Position numbers and translations under genes: made by a program
Shown: positions 1-64,000 of the stretch, piece by piece
Layout of the letters: every line of letters begins with the position of its first letter
Position numbering within the stretch: the first letter of the stretch is position 1
Assembly (NCBI RefSeq): GCF_006345805.1
Contig: NC_043001.1
Location: forward strand, 118,606,001 to 118,670,000
Length of the DNA stretch: 64,000 nucleotides
Reading direction: 5' to 3'
DNA from: Octopus sinensis
Lineage: Eukaryota
Notes under the pieces: model-generated
Databases searched by the model: none
The model's input: the letters and a program-made list of their open reading frames with translations, nothing else
Told to the model about the DNA's origin: nothing

Positions 1-75
1 TAAATTTTGTTGTTTTGTGATTTATTTGGTGTCAGTCATCGGAAAGAAGGGAGAGCTTATGTTGTTGTTGGTGGT

Positions 76-217
76 GGTAGTGGTGGTTATGGTAGTGACA
101 ATAGTGCTGATGGTGGTGGCGGTAGTGGTGGTTATGGTAGTGACAATAGTGCTGATGGCGGTGGCGGTAGTGGTGGTTATGGTAGTGACAATAGTGCTGA
201 TGGCGGTGGCGGTAGTG
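76..217 (+). repeat. 45-bp tandem repeat (3 copies) within GGT/AGT low-complexity tract
   Basis: ggtagtggtggttatggtagtgacaatagtgctgatgg(t/c)ggtggc at 76-120, 121-165 and 166-210. Confidence 0.9.
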
Positions 218-673
218 ATTTTAGTGGTGGTGGTGGTGGTCTTAATACTGTTGCAGTTGGTGGTGGTAGTCGTAATGGGAGCTATGGTGACAGCGGTGAT
301 AGTAGTGATAGTGGTTGTCATGGTAGTAGTAGAGGTGGTTGGCAGCGCCCATGCCACTGTATGTACATTCTGAGCGGACTTTTTTTAAAGAAAATTTACT
401 CCCCAGCAAAATGATACATTTTCTTTATAACAATTCTCTTCTTGCATGACCATAAGATATGATTTGGATGTAATTTGTTTTCAAATCTAATAATATATAT
501 TTACTGAGGAGAAATAAAGGTTAAGTCATGTTGAGGTCCTATTGTGTTTAGAAATAGTTAGTCTAAAGCAGAAGTAGAGACCCCTTTTAAGTTGTAAACC
601 CATATTGAGGTTAACTGACACTGACAAGGCTACGTTCTCTAAGCAATTTTATACAGCTAAACCTACATAAATC

Positions 674-678
674 TGTCA

Positions 679-732
<54 letters not shown>

Positions 733-852
733 ATGTATGTATGTATGTATGTATGTATGTATGTATGTATGTATGTATGTGCGTATGTATGTATGTATGT
801 ATGTATGTGTGAATGTATGTATGTGTGAATGTATGTATGTATGTATGTATGT
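674..852 (+). repeat. Compound (TCTG)n(TATG)n microsatellite
   Basis: Direct reading. Confidence 0.95.
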
Positions 853-938
853 AGGTGCAAGTCAAATACAGTTCTGGGTTGTGTTAAGCTGGCATTCCTC
901 AGGAAAATGGTCAAACGCACATTTTAAAATGGACATCT

Positions 939-1148
939 GCGGAGCTGGCAGAATCGTTAGCACGCCGGGCAAAATGCCTTTCGGCATTTCGTCCGTCTTT
1001 ACGTTCTGCGTTCAATTTCTTCTGAGGTCCACTTTGCCTTTCATCCTTTCGGGGTCGATAAAATAAGTACCAGTTGATTACTGGGGGTCAATGTAATCGA
1101 CTTACCCCTCCTCCGAAATTGCTGGCCTTGTGTCAAAATTTGAAACCA
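939..1148 (+). mobile_element. tRNA-derived SINE, high-copy family
   Basis: ggagctggcagaatcgttagcacg...cgttctgcgttcaattt...actttgcctttcatcctttcggggtcgataaaataagtaccag...aaattgctggccttgtg. Diverged copies recur at about 4230-4400, 19630-20170, 27620-27740, 27810-27930 and several other sites. Confidence 0.75.
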
Positions 1149-1380
1149 ATTTTTGATGTTACCATCTTGTATGCATGCATGTATGTATTATGTAAATGTA
1201 TGTATGTATGTATGTATGTATGTATGTATGTATGTATGTATGTATGTGCAAAGCAATTCACGAATGAAAATATAATAAACAAACATGTATAAAAACCACG
1301 CATAAACACTCAGACGCACTCAAATACACCCATCAACAAAATCTCAACAAAGACTTTGTATTGATGTGTTGTTTTTACAG

Positions 1381-1574
1381 GGGAACATCCGACAGTCAAC
1401 CAAACAGCTGAACATTTTGCGCGGAAATTTGTAACGAATCGCCGTCACATGACCTATTCAACCTACACGGAGTCGATGGGAAGAATCTTGCCTCGAGATC
1501 TCCTAATCATCATGGACTCTTCCGGAAGTGTCTCCCCGGCAGAATTTCAACAGAGCAAGCAAGCTATGGCAGAA
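1381..1574 (+). CDS. vWA-domain protein, first exon visible in window (5' part of gene not identified)
   Basis: Acceptor ttttacag ends at 1380 and donor GAA|gtaaga starts at 1575 (phase 0). Reads ...EHPTVNQTAEHFARKFVTNRRHMTYSTYTESMGRILPRDLLIIMDSSGSVSPAEFQQSKQAMAE, containing the vWA beta-A strand and MIDAS DxSxS (DSSGS). Proposed join: 1381-1574, 3813-4035, 5095-5393. Confidence 0.85.
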
Positions 1575-1715
1575 GTAAGATCCACTAATTATTTATTTAT
1601 TTATTCATTTATTTATTTATTTATTTATTTATTTATCAGAATTGAAGAGTAACTTAGGAAGTATATTTCTACTATTTCAGATAATATCGGGAATTATGGC
1701 ATATATATCTTTAAC

Positions 1716-2095
1716 CTTTTACCTGTTTCAGTCATTGGACTGCGACCATGCTGGAGCACCGCCATGAAGGGTCTTGGTCGAACGAATCTACCCCAGTATT
1801 TGTTATTTTCTAAAGCCTGATACTTATCCTATCGGTTTATTTTGCCAAACCGTTAAGGGTCTGCAAACAAACCGACACCGGCTGTCAAGCGATGGTGAGG
1901 ACAAGCACAAAGACACACGCACACATTCATGTATGACAGTTTTCTTTTGGCTTCCATCTATCAAATCCATTCACAAGGCCATGGTCGGCTCGAGACAATA
2001 GTAGAAGACACTTGCCCAAGGTGCCACGCAGTGGGACTGAACCAGGAACCAAGTGGCTGGGAAGCAGACTCATTAAACTGCTACACCTGCGCCAT
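1716..2095 (-). mobile_element. Two adjacent SINE-family copies (families recurring throughout the window)
   Basis: 1716-1925 matches 54240-54430 and 56486-56690. 1940-2095 matches 54468-54625, 51170-51310 and 53060-53190. Confidence 0.7.
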
Positions 2096-3425
2096 CAATC
2101 TTACCTTTTATCAATTTTCTTGGTGCTTATACAAATTGATGAAATGAATTCTAATTTTCAAAAGAAAAATATTCTTTATCTCAGAACAGAATTAAATAGA
2201 AGAAACTAAGAAAAAATCATCAAGTTCTTGTTGACAGATGTCTTATTATACTAAATTGTTCAAGAACTCCGATAACTATTTTGTCATTTACTCCCTTTCT
2301 CTACCCCCACCTTTTTCTCCCTCTCCTCCTCTGATTCTCTTCCTCCCTCTATGATTCTCTCTCACTGCGTTTATAGTGTTCCTTTATTCATTGCCTGCCA
2401 CTAAGCCTCGCATGTGCAATCATCCTGCGCCTCTTATGTTAATTCTCTCTGTATCCCTTTTTTGCTCTTTCTTCCACTCTCTCTCAACACTTTGTAAATC
2501 GTGACTGTACAAATCAACTAACCGGGATCTATATCAGCCATTATTATATAGAATTTTTTATATTTATTTTCCCGTTTATTGTGTAGATCAATATTTCATC
2601 TAATTGCTCAGCTACGCATTCTAACATAACACTATTTTTTAACCGGTGGCGTTGCCCAAAACCTACAAACACAACTTACACACGCGTGCGTGTGCGTGTG
2701 CGTGTCTTGACTGTGATAATACATAGCATATTTCTTGAATGATTTTGATATAAAAAAGGAGGGCGAGTTCCTGATAGCCCGTTTTATGATTAGTTGATCG
2801 TGTCTGTCTGTCTGTCTAATCGTTGAGCACTTTTGTTACTCCGTTTGGATGAATTATAATATGCGTGGTTACCCTGGCTATTCAATTTCTCTTCCAATTG
2901 ATTTCATATTAGGTGTAATGATGTAGCTTTGTATACTAATCATAGACATGAAATTCATTTTCACCATAAATCATAAATAAAGAGTTGATAGCTTTTAAAG
3001 TTTGCGAAATTTGGGTAATTTTAGCCAATGGTAAGCTACAGACACCTTCATGCCTGTTTCCATCGTAACAGGAAAGATCCCTTTTTCTTTCTCTCCACCA
3101 CTCTCTCGTCTTGTTTCTTTTCTTTCTTTTCTTTGTTGGCAGATGTATTGTCATACCAAACTGTCTGTCCAACAGTTGTCTAACATTAAGTCGAGTATTA
3201 GTAACTGGATGCATAACCTTCTACCACCACCAAAAAAAAAAACACACACACAAGACATTGATACCTGAAAATATGCTATTATCACTATGTAACTAAACAA
3301 ACCAACGGATTGGAAGAGCGACGGAGACATAATTTGCAGAATCCCATCGACGCCAACTTTGCCTTTTATCGATAAAATTAAAATACGACCTGAATTAATT
3401 TAACTGATTTCAGGCCTTGCACATA

Positions 3426-3660
3426 CACGGGTGGGTAAAAGTAGGTATACAGTTGCTTAAGAGGGTGGAATGTTATTTTCACTTCCCCTTTTCTTTTAAA
3501 CCTAAGTGATTTATGAGTCGACTAAGGGATCTGCTAGTGATGCCTAATTCATTAGAATCCCTCTTTTTCTAAAATCCTTATCCTAAAAAAAAAGAAATAA
3601 AGAAATGAAAAGAACCTTCCACTCATTAAGCAACTATATACCTACTTTTGCCCAACCCTG
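3426..3660. mobile_element. Tc1/mariner-type MITE, about 235 bp, in vWA intron
   Basis: TIRs cacgggtgggtaaaagtaggtatacagttgcttaa and (rc) cagggttgggcaaaagtaggtatatagttgcttaa, flanked by TA on both sides. Confidence 0.8.
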
Positions 3661-3812
3661 TACATTAAAAGAAATTATAACAAAATAGTTCTAAAATGAA
3701 AAGTGAATATATTGTTTTAATGGCTATATATATATGTGTGCGTGTGTGTGTATAAATATATAAATGGTTCTCTTTCTTTTCTTTTTTCTGCTGCTTTTGA
3801 CCTTCCGTAAAG

Positions 3813-4035
3813 GTGATTAAAATCATATGTGGAGACGTTGGTCAGTCGTTTCAAGACAATCGCATTGCTGCTATTCATTATTCCGATTTCGTTTACGAAG
3901 ATTTCCCTTTCAACAAAAGCTATCTGGAGGAAGAAGTTGCTTACAACATACGACAGATACCAAAACACAGTGGCTCCACCTGCACTGGAGATGCATTTAA
4001 TTACGCAAGGGTCGTTATGCTGAAACCCGAGAAAG
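3813..4035 (+). CDS. vWA-domain protein, middle exon
   Basis: Acceptor ccgtaaag ends at 3812 and donor AAAG|gtaat starts at 4036 (phase 1). Reads VIKIICGDVGQSFQDNRIAAIHYSD...IPKHSGSTCTGDAFNYARVVMLKPEK, with the MIDAS Thr in the vWA-typical GxTxTGxA motif. Confidence 0.88.
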
Positions 4036-5094
4036 GTAATATGGATTTATTTTGGGTTTGGCAGAAGAAAAGATTTGGTATTTAACGAAAAACGGGATGG
4101 GGACGAGGAAGAAAAATTGTGTCATTCTCCCAAGTGAAGTAAAATGCCTTCAGTTAAAAACAAAGCCATATCATGGACTTTGAAGTGGGCGGGTAAAGAA
4201 AAAAGAATATCCCTTGTTCTAAGATACTTGACAAAGGTAATATTACATTGAAACATTCGTTACATTCTGAGTTCAAATTCCATTGAAGTCAACTTTGAGT
4301 TTTATCTTTCTGGGAGTTCATAAAATAAGGTCCTAGTGAAGTACTGGGATCGACATAATCAAGTGTTCCCCACCAAATTTCTGGCCTTGCACCCATGTAA
4401 AGAATCAATATATTGGTATGAGGCCATATATTTATAGAGGAGGATAAACCGATTGAATCTGTCTCCCTGTTTATTGATTTAGTATTTAGAAATGTTAAAA
4501 TTAACTTCCAGCGGATTTCAGTTGTAAAAGAACAAAATTAAAAATACTGTAAGGTATTTCGTCTGACAAAATGTATAAATCAAAAGCATGACCGTCACAA
4601 CTTCCTATTTCGCTTTCCTTAATGATCTCAAACTACATATCTATATAATAGACATATAAATAATGCTTATAGAATTATATGAAGGATTATTAGCTAATTG
4701 TATTTATCTTCGTGAACCCTGTTTATCCCTTTATCCCTTCGTGAACCCTATTTATCCCTTGTTTTATGGCATTAAATGATTGAGAGACAATCAACAATCG
4801 CAGGTGATCTTTCTAACGGGAAGAATTAAACTCAGAACTGCAAAGCAACAGATCACAGATCAGAGTTTTACTGTGCAGCAGTTTCTTCTCACTGACTTAT
4901 CTACTTCTACCTTTGTTGATTTGAATTAACTCGCTGCATATCTAAATGTTACAGCTGCACCTGAAATACCGATCTCTTCTTCTCATTCTATTCCTCAGTC
5001 CTTTTTTTTTTATTTTCTATCATTAAATTCTTCCTAAATTTCATCCGCTATTCAGCCTTTCACTATTTTTTTTTCATCCAATTAAATCACACAG

Positions 5095-5393
5095 GTATGC
5101 GACCTGATTCCCAGTCCATCAAGGATGTCCTGATACTAACTGATGGTAATTCGAATTGTGGATCTAAAGTAAAGATTGCTGCAGACCGACTGAAGAAGGT
5201 GGCCAACGTTTATGCTCTGGCGATTGGTATGTGGCAGAAACAGAGAAGCGAAATCAAATCTTATGCTTCAAGCCCAGCAGAAGACCATTTATTTTCATTG
5301 AAATACTTCAGTGATCTTCCGGACTTTATGGAAGGTGTCCGTACTTACAGTCAACAAGTTTATTGCGTTCCATTCTTTGGACAGATGGTGTAA
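5095..5393 (+). CDS. vWA-domain protein, last coding exon
   Basis: Acceptor cacacag ends at 5094 and G+GT completes Gly. Reads MRPDSQSIKDVLILTDGNSNCG...VYALAIG...HLFSLKYFSDL...CVPFFGQMV*. LILTDG is the vWA beta-D/MIDAS Asp motif. TAA at 5391-5393. Confidence 0.88.
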
Positions 5394-5746
5394 CAGTAAT
5401 GGTAGGAAGAGAGGCGATTCTAGTAGTAAAGGTAATAGTGGCAACAGCAGCTATAGACGCATCAGCAGCATCAGCAATATTAGTATTAGTATGAGTAACA
5501 TGACCAGCTTACATAACATCAAGTTTCTCTAGCATACGTAAAATATAGGAGAGAACTGCACTAAAGCACACACACACACGCGCGCGCGCACGCACGCACA
5601 ACATCGTGAACTTAGGCTGGTCTAGTAGCCTGTTACTCTGGAGTTTCTCTGACTTGTGACTGGTTCATCAGACAGGAAAAAAAAGTAGACGGTAGGTAGA
5701 CATCTCGCTATAATGATGGCGATTTACATGTGTGTATATATATATG

Positions 5747-5803
<57 letters not shown>

Positions 5804-5804
<1 letters not shown>

Positions 5805-6188
5805 GGGTTCAGCTAATTGTTTCACCACATACCGAATTTAGAAATACAAGTTAAAATTTCTTTTCTGCTACTATAAAAATCTCCATGACGGTAAACATAC
5901 TTTTTTTACGAAGGCGAAGAGAAAAGCAATGAATCAACACGACCCGGATTAACTATATACGCGTTTCGAGATTAAATTGATTTAAATTTTACTTCTCTCT
6001 TCAGTATAGTATTTCCAATTAGAAAATTTGAAAGTGCTAGGGCTGAATATGCACACAATCGAGCGACAACATGTAACAGATATCCAACCAACACTTCTAA
6101 AAGTCATGGAGATTCTCATAGTAGCAGAAAAGGAATTTTAACTCCTATTTCTAAATTCGGTATGAGGTGAAGCAATTAGTTGAACCCT
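5804..6188. mobile_element. MITE with about 53-bp TIRs and apparent AATT target duplication
   Basis: agggttcagctaattgtttcaccacataccgaatttagaaatacaagttaaaa versus rc of right end agggttcaactaattgcttcacctcataccgaatttagaaataggagttaaaa. aatt at 5800-5803 and 6189-6192. Confidence 0.75.
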
Positions 6189-6453
6189 AATTATAATTAT
6201 CTGGATAATTTTACCTATAAAGGTTATTTTAACGTACTCATCTACTTGGTAAAATTATTGATTAATTGATTGATTAATTTATTAATTAAATCAATAAATT
6301 TTACCCTTTTATTATTAATTTAAAATTATATATATATATTTACACACACACACACACACACATACACATATATATATATACACACACACATATATATATT
6401 TACATATATATATATATATACATACACACACATACACACACAAACACACACAC

Positions 6454-6493
<40 letters not shown>

Positions 6494-7658
6494 TTATATA
6501 CGTATAAATATGTATGTATGCCTATATACATATTAATGCAAGGAAGGTAGAGTTGTAGACACGGCAGAGCTCGAATAATGCATTGCAATACCAAGTTACG
6601 TCCCTTGCCATTCTGTGGCCAACTCCAATCAAGATCGACTTTTTCTTCCCACCTGAGTCGATGCAATTTCCTTCGAAAAGTTGCTTTGTTTCCATATCAT
6701 ACATTTATGTGCATTCTAATATAAGGTAGACAGAGGAGTAGAAACCCCAGAGATCTGAACTGAATGGCTTGTAATGTTTATATGCGTCTGCTTTACTATC
6801 TCATTTGAAACCGTTATGAAAATTTCTTTGATTATTTAAGGGCTGCTAAAATAAGTATCTGTAATGTATTGAAATAGATCCATTTAGGTTTATATTTTCG
6901 CTTCCAATGTGTACCCTTGTGCAAAGTTGGAAATATATAATGCCTGGTTTACATTTAAAAAGACTTACATACCAGAGATTGATAAAAACGAAAATAAATT
7001 GATATCTAATACGGATTATAAACGCCTAGGAAACTTCACGTTGACACACGCACGCGTCTCGGCAGTAACTATGAACATTTTCTTTTCACAAAAGCATTCC
7101 TTATATCTATACAGAAAAAAAAAATAGAAAGAAAGAAAAAAAAAAGGTTGGTTGTAGACCGACTGAAAAGGGTGATCAATGTGATTATTTTTGTGTGGCT
7201 GAAGCCGCACAGTGAGATGAAAAACCTATAAAACCTATTATTGAATATTAAATAAACCAGAATAAATATATTGCTTTCAGCTGTTTTATTATTTACTGTA
7301 AAATTCTATGTATAATTTGCACTTTTTATTTCACCCTATTTAAAGTTAAAATTGCGGGTGCGCTGGTTGCGTAAAATACATTTTAGATTGAAGAGCTTTT
7401 CTCACCGGTATTTTCAAGAAAAACAAATAACAATTGTAATGAAGTTGTATTGCTTTTTAGGGATAATAATAATAATAATAATGTATTAATATAATTCTAT
7501 TTTGGAACGGTGAATCTTGAAGCAGATAAAGCTATAAATGATAGCGTGTAATATTGGATTAGAAACCTTTTGGATAGAGAAACTCGAAGGTAGAACGCCT
7601 GCCATGTTTGCAGGGAAACGTAGATCTCATGAACACCCTTCAGCTTTTGCTATTCAAA

Positions 7659-7731
<73 letters not shown>

Positions 7732-7740
7732 CACACATAT

Positions 7741-8880
7741 ACCAGGCTGAGTAAAAAGTTAGCAACGTTTTGAAACATGAAATTCATCTCAATGTATTTC
7801 AACAATGCGGAAATTTTATTCATCAAAGTAACTACCATTACAATCAACACATATTTGCCAACGAGTTACAAGTTAGTTTATTCCGGTAACATAAAATCTG
7901 GAGTTCTGGAACTGATGAACTCTTTGAACACACTTTCAGCATCGGTTTGATTTTTGAACTCCTTGTCTCACAGGAAACCATCAAGGTGCTTGAAAAAGTG
8001 GTAGGAGAAAGGTCTGAAGAATAAATTGGGTGGGGAAGAACTTCGTAGCCAAGTTTGCCTCGACTTCTGGAGCGTCATTAGTGAATCGTGTGGTCAAGCA
8101 TTGTCATGAAGAATGATTGGTCCTCTTCCACTGACCAAACGGAGGAGTAGCAATTTTTCGCTTATTTTATCAATTTCATGGCAATATATTTCTGCAGTAA
8201 TGGTTTTTCCAGGTTTTAAGAAGTTATAGTGAATGAGTCCAGCAGAACACCACCAACCAGTCACCTTAACCGTCTTTTTGAAGAGCTTGGGGTTAGGGAA
8301 GGTTTTCGGTGCTTCGTTTTGGTCCAACCACTGCAAAGAAGGCTTTTTTTATTAAAAAAAAAAGAAGAAAAAACGTTTTTTACAGAATGTACAGAATATA
8401 CTTTTCATCGCAAGTTACAATACGGTCGAGAAATGGATCGGTCTGATTACGGAGAAGAAGCGACAAGCAAATTTCATATCTGCGCATTTTCTGATTTTCA
8501 CTCAAATCATGTGATACCCATTTGTCGAGCCTTTTTTTCTTCTTTGATTTTCCGATTACATGCAAATGGTTGCAAGCAGTTTTCTGGCTAACTTGAAGTT
8601 CTTTTGCCAGTTCTCGAGTGGTTTTACGTGGATCTTTCTCAATGACGGTCTTTGATTGACCGTCATTTATGACAAATGGGCGTCCACTACGCTCACGATC
8701 TTCAAGGCTCAGGTCTGTACTGCGAAATCGTTTAAACCATTTTCGAGCTGACCACACACCAAACGTTTCGTGGATTTCGAGGCCAGTTTCAGCTGCTTTA
8801 CGTCCTTTTTTGAAATTGAATAGCAAAATTGCTCGAATATCGCGCTTTAACAGTTCCATTCCAGATGATTGTAACAACGA
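7741..8880 (-). mobile_element. Degenerate mariner (Tc1/mariner, D,D34D-type) DNA transposon, transposase pseudogene 7812-8859
   Basis: Translation gives MELLKRDIRAILLFNFKKG...KWFKRF...LEDRERSGRP...WVSHDL...DRIVTCDEK, then ...IILHDNA*PH... and, after frameshifts, HPIYSSDLSP...HFFKHL...LVTRWQICVDCNGSYFDE*. Multiple stops and frameshifts. A matching 5' TIR was not found. Confidence 0.9.
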
Positions 8881-11800
8881 TTTATTTATTGTCCACAGGG
8901 GATCAAACATAGAGGGACGGTACAAATGAGGGAGGGGCTGATGGTACGTATGGTTTTTACACAGAGATGAAAAATTAAAAATTTATATAGATCGAATGAT
9001 TAACAAAACAAATACACAAGCAATGAAGTGGGGGATGGGTTTTGCTTCGACTCCTCAAGCCCCGTGCCACCACTGTAACCTTTAGTATAACCTTATGGAT
9101 ACACTATGCGGGTTCATTCATTCGCAACAAACTCGCCACAGCATTCCATCTTTTTCTATATACATCAGGTGACAGGCATTTTCTCTTCACCCTTATTTTC
9201 CTCTTAAGGTGGTAGATGAGGTAATGGACTAGTCCAAGGCTGGAGATGAATGTGCCTGTAATGATTCCTTTCACACGGGTCTTCTATACCGCTTCTTTCG
9301 CTATAGCGACAACAGCAAGGAAACAAGCCTTGCCTTTTTTGTTAAAAGAGGCAGGAAGAAAATCTTTACAATCGACTCGGAAGACAGTTGTACTCTTCCC
9401 AGCTGTGACACCGGATGTTCAATATAATCCCGCATCTCAGAGATTTTGGGGTATTGCACACTTGCATGCAGAACGGTTTCCCTGTCCTGCTCGCATCTTG
9501 GGCACGTGGGTGCGCAACGGGCACCATGCATTGTGTGTTTATCGCGAACTGGTAAGGCTCTTCAATAAAACTGCCAGACCAGGGATCCTTGGAAGTTGTC
9601 CCGCATGTCCTTCGAAACAAACCGGCTAGTTGGTCCCCATCGAAGCCTAGAGTCTCCCCCAGGAGGTCGGCACACTGAGCCTCTACTAACCCTCTATAGA
9701 AAGACAAGGTGGAACCCCGCCGCTGGCGTTGCCCGTGAGACAAAGAAGCCTGAGTGCCTCACAACACTCCGCTTGTCAATCATCTAACTTTGGTCTACAT
9801 TTGATCCAAGGTCCTAATTCACTCAAACTAGTAAGCTCAGGAAGTAACGACCGAACGAACGGAGACCACACCTATTCACCGTTAAGGTAGATCCACAGAT
9901 GCCTCAACCTCGGCGCATGTCAGCGCATCAATAGCCAAAGAATCCTTAGTCCACCCTTTAACGGTTGCTGGCAGCAGACAGAGCACTCTACAAGAGGACT
10001 TTTACCCCTCCACAAAAAGCGGAAGAGCAGCCGCTCCAACTTGCACAGAAGCGATAAACACTCCTGCAACCGCCGCCATTCCTTTCAGGAATAGTCACCG
10101 CTCAGACCAGGTCTGAGTTAGGTGGGTCACCCTGCTCGTCACCTCGCTCCAATTCTTCTCTCTCTGGAGGTCTGCACCAAACCAAAGCCCTAGTATTTTA
10201 ACCAGCCCCTCCGTCCAACGCCCTACGACATTGTTTAGAGGTATCGTCTTGCCTCTTCAGGTGCCGGGCTGCAAGCCGACTGACTTATCCTGGTTAACTT
10301 TTGCTCCTGCCACCGCAACCTAGATCGTGTGGGACGCCCCTCAAGCTCTCCAACTTCCGTAGTAAGGGCTCTAGAGCCAACACATACAGAAGGAGGGGGA
10401 GAGGAGACCCTTGACGAACAGAGCGCTTGATGTTGAACGGCTTCGAGAAGAACCCGTTCATCCGAACGATCGAGTCGATTTTGCTGTATAAAGCAATGAT
10501 TCACTCGCGGAAGACGGGGCAGAGCCCGAATTATGCGAGTACCGACACTAGAAACCGATGGTCAACCCTGTCGAAAGCTTTGGACTGGTCTAAATGGACC
10601 AGCATCCTACCCTCGCCAGGAGATCTGTTAACCCTCTCTAAGGTGTAGCGTAGAAGGTGGAGATTGTCGCGTATGGATCTTGCAGGAAAGGCACAAGTTT
10701 GTGCCTCCCCGACGATTCCACCCACGACACGCGCCAACCGTTTTGCATACACCTTGGCCAAAATCTTCAATTTTGTGTTAAGCAGAGTGATGGGCCTGAA
10801 ATTATCTATAATAATCCCCTTGTTTGGGTCCTTTCTAATTAGCGTCACCACTTCTCGGCTCACAGAGCTGTGTATAAACCCGTTCTGTTGCCAGTTGGTG
10901 AAGACGCATTCCAGTAGGTGCCCGAACAAGTCTGGCATACTCTTATAAAGCTTGTAATGGAGACCATGTAGTCCCGGTGACTTGTCCCGTCACAGTCCGA
11001 CAAAGCCTCTTGCACCTTCGCAGCTGTGATCGGCCCCTCACAGCACACCGATTGCTGCTCCGAGAGATGCGGCATGTCAGCGAAGAAGTCCGTGAGGTTC
11101 CTCCTACATTCCAACTCGCAGACCCTCCCATGAAGCAGGGCGAAATGCTCTTGAAAGACCTTACACATCTCTTCGGGTTCTTTTACCAAGTCTCCTTGAT
11201 TATTGATCAAAGACTTTATAGTGCCATTATTGTCACGTTGGGTCTCTATCACAGGGGCCCATCCTACGGCTTTGATTTCTTCCTGTCCCATTGCACGTTG
11301 CTTAGCTCTGACTACGCATCCTTCGCTTTTAGCCTCGAGGTGACGGTTAAGTGCCATTCTCGCAGCAAAATATTCGGCGCGCGAAGCCAGATTCCACTGC
11401 TTCGTCTAGGACCCTATCTGAAGCCCTTTTTACTCTATTTTTCTTAGCCACTAATTCTTTGCTATACTTTATAGACTCAAATTTTATGGCTCTTTTGAGG
11501 GCATACCACCATTTGTTGTTAATAATGGCACCACACAATGCCCTCATCACTAACTGTCTAATCCAACTCCTGTACTCCTCATGAGTCAAAAGCAACTTAT
11601 CGAATTTCCAATAGCCGAATCCCTGTCTACGTATCTAAATCCAGCCTACAGGTCATAAATCTGTGATCAATGTAGCTGATATGGTGAAATTGTGGACGAC
11701 TAACTAGGTTTTTGTCTATTTCCCTAATTAGAATCCTAGATGACCCATCGCTATTAGTCCATGTCCACAACGGAACATCTAGGACATTTAGTCTGTACCT

Positions 11801-13930
11801 ATCTGCCAGATGAAATCTACTGAGCTGATTATTAAAGCACGGGTTTCCTCTTCTATCAGCAGACGAGCCAACGCAATCTGCGCGTGCACCGCATAGTACG
11901 TTAAATTCACCTAATATTACTATGGTGTGAGATGTACCTAGATACTTCTCCAGGCCGCGAAAAAAGTCAGACTGTCTAACTTCCGAGGGAGCGTAGACAG
12001 CTACCAGCCTGAAGACCTTGCTGCTGCTTAGTGTCATTTCGAGGACGACCAACCTACCTTTCGGGTCGATGAAGATAGTTCTTGTCTCTAAATCCAGATT
12101 TTTTCTGAGCAGCACAGCGACACTTCTCCCTCCTCCAGGTAGGCGTGGAGAAATAAATTTCTCGTAGCCATTTAAGAGGGGAAAAAACACCGTCGACTAC
12201 TCAGTCTGTACTCTGTGGCCACCACTACATCCATCCTATGCGACCTGAGATCATTCAGGAAACGACCTTGTTTCCATTCTGCCCCCAAACCACGTACATT
12301 TAAACAGCCAACATAAAGTTGTACTTGCCGGTTAGAGATGGGTTGCACTACTTTCACATTATTCTATCTTTTCGTCCGATGCTTACGAGGTGTCGTTGAC
12401 CTCGCCCTCAAACATTATTGGGGAACAGTTTTTCTTCAGAGGGCCTATGTCATTTTTAAAATGGTTTGCTAACATATTATAGTTAGCCTTGTCTATTTTA
12501 AGTATTGCTCTATTTTGGGTGATTTTTTCCCCTCAAAGTTTTTTATAATGTTGTCTGCATTGGGAACGTTTTTTAATTGTTGCAGTAGAGATTGTTCGTC
12601 GTCACTACTGCAGTGTAATCCATGTCAAGATGAGAGAGGAACATTTTGGTCTGGAGTTTTTGGTGACTGTGTCCTGTTGGTGGCTGTTTTTCGTTTTTTG
12701 TTTTGTTGTAGAGATTGGGTGGGGAAAGTAGTTTCCTTTTTTTTCTGGAAAATATTTCCCACTCTTCTTTGGCTCCTTCCATTTCCACTTGTTTCATTTT
12801 CAGGTGTTTCTTCACTTGTTCTTCTGTTTTCTTTTGTTTTTCCTTTTGTTTTTCGACAGCTGGGGGTAAATGCTGCTTTTTCGGGGACGGGGGTTGCACT
12901 CGGCCCTAACGTGGCCTTTTTGATAACAGTTGTAGCAACGAGGCTTCCTCTTCTCTACCATGACTCGCAGTTTAGTCTCCCCTACCAGTATAATGTTCTA
13001 TAATGTTTTCTAAATCGGCGGGGGCCGCCTGTATGATCATCTCTAGTCCTTGCCCCTGCCAATTTTGCAATTCCAGTGCTGAGGCTTGGAGGATAGTAAT
13101 TTTATCTTCCAAGCCGTTTATGGCTGCCACCAGCGAAGCGGAGTCTACTTCGGGTGGGATGTCTCCTACCTTAATCTTGGAAGTCCGCCTTCGAAGATAA
13201 GTAGGTAGGAGAACCACATCCGCAGTTTTAACGTCTCCGTCGATCTTTGTTTCGCCTTTCCCTCCGAATTAAACAGGACTTCTACTGTGACATACTTCAC
13301 ACCTCTTGTGATATATGCCACATTATTCTAAACTGGACAGAGACACCGCCACACCGCCTCCTTACTCGCGTTGTCTAGTTTTTTTAGCTTTTACAACGAA
13401 CGACTTGTAGATAACTGTACACCTTAGTGCATTATGAATAGTTTCACTGGGAGGGGTGATCACAGTTTCGCTTCCCTCCCTTTTCAACATTCCTTTATAT
13501 TTTCCTAATTCGTCTCTTCCACTGTTTATTGGCCTTTTTGAAACAGTGACTGCTTCTGCAAAATTGCTTCCTTATTTTCCTTGCATGGAATCCTCTGCGG
13601 TTGGCATGTTTCTTAATCCTGTGCTATTTTCTGTGTTTTTGGTATTCTTCCATGGACTTGAACTTGTACCAGGTTCATTCCCAGTTTTCGATTTGATTGG
13701 AGGTTTATCCATGTTTGTGTATATTTTTCACAAAATATAACAATATTTTCCCCCTTCACACAAGGAGGAAAACGTTAACAAAAAACTGCCCCAAGCAGAA
13801 AAGTAAGGTATTTTATAAAAAAAAAAAAACACTAAACAAAAGTTCAATAACGTAATAATCCAACAATGTAAATTCAACAAAATATCCACAAATATTGCAA
13901 ACTTACGCCAAACCTTTCGAACAACGTTTG
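8881..13930 (-). mobile_element. Near-full-length but inactivated Tx1/L1-clade non-LTR retrotransposon (ORF1 CCHC, ORF2 APE-RT-ZnF)
   Basis: ORF1 fragments include YITRGVKYVTVEV...LLPTYL...IKVGDIPPE and the zinc knuckle CYNCYQKGHVRAEC (about 12895-12935). ORF2 APE: CLNVRG, YAPS, GEFN, WTW, YIDH (11627-12357). RT: FRPITLLN...KILAK, LDQSKAFDRV, QGSPL (10350-10940). C-terminal CPRC...ETVLH. 3' UTR ends in aataaataaa at about 8881-8890. Frameshifts and stops throughout; the YADD segment appears deleted near 10320. Confidence 0.9.
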
Positions 13931-14785
13931 TGTTACTGTCTGTGTCAGGAGGGGCAGGGAGAGGGTTGGTGACTGCAGGGGGGAAGGGTGTGACAGCATG
14001 GGATCAGGTGGGAATTCATATCTTTTCCTCGGACCTTTTTTTGTTTTCCTCCTTCTTTTAGCTTGTGCCCATTCCTGCTCTTCTTCCTTCTCAGGTTCCT
14101 CCGATTGTAGACGACTTCGCCAGAGGTGGAGGTGCGACTTTTTCTTTTGGTTCCTTTGCACTGGGCGGAGGGAATTCTGCCTTGATGTGGCCTTTTCTCC
14201 TACATTTAAAATACCTGGGCGTCCTGCCCTCCACCATGACTCTCAACTTGATGTCTCCGTCGACCATGATGGTCTCCACCATCTTTTCTAGATATTCTGA
14301 GGCGGTCTGGATCAACACTTCCAGGCCCCACCCATGCCAATTTCTTGTCGGCACTCTTTGCTTTGAGGACCACAATCTGGTCCTCCATACCATGTAGGAT
14401 GGTGGCTACCAGCCAGGCAACATCCACCTCAGAAGGGATTTCATCTACCCTTACCTGAGAAGTACATCTTCCCAGGTAAATAGGTAGAAGGACCACCTCT
14501 TCCGTCTTAAGGTGAGTAACGGCATGCTGCCTCTGCGAAACTCCTTTCCATCTCTCTATCTATTTCGTCCAGACTTCTCACCAGCTCCTCTTCAGATGAC
14601 GACAGGAAAGAGTAGCTAATTCTCTCCATTTTAACAGCGCTTCCCCCTTCAAACAATGGGGACAGCATTAACAAAACTGCAGTAAGACAGAAAAAACAAG
14701 TGTCTTGAGACACAACAATTAATAACAAATATAACTTTAACTAACCTTTCGCACAAACAGAATTCACGATCAACTCGGTCACATT
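13931..14785 (-). mobile_element. 5' remnant (5' UTR plus partial ORF1) of a second, related Tx1/L1-type element
   Basis: VVLLPIYLGRCTSQVRVDEIPSEVDVAWLVA...GWGLEVLIQ...KLRVMVEGRTPRYFKCRRKGHIKAEF is homologous to ORF1 of the adjacent element, with a degenerate CCHC. It shares a 5' UTR motif with that element. Confidence 0.75.
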
Positions 14786-14789
14786 ATTC

Positions 14790-15710
14790 TTTATTTTGGC
14801 ACTACGGCCATAACACACAGGTGACAGCACAGGACACTACTGTGGGGACATAAAACATAGAACGAACGAATGAAAGATGAATTATAAAATGGAGATGAAA
14901 TGGCTGCATGCTCCCCATTTGCAAGCAGTATCATTCGCTTTTTGTATTAGCGTTATAGTCATTAAATTCTCAACATTTACTTACTTTTTTCACCATGTTA
15001 TGTACGGTGTTAGGTCCTCATAATCTATCACTGGCGGCAAGTCATCGAACTCCACGCGTACTCCCGCTGGGTCTATCTTGTCTCCAAATAATTCTCTCAA
15101 TCCTGCACATCTCTCTTGGTCAATCACAATTGTCTTGGTGATCTCTGGATAATATTCCGTTGTTAACTTCACTCTTACTACCGACTTCATTTTGGTTATT
15201 TTCTCGTCAATTTCCACGTTTTTCGAATATGTCACCATACGCCATTTCTTTTTTGGTTCTTTTTTTTTTTGTTACTTGTTCCTGTATTTCCACTTGACTT
15301 TCTATGTTGATTTCCCTTGTTGCTATTGTTGGAATTTCCTTCTGTGTCTCTTCCTGTTTATTTTCCTTCCTTTTCTTTAGTGGACTCTTTGGCGGTGAGT
15401 CCGCGTTTTCCTTCCTTTTCTTTTTCCTATTTATCACCTTATATTCCTCCCCCACCTTCTCTGGACTTTGCTCATTCACTGGAGTCGCCACTTCGGCATT
15501 TTGCTCCTGCTCGTCACTCTGTTGCTGCTGTTCCTGTTCCCTTTTCTCGTCGTTCTGGGGACACCCTGCTCTCATGTGTCCTCTTACTCCACATTGGTAA
15601 CAGGTTGGAGGTCTTCCCACCACTACTACTCTTAATTTTACTTCCTCCGGCAGTATCACCTCCTCCGTTATTTTGTGCAAGACGATGGTCTAGAAACAGC
15701 GCCTTTTAGC
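14790..15710 (-). mobile_element. Third Tx1/L1-type ORF1 (5'-truncated, intact CCHC knuckle) with no ORF2 following
   Basis: KITEEVILPEEVKLRVVVVGRPPTCYQCGVRGHMRAGCP..., then a frameshift at an A-run (about 15250-15270) into WRMVTYSKNVE...IDQERCAGLRELFGDKIDPAG...PYITW* (stop at 14990). AATAAA lies about 190 nt downstream. Confidence 0.75.
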
Positions 15711-15743
15711 TCATGTTGTTGCTGTCCTTGCTTTTAATCGCTT

Positions 15744-15911
15744 GTAGTGGACCTTACATGCATGAAGTGGATTCGATCCATCATAGCCAAATTTAAATTA
15801 AGATTGCAACAGAACTTTTCTCACGGTGGAACAATGGTTTTTCTCTGACAGCAGTTTTACATTTTCCAGATGCCTTTAGTTAGGCCGAAATAATGTCTTC
15901 ACCACTCGACC
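15744..15911 (+). repeat. About 165-bp direct repeat, copy 1 (copy 2 at 18041-18208)
   Basis: gtagtggaccttacatgcatgaagtggattcgatccatcatagccaaatttaaattaag...gccgaaataatgtcttcaccactcgac versus gtagtggatcttgcatgcatgaagtcgattcgatccaccatagccaaatttaaattaac...gccgaaataatatcttcaccacttgac. Confidence 0.85.
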
Positions 15912-17005
15912 TACAGTGACAACGAAGTCTGGCTGACCAGTTAGAACCTTGGTCAGAGTGAGAAATGAAGTTTAGTGTCAGCAACTGTGAGACAACGTCC
16001 CACACCCTGCAATTCTCACTAGCTTTAATTATGTTCTCTTACAACATCATTCTATCTCTCTCTGCAATTACAACTAAACAATGAAGAGGGCACAAACACA
16101 AACTTTACTTCGGATGCTTTTGGATGTATCATTAACCTGCCCATCGAGGCAAGGTATTGTAACGTAACGGTAAATAAATATTTCCTTAAAACTTCATGCA
16201 TTGTTCATCTTTCACTTCCTACAATATGCAATTATAATAACAAATTTTTATCGTTGCAACTGTTGACTCCAACATTTCATAATATTGTTTACAAATTAAT
16301 TTCTCCCGTCACAAGTGGTGACCCTGAACAAGAGAATTGCAGCATTCCCAAGAATCAACCGTTACAAACTGGCGACTCCAACGTTGCCCCATAACAGGCA
16401 TCGCTACAAAAATAAAACTTCATCGCTTACAACTTGGCGAACCCGTGTAAAGAGAGTTACTACCTTCTGATGCTAGATGCCGCTGCATTTTGCTGATTCG
16501 AACTGAAGAACTAGAATATCTACAGTCGCAAAAACAAAAAGAAAATGATGACAACCTTCGTCACCATCAAGATGCACCCTCCATCGACCTGCTACAGAAA
16601 GCACTATACTGCTATGCAATCTACGATGCACTTCACAACAATGCAACACTGCCGATGCACAAGGAATTCGCCGACCATGAGAGCCTATAAGCGCAACATT
16701 TTGACAACTCCGTGCCCAGACACTAACTGGAAGAAAATACGGAAGCCCGCACATGCAACCTTTTCGGCACACACACGCTTTTCGTCTCGTCCCGACGTAC
16801 AAACCCTGCATTGTCTATGAACTTTGCACGTACATGAGACTCACACATAGACTTTCAACAACTCTTTTTCTTTGCATGCATATCTTCTTTTCACTATCAG
16901 CAGGAGACTTTTAACAAAGGACGCTATTTTCAACTAAGTTGTCATTTTCGCTTATTCTATTGTCCTGTTTGCACTGCACACTTTCATTTGTTTACGAGTT
17001 ACACA

Positions 17006-17181
17006 TATTCCACGATGCCCACATTCCGCGATGCACATATACCGCGATGCACACATTCCGCGATGCACATATACCGCGATGCACACATTCCGCGATGCAC
17101 ACATTCCGCGATGCACACATTCCGCGATGCACACATTCCGCGATGCACACATTCCGCGATGCACAAATTCTGCGACGACTC
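17006..17181 (+). repeat. 16-bp minisatellite, 11 units, consensus CATTCCGCGATGCACA
   Basis: Direct reading; the first and last units are degenerate and two units carry TATA for CATT. Confidence 0.95.
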
Positions 17182-18407
17182 GTTTCACTAAAACAGTTAA
17201 ATTCACGTGCATATCTTTTTGAATGTTCTTTATTATTATTCATATTTTGCATGTACATTTTTTTCGTCCACTCTGAAAATGTTTGTATTGTTTACATACA
17301 CGCATACACCTTTCCTTACAGCCTGGCCTTGCGCACGCATCTGCACACATTGTTACACACACATACGCTAACTCTGTCACATTCATGCATAACACATGCC
17401 TTTCTCGCTTGTTTTCCATGTTCAATGCGCCCTTGTAGACACAACTCATATCTGTAAGACCCTAGGTCGGTCACGCAAACATAGAGAAAGTTGTTTATCT
17501 CTTACAATGTGCCAGCATGCCACACTTCCGCTCCTGAACGATCGAGGCATATAATACCTCATGCACCGGCTGGCAGCCTCAGCCTTACTGCATTAATCTC
17601 TAGCATATTCAATACTGTACACTGTATTTGTAATCAATGCACTAGCATTAGCCTCAGCCTAGCAAGCTCTATTGCACACATGCACATGCATCTCTATTAT
17701 GCATCTACTACCTTGTTTTGCAACACGTCTGTGTCAGCTCAATTCTTCTCCCGACTCGAACAATGTCGTATGATCACATGCTCTGCGCTCATGTTTAGAC
17801 ATAATTTCCCCCTGTTAGAACCCTGTTTGGTCACGTAATTAACAGAGAAAATTATATGTCTCACGCATCATTTCAGCATGCAAACACTGTCGTCCTTGCT
17901 AATTCAGTAATTACCCACGACAACAGCACCAGATGCATTTCACTGCTGAAAAACATTTCAAGGCATTTACCATGCATCTTTTTTTGTCTCCGTCGATCGT
18001 TCGTTTCCTTTCCTGGAACCTCACTGGCGAGGGGAGTGATGTAGTGGATCTTGCATGCATGAAGTCGATTCGATCCACCATAGCCAAATTTAAATTAACA
18101 CTGCAACAGAACTTTTCCCATGGTAGAACAATGGTTATTCTCTGACAGCAGTTTTACTTTTTCTAGATGCCTTTAGCTAGGCCGAAATAATATCTTCACC
18201 ACTTGACCCTTTCTAACCTCTTCTACTTCACCAAAAGCTAGAATAGAGATAACAAGACCACCAACTAAATCTATTGTTCTCAATGATATATCTATCATTC
18301 TGGATAGTTACAAAAGCAAGAACACCCCAAGCAAAACTCAGTCGGTGACGACTCAACGAGTTCAGTCACATGGTAACGACTTAACCAGTTTGTCGTGTAC
18401 ACACACA

Positions 18408-18445
<38 letters not shown>

Positions 18446-19714
18446 CAGATCATCCCATAAATAATGCGGTTTTTATGTTTCTTTTATTTTTCAAAATAAA
18501 AATAAAGTTCTCTTTAAATCTAAAATATACTCTCCTTCATTTTGTACAATGCTCTTCCATCTATCTAGTAGACTTGCAAGGCCCCTCTTCCAAATTTCCC
18601 TTCTCCGTGATTCAAGAACAATATCAAAAGGGTCAATAACAGTAGCGGCAGCAACAGAAGAGAAAATGTAGGTGAGGGGAGGGTCATAGTACTAAGAACA
18701 ACGACAATAACGATGACAAAAACATAAAGGGTATAAGACCATATATACACACATAAACACTCATGCAAAACACATAGACACGCGTACGCATACGCACGCA
18801 CACACACAAACGCATGTACACACACATACGTACAGACGCAAACGCATAGAAGGATACACACCATAGAAGAATAGAATTGACTAAGTAGAACAGGAGCACA
18901 CACGAGGTCGGAAATTGTAGCTGAAGAGGTCACAGATGTGTGACGAAAGATTTCTGGATAATGGACATGAATTAAAATAAGAACAGTAATAAACGAGTGA
19001 AGAACGAATATACAGTGCGTGTAACTTCGAATATTATTTTAGTAAATTTAAAGTGATTTCTTTCGTGCTGTAAACTATTTATTATTTCTGTGGTACCCCA
19101 CTTTCCTTGATGCCCTAAGCACATGCTTATTTTGCCTACCAGTTAATCCAGCGTTGCCTATCGTCATTTTCAATCGAGCATCTGTGGCGAAACAGAGAGG
19201 TCGTAAAAGACTATTTACGAATCTCATTTCGTGTATCAATGTCATGCTTTTTCCGAAAAAAGTTATTTGTTTCATCTAGAATAAGATCTATGTACGGTTT
19301 TCATGTTATATTAAATCTATGTACGTTCCATGCATTGGTTGTCACGTGTGAAACTATGGGATGTCGCTGTCGTCATTTCCTGTTCCTTTTGCTAATTACT
19401 TTCATTTTTTAGATTAGTTTACTTTAATTTTGTTTGTTTGTTTACCGCTGTAAACTGCTTATTTACCCAAAGTTTGACACGTTGGTTAAGGTAGTGCGAC
19501 AAATTCTGAAAAATGGTCACAACCATCGCCGACACCGTCACCGCTACCACCACCGCCACCGTAACTGCTACCTACACCGCCACCACCACCTTGACCATCG
19601 TCGACACCGCCACCACCTTTTCGTTCTGAGTTCTAATACTACAGAAGTCAACTTTGTCTCTCATCCTTTAGGGGTCGATAAAATAAGTACTACTTGAGCA
19701 ATGGGACCGATCTC

Positions 19715-20129
19715 GGATCTTTTCGGCTTGAACGGCAGATTTTTAAAATAATTTCTAGGTAACTAAAAAATTTTAAACTTCGTATACTGGTAGAATGTGT
19801 TTATAAAACATCTATTTCTCTTGGCTTAATTGAGAAGATTCTATAGTTTGTAAGATATTTGTTTTTTTTTTCAATTTCTGCAATTTCAACCAATCAGTGA
19901 CGTCTATTGAGGTAAAAAACATTCGGTGCCGTATGAAAATGTCCCTCGTTTAAGAAACAGATTGGGTTTATTTACTTTTGTGAAAAAAAAAAAGATACCC
20001 TTCCCCCCACCCCTAATCTTAACCCTAAAACAGATTGAAATGCAATAGATCGATACTAGGGTCATAATTATGGGTGACAATTTCATATGACACCGCTAGA
20101 AAAAAATGCCGTTCAAACCGAAAAAATCC
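19715..20129. mobile_element. MITE (415 bp) with GG...CC termini and 8-bp TSD, inserted in a SINE
   Basis: TIR ggatcttttcggcttgaacggcagattttt versus rc ggattttttcggtttgaacggcatttttt. ccgatctc is duplicated at 19707-19714 and 20130-20137. SINE sequence continues on both sides. Confidence 0.85.
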
Positions 20130-20645
20130 CCGATCTCTTCAAAATTGCTGGCCTTGTGCCAAAATTAGAAAAAAAATTATTAATGAGCACGGTGGATAAC
20201 AGAATCAGTAGAACGCCTAACAAAATGTCTTGTAAGTTTAGTTATCAATCTTCGTATTATATTGAGGTCGACTTTACATTTCATCATTCCAGAGTTCATA
20301 GCATAGAGAGTCTCAGTCAAGTAATGAGAAGGCCATCTCGAGTCATTGGCATTACTCACTAACAGATATGTTCCAGCCTCTGGCCCACAAGCCTGTTCCT
20401 TTCTCTTTTTCGCTCCTATAATGGCCTCTGTTTCTTTCAGTTGGCTGGGCTCCTGCTGCCTCTACCCGGCACCCTGACCCACTCATCACAGTCTCTCGTC
20501 ACTCTTGTTGCATTCAAACGGACCTCCTCCCACTTCAAATCATTATGTTCACTCCGCCCTATACTGAACATTGTCCTCTGAAATCTCTGCTCATGGCTTA
20601 CCTGCAGTTGCTAGCCAAATAGATTGTCTCAACAGAATATTAACA

Positions 20646-20878
20646 GGATCTTTTCGGTTTGAACGGCAGTTTTTAACATAATTTCTAGGTAACTAAAAAA
20701 TTTTAAACTTCGTATACTGGTAGAATGTTTATAAAACATCTTTTTCTCTTGGCTTTATTGAGAAAATTCTAGTTTGTAAGATATTTGTTGTTGTTTTTTC
20801 TTCAATTTCTGCAATTTCAACCAATCAATGACGTCTGTTGAGGTGAAAACATTCTGTGTCGTATGAATATGTCCCTCA
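20646..20878 (+). mobile_element. Truncated second copy (left half) of the 19715-20129 MITE family
   Basis: High identity by eye to 19715-19947, starting at the same GGATCTTTTCGG terminus. A more diverged reverse-strand relative lies at about 42975-43268. Confidence 0.8.
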
Positions 20879-22048
20879 CCAGTCCCGGAAAGCCTGCAAA
20901 GATGTCATAGCACTACCCATTCCTAAGCAAATAGTTAAAAAAAAAAGTCCGTAATAGTGACTGTACCCTTTCTTATTGTATTATTACAAATGCATTGTTA
21001 CAAATAACAGAGCACCACCGCACTACAGAAATGCCTCGTAAAAAAGTATTTGAAAAACTCTATCTTTCACGGTTGCAAATAAATATCGCAAAGGGGATCG
21101 GTTTTGTCTATCCTCTGTGTTAACAGTATAAGTTCTAGTAGTATCGTCATCATTATAACTTCATGTGTCATACGCTACCCAAGCCTCTGCGTCCACTTTA
21201 TTCCATCGTGATAGAGATGGGTTATTTAGGAGTGGTCTCCACAGTGCATTACGAGAGAGAGAGAGAGAGAGAGTGAGAGAGGGGAGGAGGAGGAGAGAGA
21301 GAGAGAGAGATGGAGGCGATTTTAAGACTTGTACTTCAGTTTATAGACTCTGTAAAGATGAAAGGTAAAAATTGACCACAAAAGGAGTTGACCGCAGAAC
21401 GCAAAGAGCCGGAACAATTCCATTCGGTATTTGTTTAACGCTCTAACGATACTGCCAAACAATCTCTATAGTTTGCACGCTGAAGTTACATAACCTGTTC
21501 TACTCTCTTCGACAAACGTAGCTTTGTTTCTTCTGAAAAGACCAATATTCTTGATAGGAACCGAAAGCCCCTCAGCACCAATTAAGACCCATGAAACAAC
21601 TACCTGTCTCGACAGAGCCTCGTTTAGCTCGTTTAGTACAGTTTGGATTATCTCCCTTTCGGCAACTTCACTTTTGCGATTCGGTCAATGTTTTCGGTCA
21701 GAAGAAATCATGACGAGTTCCACGTTCCAACACGGATCCACGATTCATTCCACAAGTCGGCAGCTCAAGGATATGTTTCCTTCTTTATTTTCGCTCTTAT
21801 TGAGAATATGACCGTAAGTGTTGTTGGATATATTTCGATACTTCTTTGGTAAAACCTTTCTTTATGTCTTGGGCCGTTATTTCGTGGCAGAGAATATCTT
21901 TCTTTAGAATCTATTTCTCTTGTTTTGTGTCAGATTCCTTCGCTTTTTATTAAATTGTAGAGGAATATTGAGTTGAGCTCAAGAATATTTTATATCAGGA
22001 AGAATTCTCAACATTGTCTATAAGAAGAAATAAAACATGTGTGTGTGT

Positions 22049-22049
22049 C

Positions 22050-22081
<32 letters not shown>

Positions 22082-22315
22082 GTATATATATATGTATATA
22101 TATATATGTATATATATATGTATATATATATATGTGTATATATATGTATATATATATATGTGTATATATATGTATATATATATGTGTATATATATGTGTA
22201 TATATGTATATATATATATGTGTATATATATATGTATATATATATATGTGTATATATATATGTATATGTTATATATATGTATATGTATATATATATGTAT
22301 ATATATATGTATATA

Positions 22316-22363
<48 letters not shown>

Positions 22364-22367
22364 ATAT
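22049..22367 (+). repeat. Interrupted (TA)n/(TG) microsatellite, about 320 bp
   Basis: Direct reading; source of the IY-repeat pseudo-ORFs. Confidence 0.95.
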
Positions 22368-23325
22368 AGTTTCTCTGTTTTCTTGATTACGTTGACAATT
22401 AGTTTCATTAGCGTCGAGTTCAGTATTGCCACAATATCTACACAGTAAACTATCCCCCGTTTCTGTAGAGAGGTTCGGTGAACTCGGCCAACTTTACCAA
22501 AATCTGGCCGTAAAGAAACTTGTTTTAACCTGCCAGACACAATTGATACAATTTAGGCGGACAGTAATAGGGTGTTGATAAAGTTTATTTAGCAGGATTT
22601 TGGCACAAGATCCAGTCTTCGACATTGCTCACACGCACACACACACACACATATATATACATATATTCCATATACAAGTACTAAGTAAAGATCTGTCCAC
22701 CTTCCTCTCACCCTCTCACACACATATATACATACATATGGACTATGAATAAAGGCTACATAGACATTAAGCTTCCTCTTTCTCATATATATATATGTAT
22801 ATACATATATATATACATATATATATATACATACACACAATTATATTGCAATAGTATTTAGTTTGAAGGCAACCGACTTGGCCTTTCATTTCTTAAGGAT
22901 CGATGATATAAGTATCTGGCATTTATTCTGGTCAATTTAATCGGATTTATTCCTTTCCCTCATCTTGCAAATTTTCTTTCTTTCTGTCAGTATTAGAAAG
23001 TTCACTATTCCAATTTCGCCCAAGTCGACTTTAGTTTTTCATTCACCCAGGATCGATTTAATAAAGTACCTTTACCAGTAAAGTACTGGTTACCAAGGAA
23101 TCGATTGCAATCACCACCTTTCAAATATATAAATATATGACCATATATTTTTATTATTTCAACAATTATATGTCACAGTAAATACACTGCAAGGAAAAAA
23201 AATATGTTAGCACAATGTTATAGTTTCTATTTTGTTTATTCTTAAATATAAATACACATGATAATATGTGTATGTTCGAATTTTTACTATCGATTTTCAA
23301 TGCTAACATGGGTTAGACGAGTGTG

Positions 23326-23368
<43 letters not shown>

Positions 23369-25414
23369 TTGTGCTTACAGCTTATATCTTTTTGATATCA
23401 TTTCCTGATATATATTTACTATTTGTTCTTTTTTTATCTTTTAAGTTGCATCTTTTTACACTACAATTACTTTTAGTTTAGTTGTAATTATTACCTTTCT
23501 TATCGTTAATTGATTTACCCAAGTAGTTTGTCCTTAAGTTCCTGTCAAAAATATCTTTGCATATTTTTAGAATTTTAGTTATTCTTCTCTGTGGTGAATA
23601 TTTTATATGCAGATTGTATGGGTATAAATTGATATTGGAAAAGCGTGGGTTCCACCTCTTCCCCCGTTTATCATTTCTGTTGCTAACAAAATCAGATTAT
23701 GTTTTTACGAAAAGACAAATTTGGGACATATTTCAATTTCATAAATGTCATTTATTTAAAAATCTGAGATTACAATGAATACTTGTTTCATATATCTACA
23801 AAAAACTCACTCCAAACATTTGACATGCCTCGTTTATTTTTGTTAACAAGAAAAATGAATATTTGTTCTTCCTGAGGTATAAACCATTCGAAAGAAATCT
23901 GTATTTCTCTTCTGGTTGATTAGTGCCAAAAAGAAAAGGAAATGATAAACAAACAATAATTCAAGGGAAATAATATATTTTAATATTTAGCCACTTGTTT
24001 AGCCCTAGGTCAACACAATGATCCTGCATACATGATCAAACGCATTCAAATGTTTTACTTAATACATTCTTCTCTTTTTAAACGATTGGGTGTAAAGGAG
24101 GCTGTTATTTCTAGCAATTCGATCGACCACACAGAAACTTACCCGCAGATTGGATTTTTGTGGGTTAGTTTATACTCGGAGTTTAAAATTTATTTCATAA
24201 TTCTCTTCTCTTATGTTTTTCGATACAGTTTCTCTTTTAATGTTAATTCCTCGTATTGTTCTTACCCCCGATCGAATTGCCGCAGTGTATGACTGGTACA
24301 TACTTAATTAATCCCTTAATACACGGAGAGATTCGAAATCGAGACGAAGATAGATGTAACTAAATACCCAGTCCAGTGTATTTATTCCGGTTTTGTAGTA
24401 TATCTCTTTATTGTTGTAAAATAAAATCGAGGAACAAAGATTAAAAAAAAAACATTAAAAATAAAAAAAAGTCTTGCCCCTCTTTGCTCCACTACAAACT
24501 TTCTAAAAAATTTTATTTCAAAAGTATTGAATCCTGCCTGACTACTTTGCTTATATTTTGCTGATCTTTGTTGGTTCAACGACATAAGAGGAGTCTCTAC
24601 GTTGATATTTGACTTGCTAGAAATAGCAGCCAAATGTCTTAAACTTTGTCTTTCCTTCTTTACAAAGAACACGACTAGATGATCACAGCTGGAATACCGT
24701 TGATTATAAGTCTGCTTAATTAGGGCCTCAGGCCTAAACAACGACAGTAACTATCTGTTGCTCAACACTGCAATTTTCATTATCATTTATTTAGTAATCA
24801 CTTTTTTTTTTCACATTAAATTCTGATATAATCGTTATATATATCATCTGAAAGGTATTTGTAGAAGATTTCATTAGAAAATATCCATTGTTCTTAAAGT
24901 TACGAGGAAACAAATTTGGGATGGGAGTATACTTGTGTAGGTAGGCCCATAATAATCTTTTCTACTATAGTGTCTGGAATTTGGGGAGAGTTGGGGCCAG
25001 TGGATTCCATCGACCCCAAGTCCTCCACTGATTCTTTATCAACCTCCAAAGGATTGAATGTAAAGGTTGACCTCGGCGTAAGTTCAACTCAGTACGTAAA
25101 GCCACTGGTTTCTGATTGTTTCTAAGTTAGGCATAAAAGTCAGTAGTTTTGGGAGGAGGAGTTTAGTCGATACCATTGACCCAGTGCTTGACTGATCTGG
25201 ACTGCGGAGAAATGAAAGGCGAAAAGTAAAATTTAGTTTGTTGAAGGAAAAAGGCAACGAAACATTGTTATCTCCCTTCGTGATTTGTTTGACGTACAAG
25301 ACCAACAACTGGACCTTTACGTGGTCGCTCAAAATGCTAGAAATAGCAGCTAAGTCTTCCTCAACTCACATTTCACCTTTTAAAAAAAAGAAAAGATGCA
25401 TTAAGCAAAATCTA

Positions 25415-26302
25415 CGAGGAGCATTCCTGAAGTTTTTGAGGCTTCTTTTAGCAGAAGCAGTTATAACTGTTCTAGATTACTGCAATTTTAGAAGTTAGCA
25501 TATCTTTATTTCGTTTATCATTACATGTCTGATAGCTGACATGTCAACTTTTGTTATTCCAGATTGAATGAGATGGCTGTAACAGCATTTTGAACACATC
25601 ATACTAAGCACTGCTCGTCACAGCTGACTATAATGTGCAGAATGCAGTCAGGACATTTGGGAGCTTGTTATGCAATAAAGTTTTGTATTAGACTGGGCAA
25701 AATCTTTACATATATTTATGAAATGCTCCAGCCTATTTGTGGATCAACTTTTTTGCTAGCATAAGAAGTTCAAGGATAGCAGAGAGTAAGTGTGAAAGGG
25801 AGAGGAACATCAGTGCTGGTTGAGAAAATTGGTAATTTTCTGGATGACATTGTGTGTCTATAAAGACGATAAACATCCAATTTGGAGTTGGTGTAGCAAC
25901 TATACACACAACTATTCACGATGATGTGAACTTGCGCCAAATTTGTGCAAATTTTGTTCCCAAGGTGCTCAGTGATTAGCATCCTAGCAACCATCTATTT
26001 GACAGAGATGAGTGTCAAAACTGTCCCTTACCCTCCTTATAGTCCAGACCTTACTTCCTGTGACTTTTGCTTGTATCCCAAGCTGAAGGAGAACCACACA
26101 AGTAGTCTACTTTGAAGTTGAAGGACACCTTCACTTTGGAGTACTTCAATGGGGGGGGGGGCTTCACAAAGTGGCTGGAGTGCTACAACAAGTGAATTGA
26201 AGTCAGAGGATCCGACTTTGAAGAAGATTAGAGTTTTGTACTATTTTGAAATTGATAAATGTTTCTCCTGAAAGTGTCTGAAAACTTATGGAATGCACTT
26301 CA
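25415..26302 (+). mobile_element. Internally deleted mariner element with imperfect TIRs and TA target duplication
   Basis: Left end ta|cgaggagcattcctgaagttttt versus reverse complement of right end ta|tgaagtgcattccataagttttc. Internal FVPKVLSD (WVPxxL motif) and VKTVPYPPYSPDLTSCDFCLYPKLKE (YSPDLAPxD motif, about 26014-26091). Confidence 0.8.
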
Positions 26303-28100
26303 TAGTCCCTCATTTACAAAAGAACATGGTCACAACTAGAACATCTTTGATCATAGATCCGCTTGATTAGAGTTGACACAGGGGTTAAACAACAACAACA
26401 ACTGCCATGAGACAAACCAAAAAGTGTACCTCTGTATGGTTACACAAACTGCTAGAAATAATAGCCAAACCTTTTTCAAATTAATTTTTTGTCTGAAAAA
26501 AAGAAATGGTAATTTATATTTGATTACAATGAAATCTTTGTTAGAATTTCATTTAAATATAGGAATCATTGTAGGAACATAAACTGACCGTAGTAATTGA
26601 CTGCTATTTTATTTTAAGTGCTCTAAATACCATGAAAAAGATGGGATGTTATGAATGGAATCTCTGTTGGATTCTGACAATATAGCTAAAAAAACAGTAA
26701 GCTTTGTGGGGAACTTTGGCCCAACATTTCAAAGTAACAAAATATTTGTGTCTTCCTCATTGTTTACATTTGCATTTGCATTGTCCTAGCCTCTGAGAAA
26801 GAGATACAGGCAATGTGACATTTATTGATTCAAATTCACCTTTTGTATTGCACTATGATCAGAATGCTTAATCTTGATTGTTCTTTAGTCTCAGGCAAGC
26901 TCTAATAAGATCCTCTTGTCTTTTATTATTGAAACATTGTTTAATACTACATTATCCAATGTATTCTTTTATTGCATTTTAAAGATAATAGGTGTAATTT
27001 GAGGAAGATTTACCTGCTATTTCTAGCATAAATCTTCCTCCCTGAATTATTGTTAATAGTGTTTCTAATACCATTATTCTCGTTTTTAGCCTCAGATAAG
27101 TCCTGACCAAACAGACCTTTTCTCATCATGGCCATTCCATCTCTTTTTCAAGACATTGAATGCAAGGCTACAAATATCTAATGTCTTCATACATTCTTTT
27201 ATGATGGTTAAATGTAATTTGAGGGAAATTTGGCTGTTATGTTTAGGAAGTGGAGCAGTTGTATAAAGGCTCCTTCAGTAGTTCATATGGAATATATTCT
27301 GTAATAGACGGGGGGTAAATATCAAAGGAAATTTTTTTTTGCTTCTAAAGTTATTAAACTGTGGATAATTACTGAAATAGACCATGAAAATGCAAACAGC
27401 CTGGCTGGTTATGGCTAGAATGCATTTGATCATAGGTTTGTTTAATCAGGGCTGATCTTAAACTTATTAGCACCAATTCCCATCTCTGTAAATTTGACTT
27501 GGTTATTATTAAGAGAGAGGATTAGCTTTAGAGTGGTCCACTGATAAAACTTTTACAGTATTAGACAAAATGTCACAAGGCATTTGTTCAGGCTCTTTAT
27601 ATTTTGATGCCAAAATCTCACAAAGGCCAACTTTGCTTTTCTTACTTCTGGGGTCAATAGAATAAAGTACCAGTCAAGTACTGGGGTCAATTTAATCGAT
27701 TAACTCCTATCCCCAAATTTGAAACCTTGTGGCTGTGTTAAAAAACATTATTATTGACAGAATTGTTTTGACCATCAAACAAAATACTTAGTAGTATTTG
27801 TTCTAGCTCTTTGCATTCTGAGTTCAAATCCTGCTGACGTTAACTTTGCCGTTTCTCTTTAAGTACCAGACTAGACATGGGGGGTTGATGCAAACTTGCT
27901 TGATTTCTGGCCTTGTGCCTATGTAAGAAATTATATTGACTTTTCTTTCAGTGCCACTACAAATCTTTGATTTATCTTTTGTTTTTTATTTCTTTTTCAG
28001 CTCAATGCTAAACAATAAACAATACTAGATAACATTTATTTCAAATTTATTCACAAGTGTACTACTTTGTGCTCGGAGGTGCTGTTCTTCTCTACTAAAA

Positions 28101-28608
28101 ATGTCTCGCTATGATGTAGAGAAGTTCCATCCACCCCCAGACCCTGAACTGATTTGCTGTATCTGCCAGTGTGTACTCGACAATGCAAAAGAAAGCCCAT
28201 GTCGCCATGTCTTCTGTAAAGTGTGCATAGAGCAGTGGCTGGAGGATCACAACAGTTGTCCAACATGTCGTACGTGGTTGAGTAAGCATGACCTTCAGAA
28301 TGTGCTGCCCCTTGTTCAAAACATGATCAATAAATTGGCCATGTACTGTGACTTCCGTAATAATGGCTGTGATGAGAAAATTATACTGGAGATGTATGAT
28401 GCGCACATTCAGAAGTGTGACTTCAAACTATTGCAGTGTCCCTACCCCGGTTGCAATTCAACTGTATTACATAAGGACCTTTCCAAACATATGAATGAAC
28501 TGTGCACTTTCCGGGAGGTAACCTGCAACAGAGGTTGTTATTTAAAAATCCCAATTAATGAAGTACCTGTCCATGACTGCCTTTCTTCTTTAAAGAAAAA
28601 ATCAGAAA
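28101..28608 (+). CDS. RING finger (C3HC4) plus TRAF/SIAH-type zinc finger E3 ubiquitin ligase, RNF151/NRDP1(RNF41)-like N-terminus, coding exon 1
   Basis: ATG at 28101, in an exon whose acceptor (tttttcag) ends at 28000. MSRYDVEKFHPPPDPELICCICQCVLDNAKESPCRHVFCKVCIEQWLEDHNSCPTCR is a C3HC4 RING, followed by C/H clusters (CDFRNNGC...HIQKC, CPYPGC...HMNELC, CNRGC...HDC). Donor GAAA|gtaagt starts at 28609 (phase 1). Confidence 0.88.
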
Positions 28609-29405
28609 GTAAGTGGGTTTTTAAAATTTTTTCTTTTTTTCTTTTTTTCCTCATTTTTCCAAAATATAAAATCAAAGTATGTGCCACCAATTTCATGCTC
28701 ATGTGTCTGAACCTACTTTAAAGCACCTTTTTGTGGTTCTCATATCTTTAGTTTGTCTATCAGGCAACACAGATTCTGCTCCTACTTTCTAGTTAGCTGT
28801 AGGAATGGCATCCTGCTTTGAAAATAAATGTGTCCAATAAAATACAAACCTCATCAATGCTAACATGGAAAAATTAATGTAAAACAGCCGTAACTTATAA
28901 AGATGTATTTAATTAAGGAGTAGAAGGAGCCTGTGGAGAGAGAAAAGTAGTGAAAGCTAATCTCAGGATGCTCATAAAGGATGTTTTCAGGAAATTTATG
29001 AAGGAGTTGACAAGTAGCAAGACTCTGTGCTGGAGCAGATATGTCTGACTCATGCCAACATGTGGGGGGGGGATGTATGCAAAATAATAATGAGAAGGAA
29101 TAAGTTGACAAAAGTAGTAGAATGCTTGAGTGAATTACGTATAGGACTTAGATTTGTCCCATTGTGTTCTGAGTTCAAATTTGTATTGGAAACTTCTTCA
29201 CTCTTCATCCGTCTATTATTGGTTTAAAATTTTGGCTCAAGGCCAGTAATTTCAAGAGAGGGTGTAAGTCAATTACATTGACTCCAGTGATACATATCAT
29301 ATTTATATATAATCATACATATATGCTAGCATGGAAAGCGGACGCTAAATGATGATGATGATGATGATGATATATACATATATATATAATCATATATATA
29401 TATTC

Positions 29406-29436
<31 letters not shown>

Positions 29437-29450
29437 TTATATATGTAGCT

Positions 29451-29538
29451 GTCAGGATGGCTGAGCGGTCTAAGGCACCAGGACGTAGAGTATTCTGGTC
29501 CACGAACGTGGGCATGGGTTCGTGTCCCACTTCTGACA
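29451..29538 (+). pseudogene. tRNA-Leu-derived sequence (88 nt) with aberrant anticodon loop, copy 1
   Basis: GTCAGGATGGCTGAGCGGTCTAAGGCACCAGG...TTCTGGTCCACGAACGTGGGCATGGGTTCGTGTCCCACTTCTGACA has the acceptor stem, D-arm and long variable arm of eukaryotic tRNA-Leu(CAA/CAG). The anticodon loop is 11 nt and the T-loop is TTCGTGT rather than TTCGAAT. Confidence 0.75.
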
Positions 29539-30173
29539 GAAATCTTTATATGTACATTATATATATATATATATATCATTATATATATATCAAAACAGTC
29601 ATTCTCTAATTGTGGAGGGAACCTGTGGAATGGGTAGACTAGGAAGTCATGGGGTGAAGTGGTGAGAAAGAATCTTCAGACATTGGGCCTCACGGAGATC
29701 ACAAGAGACCGAGACTTCTGGTAGTTTGATGTGCTTCAGATGAGATGTCTAGCTAGGTAAAATCGTGGCCATCCATGCATACAGGCATGTCTTCTACATC
29801 TTTCTCTCAGTTGAGTGATTCTAGTCTTGCAGGTTTGTGGGTGCTGGTGCCATGTAAAAGCCTTTGCATCAGAGCCATGTAAAAGTACCTGTGCTGGTGC
29901 CATGTAAAATCCTTGGGCTAGTACCACATTAAAAGCACCCAGTACATTCATTAGGAAGGGCATCCAGCTGTAGAAACCATGCCAAAACAGACAAATGGAA
30001 CCCGGACAGCTCTCCAGCTTGCCAGCTCCTTTCAAACCATTCAGCTCATGTCAACCTGGAAAATGGACATTAAACAATGATGGTGATTTATATATATATA
30101 TATATTGATGTAGATATAGATATGTTAAGGTGTGGTGGCCTAGTGATTTAGTGTGCTGCACTCATGATTGCAA

Positions 30174-30632
30174 GATCATCATCATCATCATCATCATCGT
30201 TTAGCGTCCGCTTTCCATGCTAGCATGGGTTGGACGGGTCAACTGGGGTCTGTGAAGCTGGAAGGCTTCGTCAGGCCCAGTCAGATCTGGCAGTGTTTCT
30301 ACGGCTGGATGCCCTTCCTAACGCCAACCACTCCGCGAGTGTAGTGGGTGTTTTTTACGTGCCACCTGCACAGGTGCCAGACAGAGCTGGCGAACGGATG
30401 GTGCTTTTACGTGTCACCGGCACGGAGCCAGGCGATGCTGGCAACGGACACGAACGGATGGTGCTTTTATGTGCCACCGACACGGGGCCAGACAGAGCTG
30501 GCAACCGGCCACGAACGGACGGTGCTTTTACGTGTCACCGGCACGGGGGCCAGCCGAGGCTGGCAACGGATGCGAACGGATGGTGCTTTTACGTGCCACC
30601 GACACGGTTGCCAGACAGAGCTGGCAAACGGC
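30174..30632 (-). mobile_element. (GAT)n-tailed SINE-like retroposon with internal approximately 60-bp tandem repeats
   Basis: (CAT)n then cgtttagcgtccgctttccatgctagcatggg...ctggatgcccttcctaacgccaacc, followed by about 5 units beginning gaacggatggtgcttttacgtg. Relatives lie at 29326-29369, about 32350-32540 and 55945-56140. Confidence 0.75.
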
Positions 30633-30670
30633 CAGCTATATATATATATATGTACATTATATATGTAGCT

Positions 30671-30758
30671 GTCAGGATGGCCGAGCGGTCTAATGCACCA
30701 GGACGTAGAGTATTCTGGTCCACGAACGTGGGCGTGGGTTCGTGTCCCACTTCTGACA
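30671..30758 (+). pseudogene. tRNA-Leu-derived sequence, copy 2 (part of a local duplication)
   Basis: Differs from copy 1 at three positions (GGCCGAG, TAATGC, GGCGTGG). Confidence 0.75.
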
Positions 30759-31307
30759 GAAATCTTTATATGTACATTATATATATATATATATATATCC
30801 TTATATATATATCAAAACTGTCATTCTCTAATTGTGGAGGGAACCTGTGGAATGGGTAGACTAGGAAGTCATGGGGTGAAGTGGTGAGAAAGAATCTTCA
30901 GACATTGGGCCTCACAGAGATCACAAGAGACCGAGACTTCTGGTAGTTTGCTGTGCTTCAGATGAGATGTCTAGCTAAGTAAAATCGTGGCCATCCATGC
31001 ATACAGGCATGTCTTCTACATCTTTCTCTCAGTTGAGTGATTCTAGTCTTGCAGGTTTGTGGGTGCTGGTGCCATGTAAAAGCCTTTGCATCAGCGCCAT
31101 GTAAAAGTACCTGTGCTGGTGCCATGTAAAATCCTTGGGCTAGTACCACATTAAAAGCACCCAGTACATTCATTAGGAAGGGCATCCAGCTGTAGAAACC
31201 ATGCCAAAACAGACAAATGGAACCCGGACAGCTCTCCAGCTGGCCAGCTCCTTTCAAACCATCCAGCCCATATCAACCTGGAAAATGGACATAAAACAAT
31301 GATGGTG

Positions 31308-31347
<40 letters not shown>

Positions 31348-34300
31348 ATGTAGATATAGATATGTTAAGGTGTGGTGGCCTAGTGATTTAGTGTGCTGCA
31401 CTCATGATGGCAAGATAGTGTTTTCAATTCCCAAACCAGGTTGTGTTATGTTCTTGACCAAAAACACTTGATTTCATGTTGCTCCGGTCCATTCAGCTAT
31501 AAATGGATAACTCCGTAATGGACTGACATTCTGTTGGCCTGGTCACATAGCCAGCTGGGTGGCAACATTTGAAAGCTACAATGATGCAAGGAACACATTG
31601 TGACCAGTTGTGTATAACAACTTCTGATGTGGATACAGTAATATAGATAGACAGACTGACAAATAGACAGACAGACAGACAGACTTGTAAGACAAAGGCC
31701 CCTTGGCTGGGAGAGAGAGAGAGAGGGAGGGAGAGAGGGAGGTGGCTTTGTAACTGTTGAGAGGTTAAAGCATAATAAAGGGATAGAGATAAGTGTCTTA
31801 CTATAGAGGAGATATTTGGCTATATAGGAAAAGAAAGGATAGGAAAGTGAGATAGGGAGAAAGATAGAGACAAACGGAGTGAGGGAGAGAGAGAAATAGA
31901 TGGTGTTGGAGATGTATTGGGGGGGGGGACATACAAGATACAGTGGGGGTGGATGTAAGTGGTACAAAGGAGATAGAGGGGTATTGTTTCATAAGAGTCT
32001 AAGGGGAGATGCTTAGGAATGGAGAAGATGTGATTGTAGCAAGTGATGGTGAGAAATTGGAGTGACTGGTGGGGGTAGTAGATATGTGAGGGAGAGTGGA
32101 GGGGTCTGCAGCAGGTGGTGATCATGGGTAGGGGAAAGAGGTGTTGGGAAGATTGGTTTTGGAGGAGTCTTGACAGGAGACAGATTGTGTATGTGTGGTG
32201 GGCATGGCTGTAAAGGACCTGCCTGTATGGTCACAATTTGATTTAGCTTGGTGTGTCTTCTCAAGCCCAGCAAATTGCCAGTTGTCTCGGTCTCTTCTTA
32301 TCTCCTCTGTGAGGCTCAGCTGAGGACCGTTTCTCATCACTATGTCCTACTGAGACTGGTGCCACATCAAAGCACCCAGTACATTCTGTAAAGTGGTTGG
32401 CGTTGGGAAGGGCATTCAGTTGCAGAAACCATGCCAAAGCAGACAAAGGAGCCTGGTGAGCTCCTCTAGCTTATCAGCTCCTATCAAACTGTCCAACCCA
32501 TACCAGCATGGAAAGCAGATGTTAAATGGTGATGATGGTGATTAGTAATAACATTTTTACTTTGTTGAAAACTCATTTCTAGTATATACATTCCATAAAT
32601 TTATAGGGTGTGATTTATATATGGTGTTCTTGTTCCTACCTATATTCCTTCCTTGCACTTTCAAAAGTAACTTCATGGTGTAGTTATGGTGTAAGCTTGA
32701 TTCATTAAAAGATTAACTCAAAGATTTCTTTTTTGCACTACAAATTTTATTGTTACTTCACTTTTAAACCATCTTAACTATAAAATGAAATCAAAGATTT
32801 GAAGCAGCAATGTGAAAGGATTAGAGAATAATGAGGATGGGAAATGGGAGAAAGGAGAGCCAACAGAATTGAGTGTATTGCTACAATGGTAAAGTTTGAC
32901 TACTGCTGCTGTTACAGACTTATCCTGGTAACTTCACTCTTTGATGTTTTTACATCAGTGTAAGGAAGCTCATAATTTCAGGAAAATATCTGAAATTATA
33001 AAGGTACAATTTTCTTTGCCTCATTTTGAAACAAAGTTGCTACACCTGAAAGAAAAGGACTTTATTGTTTGAGGATATAAGTATAGACAATGAAACAATT
33101 TTATGAAGATTTGTAAATTTGTGCATCAATATAGGAGTAAGAAAATGTATAAAATGTGGAATTCCAGATGGCCCCACATTTAGTCTTTATAATTCTTATT
33201 GTTACTAGTGTAATCATTCTTAAAAATGATATATAGTAACTTTTGTTAATACTTGAAACATCTATTTTTCTTTCTTTCCATCAAAATGACTACTAACTCA
33301 TTCATATCATACATATACCTTTACCAATTTTACCATACCAACAAGGCTGGCATGTTGTGTGTAGGACTATATTATCTGCTATATTCTTTTTGTTTTTTAA
33401 GGTGTGGGAGATTTGGCTGCTCTCTCTAGCAGTCTCATTGATTACCTCTATTCTGTTTAGAGTAATCATTTTTACACATGGTTACCTTTTTTTACAGCTT
33501 GCCACTCAATCATGAAATGCAAGTGGAATTTAAACTAGAGTAGACAGTGTTATGTAACTTACTTTGGGTCACTACATATTATGGAAGTGGTGAGCTTAGA
33601 AATTATGATTCGTTCGTTTTATGTCAGTCTTCCTATGCTAGTATGGGTTAGGTGAATTCTATATTATTGAGACATTGTTTTACAGCTTAATGCCTTTCCT
33701 GTCTCTATCTATTTTTCAAGTAAGGGATCTCCCATTCCACAAGTTTTCTAATGTGCAGTGCCAGTGAATGATTTATTGGTGGAGAAAGACAACAAATTTC
33801 ACCACTTTTGTAGCTCAGCAGCTTTTCATGCAAAGTATGTAGAATGTAACCATTCACACACGCACGCTCTCTCTCTGTCTCTATCTGTCTGTCTGTCTCT
33901 CTCTCTCTCTCATGCATCTGCGATGAGCTTTGTACAGTTTTTATCTACCAAATTCACTCACAAGGTATTGGCTGGGCTGCAGTAGCAGACACTTCCTAAG
34001 GTGCTGCACAGTGAGAAATGACATCAAAACCACAAACTTCTTAACCACACAGTCATGCCTGCACTGTGTAATCGGTAACTCTGTATCATAACCTCATCGT
34101 GCACAGACTTTATGCGAAGGTGGTCCACAAAATTCTTAAGGAAAACTTCTTGGTTTACCAAATATAAATTTACTTTCAATTGCATTATGTAACAATATGA
34201 TAGGGCATAAATATTTGTAATTAAGAAATTAATCATGCATCATTTGTTTTACTTCAGTTTTTATGCCATGCTGGCTTGGGTTGGACCGATACTATTTAGA

Positions 34301-34462
34301 GCAGTATTTTACAGCTGGATACTTTTCTTATTGCCGACACCTATCAGTTTTTCAAGTAAGGGATTACTTTATTCCTAAACTTGAAAACCACAGGACTATA
34401 GGACACACAATATAAACAATACATGACGATTATATATATAGATACATACATACACACACACC

Positions 34463-34498
<36 letters not shown>

Positions 34499-34557
34499 TA
34501 GAAAAAAACACTTATCAATTTTCTCTGTAAGTTTGGATTTATATTCCCTCAAATAAT

Positions 34558-34601
<44 letters not shown>

Positions 34602-35092
34602 ACACACATCATTATATATATATATATATATACATATATACACACACACACACAGAGTATATATATGTATGTATATGTTTGTGTGTGTGTGTGTGTGTAT
34701 GTTTGTATGACAGGCTTCCATTCAGTTTCTATGCAGTCAGATTGAACTTAATGCCACAGAGTTGCAAAGCAAACTTCTTAGCCAGATCTCCATGGCTGCA
34801 CCTAATTTCATAAGTTACATGTAAATTAATTGATTTTGATTTAAGATTATCTTTTGTAAAAACATTTCATAACTCCTTTCATCTTTTGAACTTTGCCATG
34901 GACCACTGATGATCCCCTTGCACCATGTTGTGTATCATTGTTTTAACCCCACTGCTATTGTTCTTCTTTTCTGAACATGTCTAGTTTATCTTTCAACAAT
35001 TTGAAAAATTTATCCTAAAATCTCTTATCTGGAAAGTATTTCCACATATATATATATATCTAAATTGTTTTTAATTTTTTTTTTTTTTTCAG

Positions 35093-37746
35093 AACAACAG
35101 AAATTAATTGAAGAATATTTGAAGAAAATAAAAGAATTTATTACACTGAATGATACTTTGAAAAGAAAAGTGGAGAACTTACTTCGGAACTTTGATGACA
35201 CAAGTCCTCATTCTGTTGAAGGTGTATCTAATTTATTTTCGTCTTCTTATGAAGATGAAGAAGATAACACTTCAATTAACGTCCTTCGAAGAACAGCCGA
35301 TAATTCGGTCACTAAGTTGTTAGTCATGTGTAATTATCTTGAATTTTACACTGATGCTATCGATCAGATTACAGATGAGATCAACCAACTCCAAGGTGAA
35401 ACCAGTCCTGTAATAAATTCTGGCTCTACATCTACAACTATTGCAGCAGCCACTGCTGAGCCAACACAAAACTCAGAAGATACAACTGAAAGCAGACAAA
35501 ATGTAGCAGCCACTTCAGTAGAACCTGACCTACGTGGCAATAATAGCAGTGAGTCGAGACGATTTAGTAGTACAAGGTTTTCTCAGTCGTCTGAGACCTA
35601 TCTGTCTAATGGTAATCCTGACCAAGATCCTAGTGCCAATGCTGAGTCAGTGTTATCCAACTCAGTTCAGATATATTCTGGAGAGACTGGAAGTGCTACA
35701 ACTGGTCCTGAAGACTATACAGCAACAGATAGAGAGCTTGAGGTTTCCTATGTGGCAGATTCTGAAGAAGGGAATAATTCTTCTGCTGGTTTTAACTACA
35801 ATAATGCAAGTGATGATGATGATCTGTTTGATTGGTATGTAGATGAGGAGGAAGTCACTAGTGATGTTTCTTCTTCAATGCATTCCTCTCTTGTTACTAA
35901 TGTCCCACTGGAATCCACTGCAAATGATGCTACATCTCAACCAGAAAATTTTTTTGATCCAGAATATTGGATTGACACATACTATCCACAATCATCTGAC
36001 AGAGGTAATGAAGTTCGCACACCAGAGAATGGGGTTGAGTTTGATAATGTCAGTGTAAATGCCACTGATGGAGATTCATACACACATCACTCAGAGGAAA
36101 ACTATCTCTCATCTAATTATCTTTCATCGCCTTCTGTAACATCTGTACAGTTTTCCCCTTTGGTCTCATCGTCACCACAACACGAGTCTGATAGTGATAT
36201 GTATGTCTTATTTTCAGATTACAGTGATGATGATGAAGTCAATCATGATATTGAACTGGTATCTGAGAACGAAGTCAGATTCGCCGTGCCGTTAGAGTCT
36301 CATTGTGATAATCCTCATTCAGACGACAGTAGGACTATGAGTGATGATGAGGACGAGGGGGATGATGATGATGATGATGAGGATGACGACGACGACGACG
36401 ATGACAGAAATAATTCGGTTTATCAACTTACTTTCTTGGAAAACCAGAATTCAATACGTGAGGAAAATGATGAAGAAACATCCAGTCCAGCAAATGTGTG
36501 TCTGTTTGATCAGCCTGAAGATTCCAGTACTGTGAGAGTTTCTACCACAAACAATTCAAACCTAGACATCAATGAAGTTAGTATAACACATGTTTACTCT
36601 TCTGATAATAAATTGTCTGCCCCTAATGAAAGACCCGTGAACCGAGTTTCATCCCAGGTGTCACTTTATCAGCAAAGACACCGTTACTATGACTTCAACT
36701 CTGAACCACTTGCTGTCCCCAGTCAACACCATGTCTTACGCTTACTTCAGTCCAATAAAGACTCCATGCGGTTCAGTCAGCATGTGGTGTCAGGTAACAC
36801 TGAGTCTACTCGTCAAACTCCGGGTGTATCTATAAAAATTGAACCTACATTAGATTTCATACGGGTTTCATCCTCGGATTCAGGAAATATTCAAAAATCA
36901 ACCCTGACCACCCGAACAGTGTGTGTACCCCTGCATGACATGAACACTTGCAATTCAGATGATGTAAAAGTAATTAGTGAGAGAGTTGTCCAGGCAGATA
37001 CTACTCTTCAATATCCTTCTTCTCAAAACACATCACGATACAACCAACGCAGGAAAAGGCAAAATTCATCACCTTCTGCTAATAGCTTTCCTTCAAAAGT
37101 CCGCCGTGGGCGTGATCACTCAAACTTTTATCCCCAATCCACCTTTACAACTACCATACGAAATCGTGTTAAGTCTCTAAAAAATGAACAGAACACTTCC
37201 AATCAACATCTTAAACATCATTTTCCCAATCGGCAGCATGCTTCACAAACTACCACTAGCACTGCTGCTTCCAGTGCAAATATTTCTGCTCCTTCAAACA
37301 CTGCTGTTATGTCATCATGTCGACCGAGTTCTCGTTACACTACACTTCACTCTAGTTGGCGAGGAACAGAACCTTGTAACAACAACAGAACAAGATGCAA
37401 TACAAAAAAAACTGCTGCTGCTTGTGAAAGACAAATGACTACACAGACTAATGTCCAAATTAACCAATTAGAAGATAGATCATTGCCTAATGTGAACTCT
37501 ACTGATGGTACTGTGCTCTTTGGCCTGCCACTGCCAGATCAATTACATTCCCACAGATCTGAGCACACTCTTGACCAAACAGATTCAGACAATGCTAGTT
37601 ATGAACCATCAGAGAGCTGCTCTGATTCTGAGGTTCCAGAATCTGACAGTAGTTATGAAGTATTAATACCAAAAACTATTTCTCAATTATTAGATGAATA
37701 TAATTCTGATGAAACGGATGAGAGTTGGTCAGTTGGTATGGACTAA
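35093..37746 (+). CDS. RING/TRAF-ZnF E3 ligase, coding exon 2: coiled coil plus very long acidic Ser/Asp/Glu-rich disordered region
   Basis: Poly-T acceptor ttttcag ends at 35092, and A+AA restores the frame (KKKSEKQQKLIEEYLKKIKE..., a continuous heptad-like helix). 2.65 kb stop-free in AT-rich DNA. TAA at 37744-37746 and AATAAA near 37836. Joined CDS is 3162 nt, 1053 aa. A small additional exon in the 6.5-kb intron cannot be excluded. Confidence 0.8.
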
Positions 37747-39431
37747 AATTAAATTTTTCAGGAAAAAAAAAATCATCAATTTAAAATGAAAAGTTTTTTA
37801 AATCTCTTCCTTCCATATTTAACTTTTATATAATTAATAAAAATCAACTACCCATTTTTGATTTTGACTATTTCTAATTAAAAGTAAATTCTTTTTTAAT
37901 TTCCTTTGTTTAATTTCATGATTTGTAATGTGTTGATTTTTTTGCCCTCTTTTTTTGTAAAGAGCAAAAAGTTAATCATTTTTATTGTTTTTAAAACTCG
38001 TTTGAGACTATATATATTATGAAATACACTATTTGTAGGTTTCAGTTAATTTGGAATATAGAGGTGTAAAATCCTTTGGAAATCTATATCCATCGAAAAA
38101 GCCACAAAGATGGTATAGTGAAAAACTTGGGGTAAAAGAGAAAGAATATAAACAACGAGTGTAATTAAAAGCATTAATAATATGACTTTTCCATAATATA
38201 ATAATATTGGTTTCAACTTTTGGTTTTAGATCAAAATCCTTGCAAAACAAGAAATATTTGGAAGATATTACTAATTAACTTTCATATTACTAATCTTGTG
38301 TGTGGAACATAAAAAAAGTCCCTTAAATCATTATAGAAGATTTTAATTTAGATATGAATATTTGATAATGAGATGTTTTGTATTAGGAAACCAAAGGTAT
38401 CAAGCAGGGTCGGTATCAAAAGGGTTAAATGTTTTCTTGTCATTATAGACTTCTCCTCACCTTAGCAAGCTGTGTGCATATCTTGTCTTTTCAGGTTTAC
38501 TAATAAATCTAAATATTTCTATTAATGCTGCTGCTTAGGAAGAATATCGAGACACAAGACTCAGATATGATGGTGGAGTGATTCAGTGTTGTTTAGTTTT
38601 AGGCCAGCCATGATGTTAATGGCTACATTATCTAATGTTGGGTGCAATTGAAAAAAAATGTTGCTGCTATTTCTAGCAGATTGAATGACCATGTGGAGGT
38701 ACCTTAATTGGCTCTTGATCAAAGTGCTTGTCTCCTTAGTGATCATCTGGAGGTCAAACCCTGATACTAGCATTTCCTCTTTTCAAACCTGTTGCTGATT
38801 GATAACAGTTTGTTTAAATTTTGCAATGAGGGTTATAATTTATGAATTATAACTATATCCACATTAAATTTTGGAATATCACATCTTTTCTCTGCCAGCT
38901 TACTCACTCTGCTTTCTCTTTCCTTATTGCTTTATTTTTAATAATGATGTGACGTTTTTAGGAAGAGGATAAAATGAATATAGAAAGATGGAATAAAATT
39001 CAGCTAAAAGTGATTCTTACATAGGCACAAAGGCTCAAAGTTTAAGGTAGGGGTATAATCAGTTTATATATTTCTTCATTGGTATTTTAATTTATCAACA
39101 CTTAGAAGGATGAAAGGCAAAGGTGACTGGCAGAATTTGCACTCAAAATTTAAAAGGCTGTAACTAAATACCACAAAGCATGTTTCTTTAAGCTCTAACA
39201 ACCCTGCCAATCAACTGTTCTCAAGAATAATGTTAATTTCTCACATTGATGTAAAGTCATGCATTAAATCAATTCCTAGTATTTAACTATTGACCTTCCT
39301 CTGGAAGGATGAAAGGCAAGGCTGATTTCACAAGGATTTTAACCAAAAAATGACAAAGACTGTAGCTAAATATAGCAAATGATTTTGTTCAACACTTATG
39401 ATTCTGCCACTCGAGTGTCTTTAGGATAGCC

Positions 39432-39578
39432 TTGATATCAACCCATTTGATACCAACCCATTTGATATCAACCCATTTGATACCAACCCATTTGATATCA
39501 ACCCATTTGATACCAACCCATTTGATATCAACCCATTTGATACCAACCCATTTGATATCAACCCATTTGATACCAACC
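39432..39578 (+). repeat. 15-bp minisatellite organised as 30-bp dimers (TTGATATCAACCCAT-TTGATACCAACCCAT), about 5 dimers
   Basis: Direct reading; strict alternation of T and C variants. Confidence 0.95.
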
Positions 39579-40063
39579 TGCCTGGTTTTGATTCAAACTT
39601 TTTAAAGCGATCTAAATTAAAACCTTCCATTAGAATTTCCCATTGTGTTCCAAATACCAGCTTAATGACTGTTATTTTACTAAATTCTTTGGTATTTTCA
39701 AAATTAATTAAAACTAAGGTAGTGTGTGTCAAACATAAGGTAACAAAAGATTTGTATAAGAATAGGTGAATGGCAGAAACAGTAACACACGAGAGCAAAC
39801 TCTACTAACATGGCAGAATGAATAAACTTTTGATTCAACTCAGAAAATTTATAAAGCAGCAAAGAATCATGGAATAAGATGTTAAAATTAAGGTTTGTGT
39901 AAAATCCCTTCTCAATGAAATTCTGTATTAAAACCTTGTTATGGTCAACATAAATCCTTAAAAATGTTTTAGCCCAAAGGCCGCGGCCATGCTGGGGCAC
40001 CACCGCTGTAAACAGACGTTTTTTGTTTTTTGGGAGTGTCGAATGTGTATCACATCATACAGA

Positions 40064-40467
40064 CAAGGAAGTAATATTTCACAGTAAAACCATGAAAAAG
40101 CAGAAAGATTGGGTTTTACCCTTATATGATAGAAAAAGTTGTCAACTGTTTCCATGGTTATACTGCATTTAAGATATTCCTTTTTTGTTTGTATGATACA
40201 CATTTGATGTTTCCAAAAAACAAAAAAATACTTGTTTACATGAATTGTTGCATTTCAAATATTGCTATGTATTTAGTGTTTAATTGGACAGGGATTGTTG
40301 TCAGCGGGCAATCTAGCTTAATGGTCGAGTACTCAGCTGGTATCTGAGATGTGCAGGTTCAAGTCCTGAGGCTGTCTGATGACAACTTATTCTATCATAT
40401 AAGGGTAAAATACCCAATCTTTCTGCTCTTTTCTCAGCTATACTGCTTTTGAAATGTTACTTTCTTG
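40064..40467. repeat. Inverted repeat with about 80-88-bp arms (40064-40144, 40380-40467) enclosing the tRNA-like sequence
   Basis: agcagaaagattggg-ttttacccttatatgatagaaaaagttgtca versus rc agcagaaagattgggtattttacccttatatgatagaataagttgtca, extending imperfectly outward (caaggaagtaatatttca / caagaaagtaacatttca). Confidence 0.85.
40307..40377 (+). tRNA. tRNA-like cloverleaf, nominal anticodon GGT (Thr); probably pseudo-tRNA or repeat-borne
   Basis: GGCAATC TA GCTT AATGGTC GAGT A CTCAG CTGGTAT CTGAG ATGT GCAGG TTCAAGT CCTGA GGCTGTC T: A-box, B-box, perfect 5-bp anticodon stem with 7-nt loop. One mismatch and two wobbles in the acceptor stem. Confidence 0.5.
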
Positions 40468-41172
40468 TTATGGTCAGTTTTGTTGTTTGACCATCTGGTG
40501 TTGATAAGGAGAATACTGTTCTCTATTTCCTGTTTATTTCAATTACATTTGCTGCTCATGGTTTGGTACATGAATGTCAGATGCAATTACTAAATATAAA
40601 ATACTGATATAATTTGGGTTGACATTTATTTAATATCATAATTAGTGAACAATTAGCTTTATTATTTACAGGGTCCCTAAGAGCCAATAACTGCTTTTCA
40701 GCATTTATGATAAAAGGGAGTGTTTGTTAGTTGCTACAAAACAAATTTCTGTTGGGACTACATTTATGAAACGCTTATTTTTCCCATTTTTTAACCAGTG
40801 TATCTACATTGGCAAAGTTTATCTTCAACACCATTGCTTTTATGTTTGCTTTTTCTATACTGGTTTCGGTTGGATGAGACTTTTTGAGGTGATATCCTAA
40901 CTGGATGCCCTTCCTAATGCCAATCCTTGTTTTAAAGTAGAGTATTATATCCCACTAGTTGTATGTTTAAACTGACTTGCTGCAGGACAGAAACATCACC
41001 ATTACTCAAGCAAAAACATTCAAGATAAATATACTAACACACACACACACACACATGTCCTAGATATACAAAAGGAAAAGTTTAAACAACCTGAGTTTAA
41101 ACAACCACATAATCCGTGTTGAATTACTAAAAACGTTTTGATCAGTCAGAAACAAGCAAAATTATCTCTTAA

Positions 41173-41392
41173 CCCTTTCATTACTGTATTTATTTTGAGA
41201 TGCTCTGTGTTTCTTTCAATCATTTTAAATATAACAAAGAATTTTGTAAAATAACTTAGTTATCATTAAGTTAGTATTTGGAACATAAATTGTGACTAAG
41301 GTTTGGTGGAAGATTTTAATTCAGAACTTATGAAAACAAGACATTTTACCACAGAGCCAGAGCCGGTTTTGGCCGGGTTAGTAACAAAAGGG
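41173..41392. mobile_element. piggyBac-type MITE
   Basis: TTAA|ccctttcattact ... agtaacaaaaggg|TTAA: CCC/GGG termini with TTAA duplication. Confidence 0.8.
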
Positions 41393-42103
41393 TTAATGCC
41401 TTAAAAATGGAAAAGATACATTAGGTTATGTTGAGCTATAAACTCTTAAAAAAGACATGATGGTCTTGGTGGGAATGACTTTGGTCATTGGTCTGTTCAG
41501 TCAGGACTGATCCTGGATTAAACAACAAATTTCTCTGAGCCACTCAACTTGCTAGAAATAGTGCTCTGATTTCCCTCAAATTACACCTGACTGCCTTACT
41601 AAATGGAAAGGACACATTAAAGAACGAACCTCTTGATATATCCTCCCAAAAGGATGGTTACAGCTGGAATGTCTTCATGTTTGGTCAATCAGATTTGACT
41701 TTGATTAAACAAAAACCATGATAGTAAGTAATCATAGGTCACTTTCCTTGTATAAATACTATCCCTTGTACATCTACATTCAATACGAAGTACTTTTCTT
41801 TTTAATACAAGAAAAATAGACAGATGAAGTGGTTGACAAAGGAATAAGTACACAGATAAACAAACAGGTAGAGAGATAATAGATAAATAGAAAGATAGAT
41901 GTGCAAACACTATTTCGCTGGGTAAATAAACATTAATCTTATCAAAACTTCTAAGGCCCATTGTGTTGTCACCTAAACAAGGTTACTTTAGTTTAGTTGT
42001 TTCTGTGTATTCAAAGAATACCTATAGATATATTCGTAATAAGTATATATATATATATGTATGTATAAATGGAGTTTAATGCAGGTATAATTCAAATACT
42101 TTT

Positions 42104-42188
42104 ACTTCTGACATGTTTCAAAGATTTCACTGATATTATTCAAAAGAATAAATGGTGTAAAGCAATGTAATCTTCTCTTCAGGGAAGT
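42104..42188 (-). ncRNA. Minimal type-I hammerhead ribozyme motif (Penelope-associated, probably decayed)
   Basis: Minus strand reads ACUUCC-CUGAAGA-GAAGAUU-(42 nt)-AAUCUUU-GAAAC-AU-GUC-AGAAGU: conserved core, 7-bp helix II, palindromic ACAUGU helix III and 5-bp helix I. Confidence 0.6.
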
Positions 42189-42439
42189 GAAGAAATGAAA
42201 CTCTTCAATAAGACATTTTAACAGAAAATGGTGGATATGTATAGTGATTTACTGAACGCTATTAATATTGTTTGAAAAAAACATTATATTATATAACATC
42301 AGAAGTAGCCTATAGAAAGAGGAGGGATATGTTAAATATAAAAAGAAAATTAGTGTTTAAATTATATATAATGATAGACATTACTTATATGAACTAAGGG
42401 TGTGTTTTTGCCAATGTTTACATCGGTATGCACGTTCTA

Positions 42440-42975
42440 TAACCGTGTTTAATAGGGGATTTGTAGAAAAAATAATGAAAAATAGTTCAGAATTACAGAG
42501 AAGACAGAATTCCTTGCTTTGTTATAAGATATCGAGATTGAGAGAATCAACCATTCTAAATTAAATTGTTCATTGTGGTTTTTTTTTAGATCCCAAATTA
42601 ATTTACTGAGCCCTGTACTGTTACGCTTATTCCTATCCCTAAATGTTGAGTAATGGATAGAAATTGTTTTAGATAACTGTAACGACATGCTTCCAATGTA
42701 AAATCGTACTTTATTACGAGTACTGATTATACACTTGTATATAAATTTTTTTATTTTAGAGTTACTTGACATAAGCTTAATTCTGTTGGAATTGACTTCA
42801 GATACAATAACCTTGTTATTAATATTTCTAGAGGGATGGATGGTATTAGCTAAATTAATGTTAGTATTAATAAATGTATTAATATTTAACAATTTGTTAT
42901 TATGTGAAGAGATAATTTGTAAGAGATTTTTTGTGTTGGAAAAACCAATCCTAACCGTATGTGACACCGTGCGTT
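42440..42975 (-). mobile_element. Penelope-like element fragment (GIY-YIG endonuclease region)
   Basis: HTVRIGFSNTKNLLQIISSHNNKLL...FIYKCIISTRNKVRFYIGS...HYSTFRD...STGLSKLIWDLK...LEWLIL, then (frameshift) FCLLCNSELFFI. This matches the PLE linker, the GIY-YIG domain and the C-terminal CxLC pattern. Confidence 0.75.
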
Positions 42976-44292
42976 TTAGGGTTAGGGTTGTCATAAATAA
43001 CAGTGACAAACGAAATATACACCGCCGGAAGTTCTTGTTGACAAACAACAGCAGTAATTTTATTCAGCTGAATACACGTCATTGATTGGTTGAAATTACT
43101 GAAATACGACAACTTTAAGGTGAAATAACTTCGTAAATATAAATTTTTCTCAAAAATGCTAATAGTAAAACATGTTTTATATGACACATTCTACTAGTGT
43201 CCGAAGTTTGAAAGTGTTTAGTTACAAAAAATTATTTTTTAAATCTGTAGGTCAAAAGGTAAAGATCAAAGTAGTGTAAACGTTAACTTATCTCCCGTTT
43301 AATTTTTATTTACTTTTTAAATCTAACCAAACTGAACAATTACCCCAAAATACTAACAAAACATTTTATTAAAAAAAAAATTATAGTTTATAAACATCTC
43401 TCTCATCAGTCAAAAGATTCTGGAATGGGTCATCATTACATTGATATCGCTACATGAATTCAACTAAATAATGATTAAGGCATGTCCTGGCTGTTCCAAT
43501 TTCTCTTTTATTCTGTCCTAGGCGAGCAACTCTTGCCTCGGTCAAGCTGTCACACTTAAACGAAAAAGGGCCCAGGTTTTCAACGTGCCAATCAAAAACA
43601 CGAGTTGTAAGCATTAAAACTGATCATTTCAGCGAAATCAGAGGAAGTAATGTAAATAGTGCAGGGGTAATTTGAAATCGGGTTCAGGATACCCCAGTGG
43701 GTAATTTGGAATCGATTTCACTTACCGGGAGATAACTTGCAATGGGGAAGTTGAAACCTTTACACCGGTATTTACGATGACAAGAAACTACACAGATTCA
43801 CCGGAATTAATATCAATAAGGGATTTTAGTTTAAATCACCGATTATATACATCAAATTCCTAATCTGTCGTATTAATAGAAGGCAAGGTTTATTTTTACA
43901 ACTTAAAAGTTAGACAACATCAAAGACCTTATTTAATAATTTGAAAACAATCTAAATTCGTATAAATCATCAGTTTTATTATAGAAACAAGACAAATAAG
44001 TGTAAGAGTTAAAAGCTTTAAGAAAATTACCTCCCTTAGTTTATTCATCACTTCACTGTGTGGAGGTAAGATTAGTGTATCATGTCAACATAGTTTCGTA
44101 ACTAAGGTCAACTGTTGACATTCCTTAATTCCTCGCACCTTTTATCCGACCGGATATATTCTTTATTCGTGTTATTATTATTATTGATTCATCCTAGCAT
44201 AAAGCCAACGAAGATAATATGTTTAGATTAGCTTTAGGGTCACGTAGCTGAACGAAGACTTGTTCTTCTATGAGAATCGGATATTAGAAGCG

Positions 44293-44431
44293 ATGTTCGC
44301 CAAAATCACTTTGGCCGGTTCTTTTGTGTTCTTCACAGTTTTGTATCTTTTGAGATGGATGAAACGAAAGAAATTGAACATAAAAGGCAAAGTTGTCCTC
44401 ATTACTGGAGCGACATCCGGACTTGGGAAAG
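44293..44431 (+). CDS. DHRS7B: Short-chain dehydrogenase/reductase DHRS7B-like, exon 1
   Basis: ATG at 44293. N-terminal hydrophobic anchor (ITLAGSFVFFTVLYLL), then KVVLITGATSGLGK (Rossmann TGxxxGxG). Donor G|gtttgt at 44432. Proposed join: 44293-44431, 48216-48319, 50398-50617, 51752-51844, 53320-53472, 55559-55770 = 921 nt, 306 aa, all phases compatible. Confidence 0.9.
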
Positions 44432-44508
44432 GTTTGTTAATTAAATTTGTTGGCGTCCGAAATCCATAGTTTATCCCTTATTTTCTTTGCCTAACCCCAA
44501 CTTTATGC

Positions 44509-44725
44509 GGTAGTACTTAAGAAGAGGGGTCCGCGCTAGCTAGTCGTGACTAGTCGATCCCTACTTTGTCTTTTTGTGTTTTATTTACTTTGTTTTAAAA
44601 AAATTATTTTGTGTTTTATTTACTTTGCTAGGTAACCGTTGTAGGATCGACTAGTCACGACTAGCTAGCGCGGATGCGCGAGTACACGAGTGCGCGCACC
44701 GGGACCACTCTTCTTAAGTAGTACC
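44509..44725. mobile_element. Foldback MITE (217 bp) with 9-bp TSD in DHRS7B intron 1
   Basis: actttatgc at 44500-44508 and 44726-44734. Arms ggtagtacttaagaagaggggtcc...gcgctagctagtcgtgactagtcgatccctac are mirrored on the right, with one internal insertion of about 30 bp. Confidence 0.85.
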
Positions 44726-47700
44726 ACTTTATGCAAGTTTGCTACAGTCTGTGTGCTTGTGCACTTATTCTCAAGTCTCTAATTATTTTTCTACATTGAA
44801 CTATCAAGTTATTTATACGTACAGAAATGGCGGAGGTAAAGATCATGGACCGCCCCACCCCCTGCGGGGATTCCGAACCTGCAAAAAAATGTGCATTTCA
44901 AAATTTAAATTCCCCACCACCCAATTTCTTAAATTTTCACTTAAAAAGAATTTTTTTAAAGAATTTTTCATACATAGAAAAATATGGAGATTATGATTCT
45001 GAATTTTGTAAAATTTCAATCCCACCCCTAAAACCCACCACCCATGACAAAAAGTGAAATTAAAGTGTTTTCTCTACTAATGTTTCACGCATTCATAGAA
45101 TTATAAAATAGCAGACGTAAAAAGTATCTAAACAGAAAACCTGACATACTAGAAACACGTTTTCAAAATTTTAATACTAATTACCAAAGACCTGTGACCA
45201 TTCCGTCTTTCTACCCAGACATAATGGACTCTACGTGTATATCACAGGACAGAGGTTTTTCTATTCTGTATATAAAAAAAGTTTGGCTATCTTTTCTAGC
45301 AGGTCATGCAACCACATACAGGCTCCGTCGTTGGTCTGTCTCAGTAATAATTTTGTTATTTAACCTCAAATCAACATTGATACAGCAAACCTATGTTGTT
45401 ATAAAAACTTCTCTTGTTATTAAAGAAGGGGTTTTGTTAGGGGAGCGGACTCGGAAGTTGTTCGCAAACAGCAGCAGTAATTTTCTTCAGCTGAATACAC
45501 ATCATTGGTTATTTACAGAGGTATTTGCATTTTTTAGGGCTTTCTTGCTCAAGAGTTAACATGAAGCACAATAAAGACCCAGTTTATGACAAGGTTTGCT
45601 CGCTGTGAAATTCCCACCATAAACCAAAGCTGTTTAGTGCAAGAGATGTCTCCAGTGGTTGGAGCGGAATAGATAAAAACACACAATAGAAATTTCTTAT
45701 ATTCAAGGTACTGTGATTTCAGGTATCTAGTTCATTCAAGAAGAACTAAGGTGTTTTTTTTTAAAAACAACAGAAGATAAGTATTGGCATTTGCCATTAT
45801 GTGATGAAGGGGTTGTGTGATGTTTTTACATCTCACAATTTAATAATGTAACCTGTCAGAAACATAGAAATCTGTTGGCATATTTATGTTCCTGTTCAAC
45901 TCAGGTTTCTGTTGAGTCACACGGATGAAAGATAAATCTTCCTCTGTGCAGGATGCCAAATTATTACAAATGGGTTTGTTTTTCTTTCTTTTTAAGGGGA
46001 ATGAACTTAGTATTGCAAGTCAGCAAGCTATAGCACAATGGCTGCTCCTGCTGTGACCACAGTGGTCTTTACCACCTGAGATATTTTATTAGAGTTACAC
46101 TATGATGTAATACACAACACCAATGGTAAGTGCAGAAGAATAGCAGCTGTCACATGGACTGAATTCACTTTATCCTCTTTCACTGCATGAGCCTATGAAG
46201 GAGCTTCTAGAAATGGAAAACAAATGTTAACTGCTAGAAATGGCAGCCAAATCTCCCTCACATCAAACATCATGTTAAAGGAAACTACATTGAATAATAT
46301 AATATATTCTTCCTGGATACACACTGCATGGGGTAGTCATGAGTAGAATGCCTTTGAGTGTAGGTCTGCTCAATGATGGTTGACTTAGAGTTTAAGAAAA
46401 AGGTGCACAGAGCTAGATTGAATAGTGGAAGAGAGAAAGTAGAACATGTCTGGACCACAACTCTGCATCATATGCAATGAACTACTGCATGTCAGCATGT
46501 CTTGTATGTCTTCATGTTTTTGGTTAAGTCAGTGAGGAAGCTTATATGTAGTCACCTGATTTACTAGAAATAGCTGCCAGATCTCCCTCACAGGACACTT
46601 TAACATCTTAAAGACAAGAAGGCCACATCAGATGATGTAGTTTCTGATGCACAAGCAGATAAAATAGTTACAGTTGGAATGCACGAAATCATAAGTTTGT
46701 TTGATCAAGGATGGCCTGAGACTAGACAAGTATGGAAACCATTTCTAATCACTACTACAACCTCCACAAGTCAAATAATGATCCCCTATACCAGTGGTCC
46801 TTAACCATTTTTTTTTTACTTATGGACCCCTTTGATTCCCATTTAACTCAGGTGGACCCTTATAGCTATTCGATGTTTAAGAAATCCCATTATATTTTTA
46901 AAACTAAATGTTATTAGAAATTGTAAAAAGAAGAAATTGCTAAACACTTGGTGTATTGCAAAAATATAACTAATTTATTGCACATAAATTCTAATAAAAT
47001 CTTTTATGGACCCCCAAGGGTCATATGAACCCTACTTGAGATCCAATGTCCTATACAGTCAGCAACCTGCTAGAAATAGCAACCAAAGTGCCCTGCAATT
47101 ACATCCTGCCTTCAATAAAGAAGTATATATTGATCATTGTACAAAAGGATGGGATTGTTGTGGTTACATCTAATTAATAATTAATTGTTCATCTGACTGT
47201 ATATTAAGTTTACTTAGTTAATGGGTTGACTAAATTAATTCAATGTATTATTGGAACTTGTATTATTGACTGCAAAGGGATGAAAGTTAAAGTCCATCCA
47301 CTTCAGGGAGGATTTGAATTCAGAATATTTTCTTTTATCTTTTAGCCAGGGGAGAAGGCAGTACCCATGACCTGTTGCAAGACCTCCGAGATAGGAGGGA
47401 GGAAGATATCCTCAAACCAAAAGCCTGGCTTAAATGATTGCAACTGAGAGGACTCTACTAATGGCACTGGAAGTACCAGGTGGTGATGTTAAAGTAGGTG
47501 ATGGTTTAAATCTACCATCCAAATAGGCTGTAGTGGTATTTGAACTCAAAACACAAACAGCTGGAGCAAATACTGCAAGGTACCCTATCTGATGTTATAG
47601 TTCTGCAAATCCGTCACCTTGGATTGGTATTTTTATTTTATCAACCTTGAAAGGATGAAAGGCAAACTTGATCTCAGTGGGATTAGAACACCATATGTAT

Positions 47701-48215
47701 GTATGTGTGGATGTTTATATTCTGTGTTCAAATGAAAAATAGCTGAGCTACAGCCATTGTTGCCTGTTACTATTTCCATGTCAACATATCATCCTTTAAC
47801 AAGTGGAATGAAGATTCTTTTACTATAAAAATAAGTAGGGGTTAGTGGCAGGAAGGGCATCCAGATATGAAGCAATGCCTTGATAATACGTATGCATCTG
47901 ACCCATGCTAACATGAGAAAACAGATGTAAAAACGAATGAAGACAGGCTAAAGGCCACAAATTTAAAGGGGAAGATTTTAATTTATCACAGTAGTTTACT
48001 GGTACATTTTTTTATCATCTTCTGAAAGATGAAAGACAAGCATTGGCAGGATTTGAATTCAGGACAAAAAAGACCGTAACTAAATATTGCAAAGTATTTT
48101 GTCTGCTATTTTAATAATTTTTTTCTCATCCTCATTGTCATTGTTGTTTAATGTCAGTTTTCTATGCAACGATGATAATATCAAGTACAACAACAATTGT
48201 CATTTTATCTTTTAG

Positions 48216-48319
48216 CTTGTGCTGAAATATTTTACAAAGCTGGCTGTCGAGTGATTCTAGCTGGCAGGAATTCAGAAAGGTTAGAGAAAGTCAAAACTGA
48301 ATTGGTTGGATTGAAAGAA
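48216..48319 (+). CDS. DHRS7B: DHRS7B-like, exon 2
   Basis: Acceptor tttag ends at 48215. Reads ACAEIFYKAGCRVILAGRNSERLEKVKTELVGLKE. Donor gtaagc at 48320. Confidence 0.9.
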
Positions 48320-48644
48320 GTAAGCAGTACCTGTTTATATTATATATTTATGTTTGTGTGTTCCTGTGTGCACACTTACTTGAGCACAGTCATACAATGA
48401 CAAATGCACAACTGTGTAAAGACACAGAGGCAAATGTTCACATAGATCAATGTGTGTGTATATTTACAAAGCAGTATGAGTTAGCATGTGGATTACTGTT
48501 GGTTTTGTGGTCTTGTTCTACAGAATGTTACAGAAATTTTCCATACTGCATAGTTATGCAGTGGCCTGAAGAGTGAAACAACAAAACTATCAACAATCTG
48601 CATGATAAATTAACTTAGATTGCCTTATATCTCTGTATTAAGTA

Positions 48645-48670
<26 letters not shown>

Positions 48671-48676
<6 letters not shown>

Positions 48677-49037
48677 ATACAAAGTGGGACAAGAATGCAA
48701 AACATTCAAATAGATGATACAAAAAACACGGACGGGTCATTCGAAGCCTCTAATCTTCAGTCAAGAACCGGATCATCCTCGCAATTTCAGCTGATTAATC
48801 TTGAGATTGCTCCGATCTGGCCAGCATATACATTTGATCCTTTTTCCAAGAAATTTAATGCTCGTAGCTTAGTTTTTCCTTGGGGCTGGCCAGATCGGAG
48901 CAATCTCAAGATTAATCAGCCGAAATTGCGAGGATGATCTGGTTCTTGTCTGAAGATTAGAGGCTTCGAATGACCCGCCCATGTTTTTTGTATCATCTAT
49001 TTGAATGTTTTGCGTTCTTGTCCCATTTTGTATTTTT
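48671..49037. repeat. Long inverted repeat: about 155-bp arms (48671-48825, 48885-49037) with 59-bp spacer, in DHRS7B intron 2
   Basis: The arms are near-perfect reverse complements (only a handful of mismatches by eye), embedded in (TA)n on both sides. Confidence 0.9.
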
Positions 49038-49606
49038 ATATATATATTATTGCAGCGTACGTACACCTTATTCTCTTATATGTAAATATATATATATATT
49101 TATGATGTGTTCCCTGCAAGTATGAATCAAACACTTTGTTTTCATCATCATTTTATAACAATATATGCACACACACACATATATATACAGAGAGAGAGAG
49201 GTGTCTGATTAAGAAGTTCATCTCCCAACCACATGATTTTGGGTTCAATTCTACTGTGTGGTAAAATATATAATATTGATAATAAAGGGAATGAAGAATT
49301 TGAACCTTCAAACTTTGTTTATTTACACTTGTTTTATTCATAATAATTGTCTGCCCCGTGTTTTTGATCTCATTAATTGCATTTTGTTGCATATTTATAT
49401 GCAGCAAATTATGCATTATTAGTACAATCTCTTCAGGGTGTATGAATATAACATTGTTTGAAGAAGAATTTTCCTCTGTTATTAGTTTGAATTAGGCTTG
49501 GTAGCAGTAATAGCAAACCATGACGGTCATCAATGAGCTTCGGTATCTGCCTGGATATTATATCCCTCCTACTACTATATATATATATATAATATCCTAG
49601 CATGAA

Positions 49607-49915
49607 GGCACATGGCTCAGTGGTTAGAATGTTGGGCTCACAATCATGAGGTATTGAATACAATTCCTGGACCGGGCTGTGTGTTTTGTTCTTGAGCAAG
49701 ACACTTTATTTCATATTGCTCCAATTCACTCAGCTGTAGAAATGAGCTGCAACATCACTGGTGCCAAGCTATACTGGCCTTTGCCTTTCTCTTGGATAAC
49801 ATTGATGGTGTGTATGGGCAACTGCTGGTCTTCCAGAAACAACCTTGCCGAGACTTGTGTCTCAAAGGGGAACTTTCTGGGTGCAATCCCATGGCCATTT
49901 ATGACTGAAGCGGGT
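49607..49915 (+). mobile_element. tRNA-headed SINE with conserved central domain
   Basis: ggcacatggctcagtggttagaatg (A-box) head followed by gttcttgagcaagacactttatttca, a central motif also seen at about 31450. Confidence 0.65.
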
Positions 49916-50397
49916 TCCAAAAAATATAATCCTAATAAACCAAATTTGAGACTGCTGTATTTGTAGAGGTTTTGTTGAAAATGTTTCAGCAGTATTCCTT
50001 ATGTTGAAATTTTACAGTTCTGATAAGCTCCAGAGAAGTGGAGTTAGTGACCCCTTCCCCTCATGGTTGTAGCTACTTTACTTGATCTGTTAATGCACTT
50101 AAGAAAGTACACACCAGCTGATGGAGAAGAAAATTCTTCTAATGAATTAACTGTGTTACTGCCAGGCAAAGACCCAGTCGAATAAAACTTTGGTTTGGAT
50201 ACATATTCTTTTAATCCTCATTATTTAAACATATGACACATGTATCTCTCTCTTTCTCAGTCTCTCTCTCTCTCTCATTTTCACACACACACACATTCTC
50301 TCTCTCTTAGCTATCATTTGTATTTGCAGGTATATATCATTATTCTAATATACACATATATGCACTTTTCTAAAATTATGTTTATTATTATTTGCAG

Positions 50398-50617
50398 GGC
50401 TGCAGTGACTACAAACCAGCTATTTTGCAGATAGATTTGTGTGATTTGGCATCAATACCAAAGAAAGTTGCTGAAGCTGTAAGTTTCTATGACAGAGTGG
50501 ACATCCTTATTAACAATGCTGGTCAGAGTTATCGTGGTCAAGTATTAGAGACAATTTTAGATGTTGACCAGAGACTCATGATGGTCAACTACTTTGGACA
50601 TGTAGCTATTACAAAAG
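50398..50617 (+). CDS. DHRS7B: DHRS7B-like, exon 3
   Basis: Acceptor ttgcag ends at 50397. Reads ...QIDLCDLASI...VDILINNAGQSYRG...MMVNYFGHVAITK, with the SDR NNAG and NYFG motifs. Donor gtgagt at 50618. Confidence 0.92.
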
Positions 50618-51751
50618 GTGAGTTGAATAGAAAATATTGTTTACTTATAAACTCTAATTTAAGATAGCAGAAATATCAACAGGCCGATTGAGAGAACATG
50701 AACTATATATCTGCCACCTGAATGGTGACTGTGTTATAGAAATCTACTATTATATCTCTCTCAACTTAAAATAATATAAACTAAATTATTGCGAAACGTA
50801 TAGAAAACAGTGAATTAAAGAAGGCTTGGGAAAGGTAGTTGTAAAAACAAAACAATATTAACAAAGACATTGAAATGTTATGTTAGAAATATTCATTTTG
50901 GGTTATTTCTGGTGACATACACCTTTTCAAAGAGAACAAAAGGTTGAGAAGTAAACATGTCCATTAGGTTACTGCTAGTTTGTTTTGATGCTTGAGACTA
51001 CAAATAGCACCAGAAATCAATATGCCCTGTTTCCAAACAAGGTAATATTTCCCCATGGCTGGGTACGTTTGCATAGAAGACTGGAAATGAGGGTCACCAC
51101 TTGTGTGACGATGACATTTGTTTATAACTCTCATGTTATGTCAAACAAGAAGACATATATATGTGTATATTCAGTTTTTATCTATCAAATCCACTCACAA
51201 GGCTTTGGTTGGCCTGGGACTATAGTAGAAGACAATTGCCTCAAGTGTCATGCAGTGGGGACTGAACTCCAAACCACATGGTTGAGGAGCAAGCATCTTA
51301 ATAAATGCAGCCATGTCTTTTATTACATTTTTTTAAAAGACACCTTATCTTACAAAACCTCAGGATTTTTCACAGAATCCTTTTGCAGAAACACTTGACT
51401 TGATAGAAAATAGCAGCCAAATCTCCCTGAAATTAAACTATGTTGTTTTATTAAAATGAAGTACACATTAGATAATATACTCTACTACTTGATCAAGGCT
51501 GACCTAGAACTAGGCGACAACAACAGCTGTAGATGTAAGGTTTGAACTAATGTGCATGTCATCAACATCTTTGCCTGAGTTATTGTGCATGCGTGGAAAT
51601 GTCTGTACATACGAGGACGTAACTGACCAACTTTCACGAGAAAAATCTTTTCTAAGTTATCTGAAGTATTATTATACTCTTTTACAAAAAAAAACAGCAT
51701 TGTGAAAAAAACAAAAAAAAAACAAATGTCATCTCCGTTTTTATCTTTCAG

Positions 51752-51844
51752 CTCTTCTTCCTGTTATGATAAGTGAAGGAGGTGGACATATTATTGGAAT
51801 CAGTAGCATCCAAGGTAAAATTGCAATACCATATCGGACCGCAT
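51752..51844 (+). CDS. DHRS7B: DHRS7B-like, exon 4
   Basis: Acceptor tttcag ends at 51751. Reads [31 protein letters not shown], with the catalytic Ser in ISS. Donor gtaagt at 51845. Confidence 0.92.
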
Positions 51845-53319
51845 GTAAGTCAAATTTATAATGGAAAAATATTTTTTGCCATAATTCATAATTTCTGTTT
51901 ATGTTAAGTGGAAATATGGAGAGGAAACTGAGTAAAAAGAGGTAAAACAGAGCTAGAACAAATACTGTAAGACATGTTATCTTACATTCTTTGGTATGTG
52001 ACATATTTCATGACACCTCACAGACATAATGTATCATCTCTGCTTTTACCCTTTGCTAACTTCTACTATTTTGAGCTGGACACTTTTATACTTACTTTAT
52101 TAATAAAAACCTCTCGTGCTACTCTCATGCATTTTATGTCTCATACTAAATATTTCACATACCTATAATTTTCTTGCAGACATCTATGTAGTGATCGTGA
52201 AATTAAGCATATTTCTCTTACCATCTGGGAATTCTTGAAAAACTCATGCACATTACACTTCCTTTATAAAATTTATGTATAACAACCTACAGAATGGCAA
52301 ATATTTAGACTTTGCTCATATTATGAGGAAATATATAAACTTGCTTTATTAGAGGTAATGAGAATCCAAGTATGATTTTAATCTGAATTTCTGAGACATT
52401 GGATTATCTTTGTCATACACTGATATATTCAGACTTATGTGTCCCCAACTTGGTTGTTATAATCACAATGTTATGGTGGTTGTACACTCTGGCCATCTCC
52501 AAGTGTTGTATTCAGTAACATTTTCAGGAATTTGACTCAAATGTTCTGTCAAATTCATTGGGATAGATTGTTTTCCTTCCATTAACCATCCCTGGGATAT
52601 TCTCATAGTAGCAATTCTATTGATAATGGTGATAATGCTTATTTGTTCTGCTTGAATCGGAGTACATATAGATCAACTGGTCCAAGGACTGAACTCACAA
52701 TCACCAGGTAAATGACAACACTTAACACTAGAGATTTAATCAATACTAATGTTTACTATTTCTCTGATTGATCTGGTTCAAAAGGAACTAGCAAGCAACA
52801 TTACAAGCAGGAGAGTAATTAACACCAAACTCTCTATGGTATGAACAACAAAATAAGAAAAATCTGCATGGTTTTAATAATGGGTTGGGTTTCGAATGCT
52901 GAGAACATTACTAAATACAACAGGCATCTGAAGAAAGGCAAAAATACACTGGCCAAAATATTCTGACTATAAGCAACTAAGAGACACTAGTTCAAATGTC
53001 GTTAGTGTACAATCCCTCTCTCTCTCTCTTTCGGAGAGGCACTGAGCTGCTATACGCACACATACACACACGGCAGTAACTTCCACCTACCGAATTCAAT
53101 CACAAAGCTTCGGTCGGCTCGGGGCTATAGCGGAAGACACCTACCCAAAGTGCCATGCAGTGGGACTGAACCCGAAACCATGTAGTTAGGAAGCAATAAT
53201 CAAACCAAATGTGCCTTCATAAAAGTATTTGAGGAGGAATCCTTTTGTCAAAATAAGTAGAATTCTGAGTTCTGTATGTTGTGACCATAATCATTCTTTT
53301 ATTATATCATTCCCACTAG

Positions 53320-53472
53320 ATGCAGCATCAAAACATGCATTCCAAGCTTTCTTTGATAGTTTAAGAGCAGAAGTGTGTGACAAGAACATCACTGTGAGTG
53401 TCTTAAGTCCAAGCTATATCCATACTAATATTTCTATAAATGCTGTACGTGCCGATGGATCACAACATAATG
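53320..53472 (+). CDS. DHRS7B: DHRS7B-like, exon 5
   Basis: Acceptor cactag ends at 53319 and T+AT gives Tyr. Reads [19 protein letters not shown]...[14 protein letters not shown], with the catalytic YxxxK. Donor gtaagt at 53473. Confidence 0.92.
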
Positions 53473-54011
53473 GTAAGTCCTTTAGTTAATTCCTTGTATT
53501 CTTATTTTTCCCACTCAGCTTGTTTATCTGATATTGCCATTTCTGTCTGTCTCTTAACTGACTGAGTAATATATTTGTTTCTTCTCCCATGTATGTGTAT
53601 AGTTGCACATGTGTAGATGTGAGATGAGTGGATAAGATATTGGGCTTCATGCTCATGCATTGTGAGTTCAAATCGGCTCAGGTTATTTTGTTGTATTTCT
53701 GAGGAGAATGCTATAGCCACAATACCTCAGTCTGTTTTATTGTTGGGAATTGATACCCAAGTTTCTAGGATTTATGTAAAACATTTCATGATGTATATGT
53801 ATGGTTTTAGAAGAGGTACACCATGCCTTTGCATGTCATAAGATGTAGCTAAATGGGTTGGCACCACAAAAGGCATCTGCTCATAAAACACTGCTTCAAA
53901 AAGTCCTAACCAACTCATGCTAGCATGGAAAAGCAGATATAAGAACAATGATTTTAAATATATAAGATTTGTGAAGAACAGGTTAGGTTTGATCTAAGAA
54001 TGTTGAACTTA

Positions 54012-54847
54012 GGCGCAAGAGTGGCTGTGTGGTAAGAAGGTGCAGGAGTCTATTCAGTAAGTAGCTTGTTTCCCAACCGCATGGTTCTGGGTTCAGTCCC
54101 ACTGTATGACACCTTGGGCACGTCTTCTACTATAACCTCTGATCAACCAAAGCCTTGTGAGTGGATTTGGTAGATGGAAACTGAAAGAAGCCCATCATAT
54201 ACACACACACATATATATATATATATATACTCTTTTCCCTTTTACTTGTTTCAGTCATTTGACTGCGGCCATGCTGGAGCACCGCCTTTAGTCGAGCAAA
54301 TCGACCCCCAGGACTTATTCTTTGTAAGCCCAGTACTTATTCTATCGGTCTCTTTTGCCGAACTGCTTAGTGACGGGGACGCAAACACACCAGCATCGGT
54401 TGTCAAGCGATGTTGGGGGGGGGGGACAAACACAGACACACATATATATATATACATATATACGACAGGCTTCTTTCAGTTTCCATCTACCAAATCCACT
54501 CACAAGGCATTGGTCGGCCCGGGGCTATAGCAGAAGACACTTGCCAAAGATGCCACGCAGTGGGACTGAACCCGGAACCATGTGGTTGGTAAGCAAGCTA
54601 CTTACCACACAGCCACTCCTGCGCCTATGTATATATATATATGTGTGTGTGTGTGTCTATGTTTGTTCCTCCCACCATTGCTCAACAATCGGTGTCAGTG
54701 TGTTTACACTCCTGTAACTTAGCGGTTCGGCAAAAGATGCTGATAGAATAAGTACTAGTCTTACAAAGAATAAGTCCTGGTGTCAGTTTGTTCAACTAAA
54801 GGCAGTGCACCAGCATGGCCACAGTCAGATGACTGAAACAAGTAAAG
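54012..54847. mobile_element. Cluster of four SINEs forming two interleaved inverted pairs in DHRS7B intron 5
   Basis: A 54012-54192 and A' 54468-54625 are reverse complements. B 54240-54430 and B' 54661-54847 are reverse complements. Confidence 0.85.
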
Positions 54848-55558
54848 AAGAAGATTAAATGACCCTGGATTGGGAGAAGTGTAACAATACTATATTGCAA
54901 ATCTGTTAAGTCAATGCTGCAGGGGATAAATGAATATTAGAGCAGTGACGACAATGAGTACGGGGCTCTAAAATAAACATAGCTGTTCTGCTTTACTTTC
55001 CTTCCTTCAGGAACCTTGAAAAGGATGTGATGGGATATTCTTTTTTCTCTGTTTTAAAGCATTGCTCATGAACTTGGTAGGTCGTTTGAGATTAATATGG
55101 TTGATGTTTGGTTTAAATATTTGTAAACTGACTCCTGCAATTAACAGCTCAGCGGCCAGACGAGCTTTCATGTATGATTTGTAAACAAACAACTCGCAAC
55201 TGTTTTTGTATGATGGTGACTTTTGTTTACAGTTGGTGTGAACATGTTAAAACGAGGAAAACACACACACACATGTTCATTCAAACAGATACATGTATGA
55301 TGGACTTCTTCCTGTTTCTGTCTACCAAATTTCTCTTACCAATCTTTGGTCAGCCACAGCATAGTCACAGAAGACATCAGCTGACAGTGTGACAATGTCC
55401 ATACAGAGGTTGTGAACTCTAAACCATGTGGTTCCAATAAGAACTTCTTGACCACATGGCTATGTCTGTGCCTATGTTTGGGAGTTAAAATGTGATATTT
55501 CTTTTTTATTGTATCATGCTATTTAAAAATATAATTTCTTTCTTTCATATTTTTCTAG

Positions 55559-55770
55559 TTTTAGATAACTCAATTGCAAAAGGAATGAAAGCAGAATATG
55601 TTGCTCAACGTATTCTAGATATGGTTCTATGGAAAGAGCAAGATGTCTTACTTGGTCCTCTTCATCACAGAATTGCCTGCTATCTACGACCAATCTTCCC
55701 AAATATATTCTTTTATATAATGGCAAAGAGAGCATTAAAGGAGCGTAATGAATTTGATAAGGAGAAGTAG
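55559..55770 (+). CDS. DHRS7B: DHRS7B-like, exon 6 (last)
   Basis: Acceptor tttctag ends at 55558. Reads VLDNSIAKGMKAEYVAQRILDMV...YLRPIFPNIFFYIMAKRALKERNEFDKEK*. TAG at 55768-55770. Confidence 0.9.
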
Positions 55771-57149
55771 AGTCCCTCATATTTGTTCATATAGTTTCCT
55801 AATTCCCTTTCTTTTGCTTAATAATAAAATTTCCTACAAACTGAAATGACATTAAGCCTTTTTGAATACATGACTACTAATTAAAAATAAATTGTTTTCT
55901 ATTAAGGTTAAAGTCGTAACCATTTACAAAATGGTACGGTGAATATCATCATCATCATCATTTAATGTCTGCTTTCCATGCTGGCATGGATTGGAGACTT
56001 TGACAGGAGCTGGCTAGGCAGAAGACTGCACTAGGCTTCAATTTGGGCATGGCTTTTACAGCTGGATGCCCTTCCTAACACCAACCATCCCACAGAGTGG
56101 ACTGAGTGCTTTTTACATGGCACCAGCACTGGTAGGGTCATTCTTGCAAGACAAAGAGCCTTTGAGAGGGAATGGCTTTGGAGGAGGTGGTCTTGTGCCA
56201 GATGATGAAAGGTTATTAGAGTGTGACTGAGAGACAGAAACAGGTGTCTTGCTGTAGAGGAGATACATGGTTAACCAGTCAGAGAGAGAGAGAGAGAGAG
56301 TGGTGAAGATTGAGGCCAGAAACAGGTGTGTTGCTGTAAAGGAGACACATGGTTAACCAGCGAGAGGAAGAGAGCAGGAGAAAGAGAGAGTGGAAGAGAG
56401 CAGGAGAGAGATGGTTGCGAAGTGCCAGGGCATACTCACACAGAATGGGGAACAAAATATAAATGGGATGGTAGAGTTCTTTTATCTTTTACTTGTTTCA
56501 GTCATTTGATTATGGCCATGCTGGGGTACCACCTTGAAGGGTTTTAGTTGAACAAATCGACCCTAGGACTTATTTTTTTGAAGCCTAATACTTATTCTAT
56601 CTGTCTCTTTTTCTGAACTGCTAAGTTATAGGGATGTAAACACACCACCACCAGTTGTCAAGCGGTGGTGGGGGACAAATATAGACACACACACACACTT
56701 AGATATATACATACATATATACAACAATCTTCTTTCAGTTTCTGTCTACCAAAACCACTCACAAGGCTTTGGTTGGCTGAAAGCTATAGTAGAAGACCCG
56801 TGCCCAAGCTTCATACCACAAAGTTGAGATGGATGGTGGCAAGGTGCTAAGCCATACCCTTAAGGTATGCAGGTCAGGATATAAATGGTAGGGTATTGCC
56901 ATAGGTGCACGAGTAGGGAGTAGAAACTTCACATTAATGCAAAGAGTGTTGGGGTAGGGGAATGCAGTAACTGTTGAAACGTGGGTATATAGAGGGGTGA
57001 GGGACAAGATAACAATGATTCAGTGAGGGCAGGATTGGAGAGCAAGAGATAAGCATAGTGCATGAAAAGAGGAAATGTGAGGAAGAGATGTAGTTTTGGT
57101 TTGTTGGGGTAAGGTGTGGGAAAAACTTTATTGTTGTTACATGTGGGTG

Positions 57150-58232
57150 GAACACACAGCACTTCTAGAGCTGTTTTGCTGAAGTGGGTGGGTTTTCTCA
57201 AGAACCTCATATTGCCAGACATTTTGGTCCATTGTCATCTCCCTGAGGCTCAACATCCTGAGAGTGGTCGTCACCACTTCATCCCATGTCTTCCTTTTCC
57301 ACAGGTGTCATTCATTTCCAGTGATCAGCGATTCTTTAATAAGCTGTCCTCATTCACACAAATCACATGTCCAAACCAACATAGTCTTTTGCACTTTGTC
57401 GTACATGCACACTGATGTTTCACATCCATCAGAGCATACTACCTTCATTCCTCTCGATGCATATCTTCTGCATTCAGAGCCCAGGTCTCACTGCAACATA
57501 CAATCTACCTTTCACTTTGAGTGAGAGAGTCTTTTTGTTGCCAACAGAGGTAATAACTCTCTGAACTTCCTCCATCCTATTTTTATTCTAGAAACAATAC
57601 TTTGAGCATCTCCCACCATTGGTAATTTGGTTGCCTAGGTAACAGAAACTATCTACAACCTCAAGAGAGCCTCCTGGGCATTTGAGAAAGTCTAACCCCT
57701 GTTTGCCCCTAGTGCTTATTGATCCTGCATATCTGCCACATACAAGGACACCTTTATCTGTTAATCTAGCTGTGATTCCACTGTACCTCTTGTGTATCCA
57801 TAGCTTTAACTGGATGCAGCAAATGGAATTACTTCCTACTCCTTTCCTACATATTGTGCAGGGCCATTTACCTGATGGAAATCATCTTATTTGCTTTCTT
57901 GCTAACAACTTTTGTCTTCACTAGGTTAACTTTAAGGTCCTTTGATTCCAGGTTTTGCTTCCATACCCGAAATTTCTTCTCCAATTCTGCTATAGATTCT
58001 GCAATAAGAGTGAGGTCATCAGCATAAAGCAGTTCCCATGGCAATCTAGTTTTGAATTCCTCTGTTATGATCTGAAAGACTGATAAATAAGAGTGGACTG
58101 TGAACTGAGCCCTGTTGGACATCTACTTGCATGCTAAATTCATCACTGTATTCATGGCTATTCTCATCCTACTGAAAGCACCGCTGTACATGGCTTGTGC
58201 TGCTTTGAAAAGCCACTCATTTACCCCTAACT
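57150..58232 (-). mobile_element. RTE-clade LINE fragment (RT and 3' end), degenerate
   Basis: LGVNEWLFKAAQAMYSGA..., VFQIITEEFKTRLPWELLYADDLTLIAESIAELEKKFRVWKQNLESKDLKVNLVKTKV, and 3'-terminal KTWDEVV...MTMDQNVW. Confidence 0.85.
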
Positions 58233-58244
58233 TTATACATATAT

Positions 58245-58910
58245 AAATATAAATATATGCATATATGTACATACCTACATATATATACATGCATATATGG
58301 GTACAGGGCATCAAAAAAACATAGACAGACTGAGAAACGACAACATAAAAAACAAAAACATAGAAAACGAACTTTTTTTCAAACAACGTAAAACAAACAG
58401 AGAAACGAGACATGCAACATATAGAATATTCCCTTCATCAGTTGTCCCCTGTTTTATCTACTCCGCATTTCAAAGGTAAGGACAAGACGTGACTTTGTTA
58501 AAACAATCCTTCCCACAAAGCAAATTAAATACAATTTGGGATTTTTTGCAGAGGATGAAAGTGGTAACAAAAACAGGAGAGTGAGAACAAAACAGTAAAA
58601 ACAAACGGTGAGGGCTGTAAAGGTGATGTGAAGGGGTGGAGGCTGGAAAAACGAGCTTTGAGAAGAGACAGATAAAAGCATGTCTTGTCTTTAGGAAGGA
58701 AGTAGAAGAAAGAATGGCCGTTGGTCATGTGTGAGCAACAAGAGTCAAGGAGGATTTGAAACGTGAAGTAAATAAAACAGGGGACAACTGATTAAAGGAA
58801 TGTTCTTTATGTCTCGTTTCTCTGTTTGTTTTTTTGATGTCCTGTACTCATATATGCATGTATATATACATATATATTAGGTATGTACATATATGTATAT
58901 ATTTATATAT
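58245..58910. mobile_element. Inverted-repeat (foldback) element in TA-rich site, probably Penelope-derived
   Basis: Left arm ...catgcatatatgggtacagggcatcaaaaaaac...cagagaaacgagacat...ttcatcagttgtcccctgtttta is mirrored by taaaacaggggacaactgatta...atgtctcgtttctctg...tttttgatgtcctgtactcatatatgcatg. Family assignment is inference. Confidence 0.6.
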
Positions 58911-60197
58911 ATCATTATATGATGAATACCACACATCCTTTTCCAAGTAAGTTTTATCTATCTATCTATATATATATGTATATATAGTCTTTAGGTTACA
59001 AATGGGATCCATTCTTATGTCTGGTCTGTAAGTCAAAGCAGTTACATATGATATGGTTTATAACTAGTAACAGAAAAATGTTTGTCTTAGTACACTACTG
59101 TGTTAAGTCTTGTTTCAAAGCTTTACTGTACTGTAGAATGTATCTATAAAATTTCATCCAACATTATGTAGTTGACAGAGGTAAACAACATGTTTTTATA
59201 TAGCAAAATGAACTGATCTAATTAATTCCAACTAAATTTGAGAAAGGATGACAATGATAATAAAAAATATAAAATAAATTCAAATACTTTTCTGCCTGTT
59301 TTCATTTTATATCATATTTTGCTAGTTAAATGTTTCCAATGGGATAATCACAGCTTCACTGCATTTATGATAGGGAGTGTCAAGGGACCGTCTCTGCAAC
59401 TTGGGCAGAACAAATTTTTATTCTAAAGCATTGGTTTTTTTTTGCCAGAATTTATATACATGCATGCACACACACACAAAGAGTATTGTAAGTGGTTTAT
59501 GCCTAAAAAATTCCACTTACAATACAATGGCCAGCTGAAGGTTATGGTGGAAAATACTTGCCAAGTGTTGTGCAGTGGGATTGAAACTGGAACCACATTG
59601 GTAGTTTAGTGAAAGATGAACTAAGTGCAAAATAAATATCCTGTTTAATTCGTACACTATCCATAAAGAATCCATTGGATTGCTTCTCAACTTTGGTTTC
59701 TTGGTGTTTCACCTTTTAAAGGTAAGTCTTCCAATAAAGTCTAGTAGCTATTTTGCCTAGGTAAACCTAGCTGATGTAGGAATAATGTTATACCCACCGA
59801 CCCCCTCCCCCCCCCAAAAAAAAATACCTGGAGTGAATTTGATCTCAAGCCAGTTTCTTTCTATCTAGTTTCATGATTGATGTATTTCAAGGGGTCCAAA
59901 TATATATATAAAAAAAAAGGACTGAAATATTCATATTTAATAAACTGAAAGCACACAAATAAATAAATAAATAAATAAATAAAAACAAGAAAATTTCTGG
60001 GTGTCAAAGCATGTCTTTTTTTTTTCTTTTTTAATATAAATATAAATATTAGTTCCTTTGAAACTTGATGATCTGAGCTGCAGAGAGAGAAGTTTTCAAA
60101 AAAGTTCAATGTAATCTCTACAGCATTAGTTAACACATAACTACTCTTTCAAAAAGGGGTTTTAGCATACTTTAGATAAGCATAAACATTTCGAATA

Positions 60198-61559
60198 TTA
60201 AGATGTTTTCTTTTTACGCTTTTTTTGAACAAGATAATTACCACTTTCAATAAAGTGAGGTCTTGGCCGTTCGTAATTAAACCCAGCGATTTTTTCAATG
60301 TTTTCAGATGTCAGTGGTCGAAGGATAATACCAGTAATGGCACTAATTTGGTTTTCACGAATCGTGAAACGTTGTCCTGATAAGAATACCATCGGTTTTC
60401 TCAGCAAGATCTTTGTTTTTAAAGTATCGCCTGGCATAATCAAAGGTGTATTGTCCGGTAGATACACACAACAAGAAATATTCCAAGTTGCACTGTATAA
60501 CAGTTGGATATACTTGTGGCTAATAGGTTTATTACGTCCTCCTTCAGCTGGAGTAAGAACGTAAATTTGCGCTTCAAACATATCATATTGTTTAAAAGTG
60601 TTAGGCTGAGCCAAAAACATACCTCGTATCACAGCTTCTTGGCGCATACCCCTTAGAAGCGCCCCTGCATTGTCACCGGCTGAACAAGATAAAACTGAAT
60701 TTTTGAAAATTTGTATATCAGATACAACAGATTTTAAAGAAGCACCGTGTCCCAGTATATCAACATTATTACCCTTTTTTAAAATACCTTGCTGGACAGT
60801 TCCGACGGCAACAGTACCCCGTCCTTTAATCGCTACAACCGAATCTACGGGGAAAAGAAACGGTGCTTCTACATTTCGATCAGGAATAATTATATAGTCA
60901 TCCATTGCTGTAATTAAGTTTTTAATGGACTTCTCAAATTGGGACACACCATTCAAAGCCTGAAGAGCCGATCCTAAAACAACGGGTGTGTTTTTCCCAT
61001 CAAAGCCATACTCGTCTAACAATTCCCGAGTCTCTATTTCCACGAGTTCAGCTAATTCAGAATCAACTAAATCAATCTTATTGAGGAAAATAACAATTCT
61101 TTCAATTCCTATTTGTTTTGCTAAAAGGAGATGTTCGCGGGTTTGCGGCATCGTTCCATCCGTGGCAGCAACCACCAAAATAGCTGCATCCATCTGCGAG
61201 GCACCCGTAATCATATTCTTGATGTAATCGACGTGGCCTGGACAGTCTATGTGAGCATAATGTCGACATAAACTTTCATACTGAACGAGAGCTGTGTTGA
61301 TAGTAATTCCGCGCAGTCTTTCCTGGGGTGCGCGATCGATGTCTTCGTAGCAAGTGAACTTCGTCAAACCCTCTTTGGAAAGGACTTTAGTAATAGCAGC
61401 AGTTAAAGTCGTCTTACCGTGGTCTATATGGCCGATCGTACCCACGTTGCAGTGTTCTTTATTCGACAGTTTACTGGAGAATTTTCTGTGAAGATGTCTT
61501 CCTAATTTACGAATCCCTAATAAACCCTTCCTCGCGCAAAGACCGTAAACTAAGGCCAT
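60198..61559 (-). CDS. TUFM: Mitochondrial elongation factor Tu (TUFM family), intronless and divergent; possibly a second (EF-Tu2-like) paralog
   Basis: Uninterrupted 453-aa ORF from ATG at 61559 (the track's 61568 start is a TTG). Arg/Lys/Leu-rich, acid-free N-terminus resembling a mitochondrial presequence. [23 protein letters not shown] and GSAL GTPase motifs. Domain 2 GRGTV; domain 3 EGGR, MPGD and RFTIRE. The symbol denotes the family; orthology to the main TUFM is not established. Confidence 0.93.
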
Positions 61560-61993
61560 TCTTGCCAAGGGTCACCCTTCAACCGACAGCGTCACCTGGT
61601 GGTTCGCACTGCAAGTCCGATAACTCTAAATTACTATCTCCCTGTTGCTGGGGATCGTAACAACAACGATTTCTTAACGATTTTATAATAACAACAATAG
61701 CAATACTAACACAGCGTAGTTCATGGAATACATATGTGAACAGGGTTACGAGGTTACCTTCGCCTACACGGTGCTCTTAAGTACATATAACTAAGAGATT
61801 GACTATGAAATCAAAACAGAGGAAATACAAAAATAAACATGGGTATCACGAAATAACGAAACGAATCTATAAAAAGCTTAAAAATCACTTTTAAGTGCCA
61901 TTAATACAGATTTTTCTTTTTAATTGCTGAACAACCCAGTTGTTTGAAATTATTACACTTGACGATCACTCCCCCCACTCCCGCCTAAACACA

Positions 61994-63261
61994 CATGTAT
62001 GTATGTATGTATGTATGTATGTATGTATGTATGTATGTATGTATGTATGTATGTATGTACGTACGTACGTATGTATGTATGTATGTATGTATGTATGTAT
62101 GTATGTATGTATGCATGTATGTATGTATGCATGTATGTATGCATGTGTGTATGTATGTATGCATGTATGTATGTATGTATGTATGTATGTATGTATGTAT
62201 GTATGTATGTATGTATGTATGTACGTACGTATGTATGTATATATGTATGTATACATGTATGTATGCATGTGTGTATGTATGTATGTATGTATGTATGTAT
62301 GTATGTATGTATGTATGCATGTATGTATGCATGTATGTATGTATGCATGTATGTATGCATGTGTGTATGTATGTATGTATGTATGTATGTATGTATGTAT
62401 GTATGTATGTATGCATGTATGTATGTATGTACGTACGTATGTATGTATGTATGTATGTATGTATGTATGTATGTTTGTATGTGTGTATGTATGTATGTAT
62501 GTATGCATGTATGTATGTATGCATGTATGTATGCATGTGTGTATGTATGTATGTATGTATGTATGTATGTATGTATGTATGCGTGTATGTATGCATGTGT
62601 GTATGTATGTATGTATGTATGTATGTATGTATGTATGTATGCATGTATGTATGTATGCATGTATGTATGCATGTGTGTATGTATGTATGTATGTATGTAT
62701 GTATGTATGCATGTATGTATGTATGTACGTACGTATGTATGTATGTATGTATGTATGTATGTATGTATGCGTGTATGTATGCATGTGTGTATGTATGTAT
62801 GTATGTATGTATGTATGTATGTATGCATGTATATATGTATGTATGTATGTATGTTTGTATGTGTGTATGTATACATGTATGTATGTATGTATGTATGCAT
62901 GTATATATGTATGTGTGTATGTATGTATGCATGTATGTATGTATGTATGTATGTTTGTATGTGTGTATGTATGTATGCATGTATGTATGTATGTATGCAT
63001 GTATATATGTATGTATGTATGCATGTATGTATGTATGTATGTATGTATGTATGTATGTATGCATGTATGTATGTACGTACGTATGTATGTATGTATGTAT
63101 GTATGTATGTATGTATGTATGCGTGTATGTATGTATGTATGTATGTATGTATGTATGCATGTATATATGTATGTATGTATGTATGTATGTACGTACGTAT
63201 GTATGTATGTATGTATGTATGTATGAATGTATGTATGTATGTTTGTATGTATGTATGCATG

Positions 63262-63294
<33 letters not shown>

Positions 63295-63557
63295 GTGTAT
63301 GTATGTACGTACGTATGTATGTATGTATGTATGTATGTATGTATGTATGTATGTATGTATGAATGTATGTATGTATGTTTGTATGTATGTATGTATGCAT
63401 GTATGTATGTATGCATGTATGTATGCATGTGTGTATGTATGTATGCATGTATATATGTATGTATGTATGTATGTTTGTATGTGTGTATGTATGTATGCAT
63501 GTATGTATGTATGTATGTATGCATGTATATATGTATGTGTGTATGTATGTATGCATG

Positions 63558-63591
<34 letters not shown>

Positions 63592-63927
63592 TGTATGTAT
63601 GTATGTAGGTATGTACGTACGTACGTACGTACGTATGTATGTATGTATGTATGTATGTATGTATGTATGTATGAATGTATGTATGTATGTATGTATGTAT
63701 GTATGTATGTATGTATGTATGAATGTATGTATGCATGTATGTATGTATGTATGTTTGTATGTATGTATGTATGTATGTATGTATGTATGTATGTATGTAT
63801 GCATGCATGCATGTATGTATGTATGTATGTATGTATGTATGTATGTATGTATGCATGCATGTATGTATGTATGTATGTATGTATGTATGTATGTATGTAT
63901 GTATGTACGTACGCACGCACGCACGCA
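61994..63927 (+). repeat. About 1.9-kb (TATG)n satellite with interspersed variants (CATG, TACG, TGTG, TTTG, AATG)
   Basis: Direct reading; source of all 400-670-aa MYVC/HTYI pseudo-ORFs. Confidence 0.98.
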
Positions 63928-64000
63928 CACCCACATACAGTGCATATTAATAAAAATCAACAATGAAATAAAATACAAACCCTTTGTAAGAAAACGATAA

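What the first reader, a model, noticed from the sequence alone, without database searches (positions are those of the whole stretch)
60198..61559. Mitochondrial EF-Tu with a remodelled aminoacyl-binding pocket: candidate EF-Tu2-like specialist paralog in a probable cephalopod
Seen in sequence: all GTPase motifs are intact, but residues lining the amino-acid pocket are changed. The near-invariant His of INTSHVEY (E. coli His66) is Leu (INTALVQY, codon 61287-61289). PIEDVF is PVDSVV, GTVVTG (Thr228) is GTVAVG, and EMFRK is QIFKN. The T-stem-facing REGGRTVGAG loop reads [10 protein letters not shown]. Established: nematodes and arthropods have duplicated mitochondrial EF-Tu. In C. elegans, EF-Tu1 serves T-armless tRNAs and EF-Tu2 is restricted to D-armless Ser-tRNAs through pocket substitutions. 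Inference: this is not the housekeeping TUFM but a second paralog with narrowed amino-acid or tRNA specificity, implying a two-factor mitochondrial elongation system in this lineage.
Basis: partly seen in the sequence, partly recalled or inferred. Interest (0 to 1): 0.75.

Follow-up and report, generated by a model that had tools for sequence, protein, structure and literature searches.

The report
Octopod second mitochondrial EF-Tu (mEFTu2)
This is an intact, strongly conserved octopod gene for the second mitochondrial elongation factor Tu (the mEFTu2/EF-Tu2 paralog that protostome animals carry beside the ordinary one), a duplication already reported for molluscs, so it is a real but largely ordinary gene with one lineage-specific twist in its amino-acid pocket.

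Summary
Window 60198-61559 (minus strand) is one uninterrupted 453-codon ORF encoding a three-domain mitochondrial-type EF-Tu.

The main inference also holds. In a maximum-likelihood tree the protein sits in a 100/99-supported clade with insect mEFTu2 and a 'type-2' EF-Tu found in molluscs, annelids, nemerteans and a bryozoan. The same species, including Octopus vulgaris, also carry a separate canonical-like 'type-1' EF-Tu. The gene is under purifying selection (dN/dS about 0.10). Its coding sequence is a single exon in three cephalopod genomes, and it carries a conserved basic C-terminal extension.

Two corrections are needed:
- Most of the 'pocket remodelling' (Thr228 to Val, EMF to QIF, REGGRT to REN..T) is a signature of the whole type-2 family. 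Only His66 to Leu is specific to cephalopods.
- His66 is missing from every lophotrochozoan type-1 protein sampled (0/46; Cys in Octopus vulgaris). The suggested test, 'a second TUFM retaining His66', would therefore fail.

Atkinson (2015) already reported both duplicates in Mollusca. Narrowed specificity remains an untested inference. Novelty is low: this is a new member of a known kind.

The parts
60198..61559 (-). Complete single-exon coding sequence (453 codons plus TAA stop at 60198-60200) of the type-2 mitochondrial EF-Tu (mEFTu2 ortholog)
   Evidence: ORF listing, sequence, Pfam three-domain hit, PDB hits to mt EF-Tu at E about 1e-139, tree placement
61470..61559 (-). N-terminal presequence-like region (residues 1-30; nine Arg/Lys/His, no acidic residue), presumed mitochondrial targeting peptide
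   Evidence: Read from the translation. Not alignable among cephalopods. pLDDT below 50 for residues 1-29. Targeting itself is inferred, not tested.
60891..61460 (-). GTPase domain (residues 34-223) with intact G1-G5 motifs ([26 protein letters not shown])
   Evidence: Pfam GTP_EFTU residues 34-223; invariant columns in alignment A1
61287..61289 (-). Leu91 codon (ctc) at the position of E. coli His66; cephalopod-specific substitution within type 2
   Evidence: Sequence. Column counts: cephalopod type-2 Leu 5/5, other lophotrochozoan type-2 His 20/22, insect type-2 His 13/13. Wider count.
60609..60857 (-). Domain 2 (residues 235-317) holding the aminoacyl/A76 pocket: D239, S240, V242 (E. coli E215, D216, F218), V252 (T228), Q283-I284-F285 (E259-M260-F261), N297 (N273)
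   Evidence: Pfam D2; model strands; motif tables. The mapping to E. coli numbers rests on the motifs PIEDVF, GRGTVVTG, EMFRK and AGENVG, recalled from general knowledge.
60804..60806 (-). Val252 codon (gtc) at the position of E. coli Thr228; Val or Ile here is a type-2 family signature
   Evidence: Sequence. GRGTV[AV][VI]G occurs in lophotrochozoan and insect type-2, against GRGTVV[TS]G in canonical proteins.
60315..60593 (-). Domain 3 (residues 323-415), including the R401-E402-N403 loop (type-2 signature RE-N against canonical animal RD-G)
   Evidence: Pfam D3; signature columns 402 and 403
60201..60314 (-). C-terminal extension (residues 416-453: ..[30 protein letters not shown]), conserved among cephalopods and recognisable in other lophotrochozoan type-2 proteins; basic tail
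   Evidence: C-terminal comparison; predicted helix 440-452 at pLDDT about 76

Best explanation
The ORF is the octopod ortholog of the protostome 'second' mitochondrial elongation factor Tu, called mEFTu2 in flies and EF-Tu2 in nematodes. It is nuclear-encoded, has a single-exon coding sequence, and starts with a basic presequence for import.

It keeps everything an EF-Tu needs to bind GTP, hydrolyse it on the ribosome and adopt the GTP-form three-domain fold. It most likely works as a true translation factor inside mitochondria, beside the type-1 EF-Tu.

What sets it apart is the aminoacyl-tRNA interface:
- Thr228 is replaced by Val, which makes the pocket floor bulkier and apolar.
- Residues 215-218 are altered (D-S-V-V).
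- The EMF motif at the 3'-end site reads QIF.
- The domain-3 loop reads REN rather than RDG.
- A conserved basic C-terminal extension of about 38 residues is present.
- In cephalopods only, His66 is replaced by Leu.

By analogy with fly EF-Tu2 (prefers small aminoacyl groups) and nematode EF-Tu2 (Ser-tRNA only; its C-terminal extension contacts the tRNA), it probably carries only a subset of mitochondrial aminoacyl-tRNAs, with the rest left to type 1.

Shown here: identity, paralogy, coexistence with type 1 in Octopus, purifying selection, and which residues differ. Inferred: import into mitochondria, restricted substrate range, and a tRNA-binding role for the tail.
For: - Domain architecture and intact motifs.
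- AlphaFold model at pLDDT 87.7 that superposes on GTP-form EF-Tu, the Phe-tRNA ternary complex 1TTT and human mitoribosome-bound mtEF-Tu 7A5G (TM 0.91-0.95 normalised by target, rmsd 1.7-2.1 A).
- Careful ML tree (LG+C20 PMSF, 66 sequences): the type-2 clade, comprising insect proteins (including Musca 'mitochondrial translation elongation factor Tu 2') and lophotrochozoan proteins, has support 100/99. The window protein sits inside a 100/100 cephalopod clade (the quick tree agrees).
- AU tests: holding all lophotrochozoan sequences together is rejected (p 0.0018, delta lnL 75.7). A single protostome-stem duplication is not rejected (p 0.465).
- At least 13 lophotrochozoan species have both types, including Octopus vulgaris P0265.
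- Type-2 signature states are present at 4 of 5 strict diagnostic columns, plus Thr228 to Val and E259 to Q.
- dN/dS is 0.10 against Argonauta (dS about 1.0) and 0.09-0.12 among three other cephalopods. Synonymous sites are saturated between the two groups.
- The coding sequence is a single intact exon in three cephalopod genomes.
- The C-terminal extension is conserved.
- Literature: functional properties of EF-Tu2 in nematodes (PMC4013460, PMC1636415, PMC12221289). Duplicates reported in Annelida, Mollusca and Arthropoda (PMC4342817).
Against: - No biochemical or expression data for any lophotrochozoan type-2 protein was found. Specificity is extrapolated from ecdysozoans.
- No nematode EF-Tu2 sequence could be placed in my tree. 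The link to the founding members rests on the literature and on insect mEFTu2.
- mt-tRNA-Ser1 is annotated as cloverleaf in almost all cephalopods (PMC11571959), so the nematode rationale of a D-armless Ser-tRNA does not carry over simply.
- In lophotrochozoans the type-1 protein lacks His66 and has an unusual G[YF]G loop, while type 2 usually keeps His66. Which paralog is the 'generalist' in this superphylum is therefore open.
- The type-1 gene was shown in Octopus vulgaris, not demonstrably in the genome this window comes from.
- Long type-2 stems (0.3-0.6 changes per site) leave some room for long-branch attraction.
Confidence: 0.62

Rival explanations
1. Roles are divided differently in lophotrochozoans. 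Type 2, which usually keeps the pocket His, may be a broad or even the main carrier, with type 1 (His66 lost, G[YF]G loop, Lys/Glu-rich tail) the modified one. Alternatively, the two split the tRNA pool by amino-acid class rather than into 'general versus Ser/small'. In cephalopods His66 to Leu would then re-tune a broad-range factor.
For: - His66 is absent from 0/46 lophotrochozoan type-1 proteins but present in 86/93 type-2 proteins.
- Type 1 also carries lineage-specific changes in the domain-3 loop and a long charged tail.
- Cephalopod tRNA-Ser1 is cloverleaf (PMC11571959).
- Both genes are retained across molluscs, annelids, nemerteans and a bryozoan.
Against: - Type 2 shares Thr228 to Val/Ile, E259 to Q and the REN loop with fly EF-Tu2, which is reported to exclude bulky aminoacyl groups (title and abstract of Sato 2017, recalled; the paper is not held).
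- Type 2 evolves faster than type 1 in the tree, as expected of the more specialised copy.
Confidence: 0.25
2. It is the only, housekeeping mitochondrial EF-Tu of this animal, simply fast-evolving.
For: NCBI names relatives 'elongation factor Tu, mitochondrial-like'. The type-1 gene was not looked for in this very genome.
Against: - Octopus vulgaris has a distinct type-1 protein, P0265, only 50% identical.
- At least 13 lophotrochozoan species have both types.
- The tree separates the two types with 100/99 support.
Confidence: 0.03
3. It is a processed retrocopy or pseudogene of TUFM with no function; the intronless ORF is a remnant.
For: The coding sequence is a single exon, it sits among transposon debris with a reverse-transcriptase fragment 2 kb away, and there are A-rich tracts downstream.
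Against: - The frame is intact, and intact single-exon orthologs are present in Argonauta and in another cephalopod genome.
- dN/dS is about 0.1 with dS about 1.
- It is not a copy of octopus type 1 (50% identity).
- Single-exon coding sequences are also found for both paralogs in Haliotis, so lack of introns is old.
- No poly(A) tail directly follows the 3' region.
Confidence: 0.02
4. It has left translation for another job, for example a chaperone-like or signalling role as proposed for mammalian TUFM, and keeps the fold only.
For: None directly. Paralogs of translation GTPases do sometimes take on new functions.
Against: All residues needed for GTP binding and ribosome-triggered hydrolysis (P-loop, DCPGH with the catalytic His, NKxD, SAL) are invariant across the family. 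The aminoacyl pocket Asn273 and Phe261 are kept.
Confidence: 0.05

Closest known systems
Insect mEFTu2 (Drosophila melanogaster CG12736-type; here Musca autumnalis 'mitochondrial translation elongation factor Tu 2', P0097, and Drosophila orthologs P0091/P0093)
   Same: - Same clade, at 100/99 support.
- Same size class, about 450-460 aa.
- Same signature residues: GRGTV.VG (Thr228 to Val), DIQIF (G257D, E259Q, M260I) and the FTIREN loop.
- Coexists with a canonical-like type 1.
   Different: - About 51-55% identity.
- Insects keep His66 and Phe218 (PIDNAF); the octopod has Leu and Val.
- The insect C-terminal extension is shorter (about 20 aa..LPKNKLSK..) and unrelated in sequence to the lophotrochozoan GFNYERPR...KKRKKK tail.
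Nematode mitochondrial EF-Tu2 (C. elegans tufm-2, Trichinella, Romanomermis), the Ser-tRNA-specific factor
   Same: A second mt EF-Tu with altered aminoacyl-pocket residues and a short C-terminal extension that is needed for tRNA binding (PMC4013460, PMC1636415, PMC12221289). Reported to belong to the same protostome duplication (PMC4342817).
   Different: - No nematode sequence was compared here.
- Strict Ser specificity and dependence on D-armless tRNA are nematode properties.
- Cephalopod tRNA-Ser1 is reported as cloverleaf.
Lophotrochozoan type-2 EF-Tu of gastropods, chitons, bivalves, annelids and nemerteans (for example Littorina P0009, Haliotis P0016, Patella P0300, Capitella P0034)
   Same: Direct orthologs at 55-63% identity, with the same signature residues and the same C-terminal motif PGFN[YF]ERPR..IE.N..L..K.R.KK.
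   Different: - They keep His66 (20/22), whereas cephalopods have Leu.
- Cephalopods sit on a long stem (0.62 changes per site).
- Cephalopods also show Pro to Lys before GRG and Thr to Leu at the end of domain 3.
Canonical mitochondrial EF-Tu (human or bovine TUFM; Octopus vulgaris type-1 P0265)
   Same: Same fold and GTPase machinery. 50-52% identity over about 385 residues.
   Different: Canonical proteins have GTVV[TS]G, GIEMF and the RDG loop, and in deuterostomes no long tail. Octopus type 1 has Cys at His66 and an RASG..GFG loop.

Membership tests
EF-Tu (translational GTPase, EF1 family) | GTP_EFTU + D2 + D3 architecture with intact G1-G5 motifs and the catalytic His of DxxGH | tested here: met
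   Pfam hits, PDB sequence hits, invariant columns, and a model matching GTP-form EF-Tu at TM 0.92-0.95
Protostome mEFTu2 / EF-Tu2 | Phylogenetic placement with named mEFTu2 and apart from type-1/canonical mt EF-Tu | tested here: met
   The clade has 100/99 support in the careful tree. The alternative 'all lophotrochozoan copies form one clade' is rejected, p-AU 0.0018.
Protostome mEFTu2 / EF-Tu2 | Coexistence with a separate type-1 mt EF-Tu in the same lineage | tested here: met
   Octopus vulgaris P0265, plus 12 other species with both types. Not checked in the window's own genome, because no tool searches it.
Protostome mEFTu2 / EF-Tu2 | Family signature residues (Thr228 to Val/Ile; G257D; E259Q/H; RE-N domain-3 loop; Val at window position 289) | tested here: met
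   4 of 5 strict diagnostic columns, plus Val252 and Gln283. The fifth column (window position 244, Val versus Ile) shows the canonical state in 4 of 5 cephalopods.
Protostome mEFTu2 / EF-Tu2 | Orthology with the founding nematode EF-Tu2 proteins | not tested
   No nematode sequence was retrieved; the representative search carries no names. This rests on Atkinson 2015.
Protostome mEFTu2 / EF-Tu2 | Restricted aminoacyl-tRNA range (Ser only in nematodes; small residues in Drosophila) | not testable with these tools
   Needs binding or deacylation-protection assays
Protostome mEFTu2 / EF-Tu2 | C-terminal extension beyond domain 3 that contributes to tRNA binding | tested here: inconclusive
   A conserved basic extension of about 38 residues exists. 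Its sequence is unrelated to the insect tail, and its function cannot be tested here.
Nuclear-encoded mitochondrial protein | Cleavable N-terminal targeting presequence and mitochondrial location | tested here: inconclusive
   The first 30 residues are basic, lack acidic residues, are unconserved and are predicted disordered. No targeting predictor or localisation data were available.
Processed pseudogene / recent retrocopy | Disabled or neutrally evolving frame, lineage-restricted, poly(A) remnant and target-site duplications | tested here: not met
   The frame is intact, dN/dS is about 0.1, and single-exon orthologs occur in at least three cephalopod genomes. No poly(A) tract abuts the 3' end.

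The most novel reading that the evidence does not exclude
Cephalopod mitochondria may run translation with no EF-Tu that carries the aminoacyl-pocket histidine (E. coli His66). Every lophotrochozoan type-1 protein sampled lacks it (0/46), and cephalopods alone have also replaced it with Leu in type 2, conserved in 5/5 species under purifying selection.

If this His-to-Leu change followed a shift in the division of labour between the two factors, cephalopods would be a natural experiment. One such shift would be type 2 taking on hydrophobic or bulkier aminoacyl-tRNAs once tRNA-Ser1 regained a cloverleaf. They would show how EF-Tu's thermodynamic compensation for the esterified amino acid can be rebuilt without His66.
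Probability: 0.2. Interest if true: 0.55.

Novelty: new member of a known kind. Interest (0 to 1): 0.3.

Why it matters
It adds cephalopods to the animals with two mitochondrial EF-Tus. It also gives an independent, model-based confirmation that the duplication is shared by insects and lophotrochozoans and is compatible with an origin in the protostome stem.

Practically, it warns annotators that 'elongation factor Tu, mitochondrial-like' and 'uncharacterized protein' entries in molluscs hide two distinct orthogroups.

The one point that may be new is the distribution of the pocket histidine. It is lost from all lophotrochozoan type-1 proteins sampled, kept in most type-2 proteins, and lost from both in cephalopods. 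No lophotrochozoan EF-Tu has been characterised biochemically as far as my searches show, so this gives a concrete hypothesis for how the two factors share aminoacyl-tRNAs outside nematodes and flies.

Tried and rejected
- Searching for a molluscan canonical EF-Tu with the Saccoglossus protein returned only deuterostomes. The seed that worked was an unnamed canonical-type hit, P0114, which proved to be leech-like.
- The exhaustive representative search and the cluster look-up gave no named nematode or chelicerate EF-Tu2, so those could not be added to the tree.
- The gene position of Octopus vulgaris type-1 P0265 is not on record, so its intron structure is unknown.
- Sato 2017 (Drosophila EF-Tu2) and Suematsu 2005 are not held. 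What I say about them comes from citing papers and from memory of the abstract.
- The Logan contigs for P0004 and P0005 look like transcripts but show no clean poly(A) end, so I do not count them as proof of expression.
- The retrogene idea was considered because the ORF is intronless and sits among transposon debris. I rejected it on conservation, on dN/dS, and because single-exon coding sequences occur for both paralogs in Haliotis.
- A screen for cephalopod-only changes at otherwise conserved columns found little: Pro245Lys and Thr413Leu. His66Leu did not pass that screen, because the lophotrochozoan type-1 proteins also lack His there. So there is no wholesale remodelling particular to cephalopods.

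Full report
**What is in the sequence**

Window 60198-61568 (minus strand) is one uninterrupted ORF. The first ATG is at 61559 and gives 453 residues. A TGA lies four codons upstream of the alternative TTG start, and the cephalopod orthologs also begin with 'MA'.

Pfam finds the three EF-Tu domains: GTP_EFTU 1.6e-58, D2 and D3. The best solved relatives are human and bovine mitochondrial EF-Tu, E about 1e-139 and about 52% identity. The G motifs [22 protein letters not shown] and GSAL are intact, and they are invariant across a 48-sequence family alignment.

- INTALVQY, with Leu91 encoded by ctc at 61289-61287
- PVDSVV
- GTVAVG, with Val252 encoded by gtc at 60806-60804
- QIFKN
- [10 protein letters not shown]

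The nearest relatives are Argonauta hians (84%) and a partial Octopus bimaculoides entry (89%), so the window comes from an octopod.

**Which family it belongs to**

The first homology search gave cephalopods first. Next came gastropods, a chiton, bivalves, annelids, nemerteans and a bryozoan at 53-63% identity. After those came insect proteins of about 452-460 residues, including Musca 'mitochondrial translation elongation factor Tu 2'.

- GRGTV[AV][VI]G instead of GRGTVV[TS]G (E. coli Thr228 replaced by Val or Ile)
- D-[IL]-[QH]-[IV]-F instead of G-I-E-M-F
- FTIRE-N instead of FTLRD-G

A third search was seeded with an unnamed canonical-type hit that proved to be leech-like. It showed that the same species also carry a canonical-like 'type-1' protein. 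These include Batillaria, Nucella, Haliotis, Gigantopelta, Liolophura, Bulinus, Physella, Candidula, Capitella, Owenia, Tubulanus, Watersipora and, decisively, Octopus vulgaris (P0265, 461 aa). P0265 is 50% identical to the window protein.

**Phylogeny**

I built a careful ML tree (LG+C20 PMSF, 66 sequences, four bacterial outgroups).
- The window protein lies in a 100/100 cephalopod clade.
- That clade lies inside a 100/98 lophotrochozoan type-2 clade.
- The lophotrochozoan clade joins insect mEFTu2-type proteins at 100/99.
- Octopus P0265 lies in the lophotrochozoan type-1 clade (100/96), with arthropod type 1 and next to deuterostome TUFM.

An AU test rejects a tree in which all lophotrochozoan copies form one clade, which would mean an independent duplication (delta lnL 75.7, p 0.0018). 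A single clade of all protostome copies is not rejected (p 0.465). The simplest reading is one duplication in the protostome stem, or earlier.

Two caveats apply. The type-2 stems are long, so some long-branch pull cannot be excluded. No nematode EF-Tu2 could be added, because the representative search has no names.

This result is not new. [quoted passage not shown] The EF-Tu-specialist literature still speaks only of nematodes and arthropods.

**Is it a working gene?**

- dN/dS is 0.10 against Argonauta (dS about 1.0) and 0.09-0.12 among three other cephalopods. Synonymous sites are saturated between the two groups.
- The coding sequence is a single intact exon in the window, in Argonauta (L001) and in a third cephalopod genome (L003).
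- Lack of introns is not a sign of a recent retrocopy. In Haliotis asinina both paralogs have single-exon coding sequences, and Littorina type 2 has one intron.
- The AlphaFold model (pLDDT 87.7, pTM 0.81) is a GTP-form EF-Tu. It matches 1EXM, the Phe-tRNA ternary complex 1TTT and human mitoribosome-bound mtEF-Tu 7A5G (TM 0.91-0.95 by target, rmsd 1.7-2.1 A).
- In the model, residues 1-29 (the presequence) are disordered, and a moderately confident C-terminal helix spans 440-452.

**What is particular to cephalopods**

The His66 position gives an unexpected pattern:

| Group | Residue at the His66 position |
|---|---|
| Cephalopod type 2 | Leu 5/5 |
| Other type 2 | His 86/88 (Tyr in a chiton, Asn in Owenia) |
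| Ecdysozoan type 1 and deuterostome TUFM | His 141/144 |
| Lophotrochozoan type 1 (recognised by a G[YF]G domain-3 loop) | His 0/46 (Thr 24, Val 7, Cys 7, Leu 5, others 3; Cys in Octopus vulgaris) |

So loss of His66 is not a mark of EF-Tu2. In this superphylum it marks type 1, and cephalopods have lost it from both factors.

Other cephalopod-only changes at otherwise conserved columns are few: Pro245Lys and Thr413Leu.

Lophotrochozoan type-2 proteins also share a C-terminal extension, PGFN[YF]ERPR..IE.N..L..K.R.KK. It is nearly invariant in cephalopods and ends in KKRKKK. It is unrelated in sequence to the shorter insect tail and to the Lys/Glu-rich tail of protostome type 1.

**How it most likely works**

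Shown here: it is an intact translational GTPase of the type-2 family, it coexists with type 1 in Octopus, and it is under constraint.

Inferred: it is imported into mitochondria. The evidence is a basic N-terminus without acidic residues; no predictor was available. There it forms ternary complexes with only part of the aminoacyl-tRNA pool.

The basis for restricted range is as follows:
- The pocket floor residue Thr228 is Val.
- Positions 215-218 read D-S-V-V.
- The A76/ester region reads Q-I-F-K.
- The domain-3 loop differs from the canonical form.
- In nematodes EF-Tu2 accepts only Ser-tRNA and needs its C-terminal extension (PMC4013460, PMC1636415, PMC12221289).
- Fly EF-Tu2 is reported to prefer small aminoacyl groups (Sato 2017, known to me from its abstract; the paper is not held).

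Against a simple transfer of the nematode model, mt-tRNA-Ser1 is reported as cloverleaf in almost all cephalopods, although molluscan tRNA-Ser2 commonly lacks the D-arm (PMC11571959). In addition, type 1 is itself modified in lophotrochozoans. A different division of labour is therefore a live rival, which I put at about 0.25.

**Verdict**

The paralog and two-factor inference is correct, but it was reached partly on a misleading residue. The gene belongs to a family whose presence in molluscs was already published. I file it as a new member of a known kind, interest 0.3. The distribution of His66 between the two paralogs is the one point that might deserve a specialist's attention.

Noticed in passing
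Proteins P0234-P0299 (type-1 EF-Tu of molluscs, annelids, nemerteans, bryozoan); Octopus vulgaris P0265: All lophotrochozoan type-1 (canonical-like) mitochondrial EF-Tus lack the pocket histidine (0/46; Thr, Val, Cys, Leu and others). They also carry a G[YF]G motif in the domain-3 loop and a Lys/Glu-rich C-terminal tail. Cephalopods therefore have no mt EF-Tu with His66.
   Followed up: partly
P0007 (Octopus bimaculoides, 'elongation factor Tu, mitochondrial-like, partial', 318 aa): This entry lacks the P-loop region. It has DCPGH changed to DCLGH, KNMITG changed to KHMITG, an 8-residue deletion and an aberrant C-terminus. It is either a decayed extra copy or a faulty gene model.
   Followed up: no
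window 61995-63911: An (ATGT)n microsatellite of about 1.9 kb (479 copies, 90% matches) begins about 430 bp upstream of the EF-Tu start codon. It produces the long spurious ORFs listed in all frames.
   Followed up: partly
window 57868-58122 (-), 8380-8925 (-), 11627-12190 (-), 15207-15680 (-): Transposon debris: a reverse-transcriptase fragment (RVT_1) 2 kb downstream of the gene, a Mos1/mariner HTH fragment, a weak endonuclease/exonuclease/phosphatase match and a zinc-knuckle ORF.
   Followed up: partly
window 28101-28721 (+) and 35065-37746 (+): One ORF or exon encodes a RING finger plus TRAF-type/Sina zinc finger, a likely E3 ubiquitin ligase. An 893-residue acidic, Ser/Asp-rich ORF lies 6 kb further on and has no Pfam family. 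They may be parts of one gene.
   Followed up: no
L004 and L005 (Haliotis asinina), L002 (Littorina saxatilis): Both EF-Tu paralogs have single-exon coding sequences in Haliotis. Littorina type 2 has one intron near codon 378. In both gastropods type 2 has the same divergently oriented upstream neighbour, a zf-CCCH/Torus/zf-CHY protein.
   Followed up: partly
P0017 (Owenia fusiformis, 688 aa): The type-2 EF-Tu model is fused at its C-terminus to an unrelated domain (PF00811). This is probably an annotation merger of two genes.
   Followed up: no
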